Shown here: one piece after another, positions 1 to 64,000 of the stretch | How positions within the stretch are numbered: position 1 is the first letter of the stretch | Layout of the letters: the number at the start of each line of letters is the position of its first letter | Origin: Eledone cirrhosa | Lineage: Eukaryota | Assembly: GCA_964016885.1 (NCBI GenBank) | Contig: OZ024749.1 | Location: 37,696,001-37,760,000, forward strand | Direction: 5' to 3' | Length of the DNA stretch: 64,000 bases | Position numbers and translations under genes: made by a program | Notes under the pieces: model-generated | Seen by the model: only the letters and a program-made list of their open reading frames with translations | Told to the model about the DNA's origin: nothing | Database searches by the model: none

Positions 1-258
1 GTATGGCCATTGCACGATATACCATTATTAATAATTATTAATTAATTCTATCGTGCAATGTCTGTGCATGAAGATATTTTTTAAAGTGAGGAAAGACTGT
101 GCATTGAGCCAATCCCACTCTCTGAGCGACAGTAGCTATAACACGAAAAGAAGAAAAGATCAACATCATCTTTGTCAGGGCATTCTTCTAGGAGAAGGCA
201 ACTCAGGAAACTGGGATAACTCCGATACAAAACCTGCAGCTCAGTAGCTCCCGATGAT
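1..258 (-). mobile_element. RTE-derived non-autonomous retroposon copy with inverted 5' segment (runs off window start)
   Basis: 1-170 is the reverse complement of ~535-704. 171-258 is the upstream part of the same element in the opposite orientation, with the CTAGGAGAAGG motif shared with ~26169-26179. Confidence 0.75.
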
Positions 259-285
259 ACATCTATATACATACATGCATACATA

Positions 286-385
<100 letters not shown>

Positions 386-494
386 TATATGCTCAAACAA
401 ATCGTCTTTTGGCATGTATGTGCGTGTGTGTATGTGTATGTGTATATGTTTAAATGCATATGTGCGTGCGTCTATATGATCGTTTTGATTATAC

Positions 495-745
495 GGGAAC
501 TAACCGATATAAAACCTACTGCTCAGTAGCTACCGATGATGTTGATCTTTTCATCTTTTCGGGTTATAGCTACTGTCGCTCAGAGAGTGGGATTGGCTCA
601 ATGCACAGTCTTTCCTCACTTTAAACAATATTTTCACGCACTGGCATTGCACGATAGAATTAATTAATAATTATTAATAATGGTATATCGTGCAATGGCC
701 ATACTCGATAACGAGGGGACAGCTATCAAGTATGTAGGTATGTAT
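495..745 (+). mobile_element. 5'-truncated RTE-derived non-autonomous retroposon
   Basis: Aligns to 26190-26330 and to the 3' end 26500-26536 (GGCCATACTCGATAACGAG vs GGCCGTATTCGAAAACGAG). Short GTAT-like tail; internal hairpin CATTGCACGATA/TATCGTGCAATG. Confidence 0.7.
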
Positions 746-939
746 GTTCGTATGAAGGTAAGTAATGGAGGCACGTGGTCTAGAATTTATGGTGTCGTAG
801 ACATCATATTTGTTCTGTTTTTTTTTCTTTCTGAAATAATCAACAGAGTCAATTTCCACAAATTGGTTCCTTTGCGAGAAAAAACTGCCAATAGAGAGCA
901 ATTATGTGCGTGTATGTGTGTATATATATATATAAACAG

Positions 940-1086
940 ATGTGAGAAAAACCACAGACCCTCCATCTCAACTCTACTTTTGAAAAGCAGAAGAACTGCG
1001 AAACCGGTAAAGGAACCAAATAAATATATATATATTTTTTAAAAATAAGACTCCAGTTGCATTTTCGATTTCATCTTTTTTTCTTT
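940..1086 (+). mobile_element. TA-embedded PLE pLTR-like island, family F3
   Basis: Near-identical to the minus-strand copies 18968-19176 and 60140-60325; contains an HHR motif. Confidence 0.75.
977..1012 (+). ncRNA. Minimal type I hammerhead ribozyme, U3-A8 variant (F3)
   Basis: ctt-TTGAAAA-gcag(aagaa)ctgc-GAAAC-cg-GTA-aag; palindromic ACCGGT helix III; predicted cut after A1009. Confidence 0.7.
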
Positions 1087-1161
<75 letters not shown>

Positions 1162-1585
1162 ATGTATATATATATATATATACAATATATATACACATAT
1201 ATATATATAAATATACACATATATATATATACATATATATATATATACATATATATATATACACACACATATATATATACACATATACCTTTATATATAT
1301 ATATAGAAAGGTATATGTATGTATGTTTATATCTATCAGTATTTGTTTATATTGTATATCCGTCGTTGTTTATATTCAGTGTAATGTGTTTGTTGTTTCA
1401 ATAATTTATGTCTGCTGCTGTGGTTAGTGAAGGTTTGTGTAGGTTTTGTGATGGTCTTCTGGTGGTTTTGTGGTGGTTTTTGTGATAATTTCTTGTTGTC
1501 CTTAGCGACCGTCTATCATATCAGTTTAAGTGATGAACGTGGAATTTCGTCTGATTAGTCATATAGGTGTGCTGCTTCTATGCAT

Positions 1586-1621
<36 letters not shown>

Positions 1622-1760
1622 AAATTTTATTTTTTGTTATATTTTATTTTGTTTTTATATATTGTTATTGCCTCCTCCTTATTGAGGACGCCTTGTTTTG
1701 TAAACTCCCCCCATTGTACTTGTCCCACTTTTGATGCCCTGGTGGCAAATAAAAGAAACA

Positions 1761-1859
<99 letters not shown>

Positions 1860-2197
1860 TATCTATTATCTATTATCTATTGCCCAATCTCTCTCTCTAT
1901 ATATACAAATATATACATACCATCTCTCTATCAGTGTATCTATATATATATATGTCTGTGTATGTGTGCGTGTGCATTTGTGTGTGTATGTGTGTGTGTT
2001 TGTATTAGATGGATATAGGCATACATATAGATCTAAACATAGCTATAAACACAGGGAATGTTTGTGTATGTCCATGAACATGTATGTACTCACGTATGTG
2101 TGAGTATGTTTGTGTGCATGCTTGCGTGATTGCGTGCATGGGTGTGTGTGTTTGAGAGAGAATGTGATTGACTGAAGATCGCAAATATATGCTTGTA

Positions 2198-2446
2198 TGG
2201 AAAGAAAGAAAGGAAGAAAGAAAGAAAGAATGACAGAGAGAAAGAAAGAAAGAAAGAAAGAAAGAAGATAAGTAAAAAAAAGAATGAAAAAAGGAAGGAA
2301 GGAAGAAAGAAAATAAGTAAATAAGACAGAAAGAAAGAGAGAAAGAAAGAACGAAAGAAAGAAAGATAGATAGATAGAAAGACAGAAAGAAAGAAAAATA
2401 GAAATAAATAAAGAGAAAAAAAAAGAAAGAAAGGAAGGAAGGATGA

Positions 2447-2490
<44 letters not shown>

Positions 2491-2512
2491 GGGAAAGAAA
2501 GAACGAAAGAAA
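2198..2512. repeat. (GAAA)n-type microsatellite
   Basis: Seen directly. Confidence 0.9.
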
Positions 2513-2823
2513 ACGAAGGCAATGATAATAAATACAGCAATGACGACAAACGAACAATTACATTGATTGTCTTTTCATGGCCTTACTCAGTCGGGGGTTG
2601 AAGAAATGAGGGTGAAAATGGTGAATATTGTGAAAATGAGCACTTCAAGAGATTGAAAGTTCATTGAAAGATGGCGAACAATTGCTTCTGTTTATATTAA
2701 TGCTTCGTCAGTGAAATTTATGTATTCATATAGTTGTGTAAGTTGTATATTTATACGTGTATATAGTGGTGTAATGTTGTGTAGTTTATGTGTGAGTATA
2801 GTGGTTCTATTTGTATATATTTA

Positions 2824-2857
<34 letters not shown>

Positions 2858-3265
2858 GCCATGTGAATTGTGTAATTTATACATGCATATGGAGGTATAA
2901 ATTTTGTATATATCTGTATATATGGTGGGTATAAATTGTGTATTTGTATGTGTGAAGTGTACATATATATATGTACAAATATAAATACACTATATATATA
3001 TGTATGTATGTATGTATGTATATATATTTGACGGTGTTCTAGATTTATGAGTGTTTATGGTAGAGGTAATTTGTGTATAAATTGTTACTTTACGCACACC
3101 ATTTTGTCTAAATGACTTTTAACATTTAATAGCTGGTCAAACTCTCGTCTGGTAGCAGCCATTTCAGTCATGCGCTGGTTATAGCTTATTATTAGTTTAA
3201 TATATTATTGCTGATAAATACCGGCCTCTTTATCTTTCTTGCTTTCATTCCATTTACCTTCCTAC

Positions 3266-3307
<42 letters not shown>

Positions 3308-3312
<5 letters not shown>

Positions 3313-3476
3313 TGTGAGTTCGATTCCTGGACCAGGCGATGCGTTATGTCCTTGAGCAAGACACTTTATTTCACGTTACTCCTTCTACCTGGAGTTGCGA
3401 CCGATAGATAGTATTAGCAATTGGAAAGACCAACGGAAACATTGTTCCCTCGGTCCGATTTGACGAAAGTCGATCC
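3308..3476 (+). mobile_element. tRNA-derived SINE family B, 5'-truncated
   Basis: B-box GAGTTCGATTCC and central CCTTGAGCAAGACACTTTATTTCAC; reverse copy at 7205-7420. Confidence 0.75.
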
Positions 3477-3477
3477 T

Positions 3478-3597
<120 letters not shown>

Positions 3598-3760
3598 GTG
3601 CCTCTCTCTCTTTCTCCCCTCTCCCATTGTCACTCTCAATCAATCTATATATCTCTCTTTATATATACGTATTCTCTGTAATCAACATCATCTCTTTTAT
3701 TGCCATCATACCTTTCACCACCACTGCCGCCACGACCTCAACCACCACCACCACACTATC

Positions 3761-3836
<76 letters not shown>

Positions 3837-3861
3837 CTGTATATATATATATATTTATTTA

Positions 3862-3977
3862 TAACGAAGGAAGTGCGATAAGGTACCAAGTGGACCATAA
3901 CGCACCCGAGTACTCGATACTGAGATAGCTGTCGAAACGGCCGGAGCTCAGCCGTCGGGGTCCTGATTATTTTCCTA
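3862..3977 (-). mobile_element. F1 island, rearranged (antisense tail joined to sense HHR 3' half)
   Basis: Homologous to 15656-15847; contains GAAACGGC..GCCGTC. Confidence 0.7.
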
Positions 3978-4004
3978 TATTTATATATATATATATATAT
4001 ATAT

Positions 4005-4135
4005 ACGTTATTCCGGGTTGAATCGGAGGTAACCACAGTAAGTAAGGTACTCAATACATAGCAGAGTATAACAGTTTTAATATAGATGAGATTCTACAGG
4101 ACTAGAACTGTTTCATTCATTAGAAATCATCAGAT
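4005..4135 (-). ncRNA. TA-flanked island F8 with HHR-like motif
   Basis: Minus strand reads CTGATGA-t-ttc(taat)gaa-t-GAAA-cag-TTC-tagtcc. Related copy at ~7450-7533 shares GTACTCAATACAT and TTCTACAGGACTA. Confidence 0.5.
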
Positions 4136-4180
4136 ATATATATATATGTGTGTGTGTATATATATGTAAATATATATATG

Positions 4181-4258
<78 letters not shown>

Positions 4259-4273
4259 CATATATATATTTAC

Positions 4274-4306
<33 letters not shown>

Positions 4307-5569
4307 CACATATGTATATATGTCGTTGTGTCTATCACACTTACTCTTCTCGCTCCTCTTTTCATCGCCCAATCTCTTTCGTCCTCCATTTTCATAGCTT
4401 TTCTTCCTCTCTTAACACCTGAGGACATTGCTGTGTCTGTGTTCTTAGGACATTCACTGCGCTGCTATGGGGTTTCGGATTTGATCCCACGGTGCAGCAC
4501 TGTGGTCATGTGTTTACAACTGCAACCTCATATCAGACCAATTTTACCCTATGATATTAGTTAGTATATTCTAAAAATGAAATTCACGCGCATGTATACA
4601 GGCTCAGGCTCACACACACACACGCAACCACACACACGCACACACACACACGCACACACATACACATAAATATATACGCAACTACACACACATTCATATA
4701 TTCGCAACCAACACACAGAGACATATACACGTATATACTCACAACCACACAAACTTACATTCCCAAACATACATACACCGCACTCAAACCCTTAACAAAT
4801 ATTAATCCCAACTCCAACCAGCCTCTACACAACAATCGTTCTGCAACTCATTCCTAATGCATACTTTAAACAATAATCCCTCCAACACCCCTCCAAACAA
4901 CCCTCGAATCATATCGCAAATTCTTCCAGCACGCCCCCATGAGCCTTCTAAATTCACACAACATCAAAATCAACACCAACTCCAACGCCAAACCTCTCGC
5001 TAAAGAACAATCCTTCCGATACTGAACCCAATGCGCCCCAGACACACCAATCTTTCCACCACAAAATAGCCCAACACCTTTCCCTTTCGCCATCGCACGA
5101 TGAAACTCTAACTAAAACAAAAATAGATAGAAAAGTAAAGGAAGATATAAATAATAATTGAGTGTGGAACGTCTTCGTAAATTTAATTCTCTCCATTATT
5201 AGCCGCGAACTGAAGTGATTTGACACGTCGTCTGTGCTGTTAGTTGTTGATGCTAAGGACGTTGGTCTCTTACGTTGATTCACTGAACAGTGCTGCCACC
5301 TATATAAACTTGGAAGAACTAATCGCAGACGACATGACAGATATCAGCAGGTACCTGTCCTCAAGCTTTTCATTTTGGTTTTCGCTCTTTTCTTAGCGAT
5401 TCTTATATTGATTGTCAGCGGGAGCTATTGCTGATTAGGACTGAATAACGAAGAAAACATTGTGAAAAACGTCGCCTCATTTAAAGTAAGGTTAACAACG
5501 CAGCTAAGTAAATGATGGACACACACACACACATACACACATCTGTATGCATATGTATGCATATTTAAG

Positions 5570-5605
5570 TATGTATATATATATATATGTACACATATAT
5601 ATATG

Positions 5606-5694
<89 letters not shown>

Positions 5695-5705
5695 GTATAT
5701 ATATG

Positions 5706-5795
<90 letters not shown>

Positions 5796-5798
5796 TAT

Positions 5799-5834
<36 letters not shown>

Positions 5835-5835
5835 G

Positions 5836-5934
<99 letters not shown>

Positions 5935-5950
5935 ATGTATGTATATATAT
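5570..5950. repeat. Degenerate (TA)n array
   Basis: Seen directly. Confidence 0.95.
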
Positions 5951-5992
5951 ATATGTATACCTACGTCCATACATACATGCATACATACTCAA

Positions 5993-6023
<31 letters not shown>

Positions 6024-6105
6024 CGCACACATACAATACATGAACATACTTATGTATAGAAAAATACATATATTTACATATATGTTCATATATGTATGAG
6101 AGTGT

Positions 6106-6142
<37 letters not shown>

Positions 6143-6224
6143 TGTATGTATGTATGTATGTATGTATGAGCATTTGTACGTACGTAAGAATGACTGCTTG
6201 ATTAATCTATCAAGATGATAAGAC

Positions 6225-6227
<3 letters not shown>

Positions 6228-6303
<76 letters not shown>

Positions 6304-6314
6304 CAGTAGTAGTA

Positions 6315-6345
<31 letters not shown>

Positions 6346-6362
6346 CAGTAGTAGTAGCAGTA

Positions 6363-6435
<73 letters not shown>

Positions 6436-6519
6436 CGGTGGTGGGGATAGTAGTAGTAGTAGTAGTAGTAGTAGTAGCAGCAGCAGCAGCAGCAGCAATA
6501 GTAGTAGTAGTAGTAGCAT

Positions 6520-6558
<39 letters not shown>

Positions 6559-6587
6559 CAGTAGTAGCAGTAGTAGTAGTAGTTGTG

Positions 6588-6622
<35 letters not shown>

Positions 6623-6700
6623 GGTGGTGGGGGGGATAGTAGTAGTAGTAGTAGTAGTAGTAGTAGGAGTAGTAGGATGAGGAGGAGGAGTAGCAGCAGT
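6228..6700. repeat. (TAG)n/(TGG)n/(CAG)n compound trinucleotide array
   Basis: Seen directly. Confidence 0.95.
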
Positions 6701-7204
6701 TAGGTGGTGAAGAAAGTCAGACATTTCTACTTTGAAGTGTTTCCATATTTCCGATTTCTCCCGATTTCCTCCGATTTTCCCCGATTCCTCTCCATTTTCC
6801 TTAATGAGCTTTTAGCGTTCGATGTAGCATTGACTGTAGATATTCTTGGACAACAATAGCAGCACCATCTTGAAAACAAGACATTCTGTGAAGATATAGA
6901 ATATGTCGATATATTGGCAATAATAGATTATAACAAACGTTTCGTTGCAATAAAGGAAATGTTTCCATCGGCAAATATGACGATTTTATAATTAACCGTA
7001 TTCAAATGCAACTTTGCTCTTTATATATTGAAGGAATATGTAATATATAGATAGAAACACATGAGGACTTGTGTATACTTATATACACTTGCATACAAAA
7101 ATACGTACATGCACACACACAAGCAAAAGCACATGCACACAAACACAAACACACATACACACGCACACACACTCACATATATATATAAATATATAATTGT
7201 GTCA

Positions 7205-7420
7205 GTCGATCGACTTTCGTCAAATCGGACCGAGGGAACAATGTTTCCATTGGTCTTTCCAATTGCTAATACTATCTATCGGTCGCAACTCCAGGTAGAA
7301 GAAGCAACGTGAAATAAAGTGTCTTGCTCAAGGACATAACGCATCACCCAGTCCGGAAATCGAACTCACAACCTCACGATTACGAATCCAATTATCTAAC
7401 CACTCAGCCAGCGCCTTCAC
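7205..7420 (-). mobile_element. tRNA-derived SINE family B
   Basis: Reverse complement of 3308-3476 plus a 5' head (GGCGCTGGCTGAGTGGTTAG, A-box-like). Confidence 0.75.
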
Positions 7421-7555
7421 ATATATATATATACGTACGTACATACATAAGAATAGTTTATAGGGACTCATTGATACCTGTACTCAATACATTAAGTAGA
7501 GCGTGTCCATTGGAAATTACTTCTACAGGACTAACAATATTATATTTTTCTTGAG

Positions 7556-7745
7556 GGCGGTGGATTGGCAGTATCGGTAGAGGGACGGACGCCATGCTTT
7601 GTCGCATAGAGTTACGGCCCTTGCCATTCTGAGTTCAAATCCCGCAAAGGTTAACTTTGCCTTTCATCCCTACGGGGTCGATAACATAAAGTACCAGTAA
7701 TGTACTGGGTAATTGCTGGCCTTGTGCCAAAAGTAGAAATAGTTA
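7556..7745 (+). mobile_element. tRNA-derived SINE family A (~190 bp)
   Basis: A-box-like TGGCAGTATCGGT, B-box GAGTTCAAATCCC, body GTTAACTTTGCCTTTCATCC..GGGGTCGATAA; about 22 copies in the window. Confidence 0.85.
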
Positions 7746-7885
7746 TATTTGTCTTGAAATTTCACCAGTTATTAACATAAATTATTGAAGAAACGATGCA
7801 ACTAGCCAATGTTTTTGAACTGGATACATACAAACTATATGTATATTAAACTGCAATATAATATAATACTTATACACATATATAC

Positions 7886-7970
<85 letters not shown>

Positions 7971-8699
7971 CGTGTGTGTGCGTGTATATAATGCATTTGA
8001 TGCATTTTCGGCGCTTTATTACTATTTATATTTGAAATGTAAACCGAGTTTTGCAATATAGAAATAGCAACACCACCACCACCACCACAACAACAACAAC
8101 AACAACAACAATAACAAAAACAACAACATCAACAGCAATAACTATAACTAAGTAATTCAGCCTTAATTCGGAAATCTATTCTGACACATCGGAGATAAAC
8201 GAAGATATACGGAGATAAACGGAGAATCTGAAGGGGGAGTACGGATGAATGGGTTTTATTTAAAGTTAAACACGAATTAGTTGAAGGGAAAAAACCTTGT
8301 CTGTTGAAATAATCTAACTGGAAGTGTGTGACTCGACTGGGGGACTGAGGTATTGGGGTACTGAGGTACTGGGGTACTGAGGTACTGAGGTACAGTGGGA
8401 CACGTGGGCGAAGAATGGAGAAGGTAGTGGCGGTCACATAAGGAATGGCGGTGTAGTGATGTTGTAAAAGTACAAAAGGAACAAGAGTTCTTCTTTGATT
8501 TGTTGTTGTTTGTATATTGCTTGTTGATATTGTTGTCGTTATGGTTGTTGTTGTTGTGTTTATTCTTGTTGTAGATATTGTGGTTATTGAGGTTGTTGTT
8601 GTTGTTGTTGTTTTGGTGATGTTAATCGTTATACGTATTTTTGTTGTTGCTGTTCTGGCGGTGGTCATGTTGCTGGTCGTTCGTATTCTTCTTGTTCTA

Positions 8700-8700
8700 G

Positions 8701-8732
<32 letters not shown>

Positions 8733-8835
8733 CTTCTTCTTCTTCTTCTTCTTCTTCTTCTTCTTCTTCTTCTTCTTCTTCTTCTTCTTCTTCTTCTTCT
8801 TCTTCTTTCTTTCTTTCTTTCTTTCTCTTTCTTCT

Positions 8836-8866
<31 letters not shown>

Positions 8867-9013
8867 CTTTCTTCTTCTTCCTTCCTTTCTTCTTCTTCTT
8901 CTTCTTCTTCTTCTTCTTCCTCTTCCTCCTCTTCTTCTTCTTCTTCTTCTTCTTCTTCTTCTTCTTCTTCTTTCTTTCTTTCTTTCTTTCTTTCTTCTTC
9001 TTCTTCTTCTTCT

Positions 9014-9060
<47 letters not shown>

Positions 9061-9182
9061 CTTTCTTCTTCTTCTTCCTTCCTTTCCTTCTTCTTCCTTT
9101 CTTTCTTCTTCTTCTTCTTCTTCTTCTTTCTTCTTCTTCTTCTTCTTCTTCTTCTTCTTCTTCTTCTTCTTCTTCTTCTTCT
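8700..9182. repeat. (GTT)n then (CTT)n/(CTTT)n array
   Basis: Seen directly. Confidence 0.95.
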
Positions 9183-9543
9183 TGTTTGTGTTGATGCTGT
9201 TGTAACGGTATTTGATGTTGTTGTTGTAGATGATCTTGCAGTTGTTGTTGTTGTTCTTACTTTTGTTATAATGAAGCATTTACTCTCTTCACCAATTCCA
9301 TCTTTTGGTATTGGTTAGCTGGCTTGGGGAACCATTTCTAGAGTGGTCATAAACCTGATGTCTTAAGGATTAGAGCTATGTAGGTGGGAGCGGGTGGAGG
9401 AGAACTAGATCTCTGGTTACCTCCTACCACTACCACCCTTCATCACTTACGGGGGGGGGTAGAGTTGTCAAATTAAGATAACGGCTGACACCTCTCGCTT
9501 GCAACGTCTTCACGTTTTCGCATAGTTCTTTTTCTTCTTCTTC

Positions 9544-9575
<32 letters not shown>

Positions 9576-10206
9576 CTTCTTCTTCTTCTTGTTTGTGTTG
9601 ATGTTGTTGTAACGGTATTTGATGTTGCTGTTGTAGATGATCATCAACCCTCCGAATCCCTCCCCCCGCCCGCCCCTTCTTACAACTATGTCTTTCAAAT
9701 CTTCAATACCTCACGACCATCTCCTCCCCCCCCCGCCCCGCACCCTACAATACCTTCTTTAGACACCATCACCTTTACCACCACCACCACCACCACCACC
9801 ACCACCATCCCCACCACCACCACCACCACCACCACCACCACCACCACCACCACCACCAACAACAACTACAGCAGCAACAACAAAAACAACAACAAAAAAA
9901 TCAACAACAGCAACAAGACCACAACACACCACCACTACGAAAACCACCACCGCCACCAGCAACAAAATAACAACAACACTACCACCACAACAACGCATCC
10001 CCACCACCACAATCACCAAAGTGAACATTATAATTCCTTATTAACACTGACATCTATTAGACATATGTCGGTTAAGAGGCAGAAACACTGGAATTATGGC
10101 AAATTAGGCACACTGATTATTATTATTAGTATAATTATTATTATTATTGCTTCGTGTCTCGACACAACGTCATAAATTGCTCCGTAAGTTTGTTCTGATA
10201 TCACAC

Positions 10207-10977
10207 TGGATTGGCAGTATCAGTAGAGGGTCGGACGCCATGCTTTGACACAAAGAGTTACGTCCCTTTCCATTCTGAGTTCAAATCCCGCCGAGGTTAA
10301 CTTTGCCTTTCATTCATACGGGGTCGATAAAATAAAGTACCAGTAATGTACTGGGTATTTGCTGGCCTTGTGCCAAAAGTAGAAACAGTTATTAGTTATT
10401 GAGGCAGTGGATTGGCAGTATTGGTAGAGGGTCAGACGCCATGCTTTGCCACATAGAGTTACGGCCCTTTATGATATGATCTAAGATCAAATCCCGCCGA
10501 GGTTAACTTTGCCTTTCATCCTTACGGGATCGATAAAATAAAGCACCAGTAACGTACTGGGGTCGATTTAATCGACTTTCCCCTCCCGCCAAATTACTGG
10601 CCTTGTGCCTATGTGGATTGGCAGTATCAGTAGAGGGTCGGACGCCATGCTTTGACGCATAGAGTTACGGCCCTTGCCATTCTGAGTTCAAATCCCGCCG
10701 AGGTTAACTTTGCCTTTCATCCTTATGGGGTCGATAAAATAAAGTACCAGTAATACACTGGAATAATTGCTGGCCTTGTGCCAAAAGTAGAAACAATTAT
10801 TATTATTAGTGAATTGACAGTATCGGTAGAGGGCTGGATGCCATGCTTTCTAGCATAGTTACGACCCTTTACGGTCTGAGTTCAAATCCCGTCGAGGTTA
10901 ACTTTGCCTTTCATCCTTACTGGGTCGATAAAATCAAGTACCAGTAATGTACTGGGTAATTGCTGGCCTTGTGCCAA
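10207..10977 (+). mobile_element. Four head-to-tail SINE A copies
   Basis: Copies at ~10207-10390, 10403-10610, 10613-10798 and 10809-10977. Confidence 0.85.
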
Positions 10978-11363
10978 TCCACCGCACTGAAAGAAATAAT
11001 GTCTGATGATCAATGCGCTTTGCGGGCATTTTTATGCCCTTTAAAAGTAGCTCTGGCCGTGAAACACTCCATGGTTCCTTGTCAGCGCGAGAAATATATA
11101 TTGTACCCCTTTTATCTCGGAAGAAGGAAGGTGAGGGTAAAAAGTTCAAGACCGCCTCCCCAGATGTAAACATCTGGTGGGTATCGCCCTGCATCGCCCT
11201 AGCCAAAAGTAACACCCTCCTGGTGGTAAAACGAACACGAATAGAGAAATGGTTTGGGATCAGAGTGCTCCACATCAAATCAGACGACATCCATAAGGTC
11301 ACAGACCTCATTATAAGATATACATCATTTGTGAAATATAGCATTTAGTAAATATATATTGTG

Positions 11364-11600
11364 CAAATAATATATTGGAAAATATACATACTGTAAGATG
11401 ATAATAACGCTAATCTCCCATACGGCCGTTTCGTAGATCAACAGAATGAAGTAAAACCATCAACATAAGTAATCAATTATCGATTACTAACTATTAATTT
11501 TGGTTAAGCAACTAAGACCGTATCTAATCGTCAGTGGTTATAAATTAAAGTTATTAGCATCTTAAATTATGTATATTTTCCTACATATTGTTTGCTCTCT
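11364..11600 (-). ncRNA. Type I hammerhead ribozyme with ~95-nt helix II domain and ~55-bp extended helix I
   Basis: Minus strand reads cca-CTGACGA(11534-11528)-ttagat...atctac-GAAAC-ggcc-GTA(11423-11421)-tgg. 11540-11600 is complementary to 11364-11417. Confidence 0.75.
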
Positions 11601-11974
11601 ATACGTATACGAAATGCTATGTGTTTCTGAAATGATATATTCCTTTCTATATACAAATAACTTCCAAAACTGTATAATGATACTCTGAACTCAATTCTAT
11701 ATAGCATATTTATTAATAAATATGATCATCATACATGTAATACGTATGGATGCCTTAATATAATATATAACTACTCCAAATTATATTTTAAGTTGCCATA
11801 ACTGGACTGGTTTTTCGGAGATCTTTCTAGCCCCTATAACGCCCTGTTCTATTTATATCTCCCCTTATCATTAAGCGGCTTTTTTTTTTGTTCGACACAA
11901 TGTGAAGGAGATTTATAATCCTTCCTCTTGACAAATATATAGTATTTGTGTACAGTGTGAGACATATATTAAGA

Positions 11975-12162
11975 CTATAATCATTCATGAGTAGATCCGG
12001 CATTAGTTCCTTTACCAAAATCGATAGTTGGTAATCGATAATCGATTACTTTGACCGATAGCCTTGCTTCATTTTTTTTTATTTACGAAACGGCCGTTTG
12101 GGAGATAAGAGTTAAGACCATCTTAAAGTATGTATATTTTCCGTCATATTTTTTGCTCTCTA
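11975..12162 (+). mobile_element. Diverged inverted second copy of the 11364-11600 HHR element (core degenerate)
   Basis: tca-TTCATGA-gtagat...atttac-GAAAC-ggcc-GTT-tggg; colinear with the reverse complement of 11364-11545. Confidence 0.7.
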
Positions 12163-12398
12163 CATTGTTAGAATGAGGCCTGGTTCAAATGCCCCGTTCA
12201 CCCCGCTATAAACCCTACTCTGTATATCATAGTAATCGAAGGATAAAATTGAAATAGTATATTTAAGAGAACAATTTGTTAAATCTTACTGAAGAAAGAT
12301 CAAGCTTGCCATCGCTCAATCTGGCCAGTTCAGTGGTTTGGTGCAGCTTTTTTAGACATTGAAACACTGAGCCTGGATACAGGATACTGGATCAACAT

Positions 12399-12585
12399 GG
12401 TGGATTGGCAGTATCGGTAGGGGGTCGGACGCTTTGCTTTGAAGCATAGAGTTACCTCCCTTTATGATCTGAGTTCAAATTCCGCCGAGGTTAACTTTGC
12501 CTTTCATCCTTGCGGAGTTGATAAAATAAAGTACCAGTAATGTACTGCGTATTTGCTGGCCTTGTGCCACAAGTTGAAACAATTA
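12399..12585 (+). mobile_element. SINE A
   Basis: Matches the family consensus. Confidence 0.85.
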
Positions 12586-12631
12586 CGTTATTGTATTAAT
12601 GTCTACTAAGATGTTGAGTGCATGTTCTTGA

Positions 12632-12675
<44 letters not shown>

Positions 12676-12676
12676 C

Positions 12677-12728
<52 letters not shown>

Positions 12729-12851
12729 ATATGTGGGTGCGGGTGTGTGTGTGTATGTATACATATGTGTGTGTGTGTGTGTTTGAGTGTGTGCTCGTGT
12801 GTGTACATCGACGTTAGTTAATGGTGTATATTAAAGACATGGAACATCATT

Positions 12852-12892
<41 letters not shown>

Positions 12893-13059
12893 CACTCATA
12901 CACACACCCACATATATATCCATATATAAATATATATATATATACACACACACACATATATATATAAACATATGTGTGTGTGTGTGTGTTTGAGTGTGTG
13001 CTCGTGTGTGTACATCGACGTTAGTTAATGGTCTATATTAAAGACATGGAACATCATTC

Positions 13060-13178
<119 letters not shown>

Positions 13179-13334
13179 ATAGAGAGTGAAAGAGAGGGGC
13201 TAAAAGAAGGAGTAAAGGAAATATTTCGAGTGAGACACGAATAACTGAAGACGGTGTTATATATTATATGCGTGGGTGGTTCTGGTAAAGTCATTATCAG
13301 TTCATGCAGTGCAATAGGAGATAACGTTTATATA

Positions 13335-13377
<43 letters not shown>

Positions 13378-13491
13378 CAATCACCTATAGTGTATATATG
13401 TATATATATATATATATGTGTGTGTCTGAATATGTGTGTGTTTGTGTGTGTATGCGCGTATATATGTAAAATATATATATAAATATATATA

Positions 13492-13598
<107 letters not shown>

Positions 13599-13726
13599 AT
13601 GTGCGTGAGTGTGTGTATATAGACACACATACATGTATATGTATATATCTATATATATATACATATGGATGTACATAAACATTCACATTGACACACACAT
13701 ACAAATATATCATATATATAAATATG

Positions 13727-13780
<54 letters not shown>

Positions 13781-13783
<3 letters not shown>

Positions 13784-13934
13784 AAGTATGACCCCGACGG
13801 CAGAGCTCAAGCCGTTTCGACGGCTATTTCTGCCGTCGGGGTCATACTTTCTCCTATTACCCACTCTACTACCCTAAGTATTGAGTACTCTGGTGCGTTA
13901 TGGTCCATCTGGTTCCTTACCACAACTCCTTCAT
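13781..13934 (+). mobile_element. F1 island with centre-deleted palindrome
   Basis: GAAAGTATGACCCCGACGGC / GCCGTCGGGGTCATACTTTC arms plus the F1 tail; TA on both sides. Confidence 0.8.
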
Positions 13935-13958
13935 TATATATATATATATATATATATA

Positions 13959-14016
<58 letters not shown>

Positions 14017-14036
14017 TGTATATATATATATATATA

Positions 14037-14086
<50 letters not shown>

Positions 14087-14745
14087 CGAGGTGTGTAGTT
14101 ACTAAAAACAAGGTTTAGGATGGTGGTTAAGACGGAACAAGAGGAGAAAGGAAGAAATGAGGTTCCTTCGTCAGCTGTATATGTTTATTATATACATACA
14201 TATATAAATATATATATGTGTGTGAATGTGTGTGTGTGTGTGTGTGCGTGAATATGTGTGTGTGTGTCTGAATGTGTGAGTGTGAGTTAGAAAGTGTGTC
14301 TGCGTGTGTATGTGAGAGTTCCTGTCTATACATCTGTATGGGTGCGTCTGTCTTAGAGTGTGTGTGTATATGTATGTATATATGTGTGTGTATATGTGTG
14401 TGTATATATATGTATGTGTGTTTGTGTGTGTGAGAGAGTGAGTATGTGTGTGTTGTGTGTGTGTGTGTGTGTTTGTGTGTGTGAGAGAGTGTGTATGTGT
14501 GTGTGTGTGTGGAGTAGTTTGAGGATGATAATAGCAACAAGTGAAGAGGTCATGTTTTCCTATGGTGGGGTGTGTATGTTGATTTCCGGTCGACCAGTTG
14601 CAAAAATATTTGTTATAGATAATTCTAGAAAAAGCAATTTTGATTTGGAAGCGACCCCAGAACTTATTGCTTCGGCTCAGAACATCTGAACATCGATACA
14701 CTTCAATTCCGTCATTTAGCGAAGACCCTACACTCTGTGTAGTAA

Positions 14746-15005
14746 TAATTGTTTTTACTTTTTGGCACAAGGCCAGCAATTAACCAGTGCATTACTGGTA
14801 CTTTATTTTATCGACCCCGTAAGGATGAAAAGCAAAGTTAACCTCGGCGGGGTTTTGAACTCAGAATGGCAAGGGTCGTAACTCTATGCGTCAAAGCATG
14901 GCGTCCGGCCCTCTACCGATATATGCCAATTAAATAAATTTGAAGATCCCGATAAGGGTGAAAGCAGCGATTCTTTGCTTAAACTTTAATCTGTTATTTT
15001 AATAA

Positions 15006-15044
<39 letters not shown>

Positions 15045-15413
15045 TAGATAGATAGATAGATAGATAAGATATATATACACACACAAACACAAACACACGC
15101 ACACACACACACATATATATATATATTTATTAAAATAACAGATTAAAGTTTTAGTCTTCAAATTTATTATTATTACTATATATATATATATATGATATAT
15201 GATATATATATATATGTCTATATATATATATATATACACATATATATGTATAATTATTTCTACTTTGGGCACAAGGCCAGCAAATACCCAGTGCATTACT
15301 GGTACTTTATTTTATCGACCCCGTAAGGATGAAAGGCAAAGTTAACCTCGGCGGGATATGAACGCAGATCGTAAAGGGATGTAACTGTGCTGCAAAGCAT
15401 GGCGTCCGACCCT
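14746..15413 (-). mobile_element. Two SINE A copies (14746-14930, 15252-15413)
   Basis: Reverse complement of the consensus; unrelated DNA lies between the copies. Confidence 0.8.
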
Positions 15414-15655
15414 ATAATGTATTATAATATATATAGAGGGAGATTTTTGCTGACAGTGAGTAGATTCATTGTAACATTAACGGTCTTATTTACGTATATA
15501 CATATATACATATATATACACACATACACATGTATGTATGACGGATATTCCTGGCTTCTATTTCTAATTCTTAATTTATTATATATATCATATTTGCAAC
15601 AACACAGCTCGCCCGCCATTTTTCATTCATATATGTATATATATATATATATATA

Positions 15656-15846
15656 GGAACCAGTAAGACCCCGACAGCTGAGCTCAAGCCGTTTCGACGG
15701 CTAATTCTGAGTCCAGAATTAGCCGTCGAAACGGCTTGAGCTCAGCTGTCGGGGTCTTACCGGTTCCTATTACCCACTCTACTACCTCAAGTATTGAGTA
15801 CTTTGGTGCGTTATGGTCCACCTGGTTCCTTACCACATTTCCTTCG

Positions 15847-15847
<1 letters not shown>
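15656..15847 (+). mobile_element. F1 island: ~115-bp palindrome containing an HHR 3' half, plus ~80-bp tail, in (TA)n
   Basis: GAAA-CGGC-ttgagctca-GCTGTC-ggggtc; inverted repeat 15653-15770; tail ends TTCCTTCGT-(TA)n. Confidence 0.85.
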
Positions 15848-15890
<43 letters not shown>

Positions 15891-15896
<6 letters not shown>

Positions 15897-16018
15897 AATA
15901 TGGGGAGAAGAATACTGCATGGTTGCACATGTATTACATGTTATAAAATGAGTCCCTCATCAGTGATTTGCCAACGATCATTGGTATTTCATCGCATTAA
16001 AAATCATATACCTCACGT
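15891..16018 (-). mobile_element. TA-flanked island F9 with CTGATGA motif
   Basis: Homologous to 44144-44260. Confidence 0.6.
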
Positions 16019-16211
16019 TATATATATATATATGAATAAAAAAGAAATTTCTACAAATTTGTGTGTATGTATGTATGTATGTGTGTGTGTGTATATACAC
16101 ACACACACATACACACATACACACATACACACATACATTTGTAGAATTTTTTTTTTGTACAAATTTCTACAAATTTCATACGTGACGACCCAATATATAT
16201 ATATATATATA

Positions 16212-17348
16212 TTGTTTCTACTTTAGGCACAAGGCCAGCAATTACCCAGTACATTACTGGTACTTTATTTTATCGACCCCGTAAGGATGAAAGGCAAAGT
16301 TATCCTCGGCGGGATTTGAACTCAGATCGTAAAGGGACGTAACTATGCTAGAAAGCATGGCGTCCAACCCTCTACCGATACTGCCAATTCACCGCCATAT
16401 ATATTGTTACATAGTTAGTTAGAGGGAGTTAGATAGAGAGAGAGAGAGTTGAATATACAAATAGCCAGTATTTTTTAGTAATTATTGGTGGCACCTGTGT
16501 GATCACACTATGTTTATACCGGAATAAGATAGTTAGCGTTAAAAGTGCGTATTAATGTATTAATGTATTAATGTATTAATGTATTAACACGGCCGTCTGT
16601 CAGTGGTTGTCTAATACGAAGAGTGAAATCCCACCGAGAAAATGTATATACACAATATTTAAAATATATATTGCTATACAATATGTATAATATAGAGTTT
16701 TTTTTCTCTACTTTTGACACAAGGCCAGCAATTATCCCAATGTATTACTGGTACTTTATTTTATCGACCCCGTAAGGATGAAAGGCAAAGTTAACCTCGG
16801 CGGGATTTGAACTCAGACTGTAAAGGGCCGTAACTCCATGCTGCAAAGCATAGTGTCTGACTCTCTACCGATACTGCCAATCCAATGGTTTCTGATTTAG
16901 GCATAAGTCTAACAATTTTGTGGGAGGGGAAATTCGATTAAATCAACCCCTGTTTGTGACAGGTACTTTATTTTATCGACCCCCATAAGGATAAAAGGCA
17001 AAGTTAACCTCGGCAGTATTTGAACTCAGAATGAAAAGGGCCGTAACTATATGTCGCAAAGCATATTGCATGATGATCCAGCACCACCATAATTGTTTCT
17101 GCTTTTGACACAAGGCTAGCATTTGGAAGGGAAGGGGACAGTCGATTAAATCGACTTATTACTTGCTTAGATTGGCAATATACGTAGATAGTCAGACGCC
17201 ATGCTTTGCAGCATAGAGTTACGCCCCTTTACGGTCTGAGTTCAAATCCCGCCTAGGTAAACTTTGCCTTTCATCCTTACGGGGTGGATAAAATAAAGTA
17301 CCAGTAAAGCACTGGGGTAATTGCTGGCCTTGTGCCGAAAGTAGAAAA
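16212..17348. mobile_element. SINE A cluster (16212-16397 -, 16703-16884 -, 16887-17065 -, 17091-17156 -, 17169-17348 +)
   Basis: Matches the consensus. Confidence 0.8.
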
Positions 17349-17985
17349 ACTTATTTTAACACCCCTGGCAGTATAAAAGTCAAAGTTAACGTCTGTGTGA
17401 TTTGAAACCAGATTTGAAACCAGGGTGTAATAAAATATCACAATGCATTCCATTCGAGGATCTACCGATTCTGCCAATCCTACTTCATGTGTGTTACTTC
17501 ATTTTTTTTCACAATTTCTTTCTTTTAATTTTCTGTCTTTCAACACAGATATCTTTTCATGTGTTCTTAAGTTATGACATCATAGTATCTCAATTATGTT
17601 GTTTTAATGACAACAGAGCAAACCTTCTACTAACTGTACATGTTTTCATTACAAAACGGTATCAATGTCTTTATGAATGTAGGTGAATAAGTTTAAATAG
17701 TTTTGAAGTCAGACTTTATTTTTACATCTTCAAAAGATTGTCTTTCTTTCTTTCTTTCTTTCTTTTTTTCTTTTTCTTTCTTTCTTTCTTTCTTTCTTTT
17801 TTTCTTTTTCTTTCTTTTCCTTTCTTTCTTTCATTCATTCCTCTCATTCTCATGCTCTCCATCCATTTCTTCCTCTTCAAATGCCTTGTGATATTAATAA
17901 CTATCTAAAATATTAAGTAGTTTATGTCATCTATATCTATTTTACTTAGAAAGGGATTTATAAATGGTCACAATTTATACACAGT

Positions 17986-18044
<59 letters not shown>

Positions 18045-18911
18045 TGTTTGTGTGTGTGTATATGTATAATGTCCAAGCGATTAGAGATTATTTTCCTAAA
18101 TTTCTATACGAATATTACCCAAGGTTGAGGTAGTCAATATATCTGAACTTTGGTTTGTGAGGGAATGTATCTTCTTAGGATATATATTTATATACGTATG
18201 AATTTATGTACGTATGAATTTATGTACGTAATTTTACCGTCTGTGAACGGCTGGTACTCCATAACAGACGGGTAAAATTTAACCAATACTCCTTACAACC
18301 AGAAACGAATAAACGAGAGAATCTGAGAAAGATAATATAAAGCAAATGTAGGGATATAATAAAATAGTAAAAGCAAGGACAATTATTCCGGAGATAAATG
18401 TTTCTGTTGTTGAATCTTTCGGTAGCCTCTATATATCTGATGACCTTGTGTATTGGAAGACCTTATTAATGGTTAGTAAATCCTTGTCATTGTATTTATT
18501 GTACCATTTATCTTAATAAATTCTTAAAGAACTGTTTTAAACTGTCTTCTTTCTCAGACTCGTGATTTACACTTGAATCAATAATGTCAAACGTTTCTGG
18601 GTAATTTCTACGAGAACATAGAAATGATTCTCCATAGGGTAGACTCTTTGAAATGTTTTCATCTTCCAAATGGACTATATGGCCTGCTGTACATTCCATC
18701 ATATAAGTAAAACTTACACCTCAACACTCCTCTTATAAATCTTTATATAGACAGTTATGTTAAATTTATTAAAGACACATTTTTCTTTCCTGAAAATACT
18801 TCAAATGCTTATCATGCTTTGAATTAAATATATTTCACAACCATTAAAAAATAAACATCCTCATACACACATATACATACATACACACGCACACGCACAC
18901 ACACACACATG

Positions 18912-18967
<56 letters not shown>

Positions 18968-18973
<6 letters not shown>

Positions 18974-19173
18974 GTAAGGTTTTTTTTACAAAATGAAAAA
19001 TAACCGAGGTGTCCTACACGTGTGAAAGTATAAAGAAAAAAAGATGAAATCGAAAATGCAACCGGAGTCTTATTTTTTTTTTAAATATTAATATTTATTT
19101 GGTTCCTTTACCGGTTTCGCGGTTCTTCTGCTTTTCAAAAGTAGAGTTGAGATGGAGGGTCTGTGGTTTTTCT

Positions 19174-19176
<3 letters not shown>
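18968..19176 (-). mobile_element. F3 island with U3-A8 HHR at 19106-19141
   Basis: Reverse complement of 940-1086 with a longer 3' tail; TA on both sides. Confidence 0.75.
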
Positions 19177-19259
<83 letters not shown>

Positions 19260-19268
19260 CACACACAC

Positions 19269-19302
<34 letters not shown>

Positions 19303-19310
19303 ATATACAT

Positions 19311-19383
<73 letters not shown>

Positions 19384-19389
19384 TATATA

Positions 19390-19929
<540 letters not shown>

Positions 19930-20689
19930 ATATATATATTTATTTATCTATATTTATATTATTCATAAAAAAGACGTATATACATGTGTTAAGTGTGTAC
20001 GGGTGCGTCTCTGTCAGTGTCTATGTATACACACACACATGCATGCATGCATACATATACACATATCCACATGTATACATGAATATATACATATATTTAT
20101 ACAAACATATATATACTTACATATATCCATGCACACATACATCCATGCATATCTATGGATGGATGTAATCTCATAAATTTAATAACAATACCCTCACTAA
20201 CATTATTAAATTATTTGATCTGATACTTGGTTGAAATGAAAAACATTATAGCAACAACAGCAACAAAAAGAAAAACAATCACAGAATCATCATCACCATC
20301 ATCATCATCAACAGTATCAACAATAACAACAATAAAGACAAAACAACAACAATAGCAACAGATTATTTCATCTTTACGACTAGGCCATAAAAAAAATATA
20401 AATCTTTTTTTGGTCATTCATCTCTGAGGTCGTAAAAAACACGGCACAATATATGATATTAATATTAGTACTATTATTATTATACAGTCTGAACAATGGA
20501 AAGGGAGATAGCTGAAACCCGTTTACACTGAAGACCACGCCCAAAAGACATTACACACCTATTGACATCGCCATTGAGTTCATGCTCTGCTTAGTAAACG
20601 GTGTGACATTATTGCATTGTATTAAAAGTCGTCGCTAAAGCAAACCTTTCATTCGATCGGCTTCTTGATATGTTTATACATATATAATA

Positions 20690-21560
<871 letters not shown>

Positions 21561-21708
21561 TATATGTGTGTGTGTTTGGGAGTGTACATATGGCTATATA
21601 CATGATATACACACCTGTACTTATATATATTCACCCATGCAAACATCTGTGGCCGTATGTATATACAGTGTGTTTTATGGCCCGTGTTACACGACATCAT
21701 TATGAATT

Positions 21709-21740
<32 letters not shown>

Positions 21741-21749
21741 CACACGCAC

Positions 21750-21847
<98 letters not shown>

Positions 21848-22045
21848 GTGTGTTTACATACAGAATAGCTGGATACTCACAGTAAAGTAACCAGTGAAAG
21901 ACTATGTATACGTGTGTGTATTCATATGCATACTAGTATTTCAGTATACATATGTGGATGTACATTTTTAACTTAATTGTTTAAGCGTCAGTCATACAAA
22001 AGTGAGTTACAAACGAAACGAAATTAAATTTCGTTTCGTTATTTG

Positions 22046-22093
<48 letters not shown>

Positions 22094-22353
22094 ATGTATG
22101 TAAGTACAAACGTCCATTCAAGTTTTGTCTTTGAATGTTTTTGTCAATATACTGGAGATAAGGAAAAGTAACATCCCACTGAATTAACGATTTCCTACAT
22201 TGGTGTATTTAGTGTAAAGTTTATGTACAAATAATTACTTCTTATTTCCCACCCATTCTGTTTATTATGTGATGTGATGTGTGTGTGTGTGTTTGTGCGT
22301 GTGTATGTGTGTGTGTGAGTTTTTCTATCTCACATATATATATATTTATGCAT

Positions 22354-22538
<185 letters not shown>

Positions 22539-22562
22539 TACATATATACATATATATATATA

Positions 22563-22805
22563 ATATAAGATCAAAAGTTGGTTAAAGGAGTTCCATGTAT
22601 TTTATTATGCGCATTTCAAAAACAAACATCATCATGCTACAAACATCATCATATTGTTTTTGAAATGCGCATAATAAAATACATGGAACTCCTTTAACCA
22701 TCTTTTGATCTTATATTATGTATACTCCAGTCCTACAAACTGTAGAGTGCTTCTTATCCGATATCTGCATTGCTTTATTGTACTACAATAAAACTCACCT
22801 CCTAC

Positions 22806-22807
<2 letters not shown>
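22563..22807 (+). mobile_element. F2 island, palindromic form (junction in helix II) plus tail
   Basis: Inverted repeat 22563-22626 / 22653-22716; GAAATGCGCATA present; CTGATGA absent. Confidence 0.8.
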
Positions 22808-22892
<85 letters not shown>

Positions 22893-22937
22893 CATACATG
22901 TATATGCATAAATATATATATGTGAGATACAAAAACT

Positions 22938-22971
<34 letters not shown>

Positions 22972-23147
22972 CACATATATATACATATATGATAAGCCAT
23001 AAAAATACACACACAAGCACACACAAATACGCACACACACGCGCACACGCACGCACACATCTATATATACTAATTCTTCACCCCTCCATACATCGAGTAT
23101 TGATTTGTGGTACCCTCTGTCCTCGTTCCGCAGTATAAAAAAGATAT

Positions 23148-23180
<33 letters not shown>

Positions 23181-23183
23181 AAT

Positions 23184-23218
<35 letters not shown>

Positions 23219-23249
23219 AATATATATATATATAAATATATATATATAA

Positions 23250-23280
<31 letters not shown>

Positions 23281-23419
23281 GGAACGTGTAGGACCCCGAC
23301 GGCTGAGCTCAAGCCGTTTCGACGGGGTCCTACTCGTTCCTATTACCCACTCTACTACCCTAAGTATTGAGTACTTTGGTGCGTTATGGTCCACCTGGTT
23401 CCTTACCACATTTCCTTCG

Positions 23420-23465
<46 letters not shown>

Positions 23466-23477
23466 CGAAGGAAATAT

Positions 23478-23518
<41 letters not shown>

Positions 23519-23709
23519 CGAAGGAAATGTGGTAAGGAACCAGGTGGACCATAACGCACCAAAGTACTCAATACTTGGGGTAGTAGAGTGGGTAATAGGA
23601 ACCAGTAAGACCCCGACAGCTGAGATCAAGCCGTTTCGACGGCTAATTCTGGACTAGAATTAGCCGTCGAGACGGCTTGAGCTCAGCTGTCGGGGTCTTA
23701 CTGGTTCCT
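23281..23709. mobile_element. F1 islands: 23281-23421 (+), 23464-23480 fragment (-), 23516-23709 (-)
   Basis: Match 15656-15847. Confidence 0.8.
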
Positions 23710-23811
23710 ATATATATATATATATATACACATATATATATGTGTGTATATATGTGCATATATATATATAGTTATATATGTATGTATATATCTGTTTATA
23801 TATATATATAC

Positions 23812-23893
<82 letters not shown>

Positions 23894-24188
23894 CGTGTGT
23901 ATTAATATTTTTGTTTTAATTTACTTCGTAAAATCTTTTGGCTAAAATTAGAAACATATTCATAAATCTTCAACATATGTTTATCACAAGAAGGTTCAGT
24001 TATATATATATTCGCACACGCTAACAAACGTATACGCCTACTTTATACCTTATTAATCTTATGCATTGAACTTATTTCATGTATGGGAATGCATGTCCAT
24101 AAGTGTATGCGCGTGTGTGTGTGTTTGATTATACACACAGACACAAATTCCCATATATATATATACATATATATATATATATGCGCAT

Positions 24189-24258
<70 letters not shown>

Positions 24259-24275
24259 GTATATATATATACATA

Positions 24276-24345
<70 letters not shown>

Positions 24346-24947
24346 CATATATACATACACAAATACACACAGGCGCGCACACAAATATTTTCATACATAT
24401 ATACGTATGCAGGTATATGCGTGTACGTTTAGTGCTCCCTTATCTTGCAATCACACATTCACATTAATATGTACTCAAACTCACACACGCACAGCCCTTC
24501 CCTATACGTCCTTTCTTACCCCGACCTAACTTTATATTCAATTGTTTTCGTTAGGGTTCTTCCAATTGCCCCTCGGCTATATATTTGAAGCAATCATCAT
24601 CGGAACACTAATTTCTAGTTCTTTTTGTCTGATCACATTTATTTCACTGCCAAAATATCTTGCAATTTTCCACCAAAACCTAACAATATTCAGATTTAAA
24701 ACTTTTCAAAAAGAACTAATTTTTTTCCGGTGTCTGAAATTAGATGTGTCATTTGGTAATTAGGTAACCTTGTGTTTGATGAACGAATTCACAAAATCTA
24801 GTCACTAGTCCCTCTGAAATTAATTAAGATTGACACAGAATGACCTCTTAGTACGTAGCTACAAACTCATATAGACGCAGACACGCACGCACACACAGGC
24901 ACACGCACATATTTATTGCACGTATATGCATATTTACACATTTATTG

Positions 24948-25997
<1,050 letters not shown>

Positions 25998-26536
25998 GGC
26001 GACTAAACTGGCAACCCCCACCAAGGTTTCCTCAGTGAGGAGGGTGACTTTCGACATCCTACAGGACTAAAAACAAAACCTGTCAAAGGGCAAAGGAGCT
26101 CTTAAGAGTCAATGGCCATCCAAAATCACCAGGAGAGATGACCCCTTAGCCTTTGTCAAGGCAGAATTCTAGGAGAAGGAAAACTCTGATATAACACCTG
26201 CAACTCTGATGGTATCCAATGATGTTGACTTGTTCTTCTTTTTAGTAAATATCATCTTGGTTAAGAGAGTGGGACTGGCTTTGTGCAGTGCTTTGCTCAC
26301 TATAAAAGCTTCACGACACAGGCATTGCTTTATATCTGGAGATCTCTCTGCACTTGTCATCACATGGTACCATGGGCCCAGCACTGTGTCAATAATTGTC
26401 ACAAGTATAGTGTTTGTACCAGAGGTTTCAAGTCGCTGGCTGGACTAAAAAGTCACACTCGTTCAGCGCATCGGTAGGGGGTCTCCTACATGGATATAAA
26501 TAGTGGCCGTATTCGAAAACGAGTTGGCAGCCACCA
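25998..26536 (+). mobile_element. Bipartite non-autonomous RTE derivative (5' UTR plus extreme 3' end)
   Basis: RTE 5'-UTR-type motif CTAGGAGAAGGAAAACTCTGA; the 3' part encodes SVCTRGFKSLAGLKSHTRSAHR*, resembling the Cys/His motif at RTE C-termini. Confidence 0.7.
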
Positions 26537-26551
26537 TATATATATATATAT

Positions 26552-26611
<60 letters not shown>

Positions 26612-26967
26612 TACATGCATACATATTATATGTATAGATAAGATATACGAACATATTTTATTACATATATTATTTTTTAGTATTTTATTCCCAGCCCACA
26701 GTACAATTTCTTTCACTCGTTGGTAATTTATCATTCAACATGCATTTTTAATCGTCATTATCCTGTTACTAATTCTTTCAAGAATTCTTTATCCATTTCT
26801 TCAGCATATTTATAAATTAACTTTCAAAACATACATTTGAACTGATGTTGAGAACTTTATAGCTTTCTTGGTTTATGTGCCGCTTACATCCTATCTAATA
26901 GAAAGGACTCAACTCGATATATCCTTGCTGTCACATATATATTATCAGGACAAAGCAAACTGCTTTC

Positions 26968-27596
26968 CCGCCGATGTTAACTTTGCCTTTCATCCTTATG
27001 GGGTCGATAAAATAAAGTACCAGTAATGTACTGGGTAATTTCTGGTCTTGTGCCTAAAGAAGAAACAATTATGTTAACTGAATTAAGGGCGGGGAATTGG
27101 CAGTATCGGTAGATAGTTGGACACCATGCTTTGCAGAATAGAGTTACGGCCCTTTGCGGTCTGAGTTCCAATCCCGTCGATGTTAACTTTGCCCTTCATC
27201 CTTACGGGGTCAATAAAATAAAAAATAAAGTACCAGTAATGCACTGGTATAATTGCTGTCCTTGTACCAAAAGTATAAACCATTATTTTAACTGAAGTAG
27301 AAAGGATTTCATTATGGCTGGCGGATTGGCAGTATCGGTAGAGGGTCGGACGCCATGCTTTCCAGCATAGTTACGTCCCTTTATGATCTGAGTAGAAAGG
27401 ATTTCATTATGGCTGGCGGATTAGTATCGGTAGAGGGTCGGACGCCATACTTTCCAGCATAGTTACGTCCCTTTATGATCTGAGTTCAAATCCCGCCGAG
27501 GTTAACTTTGCCTTTCATCCTTACGGGGTCGATAAAATAAAGTACCAGTAATGCACTGGAATAATTGCTGGCCTTGAGCCTAAAATAGAAACAATT
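26968..27596 (+). mobile_element. SINE A cluster with a local tandem duplication of a SINE head
   Basis: Copies at 26968-27070, 27087-27283, 27316-27391 and 27410-27596. Confidence 0.8.
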
Positions 27597-27604
27597 ATGG
27601 CTTG

Positions 27605-27684
27605 TATTGGTTCTTCAAGTATGAAATTTGTAAAAATTTGTAGGAAAAAAAATGTCTACAAATTTCCTGCTTGACGATCCAATA
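27605..27684. mobile_element. 80-bp mariner-type MITE (MADE1-like size) with TA ends
   Basis: TA-TTGGTTCTTCAAGTATGAAATTTGTA...TACAAATTTCCTGCTTGACGATCCAA-TA; better-preserved right half at 16137-16195. Confidence 0.65.
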
Positions 27685-28222
27685 TTTAGTTAGAATATTT
27701 AGTTACAAAATACATTTCGTTTGTGATACGTTGATGTTCTGTTGCAGAATTGCTACATTGTTAGAATGGCCAAACGTCAGTATACGAAAGGTTTCTTCTT
27801 AGCATCTCTAAAAATTGACGCAGGAGGATATTTCTTTTGAACTGTCATTTTTTTATCCGAGTGTCATTCTTGTTGACTGATGTAGTGTTGATGGCAATTT
27901 TCTATATTACTGGATATATTAAATTATATATGTTGACGAAACATTGTTATTCATTTTTAAGATAGGCTATTCTGCATTTTCTAAATTCAGTACCTTCAGT
28001 TATGGTGTACAGAGTTCCATTACTCACAAAACTTTTTAATGGCATTTTGTCTAAATGCTCCCATTATATAATTAGATATTTATATAAGATTGAATAAATA
28101 TTTGTTGGATGTGTGTGTTGATTTCGTTTAAAATTCGAAACACTTGGTATGTCTCTTATTTTTAAATGTTGGTGTTTGGTTATATATATATATATATAGA
28201 GAGAGAGAGAAAGGGATAGAAA

Positions 28223-28254
<32 letters not shown>

Positions 28255-28255
28255 C

Positions 28256-28289
<34 letters not shown>

Positions 28290-28481
28290 AAGAGGGGTGG
28301 ATAGACAGATAGGTGTGTGTGTGTGTGTGTGAATGCATATATTTAATTGTGTGTGTGTGTGTGTGTGTATGTGACTGGGTATTTGTGTGGTTGTACATAT
28401 GAATACAGGTGCATTATTTCATTATTACTATTTGAGAGTAATATACAATATTCAAATACAATCTTCCCTCAAACACACGCA

Positions 28482-28629
<148 letters not shown>

Positions 28630-28848
28630 CGTATACTTATATATATGCATATATTTATATATATACATACACATAACACATATATGCAATGTGTATATTG
28701 GCTATACGTGTATGCTTCTGAGATTTGGAATGTCTATGTGTGAGAAAGTAAAAGAGACAGAGAAAGCCATTCAATCTACGTTTTTGTGTGTTTCTGTTTG
28801 TGTGTGTGAGTGCATGCGTATGTGTGTGCCTGAATGTATGTATGTATG

Positions 28849-28919
<71 letters not shown>

Positions 28920-29423
28920 GGTTGTATGTATGTGTGTATATGTGTGTTATATGTATATATGTATGGATATATGTATGGATGTATGTTTGTATGCATATAC
29001 ATATATATATGTGCGCTAGATGTGTGTTGGCACGTTTGTGCATATCCATATGATTTCATCATCGTCAACAAGGAGGAGTTCAGGTGTTTAGTGTTTTCTT
29101 GTAGCAATTAGTAACAGAGAGTGAATGTGTCGTTGTTGTAAATATCCTCCATTGAAGTGGTGGCCTTCGTTGGTTCCATTCGCCATTCAATCTCATTCCC
29201 ATTCTTTGCCAGTTTGAGGGAGCCTCATTTTATCACCTATCACCCAGAACTACACAACAACAACAACAACAACAACTACACAACAACAACAACTACAACA
29301 ACAATCTCGCAACATTCTTCTTTACATGTCTTCCAAATCATTCACTCTTTCATTCTTTCGTAACCATCCATTACTCGCCCTGCTAAAATAAAATAAAAAG
29401 TTTTAAAAAGGAAATAAATATCA

Positions 29424-29455
<32 letters not shown>

Positions 29456-29814
29456 GTCATTTTTATTATTAATAATAATGGTTTCTTTATTAACCACAAA
29501 GGGTTAACATCAAATCAAATATTATGACAGCACAAAAATATAGAGTGTGTGTGTGTGTGTGTGTGTGAATATGTGTTGGTTGGTGTGTGTGTTGGCGGTG
29601 TGGGAGGGGGGGGGGGTTAATAATAATAATTATTATAATAATAATAATAATTATAATGATAATAATATTTAATAGTAATAATAAAAATATTGTAAAAGAT
29701 AAATGTAAATGAATATAGAAATAAAATAAAATGAAATAAAATAAAAAATACTATCACAAAAACTCCTTTTGCGAAGACGTCATTATCTCTAACCTCCATT
29801 GTAGTTGTCGTTGA

Positions 29815-29816
29815 TG

Positions 29817-29853
<37 letters not shown>

Positions 29854-29981
29854 TATCATCATCATCATCACTGTTATACTCATAATCAACATCCTAATCA
29901 TTATCTCGGTTATAATCGTTATCCTCGTCATAATCAACATTACCGCCATCATCATTATCATAATAATCGTCATCATCATCG

Positions 29982-30012
<31 letters not shown>

Positions 30013-30290
30013 TACCTCCATCATCATTATTGTCATCAATATGAATATCATCATCATCATAATCGTCATTATTGTCATAATCTTCATCACCGTCATCATC
30101 ATCATCGTCACAATCATTATCAACATGGCCGTTATCATCACATCACCATCGTCGTCATTATCATCCTTAAGAGCGTCTTAGTTGTCTTAGTCGTCGTTGT
30201 CGTCCTTGTCGTCGTTGTCTTCTATGTCGTCATCATTATTGTCAACAGCAGTACCATTATTACCATCACCATCACCATCACCATCACCAG
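29815..30290. repeat. Degenerate (CAT)n array
   Basis: Seen directly. Confidence 0.85.
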
Positions 30291-31287
30291 TCCAACTCAA
30301 CCATTATCATTTCTACCACCTGTACACTGTACACCATCACAACCCTGGCCACAACAGCCAGCACTGTTATCACCCAGACATCCAGCATCAGCAGAATACC
30401 AATTATGCACAATCATAACCACAACCATTACTATCAGCACAGAAACTACCATCACAACCACAACAACCGACATCACGCCCTAGACCACCAGCATGACTAC
30501 CCCGTGTACTTCTCCCACCCACCACTACTACAAAATTCCATTATAACTACACCATTATGATAGAAGTAGTTGCGAAATGCCCTTTGGTAACATTTAATAT
30601 TTTAAAGAAGCACTGTTAATGATGCCAAACTGCTCAGATTTACACATTTCTATTCTGTGGAATTGGTAAGGGATATGAAAGAAACCGGCTGTGCTTTATG
30701 AGTTGGAAATACATTTCTACAATACTTTTATGTAATCTTTCACTAAGGCAACCACAAGCATGAATCTTTTTCTTTTTCACTAAAGGAACAATTAATTCTG
30801 TCCCCTTTCTTTAATGAGCAGAACGTAGCAAGTGAATTTTATTTCACGTCCTATTACGTTTTTTTCTTTCCCACTCAATCCGTTTCTCTCTTTTTCATTG
30901 TTCTTTGTTCATTTTTTTTTTTTACTTCTTCGACACCTTTTCTGGTTTTACAATCATGATGACCACCACCTGTTTTATTTTTAGTTTTTTTTCGTAATTC
31001 TATTCTTCTTTTTTTTTCTTTTGTCTTCTGATCGAATCATTAGATATGTCGGAATACATGCTATATAATCGCCGGTTCGTATTCAGTCAATGGTGTAACA
31101 CTGTTTTCACCATCAATACATTTAATTATAACCGTAAAGAGATACCATAGTTTGCATGAATTTCTCCATTGCAAAGAATGGGACGCCTAAAGTTTCAACT
31201 CATTCTCTCTCGGCTGGAGACAACCGCTAGCTCAATCCTCTCAGTAAGGCATTCCTTGCTATCTATCCAATAGAGAAAGAATAGACT

Positions 31288-31925
31288 GCTTCTTAAGAAC
31301 CTAATCTATAGCTCAACCACCACAAATCAACAATGGACTGTTTTTTATGATTATCATTTATTATTCAACATCTAAAGATCAACATGGTATTAGTTCTTAA
31401 GTTTATAATCTATAGCTCAATTACTACAGATCAAATATGCAGTACTTCTTAAGATGGCTCAACAGTTACAGACCAACTAAGTAATGCTTCTTAAGATCCT
31501 AATCTATGGTTCAACTACTACATATCGATATATTGTCGGTGGAATGGTTCTTAAGAAACTAATTCATGGCTCATCCACTACAGACCAACGGTGAAATGAT
31601 TCTTAAGAACCTAATCCATGGCTCAACTACTACAGACCAAAAGTGAAATGCTTCATAATATTTATGGCACAACCATTACTGAACAACGGGGGAATGCTTC
31701 TTAAGGTCATAATAGATAGCTCAACGACAACAGATCAAGGAAGGAATGCTTCTTAAAATTATAAGCTATAGTTCAACGACTACAGATCAACGGTGGAATG
31801 CTTTCTAATATCCTAATATATGGATCAACATAAACAGATCAAGTGTAGGGTACTTCTTAAGAAGTTTATCAACGGTTCAAGATCTATAGATCAATATTGG
31901 AATGTTTCCTACGGCTCAACGTCAG
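31288..31925. repeat. Degenerate ~52-bp minisatellite, ~12 units
   Basis: Consensus approximately TTCTTAAGAACCTAATCTATGGCTCAACTACTACAGATCAACGGTGGAATGC. Confidence 0.85.
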
Positions 31926-32061
31926 CGGATCTAGAAGAACATATACACAGTTTTACCAAGATTCAGAACATTGAAAGGGTAGCGAATTCACAAAGTGAAA
32001 GAAAGAGGGTGTGTGAGGGAGGGAGATAGAGAGTAGCCTGTTATACAAACGCTACTCCACC

Positions 32062-32102
<41 letters not shown>

Positions 32103-32122
32103 CAGCAGCAGCAGTGGTAGTG

Positions 32123-32170
<48 letters not shown>

Positions 32171-32263
32171 ATGTAGAATAGTTATCTAATTTGTAATTGT
32201 TTCTTATTTACTTTACGTATCATTTCAGGTGTTTGAATGTACATTAACTAGGTGCAACAACAA

Positions 32264-32295
<32 letters not shown>

Positions 32296-32350
32296 AAGAC
32301 AATGATAGGAGTAGTAACAAACACCACACACAGAACACATAGAAATAAAC

Positions 32351-32389
<39 letters not shown>

Positions 32390-32391
<2 letters not shown>

Positions 32392-32703
32392 GTAGGAGGT
32401 GAGTTTTATTGTAGTACAATAAAGCAATGCAGATATCGGATAAGAAGCACTCTACAGTTTGTAGGACTGGAGTATACATAATATATAAGAACAAAAGAGG
32501 GTTAAAAGAGTTCCATGTATTTTATGTTTTATATGTATTATATGTTGATTTAAAACTGCACTATCCACAAGTGTTTTTTAACCTTCATATCATGTCTTCC
32601 TGTTTTATCTGATGAAAACACAAATATTATTGCATGATGATATTTGTTTTTGAAATTCGCATAATAAAATACATGGAACTCTTTTAACCATCTTTTGTTC
32701 TTA
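32390..32703. mobile_element. F2 island with inversion: minus arm 32390-32525, plus arm ~32565-32703
   Basis: Matches 22653-22807 and 60366-60508. Confidence 0.8.
32601..32671 (+). ncRNA. Type I hammerhead ribozyme (F2)
   Basis: tgttttat-CTGATGA-aaacacaaatattatt...gatgatatttgttttt-GAAAT-tcgc-ATA-ataaaata. Confidence 0.75.
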
Positions 32704-32714
32704 TATATATATAC

Positions 32715-32744
<30 letters not shown>

Positions 32745-32745
<1 letters not shown>

Positions 32746-32866
32746 ACGAAGGAATTGTGGTAAGGAACCAGATGGACCATAACGCACCAGAGTACTCAAT
32801 ACTTAGGGTAGTAGAAATAGCCGTCGAAACGGCTTGAGCTCTGCCGTCGGGGTCATACTTTTTCCT
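32745..32866 (-). mobile_element. F1 island, rearranged
   Basis: Antisense tail joined to AGAAATAGCCGTCGAAAC. Confidence 0.75.
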
Positions 32867-32932
32867 ATATATATATATCTATGTGTATATATATATGATC
32901 AACCGACTTTCATCAACTGAATAATATATATA

Positions 32933-33030
<98 letters not shown>

Positions 33031-33110
33031 AGAAGGTAGTAGAGCATAATATATATATATATATTATGCTCTACTACCTTCTTGTATATATATATATATA
33101 TATATATATC

Positions 33111-33141
<31 letters not shown>

Positions 33142-33142
33142 T

Positions 33143-33259
<117 letters not shown>

Positions 33260-33853
33260 TATATGTATATATAGTCTATATAGCGAGGCCATAGAAAATG
33301 TATTTTCTATAATCTAATCTCGGCTGCTCACTATTACTCAGTCAATAAGATATAGTTTGAAAATATAAGTGAGGTAACTACTCTCAGAGTAATAACAAAA
33401 TGTATATTTGTAATTGAGCGGTTGCATATGGTACTCTCACGGACCCATGGGTTTCTGCAGGTACAGACAGCATTTTCCCAATAACAGTGATCGCGTAATT
33501 GTATCTATGCATGTCATTGCTTCGTCAGCGGATGTAACTGAAATAACGATAGATGCGAGAGCATATCCAGGTCTTGCGTCGCTAAATTACTACTACTATG
33601 GGTAAGGCCATTGGTAGCAAGTAGTACCGTCACGGGGTGGAATAACGACTTGTTGTTCGCCTAGGGACTATGCTGGTGGCAAAATCAAAATGAGATATAT
33701 TTCGAATTGCCGCTATAGATCACAACCATAATTTTTAAATTCTCCGTAAACAAAGCTAAGCTCTGTATCTTTCTATATCATTCCAATTTAACTATGAATT
33801 CCTCTTGATGCTGGAAATTACATTTAGAGATATATCAGATGAAAGAATGGTAT

Positions 33854-34126
33854 TTAACTAATGTATTGGTACGCGATGGGGCCCACCCACGCCCCGGCGG
33901 ACAGAATGTAGAAGGCGTTTCTTCGGAGGACGGCAAGGGAGACGCGCTGGAAAAGCCACTCCAACTCGCGGCGCTCACACCCGCTGCTGGCCAGCTCAGC
34001 GCCTATGGGGGTGAGTAAGGAGGTAGCCCTGGGGCCGAGGACACCAGAAGTTTTCACTGCCAGGGGCACGACCGCAAACATGTCGGAGAGCGACCGGTAT
34101 TTGAGGAGTTTGGCTCCCTCAGCCAA
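33854..34126 (-). pseudogene. 3' fragment of a CRE-clade-like non-LTR retrotransposon ORF (restriction-like endonuclease C-terminus)
   Basis: AExxKxxKY...VPLAVKTSGVLG...LFQRVSLAVLRRNA matches the AE..K..KY / FVPxAxETxG / QRxSxAxQRGNA pattern; GC-rich against its flanks. Confidence 0.75.
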
Positions 34127-34190
34127 TATGTATATATGTATTCATACGTTATGATTATATAGCTTCAAATTGTTTGGACATTCGATGGGT

Positions 34191-34262
34191 GACGTATTGG
34201 TGTAATGGTTAGTACAGGGGTCATGGTAGCCAAAGATGTGGGTTCGTGTACCATGTACGTCA
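34191..34262 (+). pseudogene. tRNA-like sequence (pseudo-tRNA or SINE head)
   Basis: Acceptor stem GACGTAT/GTACGTC, A-box TGGTGTAATGGT, B-box-like GGTTCG, weak anticodon stem, downstream T run. Confidence 0.45.
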
Positions 34263-34282
34263 ACGGTCATCCTTTTTCCAAT

Positions 34283-34417
34283 CTTTATTTTATCGTCTTC
34301 GTAAGGGTGAAAGGCAAAGTTAACCTTGGCGGGATTTGAACTCAGAATGCAAAGGGCCATAACCGTGCTTCAAAGCATTGTGTCTGACGCTCTACCGATA
34401 CTGCCAAACTACCGCCC
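34283..34417 (-). mobile_element. SINE A, 3'-truncated
   Basis: Matches the consensus. Confidence 0.75.
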
Positions 34418-34434
34418 TCACTAATATATATATA

Positions 34435-34622
34435 TTAGTGTGTCCATGTAGGGGCTCCCACAGGAGCACTGAGTGCAATGTCAACTCTGGATGTCGGTGA
34501 GCATGTCCAGCTAACCTCAGTCTCCTCTGTGTCACTTTTGAGCTGACTTGGCAGCGATAATGAGTGACAGAGACCGCTGGAGAGAACTCGTCCATGGATC
34601 TCGGGAATTTTACCCGCCTTAG
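34435..34622. mobile_element. RTE-clade LINE 3' end with inverted 5' segment
   Basis: Minus strand encodes QVSSKVTQRRLRLAGHAHRHPELTLHSVLLWEPLHGH; plus strand from ~34553 encodes AIMSDRDRWRELVHGSREFYPP*, followed by TA. Confidence 0.8.
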
Positions 34623-34684
34623 ATATATATATATAGGTTTGTTATATATATATGTGTGTATATGTATATATATATATATATGAT

Positions 34685-34906
34685 TATGTCATTTATTTTG
34701 TTTGAGCTGTTTAGTTTGACTTGTTCTTTGGCTTAGGTGGTTTATGGCTTCTTGACCGCCTTCTTAGTTTGTATGGCCTTTATAAGCTATGTTTATTGCT
34801 TTGGTCTTTTTTAGCCCATGGAGCGCTTGCCAGCATGACTCGGAATTTGCGTTACGTTTCAATTTTTCTACTCGCCGAAATGCGATTCTGGCTGAATTTC
34901 TACTTG

Positions 34907-34907
<1 letters not shown>
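34685..34907. mobile_element. TA-flanked ~220-bp island F5 (diverged inverted copy at 37105-37325)
   Basis: Shared CCATGGAGCGCTTG and GCCGAAATGCGATTCT. Confidence 0.6.
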
Positions 34908-34937
<30 letters not shown>

Positions 34938-35150
34938 TATAAGTATGTATACGTACATACATATATGTATACAGACGTACAGTAGTATGTATATATATAT
35001 ACATACATGCACACATATATATATATATATCTACGTATGGATTCACCGAACATTTATTATAATGCTCGGTGTGTTTGTAAACAAACATCCCGTATTAAGC
35101 CGTAGTGTTTAGCAACCATCGTTGCTCGTTTGTTCAACACTGACAAAGGA

Positions 35151-35193
35151 ACGTTGTACTAGTTTCAAGCTTATTAGCTATCGTCAGCAACGT
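35151..35193 (-). ncRNA. Minimal type I hammerhead ribozyme in TA-flanked island 35031-35260
   Basis: acgttg-CTGACGA-t-agct(aata)agct-t-GAAAC-ta-GTA-caacgt; helix I extends with CTGGCA/TGTCAG and GTTCAA/TTGAAC. Confidence 0.85.
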
Positions 35194-35259
35194 ATACCTT
35201 CCTGCCAGATGATTGAACGTCTGAAAGTATATACTTTCCTTATGCATATTAACGGCTGA

Positions 35260-35303
<44 letters not shown>

Positions 35304-35869
35304 GAGTGAGTGTGTGTGTGTGTGTGTAGTAAAATATCTTGTCTTTTTCTTCTACGCTACTCAAGTTCGAATGGAATAATTCCGTGGTTTTCGCTCCCAA
35401 CGCCATTGCTGTTGTCATTGCCGGTGTTGTTGCTTCTGTTGGTTTTGCTGTCGATGTCGTTGGTTACTCCTGTTGGTGGTGGTGGTGGTGACGGTGGCTT
35501 TGTTGTCTGTAGTGGTAACAGTGTTGAAATTAGTGGTGGTGGAGGTGATGATATTACTGTCAACATTTGAGTTGCTGTCACGTGTGAGCTGTCTCGAAAC
35601 AAAGGGGCCATTTTTTTTTTTTTAAACGCTTGGAGGTGTGAAAATGAAAATAAAATTCAAATATTTGGACCAGAAGCCTAAATAATATGGCGTCGCCTTT
35701 TCAGAGGGTAATGTATGGCACACTATTAACAGTGTGTAACAAAAATATTTCAACATATCATACTTTAAATAACTTAATACAAACAAAATTTACTGAGCGA
35801 TCTGTACACGCGTCTGGAAAGATTCAACAACAAGGATAACAACAACGATAACAACAAAAACAACAATAA

Positions 35870-36058
35870 TAATTGTTTCTACTTTTGGCACAAGGCCAGC
35901 AATCACCCAGTGTATTACTGGTGCTTTATCTTATCGACCCCGTAAGGATGAAAGGCAAAGTTAACTTCGGCGGGATTTGAACTCAGAATGGCAAGAGCCG
36001 TAACTACATACGTCCAAGCATGGCGTCCGACCCTCTACCGATACTGCCAATTCACGGC
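35870..36058 (-). mobile_element. SINE A
   Basis: Matches the consensus. Confidence 0.85.
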
Positions 36059-36167
36059 CCTTTTAATAATGATAATAATATATGTATATCTTATTGTACA
36101 TATTTATGGTCATATGTAAAGATACAGAGAGAGAGAGAGAGGGGAGGATAGAGATAGATAGATAGAG

Positions 36168-36228
<61 letters not shown>

Positions 36229-36652
36229 TACAGACATATATATATACATATATATGTGAATATGCTTACATGAGTATGGTTTTATATGTGTGTGTGTTTA
36301 TGTGTGTATAAATATTCTATTGTTTTAGGAATGTAAGATGAAGCAATATCAAAACAAGGGACGCTAATTATACAATAGATGTATGACTGTGCCTCACAAA
36401 GAGGGCTCCTTAGAACCCCAGGCTTCAGATCATAAACTCATAAAACATTTTTCATCTCTCTATGTATAAATATATATATATATATATATACATACATACC
36501 TATATGTATATGTGTATGTGTGTTTGTATGCGTTATGTCATTAACAATTATACAAGTTTAGATTATTAGATTTAGAATAGTATCAGAATGTCATTCTCCA
36601 GAAATTTAGGTATATGTGTGTGCAGATATATGTGGAGGAATACATACAAGTG

Positions 36653-36806
<154 letters not shown>

Positions 36807-36878
36807 TATATATGTACACATATATATATATGTACATATATATATGTACATATATATATATATACATATATATATATA

Positions 36879-36915
<37 letters not shown>

Positions 36916-36934
36916 ACAAATATATATATACATA

Positions 36935-37014
<80 letters not shown>

Positions 37015-37023
37015 TATATACAC

Positions 37024-37067
<44 letters not shown>

Positions 37068-37699
37068 TATATACACATTATATATATATATATATATATA
37101 AATATAAATTTAGCGAGAATCGCATTTCGGCGGGTAGAAATTGGCGAAACGCAACTTCTGTATTGTGCAGACAGACAAGCGCTCCATGGATATGAAGAAG
37201 ATACCAGAGCTATAAACATAAGTTAAAATGGTCATACACGCTGAGACGATGGTTAAGAAGCCATTAACCACTTTAGCCAAAAAAGCGAATAAGCTAAACG
37301 GGTCAAACAAAATAAGGTATAACTGAAACAGCTACCCGGACCCTCTGGGAAGATGGAATACCTCGATATTTGGGTTTCTGCACTAAATCAATAATACTGT
37401 CTGCTTATAAAAAATAAGCTTTTGGTATAATGATCGAACAAGGCATCGCTTTCTCAACAGGCATTTTGCTCTTCGTGCGCCAGAATCTCACAGGTTATGA
37501 AAGTACATGTGAGGTTCTAAGGGGAGGAAACCCCTATTTTGGCCAGTGAATTCAGCATGTGTAGTTATTGAAAAAATTTGCAAAAACAGCACAAAACGAA
37601 TTTAGCTCTCGACCGAGTTGTTTTTAAAATAAACTTAAGCGATTAATCAGTCAATAGTTAACTAAAAAGCCAAAGAAAATTAACTGGTTAATCGCTTGA

Positions 37700-37945
37700 C
37701 TTGACGTGGCTCATTGCCTAGTTGCTTAGAATATTCGAGTTCGGATCTTCATAGAAGATGCTCGATTCCCTGTGGCGTATTTTTCCCTTGACGATGACAC
37801 ATTATTTCACTTTTTTTCCATCTCTTCAGCTGGCAAATATAGGTTGTACATGAAACTCACCTAGAATTATGTCAATTTGCACGTGTTTGTGGAATGCGCA
37901 GCCACTGGAATGGACATTTCAAAGAACTAGAACATTTATCTACGG
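37700..37945 (+). mobile_element. Old SINE B-related copy
   Basis: Degenerate CCTTGA..GACAC.TTATTTCAC and CACGTGTTTGTGGA..GC.CAGCCACT, similar to 46860-47110. Confidence 0.45.
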
Positions 37946-38266
37946 TACCAGCCTTGGTCCAACAACATGGGTGTGTTCTATGTATAAGCGTGTGTGTGTG
38001 TGTATATTTGTGACCATGTGTATGTGTCTTTATACATGTAAGGTAAGTATATATGTGTAAATATATATAAACACACACACACTCACACATATATACACAC
38101 ACGCATAAATATCTGTGTATCGTCGTGTGCGTGTGTTTTAATTTTTTTTTTTCTATGGATATTTCCAGCCAGAGAGAACGGGAACTCTTTCTATAATTGG
38201 AAGAAATGTTTGCCCTGCAAAGAGAGGAATGTATAGAGAGGAATGAATGAATGAAAGGGAGAGAGA

Positions 38267-38312
<46 letters not shown>

Positions 38313-38331
38313 GAGAACAGGAGACTGTATG

Positions 38332-38366
<35 letters not shown>

Positions 38367-38664
38367 GAACGAAGTGTCATGTATATGTGACTATGCCAGT
38401 GAATGTTATTATCTGTCTAAACGTGTCTATGTATATTTGTGAATATGTATGTAGTCACTCGTTCTTGCGAGTGCATTTGCGTGCACGCACATCGACAAAC
38501 CCATACACGCATCAATATATATCTATATATGCTTGTATGTATATAGGCATGTGTATCATGTATTCATGTGTGAGCGTAGGTATGTATATGCATTTATGTG
38601 TGTATGTGTGTGTGTGTGTGTGTGTGTACGAATGTGTGCTACGTTATAATTTTTTTGAGAATGG

Positions 38665-38709
<45 letters not shown>

Positions 38710-39583
38710 TATCATCATCACCACCACATGAAGTTTCTGTAGTTTGTGTAGTTTCGCAGTGTTTTAGCCGAGAGATATTAGCAACGGTTTCGACACAGCC
38801 TCACCAACCTCAAAGACAGCTTGCTGTGTGAAGATCACAGCAGGGTAGGTCACTGCTTACAAAAGTCAAACCTCCCAGACATAACACATAGCATCCATTT
38901 TACAATATGGCTGCTGGCTTAAATCGCGGATCTGTGAAAACACCTACTGGCTTTCTTTAGTCGTTTTAGACAAAGATCTTCGTTTCGTTCGCAGTTTTTT
39001 TTTTCTTTTTATATAATTCTCTTTTTATATAATTTACATTTTTTTTTTGTATCATATATTTCTCTATTTTTTCCGTTTACTTTTGTCTTGTTATGTTGCA
39101 ATGTTGTTGTAATTGGTGCTGTTTATGTTGTTGTTGGTAATGGTGTTGGTGTTCGTGGTGGTGTTGGTGGTGGAGCTGTTTTTGTGAGATTTCTACATAT
39201 CCTCATTTCGTTATCAACCTCTCAAAATTGAGATGAGTATTTTATTATTGTTTTTGCTTGAGTTATTGGTGGTATTTCTGGTTTAGTTGGTGATGTTGGT
39301 GCTTTTGGTTTTGGGTTTTGATTGATTTTCTGATAATGTTGGATAGCTTGTTATTGATTGCATACCAAAATACATCCTATCTCGTTAATATGTAAATCGT
39401 AAAGGTACTCAATGTTAAATATACTAAATATACTACAATTCTCCGCCCCTCTCTCTCTCTCTCTCTCTCTCCCTCTCTCTCTCGCTTTCACTCTCATATA
39501 TACACAAACACACACATATATATATACATGTATGTATATACAAAGACACATACAGACACACAGACAGACATACAGACATACAG

Positions 39584-39621
<38 letters not shown>

Positions 39622-39705
39622 GCATATATATATGTACATATATATTTTTGTATATATGTGTGTGTATACAGACAATACAATGACAGATGCTCACACTCGC
39701 GCACG

Positions 39706-39839
<134 letters not shown>

Positions 39840-40038
39840 AAATGTCTGCCTTCAACATAAATATACTGCTACCTCCGGTTTCAAATTTTGCATGTGGTTT
39901 AGATAGCAGATTTGCGCAGTTTCAGGTAAGCTGCGCAGGCAAGTTGCGCAGTTTCAACAAATACGGACGAGGCTATCAACGTGAGATATATATATTGCGA
40001 TAGAGAAAGCGGTAGAGAAAGAGAGAAAGAGAGAGAGA

Positions 40039-40134
<96 letters not shown>

Positions 40135-40384
40135 AGCAGACAGAGAGAGAGAAAGAGACGGCAATTTTGAGCCAAATTTCGTAGTGTCTCCTAACATTGT
40201 CTAAATTCTGGGAGCAGTGGTTCCAGTCAGACTGTTGTTAACAGATCAGAATTGTAGAAACCAAGTCTTGATTCGGGATTTTGATTTGTCAATATCTTAC
40301 CCACACGAAGTGGTTTTTCCTATTCATTAACATATGTACTGTCTCTGAATAATCTGTTTATACTTTTAAGAATGGAAGCGTAAT

Positions 40385-40555
40385 AATTGTTTCTACGTTT
40401 GGCACAAGGCCAGCAATTACCCAATGGATTACTGGTACTAATTTTATCGAACCCGTAAGGATGAAAGGCAAATTAACCTCGGCGGGATTTGAACTCAGAA
40501 TGGCAAGGCCCGTAACTCTATACGTCAAAGCATAGCGTCCGACCCTCTACCGATA
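40385..40555 (-). mobile_element. SINE A
   Basis: Matches the consensus. Confidence 0.8.
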
Positions 40556-40882
40556 GCGTAATAATATCACTTAGTGTTTGAAGAAATTACCGAAACTGTG
40601 TTGATTCTCTTCGAGTATGCCTATATATATGTATACATATATATATGTATATATATATATGTCTGTGTGTGTGTGTAAATATATATGTATGTGTGTGTGT
40701 GTATATATTTATATGCATGTATGCATAGATATATGCATATCTATATATACAGATATATATATTTCACTTTTTCTCTATATATATAGAGAGATATACATAC
40801 ACACGTACACATATATATATATTTTTGCGCATGTATATATATATATATTTATATATACAAATTCATATATACACGCACCCAT

Positions 40883-40913
<31 letters not shown>

Positions 40914-41110
40914 CGTGTGTGTATGTGTCACAACTGTTAATCTGCCTCTTCCTCACTATTACACTTGTCATTATTTCCAGTAGATATTTTTCCTTTGTTT
41001 TCGAATGCAATGGTTTCCCCTATATAGAGTCACCAGAGTTATGCATATACATATATAATATATACATTCATTCGTGCACACACACATACGACACAGACGC
41101 ACGCACACTC

Positions 41111-41235
<125 letters not shown>

Positions 41236-41353
41236 TTATATACATATATATATATTAATATATATATATGTATATATACATATATGTATATACATATATG
41301 TATACATATATATATACATATATATATACACATATATATACATATATATACAC

Positions 41354-41430
<77 letters not shown>

Positions 41431-42165
41431 TATGTATGTATGTATGTATGTACGTATGTATGTATGTATGTATGTATGTATGTATGTATGTATGTATGTA
41501 TGTATGTATGTATGTATGTATGTGTATATATATATGTACAGGGACAGTGACAATCAAACAGCACAGAAAATATATATATACAGTTTATTTCGGTTTTCCC
41601 CGCACCATTGTGCCAAGTTTCCGATACCCAAACCCCTTTATCATATTCATTGACACAACAACAGCAAAAAACTTTTGTTAATTTTCACAGATTTTCTTTG
41701 AAACTTTTTACTGCCTGTGGATGTATGACCCATGCAGATTTATTGAAAATAGGTAACAACAATAATAACAACGCGATTAAAAAGAGAATGCTAAATCAAA
41801 GAAGAAAAAAAGCTATAAAATATCTATGTGAAAATAACGAACCGTCTTGCATACATGCAGATATATGTGCAAAAGTTTCAGTGCATATAACATGCACAAA
41901 TATATGTAAACGTATCTCTTCCGTTCTGTGGTTGGTTTAGAGTATTTTTGTTGGTTGTTTCTTTTTTATTTTTTTATTAATTTCTTGTTTATTTTGATAT
42001 TGTTATATACTGATTATCCATGCAGGTATTCATGTGTGATATATGGATTGTGTGTAAGTATGTATGTATATATATGTATATACATACATATATATATTTA
42101 TATATATATTCACATGGATGTATATATAAAATAAATCAAGAAATATATATATAAATATATATATT

Positions 42166-42251
<86 letters not shown>

Positions 42252-43147
42252 AACTTATATATATATAGTCAGTTGGTATATGTATATATATACATATATA
42301 TATATATATACATCCACATATATATATATATATCTATGTGTCTATGTATGCAAGCAGCAAACAGAAATACCACACCAAAAGACACATTAAAATAAAAAAA
42401 TATATTAGTTTTATGCTTGATATAGTAGAAAAAGAGCCTTAAATTTTCTGGCGTTAGCCCTCCATCACAAAATAGAATGAGAAATTAAAGTAGAAATAGA
42501 GAAGTGGAGGATCGGGTGGGGTGGGGGTGGGGGGAACTTGCAAAAACATTGAGACGAAGATGCTAGAAGGGACCAGTCAGAAGAGAATATTGGAGGAAAA
42601 GTGTTATTGCACATTTGGGAGGAACACATGCTATGTGATGAATATATATAAACATAGACATGTCCTGTCCCTGAAAAAGCTTCTAAGTTTAGAACCACCA
42701 TTAAAAATTGCCTCCATACGGTATCTGTATCTCTAAGATGACACTACGTAGAGAAAGTATCACAATTCCCTTGATATTGAGAGGAATTTTATTATACTTA
42801 GGGAAATATCTTTAAGATTCGATACAATCATCACATACATACAATTCGCTATTGCCCTGTCCTCTTTGGCTAAAATCTTTGAGTAGTGTCAGAGTGGATT
42901 GACAAAGATTTCTGGTGATCACCGCCAGAAATGAATTCAAAGATGGCTAAGAATTATCACGTGGCATGGTCAAGGCAGAAGGTTGTGATTGGTTGCCAGG
43001 CAACGAGTAGGCTGGTTGCTAGAAAGCGCAGCCAGATAATGCCTAAAGTATTACTCTACCTTACGGGAGTATATATCTTAAATTCATAGGGATATATGTA
43101 TATATTTATACATATATTTAGACATAGTCACAGATACATATATGAGT

Positions 43148-43617
43148 GTGGCTACCTTTCACGTTGTGGCTCAATGAAAGAACTAATTAAGCAAATAATT
43201 TCTGCCTTGACCACTATCCACGTGATAATTCTTAGCCATTTTTGAATTCATTTCTGGCGGTGATCACGGTAGAAATTTTAGTCAAAACTCTCCAGTCTCT
43301 TTATAAGCTCCAAGCCTTGTGGATAGATCCAAGATCGGATATATCCGCAAAAAAGAGCGAAACTATCGACAGTCGGGACTAGACCTAACTCCGTTTAGTT
43401 GATTATTTGTCTACGGGCTAAAAGGAATGAGTAGGTAAATTTTATCTGGCTGTCCCTCGCGGATGATAGTCAGTATCATTTTTCTATTATTTCTTCATAG
43501 TTACATTTTAAACTTATAGCCTCGTTTAATTGATTATTTATGTGGTTGATTTCTACGGACTAGGGAAAGGAAAGACTGTATATATTTTATCTAATAATTC
43601 TTCAAACTTGCAATTTT
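43148..43617 (+). mobile_element. TA-flanked ~470-bp island F11 (relatives: 59125-59490 -, 63200-63330 +, partial inverted 42899-43000)
   Basis: Shared TGTGGCTCAATGA, GGAAA.ACTGTATATATTTTATC and TAAACTTATAGCCTCGTTTAA. Confidence 0.7.
43294..43380 (+). ncRNA. Type I HHR, U3-A8 type with G5 substitution (probably inactive copy)
   Basis: agtctc-TTTATAA-gctc...gagc-GAAAC-t(atcgac)a-GTC-gggact; long internal hairpin in helix II. Confidence 0.65.
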
Positions 43618-43622
43618 ATATA

Positions 43623-43670
<48 letters not shown>

Positions 43671-44299
43671 TCCGTTTCGTTCTTTGTATCTTTACCCTTT
43701 CTAGCAGTCTCTCTCTCTGTTAGCCTCTTCCTCACCCTTCACTCACTCATTCTCTGTCACTACCTCTCCTCCTCCTCTTTCTTCCCGTTTGACCTGTCCG
43801 TAATTCTTTTCTCGCGCGCTCTTGGCCAAGCTGGTATGAATTTTTTTTCTCTCTCTCTCTCTCGTCTGCGATTTCACAGAACTTATGCTTACCGAATTCG
43901 CAGACCAGACCCCTTCTTCCTCCCGTTAGACCTGTGCGAAATTCCTTCCTTGTCAAAATTTCAACCAGGTTTGATGGTCTTTATTCTCTCGTTCACGATT
44001 TCACCGAATTTATATTCATAGAAATCTGGGACTTGTCTCTTTCGTCATCACTTTCTGTTGCTTAAACCATTTTGTTTGTTTACCCTAGCGTCCCCTTTAT
44101 TTACGTGTCCCAACGACTTTTTTTAGCCGTTGCTCGCACCAACCTGAGGTGTATGGTCTTTAAAGCGATGAAATGCCTATGACGGTTGGAAGACCACTGA
44201 TGAAGGACAAACTTTTTCATATGTAACCCATTTGCAACGCCGCAGCTCCATTATTATCATATATATATATATATATACATACATACATATATATATATG

Positions 44300-44383
<84 letters not shown>

Positions 44384-44820
44384 GTGTATACAAAAACATC
44401 TTCATAGGTATCATCATGTTTCGTCCTTAAATTTTCCAAATTTAAGCATTCCTTCAAATTTTCCCGTTTCAATTCAAAATGGCGTCTTGATATAACGTTT
44501 CATTAATTTTCACCTTGCTACCTTTTCACTACTTCACATATATAACACACAACTACCACCACGATAACCACCACCTTGTCCACTAACTCTACCACCACTA
44601 ACACCACAACCACCATTACCATCACACGACTACTCCTGTTGGCCATTCTTAGTACACTATGTACCATCTTCAAAGACTTCGCCTATTTTTTCCTTCCTAA
44701 ACATTTTACTACTTTTTCGCCATTTTTTTTTCAATCTCCCCCCCCCCCCTCTCTGTTGGTGCTTTGCTTTCTTGCATTGATTGTCTGATTGTATAGTTCT
44801 GTGTCTTTCTTTCATGCGAA

Positions 44821-44898
<78 letters not shown>

Positions 44899-45045
44899 AT
44901 ATATATATATATATACATATATATTTGTATGTATATATATATACATATATAAATAGATATATATATGCATATATAAATACATATACATACGCACACACAC
45001 GCACACACACATATATACATGTGATTGTATGTTTATATCTATATC

Positions 45046-45076
<31 letters not shown>

Positions 45077-45184
45077 CATATATATATACACATACACAGA
45101 CATATACATATATATATAGATACACGTACGTGTGCGGTGGTTTATATAGTTGTATCTGTAAATATGCATATAAATACGCACACA

Positions 45185-45265
<81 letters not shown>

Positions 45266-45796
45266 CGATATGAATTCGACAACGCTATTCTTCTGTGCCA
45301 AAGAGTCAAGCAAAACGAGGCATAATACTGAGACATTGTGTGCGAGAATCAGGAAATGGTTTTCTGCTTACGCAAGAATACCTCCCATTGAGATGGTAAA
45401 TTAAGAGAACTGAAAAGCTATGCGCCCGTGGTCAGCCGGCAACAGTCCAAAGTCGAATACATTAGTACTTCGCATTGATATCCAAAATCCAATTATTGGT
45501 ATAATTCACATCCCGAAAAACGAAAAAGCTTGTGTGTAAAAATAAACGTTGCCATCATCTCTATCTATCCTTAGCCCCCTCCCCCCCCTCCCCATACCTT
45601 TCTTTTCTTCTTGCTTTCTTTTCCTTTCCTTTACTACTGTACTTTATTCTCTTTATATATGTATGTATGTACACACACACAAACACACACACACGCTCAA
45701 ACACACAAACATATATACATATATATATATATGTATGTTTGTTTCTAAATATATAAGTAGATTTTCATACTATATAAACACACCCACACACACACA

Positions 45797-45886
<90 letters not shown>

Positions 45887-45994
45887 GACATATGTATTAG
45901 AGACATATATATAATACATATATATATGTGTGTGCGTATATATGCATATAATATATATACATATAAATATATACATATATAACTGTTTCACCCG

Positions 45995-46028
<34 letters not shown>

Positions 46029-46164
46029 TCTCACTCTCTCTCTCTCTCTCTCTCTCACTGTCACTCACTGTCACTCTCAATCACTCTATCTATCTCTCTT
46101 TATATATATACTTATTCACTCTAATCGACAACATCATCTCTTTTATTGCTATCACACCTTTCAC

Positions 46165-46258
46165 CACCACTGAAACCACAACCACCACCACCAACACCAC
46201 CCCCACCCCCACCCCCACCCCCACCCCCACCACCACCACCGCCACCAGCACCACCAAC

Positions 46259-46289
<31 letters not shown>

Positions 46290-46460
46290 GCAACACCACC
46301 ACCACCACCACCACCAAAACCACCACCACCACCAAAACCACCACCACCACCAACACCACCACCACCACCAACACCACCACCACCAACAACAACAACAACA
46401 ACACCGCCACCACCACCAAAACCACCAACACCACCACCACCACCACCACCAACACCGCCA
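46165..46460. repeat. (CCA)n/(CAA)n array
   Basis: Seen directly. Confidence 0.9.
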
Positions 46461-46752
46461 TTATCATCTTTGACGGTGTTTTTATAGCTCTTCAATGATA
46501 CTTTGCAATAATACTTAACGACAAAACCTTTCACAATTATTGTTATTATTTATATTATCCTCACCATCATCATCATCATTATGATGACGATGATACTATT
46601 ACTACTACTATTATTAGTAGTAGTAGTAATAGTAACATCATCATCATCATCATCACCATTATCATTATCATCTTCATTATCATTATCTTTACTATTAGTG
46701 ACTTTATTATAATCCTTATCATCAGAAGTTGTAATATTAGTAGTAGTAGTAA

Positions 46753-46823
<71 letters not shown>

Positions 46824-46859
46824 ATTTGTGCAGTAGATCTACCATTGGAATTAATATCC

Positions 46860-47110
46860 AACAATCAACATGCAAGTAGCTGAACTTTCTATATACACGT
46901 GGACACTCTTAACGTAATTCTCGGGTAATTTCAGCGTGACAAATAGGGAGTACGGTTCCTTGTGTATTACAGGTACGAGGTATTTTATTCCCAGCTGATT
47001 TGACTGGAATAAGGTGAAATGAAATGATTTGCATCCCCAAGCAGAGAATCGAACACAGGCCGTCAAGATCTTGTGGTCAACAACCTAACCACAAAGCCAT
47101 TCGCCATCAC
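46860..47110 (-). mobile_element. tRNA-derived SINE, B-related long form
   Basis: Head TGGCTTTGTGGTTAG and B-box GTTCGATTC. Confidence 0.55.
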
Positions 47111-47244
47111 ATAACGAATATGACCTGTCTCTGACTATGAAATACAACCTGTGTATTAATAGCTATTATTTTGGTCATAGTATTTAGTCAATGATTTATG
47201 TATGTATGTATGGATTGATATATATATATATATATATATAAATA

Positions 47245-47435
47245 GGAACGAGTAGGACCCCGACGGCTGAGCTCAAGCCGTTTCGACGGCTAATTCTGGT
47301 CCAGAATTAGCCGTCGAAACGGCTTGAGCTCAGCCGTCGGTGTCCTATTCGTTCCTATTACCCACTCTACTACCCTAAGTATTGAGTACTTTGGTGCGTT
47401 ATGGTCCACCTGGTTCCTTACCACATTTCCTTCGT

Positions 47436-47468
<33 letters not shown>

Positions 47469-47621
47469 ATATATATATATAAGAGTGTGGTAATATACCA
47501 CGTGGACCATAAACGCACCAGAGTACTCCATACTTGGGGTAGTAGAGTGGGTAATATGACAAGTTTCCGTTCAGATCTTGCTGTCGAAACGGCCGGAGCT
47601 CAGTCGTCGGGGTCCTGAATC

Positions 47622-47625
<4 letters not shown>
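47245..47625. mobile_element. F1 islands 47245-47435 (+) and 47481-47625 (-, rearranged)
   Basis: Match 15656-15847. Confidence 0.8.
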
Positions 47626-47710
<85 letters not shown>

Positions 47711-47735
47711 CTATATATATTATTTTTATCGTTGT

Positions 47736-47903
47736 TAGGGCCTTTTTACGTTCAAATCCTGAGATCAAATCCCGCTGAGTATTTATTTGCCTTTCATCCT
47801 TCCGGGATCGATAAAATAATGTACCAGTAATGCATTGGTGTCGATTTAATCGATTTACCCTTTCTCCCATAATTGTTGGCCTTGTACCTAAATCAGAAAA
47901 CAT
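47736..47903 (+). mobile_element. Diverged SINE A
   Basis: TTTGCCTTTCATCCTT..GATCGATAAAATAA. Confidence 0.65.
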
Positions 47904-48211
47904 TATTGTTGTTGTTGTTATTGTGTTTATAGCTTTTCTTATTAACCCTTTACTACCTCATTTAGCAGTATTGTAAGTATGGAAGCTCGCTGGGATATTG
48001 TGTTGAAATATTTCCATTTGTTTTCAATTGTATTGTTTATGTTTTTCACTCTTCCATTATATTTATGTTTGTTTAAATTATAACGTTTCTGTTTTATAAA
48101 CCTTGTGGCAAATACATAAATAGCTCTTCTTCTTCTTCTTCTTCTTCTTCTTCTTCTTCTTCTTCTTCTTCTTTGCCTTCTTCTTATGTTACTACTACAA
48201 CAACAACAACA

Positions 48212-48286
<75 letters not shown>

Positions 48287-48554
48287 GCTACCACTACTAC
48301 TATTTAGTCATTCATTTACATATATCCAAATATCCTAGCATGTAATTACATTATTGCAGAACAACATCAACAACAACAACATCATAACAACACCACTGTC
48401 AGTAAGAACAACAGTAACAACAGCAGTATTTAGAAGAAAGAGATGATGATGGTGATGATGGCGGTGGTGATGATGGTGATGGTGGTGATGACGGTGGTGG
48501 TGGTGGTGGTGGTGGTGGTGATGACGGTGGTGGTGGTAGTGATGATGTTGGTGG

Positions 48555-48586
<32 letters not shown>

Positions 48587-49527
48587 GCGACGACGACGAC
48601 GACGTCGAAGAAGAAGAAGAAGAAGAAGAAGAAGAAGAAGAAGAAGAAGAAGAAGAAAAGGAACAACAACAACAACAACAACAACAACGACAAAAACAAC
48701 AACGACAAAAACAACAACGACAAAAACAACAACAACGACAAAAACATACACCTGAATGACAGGGAAGATCGAAAAGAGTAGAGAAAGAAAGCAAGAAAGA
48801 AGGAAAGAAAGAAAGAACTGGAAGAAAGAAAGAACTGGAAGAGAGAATGAAAGGAGTGGAGAAACAAGAACGAGAAGAGAAAGAAAGGAATAAAAAAGAA
48901 AGAAGGAAAAAACAAAGAATGCAAAAAAAAAAAAAGAAAATGAAAGTCAGAAAGGAGAAAAATATATGAAAAAATGCTGATATTTATTAATATCGCCATA
49001 TTTTTTCTGGTGGATTATGTAGATAGACTGAGAGAGAGGAGGTGAAACACACAGTGATAGAGAGAGAGATATATATAGTAAGACAGAGAGAGGGAGTGTG
49101 TGAGAGAGAGGGGGGAGTAGAGAGAGAGGAAGTATGTGAGAGAGAGGGAGTGTGTGTGAGAGAGAGGGAGTGTATGATAGAGAGGGAGTGTGTGAGAGAG
49201 AAGGGGGGAGTAGAGAGAGAAAGAAAGGGAGAGTAGGAGAGGGTGATATAGAGAAAGAAATAGAGGGAGAGTAAGATAGGGTTAGATATAAGAAGAATGG
49301 GAGGGAAAGTAAGAGCGGCTGAAATAGAGAGAGAGTGAGAGATGTGAGATGAGAGAGAGATGGAAGAGAGAGTGAGAGATGCGAGATGAGAGAGAAGGAG
49401 AGAGAAAGATAGAGATGCAAGACAGAGGGAGAGAGGGAGAGAGAGAGAGATGTTTATTTCTCCCTAAAACACGTAAGTTTCCTGCAGTGTTGTAAGGAAA
49501 TGTTTACTGTAACATGGTTAAAACATG

Positions 49528-50645
49528 ATGGTGTTAGTAGTGGTGGTGTTAGTAGTGGTGTTAGTGGTGGTGGTGTTAGTAGTGGTGGTGTTAGTAGTAG
49601 TGGTGTTAGTAGTGGTGGTGTTAGTAGTGGTGGTGTTAATAGTAGTGGTGTTAGTAGTGGTGGTGTTAGTAGTGGTGGTGTTAATAGTGGTGTTAGTAGT
49701 GGTGGTGTTAGTAGTGGTGGTGTTAGTAGTGGTGGTGTTAGTAGTAGTGGTGTTAGTAGCGGTGGTGTTAATAGTGGTGTTAGTAGTGGTGGTGTTAGTA
49801 GTGGTGGTGTTAGTAGTGGTGGTGTTAGTAGTGGTGGTGTTAATAGTGGTGTTAGTAGTGGTGGTGTTAGTAGTGGTGGTGTTAGTAGTGGTGGTGTTAA
49901 TAGTGGTGTTAGTAGTGGTGGTGTTAGTAGTGGTGGTGTTAGTAGTGGTGGTGTTAGTAGTAGTGGTGTTAGTAGTGGTGGTGTTAGTAGTAGTGGTGTT
50001 AGTAGTGGTGGTGTTAGTAGGGGTGGTGTTAGTAGTGGTGGTGTTAGTAGTGGTGTTAGTAGTGGTGGTGTTAGTAGGGGTGGTGTTAGTAGTGGTGGTG
50101 TTAGTAGTGGTGGTGTTAATAGTAGTGGTGTTAGTAGTGGTGGTGTTAATAGTGGTGTTAGTAGTGGTGGTATTAGTAGTGGTGGTGTTAGTAGTGGTGG
50201 AGTGGTGGTGTTAGTAGTGGTGGTGTTAGTAGTGGTGGTGTTAGTAGTACTGGTGTTAGTAGTGGTGGTGTTAGTAGTGGTGGTGTTAGTAGTGGTGCTG
50301 TTAGTAGTGGTGGTGTTAGTAGTAGTGGTGTTAGTAGTAGTGGTGTTAGTAGTAGTGGTGTTAGTAGTGGTGGTGTTAGTAGTGGTGGTGTTAGTAGTAG
50401 TGGTGTAAGTAGTGGTGGTGTTAGTAGTGGTGGTGTTAGTAGTAGTGTTGTTAGTAGTAGTGGTGTTAGTAGTGGTTGTGTTAGTAGTGGTCGTGTTAGT
50501 AGTAGTGGTGTTAATAGTGGTGGTGTTAGTAGTAGTGGTGTTAGTAGTAGTGTTGGTGGTAGTAGTAGTGGTGTTAGTAGTAGTGGTAGTAGTAGTGGTA
50601 GTAGTAGTGGTAGTAGTACTGGTGTTAGTAGTAGTGGTAATAGTA
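49528..50645. repeat. 15/12-bp minisatellite (GGTGTTAGTAGTGGT)n
   Basis: Seen directly. Confidence 0.95.
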
Positions 50646-51885
50646 GTGGTGGATGTAGTTGTAGATGTGGTAGTGTTGGTAGTGGATGTGGTTGTAGATG
50701 TGGTAGTGTTGGTGGTGAATGTGGTTGTAGATGTGGTAGTGTTGGTGGTGGATGTGGTTGTAGATGTGGTAGTGTTGGTGGTGAATGTGGTTGTAGATGT
50801 GGTAGTGTTGGTGGTGGATGTTGTTGTAGATGTGATAGTGTTGGTGGTGGATGTGGTTGTAGATGTGGTAGTGTTGGTGGTGGATGTGGTTGTAGATGTG
50901 GTAGTGTTGGTGGTGGATGTGGTTGTAGATGTGGTAGTGTTGGTGGTGAATGTGGTTGTAGATGTGGTAGTGTTGGTGGTGGATGTTGTTGTAGATGTGG
51001 TAGTGTTGGTGGTGGATGTGGTTGTAGATGTGGTAGTGTTGGTGGTGGATGTGGTTGTAGATGTGGTAGTGTTGGTGGTGGATGTGGTTGTAGATGTGGT
51101 AGTGTTGGTGGTAGATGTGGTTGTAGATGTGGTAGTGTTGGTGGTGGATGTGGTTGTAGATGTGGTAGTGTTGGTGGTGGATGTTGTTGTAGATGTTGTA
51201 GTGTTGGTGGTGAATGTTGTTGTAGATGTGGTAGTGTTGGTGGTGGATGTGGTTGTAGATGTGGTAGTGTTGGTAGTGGATGTAGTTGTAGATGTGGTAG
51301 TGTTGGTGGTGGATGTGGTTGTAGATGTGGTAGTGTTGGTGGTGGATGTGGTTGTAGATGTGGTAGTGTTGGTGGCGGATGTGGTTGTAGATGTGGTAGT
51401 GTTGGTGGTAGATGTGGTTGTAGATGTGGTAGTGTTGGTGGTGGATGTGATTGTAGGTGTGGTAGTGTTGGTGGTGGATGTGGTTGTAGATGTGGTAGTG
51501 TTGGTGGTGGATGTAGTTGTAGATGTGGTAGTGTTGGTGGTGGATGTGGTTGTAGATGTGGTAGTGTTGGTGGTGGATGTAGTTGTAGATGTGGTAGTGT
51601 TGGTGGTGGATGTGATTGTAGATGTGGTAGTGTTGGTGGTGAATGTGGTTGTAGATGTGGTAGTGTTGGTGGTGGAACGTGGTTGTAGATGTGGTAGTGT
51701 TGGTGGTGAATGTCGTTGTAGATGTGGTAGTGTTGGTGGTGGATGTGGTTGTACATGTGGTAGTGTTGGTGGTGGATGTGATTGTAGATGTGGTAGTGTT
51801 GGTGGTGAATGTGGTTGTAGATGTGGTAGTGTTGGTGGTGGATGTGGTTGTAGATGTGGTAGTGTTGGTGGTGAATGTGATGGTG
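50646..51885. repeat. 33-bp minisatellite (GATGTGGTTGTAGATGTGGTAGTGTTGGTGGTG)n, ~37 units
   Basis: Seen directly. Confidence 0.95.
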
Positions 51886-52054
51886 GTTTTTCTGGTAGAT
51901 ACTGTGGTTAGATGTCGTAGTGATTGTGGGTGACGTTGATGGTTGTTAGCGTTCAGTCTCAGGTCAATCGTGGTTCGTGTAGTTACAACATTAAAGACGT
52001 TCCAGCCGTGGTCATCCATCTAATCTTTCAAGATATTTCTTAAACTTTAATAAA

Positions 52055-52424
52055 TAATTGTTTCTACTTTTGGCACAAGGCCAGCAATTAACCAGTAAAT
52101 TACTGGTACTTTATTTTATCGGCCCCATAAGGATGAAAGGCAAAGTTAACCTCACGGGATTTTAACACAGTCCGTAATGGGACGTAACTCTGTGCCGCAA
52201 AGCATTTCGTTCGACCCTCTACGATACTGCCAATAATTGTTTCTACTTTTGGCACAAGGCCAGCAAATTAACCAGTACATTACTGGTACTTTATTTTAAC
52301 GACCCCGTAAGGATGAAAGGCAAAGTTAATCTCGGCGGGATTTGAACTCAGAATGGAAAGGGCCGTAACTCTATGCGTCAAAGCATGGCATCCGACCCTC
52401 TAACGATACTGCCAATCCACCGCC
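52055..52424 (-). mobile_element. Two tandem SINE A copies
   Basis: Match the consensus. Confidence 0.85.
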
Positions 52425-52699
52425 AATCCAAATAATATCGCCATTTTCTTTCTCTTATTCGTGAACAAGAAGGAAGTACTATGACAGAATTCCGAAGAAA
52501 TAGAAATTTAAAAAAAAAACATTAGAATTATGTGAAGACTAATGAAGGAAAAACACTTTGTAGCTGTTACTTTTGTAGTTGCTGATATAGTTGTTATTTT
52601 TGTTGTAATCGTGGTTGTAGTTGGTGTTACGGCTGTTGTCATTGTTTCTGTTACTGATGTTGTCATTGGCGAAGATGTTGCTGTAGTTTTTGCTGTATC

Positions 52700-53544
52700 T
52701 TTACTGCTGTTGTTGTGGTTACTATTGTTGTCAGTGTTACTGTTGTTGTATTTGCTGTTGTTGTGGTTGCTGTTGTTGTGGTTGCTGTTGTTGTGCTTGT
52801 TGATGTTGAATTTGTAGTTGCTGTTGTTGTATTTGCTGTTGTTGTGGTTGTTGTTGTTGTGCTTGTTGCTGTTGAATTTGTAGTTGCTATTGTTGTATTT
52901 GCTGTTGTTGTGGTTGCTGTTGTTGTGCTTGTTGATGTTGAATTTGTAGTTGATGTTGTTGTATTTGCTGTTGTTGTGGTTGCTGTTGTTGTGCTTGTTG
53001 ATGTTGAATTTGTAGTTGCTGTTGTTGTATTTGCTGTTGTTGTGGTTGCTGTTGAACTTTTTGTTGCTGTTGTTGTGGTTGTTGCTGTTGTCGGTGCTGA
53101 TGTTGAATTTGTAGTTGATGTTGTTGTGGTTGCTGTTGTTGTTGATGTTGTTGCAGTTGTGGTTGCTGTTGTTGTGATTGTTGTTGTTGTCGGTACTGCT
53201 GTTGTTGAACTTGTAGTTGCTATTGTTGTAATTGCTGCTGTTGTTGATGTTGTTGCTGCTGTTGCTATTGTTGTTGGTGTTATATTTGTTGTTGCAGCTG
53301 TAGTTGTTGTTGCTGTTGTATTTATAGTTGCCGTTGTTGTTGTTGTTGTTGTTGTTGTTGTTACTGCTGCGGTTTTATTTGCAGTTGCTGTTGCTGTTGC
53401 TGTTGTTGTTGTTGTTGTTAGTATTCTTGTTGATGTTATATTTGTTGTTGCTTTTGTATTTGTAGTTACTGTTGTTGGTGGCGGTGGTTTTATATTTGTA
53501 GTTGCTGTTGTTGTTGGTGGTGGTGTTGTTGCTATTGTTGTTGC

Positions 53545-53590
<46 letters not shown>

Positions 53591-53726
53591 ATTGTTGTTG
53601 TTGTTGTTGTTGTTGTTGTTTCTGCTGCTGCTGTTGTTGGTGTTGTTGATGTTGCATTTGTAGTTGCTGTTGTTGGTGTTGTAGTTGCAGTTGTTGTTGT
53701 TGGTTATTGTTGTAGAGGTTGTTGTT
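52700..53726. repeat. GTT-derived array including a 66-bp higher-order unit
   Basis: GTTGAATTTGTAGTTG recurs every 66 bp from ~52805 to 53010. Confidence 0.85.
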
Positions 53727-54059
53727 AGAAGTAAGATGGCGGAGAAAATATCCATTAGGCAACACTAGGGGGCAATAAGAAGCAATGAAAAGCAATCTTC
53801 TGGCGTCCTCTCCGCAAACTAATGCATATGTAAATGTGTTTATCTAACTATGTCTAACTAACCAGTTCTACTGGGTATGGCCATATATATATATATATAT
53901 ATTTGTGTGTATGTATATAAATGCATATATATATAAGTGGGAATGTGTGTGCATACACATTCACACACACACATATATATGTATATATACACCTGCATAT
54001 ATATATATACAAACATATTTATACGTATATAAATATGCAAATATGTATGTATGCTTATG

Positions 54060-54091
<32 letters not shown>

Positions 54092-54268
54092 CGTGTGTGT
54101 GTGTGTGTTTGTGTGTGTATGATTGTATATATATACATAAATATATATATATATATATTTATATATTGGGAATTATTTCTGAAATCCTGGAACGTTGAGG
54201 AAAGATCTAGAAATCAAATCAAGTAATAGAAAATAGGTAAACGTACACACATACACACACACACACAC

Positions 54269-54373
<105 letters not shown>

Positions 54374-55163
54374 TTTGTGTTTGTGTATGTTTGTGTATGT
54401 TTGTGTATGTTTGTGTGTGTGTGTACAGATATCAAGACGAGAAAACTATTAAAACAGAAAAAGAACACAATCATTCAAGCTACATTTGTTGTCTCCTATG
54501 CAGAAGAACGATCACGTGAAGAAACTCTTCCTAGATAAGTCTTATCCAAAGGTTTTCTTCCGTGATACTGAGCAGTCTAATATATTGTAACCATATATTG
54601 GTTCCCTTCAAGATGTCTCGTACTCGTACAACTTTCAGGCATTTGAAAACTGGCCCCAGAACAACGTGAAGAATATATTTTCCTACTAAAACAAAGAGCG
54701 CCATACTAAAGATTCCTATATATGTTACCAGAAGAAAATTCTAGCGAAGAATCTTCCTTTCGTTACCTCATTTCTAATAACATCTACTTCATTTCAATCA
54801 ATTAATGAAGAATTTTGAGGGATTTACTAATTATTAATTATTTCAAATGCAAACTTTTTGTCTGGTTTTCACTATTCTGATGCCACTAAAACTACACATT
54901 TGTTTGTCTCAATTCCCTTTAGATTTGTCCCATATTTTTACCTGATGGATATTGTTTTACCTTCATTAAGAAACTTTTCCCCATGTCCACCTCTTTCAGT
55001 TTCTCGTTTGTCTCTAACTATTATTATTCTAATATCTGTTTCACACACCCACTTGCATTCTTCACGCCCATCTTTATATGGTTCCATTCAACTTTCTATT
55101 GTACTTCACAGCAACACATGCATATATGCCCACCACCCTATACACACTATATATATATTCATA

Positions 55164-56021
55164 CGAGCTTTGTCCCCAAAAGTAAGCGTGCTGGTGTTTT
55201 ATATTAATGTATATTAGACGTACATGAAATACAAATTATCTCCGTCAAAATACGACTCTTTGGAAGTTACAGTAGTTACAACTTTTTTTCCATTGATCGA
55301 AGCAGTACCGAAAGTCCTTAGCTCGTCGGTTACGATTTGTATTTTTTCCACCGTCCCAAAATACTGGCCCATGTTAGGGAAAAGATAGAAATCACACGGA
55401 GCTAGATCTGGGCTGTAGGGAGGATGTGAAAGAGTGGGAATACTTTTCTTCGCCAGAAATTTTCTAATTGAAAGTCTGGTGTTTGGGCACTAGTTTTGCA
55501 CAATTTTTTCCCATGTGAAAAATGGTCTGTTAAAATCGTGTGAACTGCATTTTTATCCAAGCGCGTTTCTTTTACAATCATCCTAATACTTAATCGGCGA
55601 TCTTTGCTCATCACCACTTACACCATTTCCACATATTTTTTCATTTATTTGTTGACGAGATTTTCCTACCAAAACGAGATTCATTTTCAAAATTTACTTG
55701 GGCCTCTTTCAAATACCTTACTTCTTGATAGAGTGACTTTCCATAAGCTTGTGTTAAAGAGTAAAATATTTCGGTTTTAGATTTGTTTAATCTCACACAA
55801 AGTTTGATCGCCTGCCTTTTCCTGCATCACAAATTTAACAGAAGTTACAAACACGCCTGTACATAAACAGCAATAAATCAAGACTGACTCAATCGATCAT
55901 GTTGTAACAAGTATATACGTGCAACTATGGTCATATGCAATACGATTAAATACATGACCTAGGTGCTGCATTACCATTTCTTTCATTGAAAATCAGTACC
56001 CTTACTTTGGGGACAATCCTC

Positions 56022-56022
<1 letters not shown>
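55164..56022 (-). mobile_element. Internally deleted mariner transposon, ~860 bp, TA target duplication
   Basis: TIRs CGAGCTTTGTCCCCAAAAGTAAGCGTGCTG / CAGTACCCTTACTTTGGGGACAATCCTCA, each flanked by TA. Confidence 0.9.
55230..55827 (-). pseudogene. Mariner transposase remnant (frameshifted, central deletion)
   Basis: Fragments AIKLCVRLNKSKTE..QAYG, DRRLSIRMI, HPPYSPDLAPCDFYLFP and YFDGD. Confidence 0.9.
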
Positions 56023-56079
<57 letters not shown>

Positions 56080-56104
56080 GCATACATATGTATATATACA
56101 CACA

Positions 56105-56165
<61 letters not shown>

Positions 56166-56166
56166 C

Positions 56167-56211
<45 letters not shown>

Positions 56212-56625
56212 CATACATACATACACATATATATATACACACAAACACCCCGGCACCACGCACACACAAACACACAAACACACACACCAACACACCAACA
56301 CACACACACACAACTCACGTACATTAACAGGCAGGAACTTTATTCTGAATTCATGTAGAAAATCTAACTTTAATAATATTCAACACATCCCTGCATAATT
56401 TCATGTGGAAGGCTATCAAGTAATTTGTGCATTTAATTCAATTCCGTTGAAACATGACAGCTGTTAAACAGATATTTCAACATAAATTACATTGGCCTTA
56501 CATCACAACCCGACATCCAAAGACGTGTGTAATAGTTTACAACACAACAACATATTGCTTTGCTTTCTCTTTTTCTGTATATGTGTATATATGGTTGAAG
56601 TGTATATATGTGTATATATGTCTGT

Positions 56626-56870
56626 GGCTGTAGTGTATATATGTATATGGCTGTAGTGTATATATGTATATGGCTGTAGTGTATATATGTATATGGCTGT
56701 AGTGTATATATGTATATGGCTGTAGTGCACATATGTATATGGCTGTAGTGTATATATGTATATGGCTGTAGTGTATATATGTATATGGCTGTAGTGTATA
56801 TATGTATATGGCTGTAGTGTATATATGTATATGGCTGTAGTGTATATATGTATATGGCTGTTGTGTATAT
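56626..56870. repeat. 23-bp minisatellite (GGCTGTAGTGTATATATGTATAT)n, decaying to ~57430
   Basis: Seen directly. Confidence 0.9.
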
Positions 56871-57197
56871 GTCTGTAGTGTATATGTCTATATGTGTATA
56901 AGGCTGTTGTGTATATATGTATATGTCTGTACTGTATATATATATGTCTGTAGTGTATATATGTATATGGCTGTTGTGTATATGTCTGTAGTGTATATGT
57001 CTATATGTGTATATGGCTGTTGTGTATATACGTATATGTCTGTACTGTATATATATATATATATATGTCTGTAGTGTATATGGCTGTTATGTATATATGT
57101 ATATGTGTATATGGCTGTTATGTATATGTGTATATGTCTGTTGTGTATATATATATATATGTCTATTGTGTATATATGTATATGTGTATATATCTGT

Positions 57198-57228
<31 letters not shown>

Positions 57229-57513
57229 GTCTATTGTGTAGTTATGTATATGTGTATATATCTGTTATATATATATGTGTCTGTTGTGTAGTTATGTATA
57301 TGTGTATATGTCTGTTGTATATATATATATATGTCTATTGTGTAGTTATGTATATGTGTATATATCTGTTATATATATATATATATGTGTCTATTGTGTA
57401 GTTATGTATATGTGTATATATCTGTTATATATATATATGTGTCTGCGTTATTTGTGTTGTTGACAGTGTTTTTTACTATTTTCCGGGGTTGTTTTTATAT
57501 TTGTTTAGGTGAG

Positions 57514-57583
<70 letters not shown>

Positions 57584-57722
57584 GCTTATGAAAATGTATT
57601 TCTTGTTTCAGTTGTTGTTTTTAACTGGTTCTACAGTTGTTTATGCTCTTGTATTTAACAGTTCTGTTTGTTGCTGTAGTTGTTGTTTTTGTTGTTATCG
57701 TGTACATAACTGTTTATTTGTT

Positions 57723-57770
<48 letters not shown>

Positions 57771-58208
57771 GCCGTTATTTTTGTTGATAATGTTTTTGTT
57801 ATAGTTGTTGCTGTTTTGTTAGTGCGAGTACGTGTGTGTGTGTGTGTGTGTAGATTGCTGAGAGTGTGTAAGTGTGTGTAGATTGGTGAGTGTGTAAGTG
57901 TGTGTAGATTGGTGAGTGTGTGGGTTATTTGCTGTTGGTTTATAACTGCGTATATCAAGTTACTTTGTGTATAATTCCACAGTTTACTTCTATTACCCCA
58001 GTTGTTACTATCCCAATATACATACATATACGTACATACACATACACACACATACTCACATATACATAAACACACATATATATATACATATATATATATA
58101 TATTTATACATATATATATATATATATATATAATTGGTGTTGGATGTTTAAAGTGTCCGTATGCGGTAAGCCGTTTCAGCACTCAATGCTCTCATAGAGC
58201 AGAGTATG

Positions 58209-58546
58209 ATATCACAGAAAAAAAGAGAATCACTGTTGTGACGAATGGAATTTATTGAACATATTACAATCGTTTCTCTGGCGACCAGCTCGAGGCACGA
58301 TTGATGCGATGATTGAACCTGTCTCTGAACATCGCAAGATCCTCAGATAAGTCTTGATTCTACGAGGCACATTTACAGGAAAATCTGCTTCGTAGAATCA
58401 AGACGTAACTGAGGATGTAGAGATTTTCAGAGTCAGGTTCGATCATCATATCGATCGTGCCTCGAGCTGGTCGCCAGAGAAACGATTGTAATATGTTCAA
58501 TAAATTCCATTCATCGCAACACTGATTCTCTTTTTTTCTCTGATTG

Positions 58547-58550
<4 letters not shown>
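58209..58550. mobile_element. 340-bp palindrome with an HHR motif on each strand
   Basis: Minus 58260-58351 reads tat-CTGAGGA-tcttgcga...tcgccaga-GAAAC-gatt-GTA-ata. Plus 58404-58495 has the same core with a weakened helix II. Confidence 0.75.
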
Positions 58551-58616
<66 letters not shown>

Positions 58617-58618
<2 letters not shown>

Positions 58619-58814
58619 GAAAATGGTCAAGACCCTGACGGCAGAGCACAAGCAGTTTCGACGGCTATTTCTCGAGTCCAGAAATAGCCGTCGAAACGGC
58701 TTGAGCTCTGCCGTCGAAGTCTTGACCATTTTCCTATTACCCACTCTACCACCCTAAGTATTGAGTACTCTGGTGCTTTATGGTCAATCTGGTTCCTTAC
58801 CACACTTCCTTCGT
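58617..58814 (+). mobile_element. F1 island
   Basis: Palindrome plus tail. Confidence 0.8.
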
Positions 58815-58867
58815 TATATATATACATATATGTATATATAAATATATATACATATATACATATATGT

Positions 58868-58987
<120 letters not shown>

Positions 58988-59489
58988 CATATATATATAT
59001 ATGTATACACACATATTTATTAAAATAACAGATTAAATTTTACGCAAAGAATCGCTGCTATCACCCTTAACGGGATCTTCGCATTTATTATTATTACTAT
59101 ATATATATACATATATATATATAAATGGAAGTCCGAAGAACATTTAGATAAAATATATACAGTATTTCCTCTCCCAATCAGTATAAATTAACCACATAAA
59201 AAAGCATTTAAACGAGGCTATAAGTTTAAAATGTACTTATGAAGAAATAATAGACAATACAGATTATTTTCCGCGATGTACAGCCATATGACACTTATCT
59301 AATTATTTCTTTTAGCCTGTAGAAATTGACTAGACAAGTAGTTAACTACACGGAATTAGGTACAAAATAACAGTTTGAAGAAAAAATGCATATGAATTTT
59401 ACTAAAATTCTCCTAGTCTCAACCACCATTAGTTTCGTTCCACTTTTTGGATATACCCGATCTTGGATACATCCATGAGGCCTGGTTAT

Positions 59490-59607
<118 letters not shown>

Positions 59608-59752
59608 AACAGTTTGACAACGAAGCTTACATATGCAAGATTCTACTTAATTGCTCTAATGGATTCTGCTCTAATGGAGTTACGTTCTAATTTGTAGCAA
59701 ATGATTTATATCATATAAGAAACACACACACATGCACACATACTCTCTCTCT

Positions 59753-59785
<33 letters not shown>

Positions 59786-59832
59786 TTAATATATATATAT
59801 ATATTTTACATATATACAATATATATATATTT

Positions 59833-59864
<32 letters not shown>

Positions 59865-59897
59865 CAGTATATATATACACACACACATATATATATA

Positions 59898-60103
59898 GGA
59901 ACGAGTAAGACCCCGACAGCTGAGCTCAAGCCGTTTCGACGGCTAATTCTGGAGTAAATTTTTTTTAGTCCAGAATTAGCCGTCGAAACGGCTTGAGCTC
60001 AGCCGTCGGGGTCTTACTCGTTCCTATTACCCACTCTACTACCCTAAGTATTGAGTACTTTAGTGCGTTATGGTCCACCTGGTTCCTTACCACATTTCCT
60101 TCG

Positions 60104-60104
<1 letters not shown>
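59898..60104 (+). mobile_element. F1 island with the longest centre
   Basis: Centre CTGGAGTAAATTTTTTTTAGTCCAG. Confidence 0.85.
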
Positions 60105-60139
<35 letters not shown>

Positions 60140-60147
<8 letters not shown>

Positions 60148-60320
60148 GAAGTTTTTTTACAAAATAAAAAAGAACGAGATGTCCTGCACGAGTGAAAGTA
60201 TAAGGAAAAAGATAAAATCGAAAATGCAACTGGAGTCTGTTTAAAAATATTTATTTGGTTCCTTTACCGGTTTCGCAGTTCTTGTGCTTTTCAAAAGTAG
60301 AATTGAGATGGAGGGTTTGT

Positions 60321-60325
<5 letters not shown>
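60140..60325 (-). mobile_element. F3 island with U3-A8 HHR at 60262-60297
   Basis: Matches 18968-19176. Confidence 0.75.
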
Positions 60326-60367
<42 letters not shown>

Positions 60368-60402
60368 TCACAAGTGTTTTTAGGCCTCCTATCATGTTAC
60401 CT

Positions 60403-60472
60403 TATTTTATCTGATGAAAACACAATTTTTGTCCCAGGATGATGTTGTTTTCGAAATGCGCATAATAAAATA
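60403..60472 (+). ncRNA. Type I HHR (F2) in island 60366-60508
   Basis: tattttat-CTGATGA-...-GAAAT-gcgc-ATA-ataaaata. Confidence 0.75.
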
Positions 60473-60505
60473 TATGGAACTTATTTAACCATCTTTTAAT
60501 TTCTT

Positions 60506-60567
<62 letters not shown>

Positions 60568-60692
60568 CTGTGTGTGTGTGTGTGTGTGTGTGGTACTGAT
60601 AGAAACAGTGGTGAAATGATGATTATGATGATGAAGATGACGGTCTTGATGATGTTGACGATTATGTCTAAGATGGTTTTTGACAATGGTGA

Positions 60693-60755
<63 letters not shown>

Positions 60756-61106
60756 TATAAACACTTCCCCCCATACCGCAACTTCGCTTTTGAACATATA
60801 TCTATATATATATATAAATAGTTATATATCAATGTATCTCTATGTGTGTTCGAATGTATGTTCGAAAGCGAAGCTGCGGTATGGGGGGAGAAGTGTTTAT
60901 TTAGAAAATACTTTGACAATATTAATATAAACAAGACAGAATGTTTGTTAAACACTAAACTATGTTTGCCAAACTACGGTAAAAGAACCAGTTTTGCTCT
61001 AGTAAACACAGATTCACCTTCACACAGGCACAAGCACACATATACATACACACACTCTTACTTAACTCTACCAACACCGCACCTCCACTTCTAAGTCTAC
61101 TTACTA

Positions 61107-61171
<65 letters not shown>

Positions 61172-61234
61172 TATATATATATATATATTCTATACTTATC
61201 ATATGTATCTGCTCTTACTAACTTATATATATAC

Positions 61235-61265
<31 letters not shown>

Positions 61266-61489
61266 CGTGCGTGTGTGTGTGCGTGTGTGTGTGCGTGTGT
61301 GCGTGTGTGTGTGTGTGTAATTTATACCTACCATATCTTCACGACTTTTGTGTAGATAAATGTGGTTGGTTGTTTTTTATCATGTTTTACCATTCCATTC
61401 TTTTTCTTTCCTGTTTTTTGTGTATTTAGGTTTTGCCTGTTTTTGATGTATAATGAATCCTAAGGTGTTTGGTTTTGATATATATGTGT

Positions 61490-61556
<67 letters not shown>

Positions 61557-62070
61557 ATATCTGTGTGTGCATGTGTATGTGTGTCTGTGTGTGTGTATAT
61601 ATACAGAGAGAGAGATGGAGAGATAAATAGATGGATAGACAGATGAATAGATACATGCATACATACTAGATACATACTTACATATACACACACATACATA
61701 CATACATACATACATACAGGCATACAATCTTACATAAATACATATGTACAGACATACATATTTCTGGAAGTAAATAAGTGAAAATAAGCAAAAGAAAAGA
61801 TCAGTGAATGTTAGATATATATACAGAGTCACATACAGAGACGCACACAGATTCACACACAGATTCACACACATAATCACACACATACACATACATATAA
61901 CAACCTACATACACACATACAAAAACATCACACTCAATAGGAGAAAATTCTTAGTCGAATCTAGATAAGAAATCTTGACAAAAACCCAAACATTCTGACT
62001 TTTGGCTAAAATATATATAATAAAAACGATTTGTGAAAATACAGGATAAAGAACACTCCCAAGAAAAAAT

Positions 62071-62469
<399 letters not shown>

Positions 62470-62503
62470 CGTGAATATATATATATCATATTATATATAT
62501 ATT

Positions 62504-62670
<167 letters not shown>

Positions 62671-62751
62671 GGTAAACAGAAATAACAACACAATCGGTAC
62701 AGTATATGGAAGAAATATATTATGTTAACGCTTGATATAGCGAGAAGAGGG

Positions 62752-62787
62752 TCTTAACTTATCGGACGCTAGTCCTTCATCAGAAGA
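62752..62787 (-). ncRNA. Degenerate minimal HHR
   Basis: tctt-CTGATGA-a-ggac(tagc)gtcc-GATA-ag-TT-aaga (GAAA mutated). Confidence 0.45.
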
Positions 62788-63022
62788 AAGAATGAGAAAT
62801 AAAATAGATTAAGGGGACGCGCAGGATGGAATTGGAAAAAATGTCTTTAGATAAAAATAATTGGTTCATTCATGTTGACATCTCTTGCAAAACTGTTGGT
62901 GCTGGCGTTTTGTGCATGATTTGTTTTTAAGAAAAGTGAATGATGGAGCGCGCCTACCTGCAATGTATATATATAATATGATATATATATATATTCACAC
63001 ACATATATACATATATATATAA

Positions 63023-63098
<76 letters not shown>

Positions 63099-63118
63099 AT
63101 CTATCTATATATATATAT

Positions 63119-63151
<33 letters not shown>

Positions 63152-63532
63152 TAGATTTACATATACATAAACTAGGCAGAGCCATATATATATGTGTGTT
63201 TTTGGCAACCATTCGCGGTGTGGCTCAATGATGAATTAATTAATTAAATAATCAACAATCAGAGCAATATAGATTCGGAGAGGAAATACTGTATATATTT
63301 TATCAAATGATTCTATGGAGTTACTTTCTCATATATATATATATATATACGATATTAATAAATGGAAACTATATTTATAAAACCATATTTATTTCATTAT
63401 ACATATTTCAGGGATACCAAATTAAATTATGGTATGCCTTTATCAGACAAAATACAATATATAACAGTTTTACAAATAAGCTTTGACGTACCCTATTAAA
63501 ATGCAACCATTATTTTTGGAAGCCATCTGGAA

Positions 63533-63611
63533 GCCAGGTGGACCATAACGCACTTTGGTGAGTACTTTCGTGCATTATGGTCCACCTGGTTCCTTACCAC
63601 ATTTCCTTCGT
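63533..63611 (+). mobile_element. F1 tail fragment with a short inversion
   Basis: CCAGGTGGACCATAACGCAC / GTGCATTATGGTCCACCTGG. Confidence 0.7.
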
Positions 63612-63632
63612 TATATATATATTTATATATAA

Positions 63633-63742
<110 letters not shown>

Positions 63743-64000
63743 TTATATATTTATATATATAGAGAGAGAGACACAAACAACACCACATGTCTCATCCTGC
63801 TATTACACTGCACTGCTACCACCACAATAAAAACGGCATGATCACGACCACCACTGATACCAACATCAACACCACCACATGCCTTTTCTCTCTCTCTTTT
63901 TCATTTGTTGTCAGTAAATCAGTTGTTTTCAGTAAATGATACTTCCAACATTATCTTGTAATCTCAGTCTTAATCTCTTTCGGGCTTCGTCGTGTACACA

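What the first reader, a model, noticed from the sequence alone, without database searches (positions are those of the whole stretch)
15653..15847. F1: palindromic half-hammerhead whose inversion appears to be remade at each insertion
Seen: about 12 F1 pieces. None has CTGANGA. Full copies are an inverted repeat centred ~20-25 nt upstream of GAAACGGC-ttgagctca-GCCGTC, plus a tail. Subfamily variants occur in both arms of the same copy (15.7k AAGACC/GGTCTT; 58.6k GGAAAATGGTCAAGAC/GTCTTGACCATTTTCC; 13.8k GAAAGTATGACCCC/GGGGTCATACTTTC). The centre differs in every copy (CTGAGTCCAG, CTGGTCCAG, CTAGTCCAG, CTCGAGTCCAG, and a longer T-rich centre). The outer arm almost always stops at the same CCTA/TA point. 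Inference: cDNA snap-back or double priming from both TA target ends, joined at helix II, systematically removes the 5' catalytic strand and leaves hairpin DNA able to give dsRNA.
Basis: partly seen in the sequence, partly recalled or inferred. Interest (0 to 1): 0.8.

Follow-up and report, generated by a model that had tools for sequence, protein, structure and literature searches.

The report
Double-primed stubs of a Penelope retrotransposon
The hairpin is two very short, head-to-head copies of the end of a Penelope-type retrotransposon sitting in a TA repeat; it was likely made by copying the element's RNA from both broken DNA ends at once, a known kind of insertion that is here so numerous that it can test how such inversions form.

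Summary
The palindrome is real and is remade at each insertion. It is the 3' stub of a Penelope-like retrotransposon (PLE) with Hydra-clade motifs. Full-length 3.54-kb tandem units with an intact 719-aa ORF lie elsewhere in the genome. The master has a complete hammerhead fold, but its core reads UUGANAA (U3-A8 swap), so a CTGANGA search misses it (2,706 matches). 13,928 exact short palindromic centres exist. In 944 kb of unselected DNA, 60 of 63 two-armed copies pair one tail-bearing end with one tail-less end, and the tail-less arm reached further 5' in 38 of 60. In long copies it did so by over 100 nt in 11 of 22. Junctions show no excess microhomology. This argues against snap-back and favours two cDNAs primed from both target ends at two fixed RNA sites, then end-joined. 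Inverted truncated copies, one-sided tails, TA targeting and U3-A8 are all published PLE features. In my literature searches I found neither the strict one-of-each rule nor the truncation hotspot in ribozyme loop II; the hotspot's cause is unknown. dsRNA and ribozyme activity are untested.

The parts
15653..15709 (-). Tail-less arm: inverted 5'-truncated copy of the element's 3' end (master positions 3393-3449)
   Evidence: 100% identical to the natural tandem unit in L091 over 57 nt
15710..15848 (+). Tail-bearing arm: 5'-truncated copy (master 3389-3527)
   Evidence: 99.3% identical to the L091 unit
15709..15710 (.). Head-to-head junction, blunt, no inserted base; both arms end in the 3' side of ribozyme loop II
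15720..15727 (+). 3' strand of hammerhead helix II (its partner lies only in longer copies)
   Evidence: fold of the master; pair counts on 27 long arms
15728..15755 (+). 3' half of the hammerhead: GAAA core, helix III with palindromic loop, GUC predicted cleavage triplet (15748-15750), 3' strand of helix I
   Evidence: cleavage itself untested
15768..15770 (+). TAT at which tail-less arms end; inferred first reverse-transcription start site
   Evidence: 73 of 92 tail-less ends at master 3449; the same end in all 23 long insertions inspected; 26,051 exact matches of this end next to TATA
15771..15848 (+). Tail (78 nt) between the two end sites; in tandem masters it runs on into the next unit's 5' leader
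   Evidence: 32,235 exact matches of the tail end next to TATA
15634..15652 (.). Left (TA)n target remnant
   Evidence: sequence; a target-site duplication cannot be read in (TA)n
15849..15892 (.). Right (TA)n target remnant
   Evidence: sequence
3863..3962 (-). Sister insertion, old subfamily; tail arm stops inside the tail (3461), so the arms do not overlap
13785..13935 (+). Sister insertion; tail arm starts 3421, tail-less arm 3393
23278..23421 (+). Sister insertion with a shortened centre
23517..23711 (-). Sister insertion, same subfamily as the focal copy
32745..32868 (-). Sister insertion; tail arm stops at 3457, tail-less arm 3394-3449, no overlap (twin-priming-like)
47241..47436 (+). 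Sister insertion
47486..47614 (-). Sister insertion, old subfamily; tail arm stops at 3444
58629..58815 (+). Sister insertion, diverged subfamily
59895..60105 (+). Sister insertion with a longer T-rich centre
63529..63612 (+). Sister insertion made of two tail pieces, the only such case of the 11 in the window

Best explanation
The hairpin is a pair of 5'-truncated, head-to-head copies of the 3' end of a Penelope-like retrotransposon with Hydra-clade motifs, likely made when both ends of a break in a (TA)n tract primed reverse transcription at two fixed sites on the element's RNA and the two short cDNAs were joined. Shown: the parent element, two fixed 3' ends 78 nt apart, one of each per insertion, varied junctions, (TA)n flanks, and a truncation hotspot in loop II. 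Inferred: the GIY-YIG domain cuts both strands; one reverse transcriptase starts at the TAT ending the tail and the other at the TAT 78 nt upstream, probably on the same RNA; both usually stop 3-13 nt upstream of helix II's 3' strand, at a bound protein or at the RNA's 5' end; host end joining fuses the ends blunt or with a small insertion. The half-ribozyme and the hairpin are by-products, and ribozyme cleavage is probably not needed for insertion.
For: Parent: longer copies continue into a 3,543-bp tandem unit with an uninterrupted 719-aa ORF bearing YRDD, DKT, CxCx5C, VIY..AYIG, CxxC and CxH; 1,288 homologs at E<=0.001, one from a jellyfish; atlas neighbours carry GIY-YIG and RVT_1 on some members. 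One end of each kind: 60 of 63 unselected pairs (p 9e-15 against 50:50), 32 of 34 in end-anchored loci, 22 of 23 long insertions. Tail-less arm further 5': 38 vs 19 of 60 unselected, by >=10 nt 24 vs 2; 12 vs 9 of 22 long insertions, 11 by >100 nt. The tail-less end stays at one TAT although long arms pass many others (38 TAT in the last kilobase), so it behaves as a start, not a stop. Microhomology >=2 nt in 2 of 37 junctions (2 of 18 without insertion) against about 10% in simulated blunt joins; 19 of 37 have insertions. Same-RNA hints: both arms pass the hotspot together in 25 of 66 insertions against 7.5-16% expected if independent (p 4e-12 to 1e-5); tail arms end within 3410-3449 in 20 of 92 pairs, tail-less arms in 1. 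In vitro precedent: an anole PLE protein cuts and extends both strands and starts at two RNA sites that bound the tail, and ribozyme mutants still insert (PMC11167929).
Against: No RNA or biochemical data for this family. Arm ends in the short class are positively correlated in unselected copies (rho 0.56, n 37; 0.48, n 51) though not in the pattern-selected set (0.05, n 95) or the long class (0.07, n 22). A shared limit explains this, but so would a hairpin revised later at its centre. Tail-less arms under about 20 nt escape my pairing, which inflates the asymmetry: 22 hits stayed unpaired, and by eye about 11 of the 18 tail-bearing ones have a short or diverged partner and about 7 have none. 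6 of 106 copies have discordant arms; 3 differ at a single CpG-type site, 3 otherwise, hinting that two RNAs are sometimes used. Deletions after insertion can reshape palindromes (recalled). Pfam and PDB gave no match for the ORF, so the RT and nuclease calls rest on motifs, atlas neighbours and a by-eye match to published Hydra-1_Obim. The tail is 78 nt, against 30-40 in print.
Confidence: 0.78

Rival explanations
1. Snap-back or self-priming: one cDNA (or an antisense template, as proposed for rotifer PLEs) folds back and copies itself; later centre deletions create the varied junctions.
For: Arms share subfamily variants (100 of 106); short-class arm ends correlate; the tail-less end is the first TAT downstream of the hotspot; a few near-symmetric long copies exist (L078, L083, L342); self-priming was proposed in PMC3846280.
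Against: The tail-less arm holds up to about 2.4 kb that the tail arm lacks, or more where it runs through a tandem unit; in 10 of 92 pairs the tail arm starts inside the tail and never reached the sequence supposedly copied; no microhomology excess; long arms pass dozens of TAT sites yet end at the same one.
Confidence: 0.08
2. Double priming, but with short palindromic copies as the main templates: their hairpin transcripts are cut at the centre, and the sense half is mobilised in trans as a SINE-like RNA, which perpetuates the hotspot.
For: Arms pass or fail the hotspot together; short copies outnumber long ones about 20 to 1 (4 of 92); one subfamily supplies 22 of 92 unselected copies and none of them is long.
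Against: Six subfamilies seen among short copies, the old one included, also have long arms with the same diagnostic bases (none was seen for a minor seventh); no junction is tied to one subfamily; no RNA data.
Confidence: 0.1
3. A MITE or other DNA transposon with terminal inverted repeats.
For: Short, high-copy, inverted repeat, TA target.
Against: Centres differ, arms are 5'-truncated pieces of an RT-encoding element, lengths run from tens of bases to kilobases, and one end carries an unpaired tail.
Confidence: 0.01
4. Assembly artefact (fold-back long reads).
For: Perfect palindromes are a known long-read artefact (recalled).
Against: Fixed ends, TA flanks, mismatches between arms and subfamily structure. 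Contigs of public runs X1 and X5 show opposite-strand joints, and X1 and X4 the same strong 3' excess; X1 may be the assembly's own sample and depth is no copy number.
Confidence: 0.01

Closest known systems
Hydra clade of endonuclease-bearing Penelope-like elements, e.g. Hydra-1_Obim, Penelope-13_HM (PMC8557442)
   Same: Single RT-GIY-YIG ORF, DKT, CxCx5C linker, CxxC and CxH, no CCHH, (TA)n target, 3' hammerhead; Penelope-13_HM is annotated with a 5'-truncated inverted copy. The start of the Hydra-1_Obim protein seen in the supplement matches motif by motif, by eye.
   Different: Unit 3.54 kb with a long 3' UTR (Hydra members are generally <3 kb); RWR for RWK; ribozyme core UUGANAA with a 5-bp helix III and a loop II of about 35 nt, while all listed Hydra ribozymes read CUGANGA. 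It is not Hydra-1_Obim, whose ribozyme differs.
Poseidon of Anolis carolinensis (PMC11167929)
   Same: Two fixed ends bounding a tail; AT-rich target; both strands cut and extended in vitro; ribozyme dispensable in vitro.
   Different: Other clade; the parts I read (1-2 of 4) do not link the two start sites to the two arms of inverted insertions.
Adineta vaga Penelope elements (PMC3846280)
   Same: Head-to-head inverted pLTR, tail at one end, palindromes at the junction.
   Different: Few copies, explained by self-priming on an antisense template, which the arm asymmetry here argues against.
U3-A8 hammerheads of Schistosoma Cercyon PLEs (PMC4209133)
   Same: The same core covariation, type I topology, palindromic loop III, mostly single motifs from truncated copies.
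   Different: Those are minimal ribozymes lacking helix III; this one has a stable helix III and a long helix II.
LINE-1 twin priming (recalled, not looked up)
   Same: Two target ends prime on the RNA and give a 5' inversion; copies whose tail arm stops at or before the second site look just like it.
   Different: In L1 the second site is variable and the segments do not overlap; here it is fixed and the arms usually overlap, giving palindromes.
Non-LTR retrozymes (10.64898/2026.07.22.740005; abstract, introduction and part of the methods read)
   Same: Non-coding, PLE-derived, hammerhead-related.
   Different: Retrozymes are tandem direct repeats with whole ribozymes; these are inverted stubs with half of one.

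Membership tests
EN+ Penelope-like element | Single ORF with RT and C-terminal GIY-YIG | tested here: met
   719-aa ORF, YRDD at 348, VIY at 591, AYIG at 605; atlas neighbours; Pfam and PDB blank
EN+ Penelope-like element | Tandem or partial-tandem units (pLTR) | tested here: met
   four full units plus a partial one, period about 3,543, in L091-L093; partial tandems in L094-L096
EN+ Penelope-like element | Inverted 5'-truncated copy at the 5' end | tested here: met
   63 pairs against 22 unpaired hits in 944 kb
EN+ Penelope-like element | Tail at one end only (30-40 bp in print) | tested here: met
   one-sided in 60 of 63; length 78 nt, longer than published
EN+ Penelope-like element | Hammerhead motif in the terminal repeat | tested here: met
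   fold, alignment and pair counts
Hydra clade | DKT, CxCx5C, CxxC and CxH, no CCHH | tested here: met
   against the definition; absence of CCHH read by eye from the sequence
Hydra clade | N-terminal RWK | tested here: inconclusive
   RWR here; RWK in 6 of 9 aligned homologs, RWR in the other 3
Hydra clade | (TA)n insertion | tested here: met
   TA run at both ends in 78 of 92 (32 of the 92 come from loci picked by a TATA-ended pattern)
Hydra clade | Canonical CUGANGA hammerhead | tested here: not met
   U3-A8 in 73 of 92 long arms collected, C3-G8 in 7 (sample shaped by the search patterns); a described trait of the clade rather than its basis
Hydra clade | Placement in the RT phylogeny with reference Hydra sequences | not tested
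   reference sequences were seen only in a paper supplement; no tree built
Type I hammerhead ribozyme | Core 3-8 pair, U4 G5 A6, free N7, A9, G10.1-C11.1, G12 A13 A14, A15.1-U16.1, three helices | tested here: met
   N7 takes all four bases; 89% of cells paired, two-sided changes at 3 helix II pairs, slid controls 21-55%. Related rows, so covariation support is modest; Rfam found nothing in the window, which holds only halves
Type I hammerhead ribozyme | Self-cleavage after GUC | not testable with these tools
   no RNA data; no pile-up of 5' ends at the site among 92 pairs
MITE | Uniform length and fixed interior between terminal inverted repeats | tested here: not met
   75 centres in 95 copies; arms up to kilobases
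Non-LTR retrozyme | Tandem short units, each with a whole hammerhead | tested here: not met
   short copies are inverted and lack the 5' strand

The most novel reading that the evidence does not exclude
Programmed twin priming is the normal insertion route of these elements: two reverse transcriptases on one RNA start at two fixed sites, one on each end of the break, so the tail and the inverted copy are two marks of one reaction. A block or processed RNA end in ribozyme loop II then turns most events into 200-bp hairpins, seeding tens of thousands of potential dsRNA substrates without any dedicated palindromic element.
Probability: 0.45. Interest if true: 0.62.

Novelty: new member of a known kind. 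Interest (0 to 1): 0.42.

Why it matters
How Penelope-like elements form their inverted structures is named as open in PMC8557442. One paper proposed self-priming (PMC3846280); another showed two start sites and two-strand extension in vitro (PMC11167929). This family offers tens of thousands of natural replicates, and the sample read here discriminates between the models: one end of each kind, either arm longer, no microhomology excess. It also shows why motif searches for CUGANGA undercount PLE ribozymes, and that a retroelement can mimic a MITE. Whether the hairpins matter to the host (editing, small RNAs) is unknown. The architecture itself is not new.

Tried and rejected
Rfam at gathering thresholds: 0 matches in the window. 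Search for a CTGANGA master within 35 nt of the GAAA half: 41 matches; those read (most of the 30 loci; the start of the output was cut) were chance motifs at junctions or in flanks, not masters. Pfam on the ORF and on 10 aligned proteins, and PDB with their profile: nothing relevant. Expression and editing: no RNA holder listed; laying contigs gave no information on RNA. Hotspot in the oldest subfamily: only 12 arms and 1 centre were usable, inconclusive. A 100-kb block of C5 held no copy, so density is uneven and I give no extrapolated copy number. Rows dropped: L334 (secondary inverted duplication of flanks) and one unfetched pair of the 25 long pairs; L099 (two tail-less ends) from the 22-row asymmetry count; junctions of old subfamilies from the 37-row set; L069 and L070 show one insertion twice in the 121-row set. 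Seven planned single-core regions were not obtained, so partners of one-long-arm copies were seen only where loci already covered them. Earlier findings of the scan: three look-ups, nothing returned. Literature: 8 searches found no paper stating the one-of-each rule, a loop II hotspot or this family; subscription papers and Repbase were not searched, so the family may already be catalogued.

Full report
Observation. The window is G000:C9:37696001-37760000 of a 3.0-Gb animal genome; its repeats look cephalopod-like to me, which is recall and not a call. At 15653-15848 lie two inverted arms between (TA)n tracts; they fold into a 59-bp stem with one mismatch, z -20.6. The window has 11 such two-armed insertions. 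Genome-wide, a pattern requiring both exact inner flanks and a centre of at most 30 nt matches 13,928 places, control 0. The two outer ends next to TATA match 32,235 (tail end) and 26,051 (tail-less end) times; the patterns differ in stringency and all counts are lower bounds.

Parent element. Among the 30 best genomic matches, five continued upstream into a longer shared sequence. A 22-nt pattern from it matches 2,706 places, among them an array of period about 3,543 bp. That array holds four full units, a partial unit and an inverted partial arm; full units carry an uninterrupted ORF of 719 aa from the first Met. The ORF has RWR, DKT, YRDD, CxCx5C, VIY..AYIG, CxxC and CxH, which match the definition of the Hydra clade in PMC8557442 (Hydra section read whole, other passages and two supplement tables). 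It has 1,288 homologs, mostly about 40% identical and unnamed, one from a jellyfish. Pfam and PDB gave nothing; the nearest atlas clusters are eukaryotic, and some further ones carry GIY-YIG or RVT_1 on part of their members. I built no tree, so clade membership rests on motifs.

Ribozyme. The master folds as a type I hammerhead: helix I, UUGAGAA, a bulged helix II with a loop of about 35 nt, GAAA, a 5-bp helix III with a palindromic loop, and GUC (the fold's z-score is only -0.25, so the case rests on motif and pairing). In 92 long arms position 7 takes all four bases; positions 3/8 read U-A 73, C-A 9, C-G 7, U-G 3, a sample shaped by my patterns. On 27 aligned arms 89% of cells pair, with two-sided changes at three helix II pairs. 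U3-A8 is published for Schistosoma PLEs (PMC4209133, passages). One subfamily has a mismatched C3-A8 core in 7 long arms, yet supplies 22 of 92 unselected copies. With the lack of 5' ends piled at the cleavage site, this suggests cleavage is not needed, as shown in vitro for an anole PLE (PMC11167929, parts 1-2 of 4 read).

Anatomy of insertions. Numbering follows one natural unit. Copies end at 3449 or 3527, each at a TAT that merges with the (TA)n target; the 78 nt between are the tail. Two-armed insertions have one end of each kind: 146 of 152 in a mixed, partly selected set, 60 of 63 in 944 kb of unselected blocks, 32 of 34 in end-anchored loci, and 22 of 23 long insertions. 5' ends pile up at 3385-3400: 31 of 60 tail arms and 43 of 60 tail-less arms; only 4 of 92 pairs keep the 5' core in either arm. 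Contigs of run X1 show a tenfold fall in summed depth across the same boundary, weak support only. Centres are varied (75 of 95; 34 of 37), recurrent ones span subfamilies, and the arms agree in subfamily in 100 of 106 copies against 21.8 shuffled. So the inversion is made anew each time.

Snap-back or double priming. Snap-back from the tail-bearing cDNA requires the tail arm to reach at least as far 5' as the other and needs fold-back microhomology. Instead the tail-less arm reaches further in 38 of 60 unselected pairs (by 10 nt or more: 24 against 2) and in 12 of 22 long ones, 11 by over 100 nt. In 10 of 92 pairs the tail arm begins inside the tail. Microhomology of 2 nt or more occurs in 2 of 37 junctions, no more than in simulated blunt joins; 19 have insertions. 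Long tail-less arms pass many TAT sites yet end at the same one. Two separately primed cDNAs fit all this, and the anole protein extends both strands from two RNA sites that bound the tail. The self-priming model of PMC3846280 (passages) fits poorly.

One RNA or two. If one arm passes the hotspot, the other does in 25 of 66 insertions, against 7.5-16% expected. Tail arms stop in 3410-3449 in 20 of 92 pairs, tail-less arms in 1, as if the tail-side enzyme met the other. Both hint at a shared template.

Results against my reading. Very short tail-less arms are missed by my pairing; 22 hits stayed unpaired, about 7 of the 18 tail-bearing ones with no visible partner. Short-class ends correlate (rho 0.56 and 0.48), unlike the selected set (0.05), which a later revision of hairpin centres could also give. 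Three copies have arms of different subfamilies beyond a single CpG-type change. The cause of the hotspot is not resolved: a protein roadblock, an RNA 5' end, or short copies acting as templates all fit.

Known and new. Inverted truncated copies, one-sided tails, (TA)n targeting and U3-A8 cores are published. Eight searches did not find the strict pairing of end types, the loop II hotspot or this family; the published octopus Hydra-1_Obim has another ribozyme. Other papers were seen only as listings, except 10.64898/2026.07.22.740005 (first of five parts; its supplements are closed) and PMC11703226 (three passages, not relevant). dsRNA formation and editing remain untested.

Verdict. A new Hydra-type Penelope family whose insertions are mostly double-primed stubs. 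The kind is known; the copy number makes it a good natural test of the insertion mechanism. Interest 0.42.

Noticed in passing
window 32609 and 60411 (+), 35187 (-): Three whole, canonical CUGANGA type I hammerhead-like motifs of at least two other families; probably other PLE or retrozyme repeats.
   Followed up: no
window about 14745-14930, 15255-15420, 16215-16400: Three copies of another dispersed repeat of about 190 nt, often beside TA runs; also seen in L014 and L025. SINE-like by appearance.
   Followed up: no
window 49529-51879 and 52705-53726: G/T-rich tandem arrays with periods 15, 33 and 6, giving long open frames of low complexity; possibly mucin-like exons on the minus strand.
   Followed up: no
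L092:9170 to L093:2741: At the inversion junction of the tandem array a 55-bp piece of the ORF is repeated about 64 times in tandem, as if a polymerase slipped repeatedly during joining.
   Followed up: no
L321, L322, L327-L330, L333: The ribozyme's 3-8 pair occurs as U-A, C-A and C-G in related subfamilies, a natural series for cleavage assays.
   Followed up: partly
G000:C2:338328830-338461864 and C2:384581153-385035075: Identical long arms recur at about 44-kb spacing and as a mirrored pair, suggesting segmental tandem and inverted duplications.
   Followed up: no
L334: A long arm is duplicated in inverted form together with its flanks, a secondary rearrangement rather than an insertion product.
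   Followed up: partly
L128-L137 (C5:60.0-60.1 Mb): 100 kb without any copy, against 53 pairs in 464 kb of C9: density is very uneven.
   Followed up: no
L015:1-630: A long inverted copy in which private changes appear in both arms over hundreds of bases.
   Followed up: no

Follow-up and report, generated by a model that had tools for sequence, protein, structure and literature searches.

A head-to-head insertion in the window (the whole 64-kb stretch of DNA analysed, C9:37696001-37760000, from a 3.0-Gb animal genome with abundant TA microsatellites and repeats reminiscent of those of cephalopods) raises the question of whether some retroelement copies begin exactly where a hammerhead ribozyme cleaves its own RNA. 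A sequence-only reading had described such copies in three repeat families of the window, here termed F1, F2 and F8, and had proposed self-cleaved RNA as their template for reverse transcription. Coordinates within an element are given relative to the predicted hammerhead cut, with 0 as the first base after the NUH triplet; the window loci are collected in Table 1. Of the 27 arms listed in the window, a single F2 arm has its first base precisely at a cut, and a single F1 arm is compatible with such a start. Comparison of the window with Rfam gave 442 matches, and the 150 listed were all low-complexity microRNA matches.

Table 1. Window features bearing on the 5' ends of F1, F2 and F8 copies, with neighbouring SINE-like repeats
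Feature	Position	Strand	Description	Basis
F2 long arm	32390..32525	-	0 to far 3' end (+136), terminates in (TA)n	read directly and arm listing
F2 junction filler, 14 nt	32526..32539	.	short copies of adjoining sequence	read directly
F2 short arm	32540..32708	+	main 5' point (-124) to near 3' end (+45), whole hammerhead uncut	
F2 type I hammerhead	32601..32671	+	stem I 32601-08/32664-71, core CTGATGA 32609-15, GAAA 32652-55, 2-bp stem III, AUA 32661-63, cut 32663/32664	
F1 short arm	23281..23325	-	+20 back to -26/-28, passes through cut	
F1 long arm	23324..23421	+	start -1 to +2 (CGG microhomology 23323-25), reaches +98	
Divergent F8-type copy	7450..7533	-	starts 10 nt upstream of GUA cut (7524/7523); 3' limit approximate	
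F8 copy	4005..4133	-	starts at hammerhead core (-39); cut 4095/4094; GAAA, stem III and GUA present	
Second F2 head-to-head insertion	22560..22807	.	both arms start near -31 and pass through cut	
Third F2 copy	60370..60510	+	complete hammerhead at 60411; starts about -95	
SINE-like repeat	7547-7750, 10204-10977, 12398-12599, 14742-15417, 16158-17360, 26966-27642, 35863-36061, 52052-52425			

The window is also rich in nested and tandem repeats. Penelope families lie nested in each other's (TA)n flanks at 32390-32868, 3863-4133 and 23281-23711, a 190-nt SINE-like repeat recurs about 20 times, in part as tandem copies, and a diverged tandem repeat with units 65-72% identical occupies 31284-31911.

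The three families are terminal-repeat pieces of Penelope-like retroelements (PLEs) with type I hammerheads, inserted head to head in (TA)n, and most copies are 5'-truncated head-to-head insertions. An inverted 5'-truncated copy beside the terminal repeat is present in the window at 32390-32708, 22560-22807 and 23281-23421, and at many sampled loci. We mapped arms by local alignment to real long copies in a sample of 1.664 Mb (16 segments of 100 kb from 9 contigs, 1.6 Mb in all, plus the window), yielding 171 F1, 32 F2 and 67 F8 arms; query-biased loci were left out of the sample histograms. In this sample each family has two fixed 3' ends, namely +20 (51 arms) and +98 (68 arms) among the 171 arms of F1, +45/+53 and +132 to +136 in F2, and +22 to +31 and about +90 in F8. 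(TA)n terminates the arms in the window and at almost all printed loci, a bias for which there is no control set.

Upstream of a long F2 copy (L007), a 186-aa frame shares 41% identity with the end of the 724-aa protein P0001 (E = 1e-14), and the sequence upstream of F1 weakly matches the C-terminus of the same protein (E = 5e-4); no match to a P0001-type C-terminus was found upstream of the F8 repeat. By eye, P0001 appears to carry RT and GIY-YIG motifs; in Pfam no family scored above the cut-off for it. Upstream of another F2 arm (L027), the opposite strand, again judged by eye, presumably codes for a Penelope-type RT thumb region. Neither a full-length element nor an RT assignable to F1, F2 or F8 was obtained. 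An origin of the two arms from different repeats, distinguished by a T or G loop variant, was considered and rejected, as another query gave the same one-sided rare variant, which points to search bias. EN+ PLEs are described as comprising a pLTR, an inverted 5'-truncated copy and an optional tail (PMC8557442, PMC3846280). The families described here resemble them in the head-to-head arrangement of the arms, the pair of alternative 3' ends and the (TA)n targets; the frame upstream of the F2 repeat, and more weakly that of F1, may correspond to their C-terminal endonuclease. They differ in that the two 3' ends lie about 60-90 nt apart, as opposed to 30-40 bp in those reports.

In all three families the hammerhead core, GAAA and NUH motifs occur in order. 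The core is CTGATGA in F2 and F8, whereas the eight complete F1 cores of the sample read TTGARAA in six (U3-A8) and CTGARAA in two (C3-A8). The F1 copies of the window all lack the core, which lies upstream in the eight longer sample copies; their ACCCC pairs with the GGGGU that follows GUC. Stem I measures 8 bp in F2, 5 bp in five of the eight F1 ribozymes and at least 4 bp in 13 of 15 F8 ribozymes when GUA is taken as the F8 triplet. The F8 order is core, GAAA, CAG...CTG and GUA, with a weak stem II, and the arms of its stem I covary (AGATTC/GAATCT, GGCTTC/GAAGCC). The F8 copy starting TAGTCC at 7533 is present as had been described, but the assignment of UUC as its cleavage triplet fails, given that UUC leaves a stem I of 0 bp in every one of the 15 complete F8 ribozymes. 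The true F8 cut is at GUA, 10 nt downstream; therefore the copy at 7533, with its start at -10, spans the cut.

Predicted folds set the families apart. In the F1 copy of L060 the hammerhead is the minimum-energy fold (-29.7 kcal/mol) with a stem III of 6 bp, although it is the minimum-energy state in only one of the four F1 copies folded; in F2 and F8 it lies 2.4 to 5.6 kcal/mol above the most stable predicted structure. By these predictions, only F1 among the three has a hammerhead able to fold as a monomer. With their weak stem III or stem II, F2 and F8 would need a dimer, and their cutting would be rare.

Hammerheads are not confined to these families. A 964-kb sample contained 51 hammerhead-like matches, comprising F2 and at least six further families, several of them downstream of RT/endonuclease remnants. 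When 5' ends were mapped in four additional families, none had more than one start near the cut, a doubtful one where present, by counts that are unreliable. Long F8 copies (B7a, in L053 and L058) carry a pyrimidine-rich stretch ending in CAG just before stem I, and F1 carries TTTAG at -44 to -40, at its main start. By their sequence both motifs look like 3' splice sites, and they recall an intron of Drosophila virilis with its end at helix I (PMC4209133).

Mapping of the 5' ends revealed main piles upstream of the cut. In F1, 109 of the 171 arms start at -47 to -30 (mode -41), inside stem II and downstream of the catalytic core; in F8, 40 of the 67 start at -42 to -33, most F8 references themselves ending at -42; and in F2, 10 of the 32 start at -127 to -120 (point -124). 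These main starts are exemplified in the window by 32540 (F2, -124), 15710, 47299 and 58675 (F1, -41/-40) and 4133 (F8, -39). Eight F1 sample arms carry the complete ribozyme uncut. Directly before the main start stands a non-native G in 14 of 26 F2 and 15 of 24 F1 cases but in 3 of 8 of the TA-joined F1 set, and many of the G's preceding F1 may derive from the partner arm; a non-native G before the start is likewise described for capped L1 RNA (PMC11702581). Judged from the sequence, the fixed upstream pile is likely a transcript start within the repeat. Since most arms begin upstream of the cut, uncleaved RNA is likely the usual template in all three families. Assembled contigs of four public runs, in which shared junctions collapse, show coverage rising near -41 and no loose end at the cut among the matches listed.

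Starts near the cut are scarce in the 1.664-Mb sample. There is one in F2, the window arm, and one in F8, at +1. A k-mer re-scan found seven F1 arms of six insertions at -1 to +2, of which one is unambiguously at 0; enlarged references and the 15-mer re-scan were contaminated by flanking repeats, and only the rows near the cut were used.

The F2 arm at 32390-32525 does begin exactly at the cut, as the sequence-only reading stated: it opens with ATAAAATAC, and the base at 32526 is non-native. The position of the cut is set by the intact hammerhead of its partner arm (AUA 32661-63, stem I of 8 bp), which places it at 32663/32664. We then hand-classified the first 100 of 449 matches listed in a pattern search for F2 ends (contigs C1-C3), dropping 26 with indels or internal deletions. 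The remaining 74 fall at -4 (7), -3 (12), -2 (5), -1 (4), 0 (6), +1 (3), +2 (5), +3 (5), +4 to +7 (3 each), +8 (2) and the +9 bin (13). Among these listed matches there is no peak at the cut, at poor resolution (6 of 74 over 14 positions, p = 0.44). Inspection of 20 loci showed that ATA flanks the F2 cut on both sides and blurs positions 0 to -3; a small class of cut-start copies may therefore be hidden. In one F2 subfamily, 11 arms genome-wide start at 0, several with AT microhomology. Of 19 F2 arms extending as far as the cut, 18 continue upstream. Among 29 further loci picked by the post-cut sequence alone, 0 of 51 arms start at 0, and one locus (L177) starts by eye at +2 to +6. The window arm may be a product of self-cutting, but it is indistinguishable from ordinary truncation or chance, and is in itself uninformative.

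At F2 junctions, the 7-8 nt that immediately follow the cut are often repeated in tandem (L287, L288, L291, L296, L298, L300, L301). These repeats occur in truncated and full F2 arms alike, and the filler in the window is similar.

For F8, hand classification of the first 100 matches listed in a search of ends joined to TA (C1-C3) gave 47 places, reduced to 46 by one merger, and none of these 46 listed places is a clean start at the true cut. Instead, the bins follow TA microhomology, with 10-11 at -10, 8 plus 4 fold-backs at -2, 9 at +1 and 5 at -4. The TAGTCC start is thus common for the trivial reason that it falls in a TA-microhomology bin. At 17 of 28 printed F8 loci (L132-L157), an identical arm-to-arm junction lies at the core, with CTG microhomology and differing 3' ends; this junction was favoured by the query, and a hot spot or a master copy could both account for it.

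In F1, the junction at which the window copy was said to resume directly after GUC is as described, whereas its exact start is not fixed, as the CGG shared by the two arms spreads it over -1 to +2. In a search of all F1 junctions, the first 100 of 2072 matches listed (C1-C3) were hand-classified; 15 were dropped, and 4 more (3 point mutants and 1 duplication) were removed after inspection of the loci, leaving 81. Position 0 holds 10 of these 81 listed matches (18 positions, p = 0.014), one of the ten being 0 to +2, and 3 further ones lie at -1/0, making 13 together; +7 and +10 have 8 each via microhomology. Two of the loci (L278 and L279) share one filler and perhaps represent one event, in which case the count is 9 of 80 (p = 0.033). 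Five solo copies start at 0 directly after (TA)n (L265-L269), and in four insertions (L271, L272, L278, L279) both arms end at 0/+1 around 5 nt of untemplated filler.

The excess is sharper for F1 ends joined to TA, a class chosen after the all-junction result had been seen; three places are common to both searches. The first 100 matches listed (C1-C3, again classified by hand) represent 54 places, from which 2 tandem duplicates were merged and 16 fold-backs set aside (8 at +5, 2 at +3, 4 at +2, 1 at 0 and 1 at -1), leaving 36. These lie at +4 (4), +3 (2), +2 (2), +1 (2), 0 (14), -1/-2 (2), -4 (2), -6 (1), -7 (2), -8 (1) and -9 (4), so that 14 of 36 fall at 0 over 14 positions among the matches listed (p = 8e-8). 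Restricting the listed matches to those with at most 1 nt of filler leaves 9 of 27 at 0 (p = 7e-5). Microhomology does not favour 0 in F1, where a G run meets TA. At least four F1 sequence variants take part in the cut-start class, which therefore does not stem from one master copy. The base preceding these copies is T in 10, A in 3 and G in 1, showing no cap G. In a comparison search of the main pile (49 places after merging), matching subfamilies gave 28 places in 91 Mb, against 14 of the cut class in 483 Mb; the cut-start class is thus about one-tenth of the F1 main class. Deletion to an upstream native motif was considered as the source of the CCCC-ATATAT junctions, and was rejected on inspection of the F1 loci.

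Taken alone, the three window cases do not support the proposal of a self-cleaved template; what support it has lies in F1 copies elsewhere in the genome. A peak of 5' ends at the NUH site, which the sequence-only reading had named as the test, exists in F1 as a minority class, is not seen among the F2 matches listed, and fails in F8, where it had been sought at the wrong site. Self-cleaved RNA as a template is likewise probable for a minority F1 class and not supported for F8 or for the window F2 arm; the main 5' piles lie upstream in all three families. We therefore lean, with limited assurance, towards a reading in which most copies derive from uncut RNA with an upstream start, and a small F1 class derives from self-cleaved RNA and starts at the cut. 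For a Penelope protein, elongation of both strands of the target is reported, with initiation at two internal sites by which the tail is defined and with unprocessed RNA as the main substrate (PMC11167929). In a putative model, each arm would be one target-primed cDNA, and the far ends of the two cDNAs would be joined to each other. Most cDNAs would run to the transcript start within the repeat. RNA starting at -41 would lack the F1 core and could not cut in cis, whereas read-through RNA with the whole hammerhead would fold and cut. The 3' cut product would retain both reverse-transcription start sites, and the enzyme would run off at 0, yielding the minor class; copies made by such run-off would not begin with a cap G.

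The F1 pile at 0 could be real and still owe nothing to cutting, if reverse transcription or trimming stopped on uncut RNA where the GGGG run ends, a single base short of stem III; coincidence with the cut would then be a by-product of hammerhead geometry. Stem III indeed starts at -2, one unpaired base away, ends after C followed by ATATAT are common at the F1 main pile too, and F1 also has the most stable stem III, so that the family pattern suits a stop as well as a cut. Viewed from the 3' side, however, pairing in the full F1 ribozyme begins at +4 and again at -2; therefore stalls are expected near +5 or -1 and not at 0. Only 2 of the 36 TA-joined ends lie at -1/-2, the stall expectation, versus 14 at 0 and 2 at each of the remaining three C positions. 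The one-base margin lies within the uncertainty of this stall-position reasoning. In addition, pairing of stem III reaches only 0.4-0.5 when the RNA begins at -41, and insertions with both arms ending at 0 around filler resemble a hard RNA end. On balance we regard a stop on uncut RNA as doubtful, but a serious competitor to the cut.

It is improbable that all cases are truncations, microhomology joins or trimming at a palindrome centre, with the F1 excess an artefact of sampling or classification. This would account fully for F2 and F8, whose bins track TA or ATA microhomology, and it gains from the hand classification, the post-hoc class, the use of the first 100 matches listed per search and the lone F1 arm unambiguously at 0 in the 1.66-Mb sample. 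Against it stand the strict count in F1 (p = 7e-5), at a position fixed beforehand by the ribozyme and free of microhomology, and the solo copies without any partner arm; CpG decay of the -1 base is insufficient, as at most 1 of the 36 places has an unmutated precursor junction. At the opposite extreme, self-cleaved RNA might be the regular template in all three families, in keeping with the exact F2 window arm, the 11 further arms of one F2 subfamily at the cut, the several F2 junctions that repeat the first 7-8 nt after it, and an ATA/ATA context that blurs 0 to -3. We hold this to be very improbable, given that 18 of 19 F2 arms reaching the cut run on, that 0 of 51 arms in the 29 loci start at 0, and that the F8 site was misplaced, with no clean start at the true cut among the matches listed.

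On the favoured reading, a minor class from self-cleaved RNA, cutting still does not set the 5' end of most copies. A base-exact F1 pile would be indirect evidence of germ-line cutting and a cheap test for any assembly. The stronger proposition, that F1 records germ-line cutting by a Penelope hammerhead and integration of the cut product, that this concerns monomer-folding families only, and that junction histograms serve as an in vivo assay, we consider evenly balanced between true and false. If true, such histograms would be usable as an assay of Penelope hammerhead activity across genomes. In a literature search with subscription papers mostly outside its reach, no report of a pile of Penelope 5' ends at a hammerhead cut was found. 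The elements, their ribozymes and the logic of reading junctions, known from R2 (PMC3774820), are not new.

The hammerheads themselves fit known PLE ribozymes. F2 and F8 share the core, GAAA, NUH and a short palindromic stem III with the PLE hammerheads of PMC4209133. The U3-A8 core of F1 is the variant described there in Schistosoma Cercyon, and its stem III of 5-6 bp is like that of the fungal PLE ribozymes found there to cut as monomers; that report offers no evidence of cutting in vivo (PMC4209133). The function of hammerheads in PLEs is called unclear in PMC8557442. Non-LTR retrozymes (PMC7229834, 10.64898/2026.07.22.740005) likewise derive from PLEs, are short and non-coding and carry type I hammerheads, but they form head-to-tail tandem units with a ribozyme in each, whereas the arms here are head to head or solo and the cut-start copies lack the ribozyme. 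Head-to-tail tandem hammerhead units were not found among the window copies, all of which are head to head or solo.

In the anole Poseidon element PAc, the ribozyme is dispensable in vitro and no RNA reads begin or end at the cut, as reported by Frangieh et al. 2024 (PMC11167929); in F1, by contrast, the cut is where a minority of the copies in the genome starts. Another parallel is R2 with its 5' HDV-like ribozyme, in which genomic 5' junctions record the cut and are variable where the cut coincides with the end of the element, as reported by Eickbush et al. 2013 (PMC3774820). An R2-like predominance of full-length copies beginning at the cut was not found in any of the three families, whose main 5' piles lie upstream. 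R2 and F1 are thus alike in that genomic 5' junctions mark the ribozyme cut. They differ in that the R2 ribozyme is HDV-like and its cut defines full-length copies, whereas the F1 ribozyme is a hammerhead within the terminal repeat, with a cut at which a few per cent of the short copies begin.
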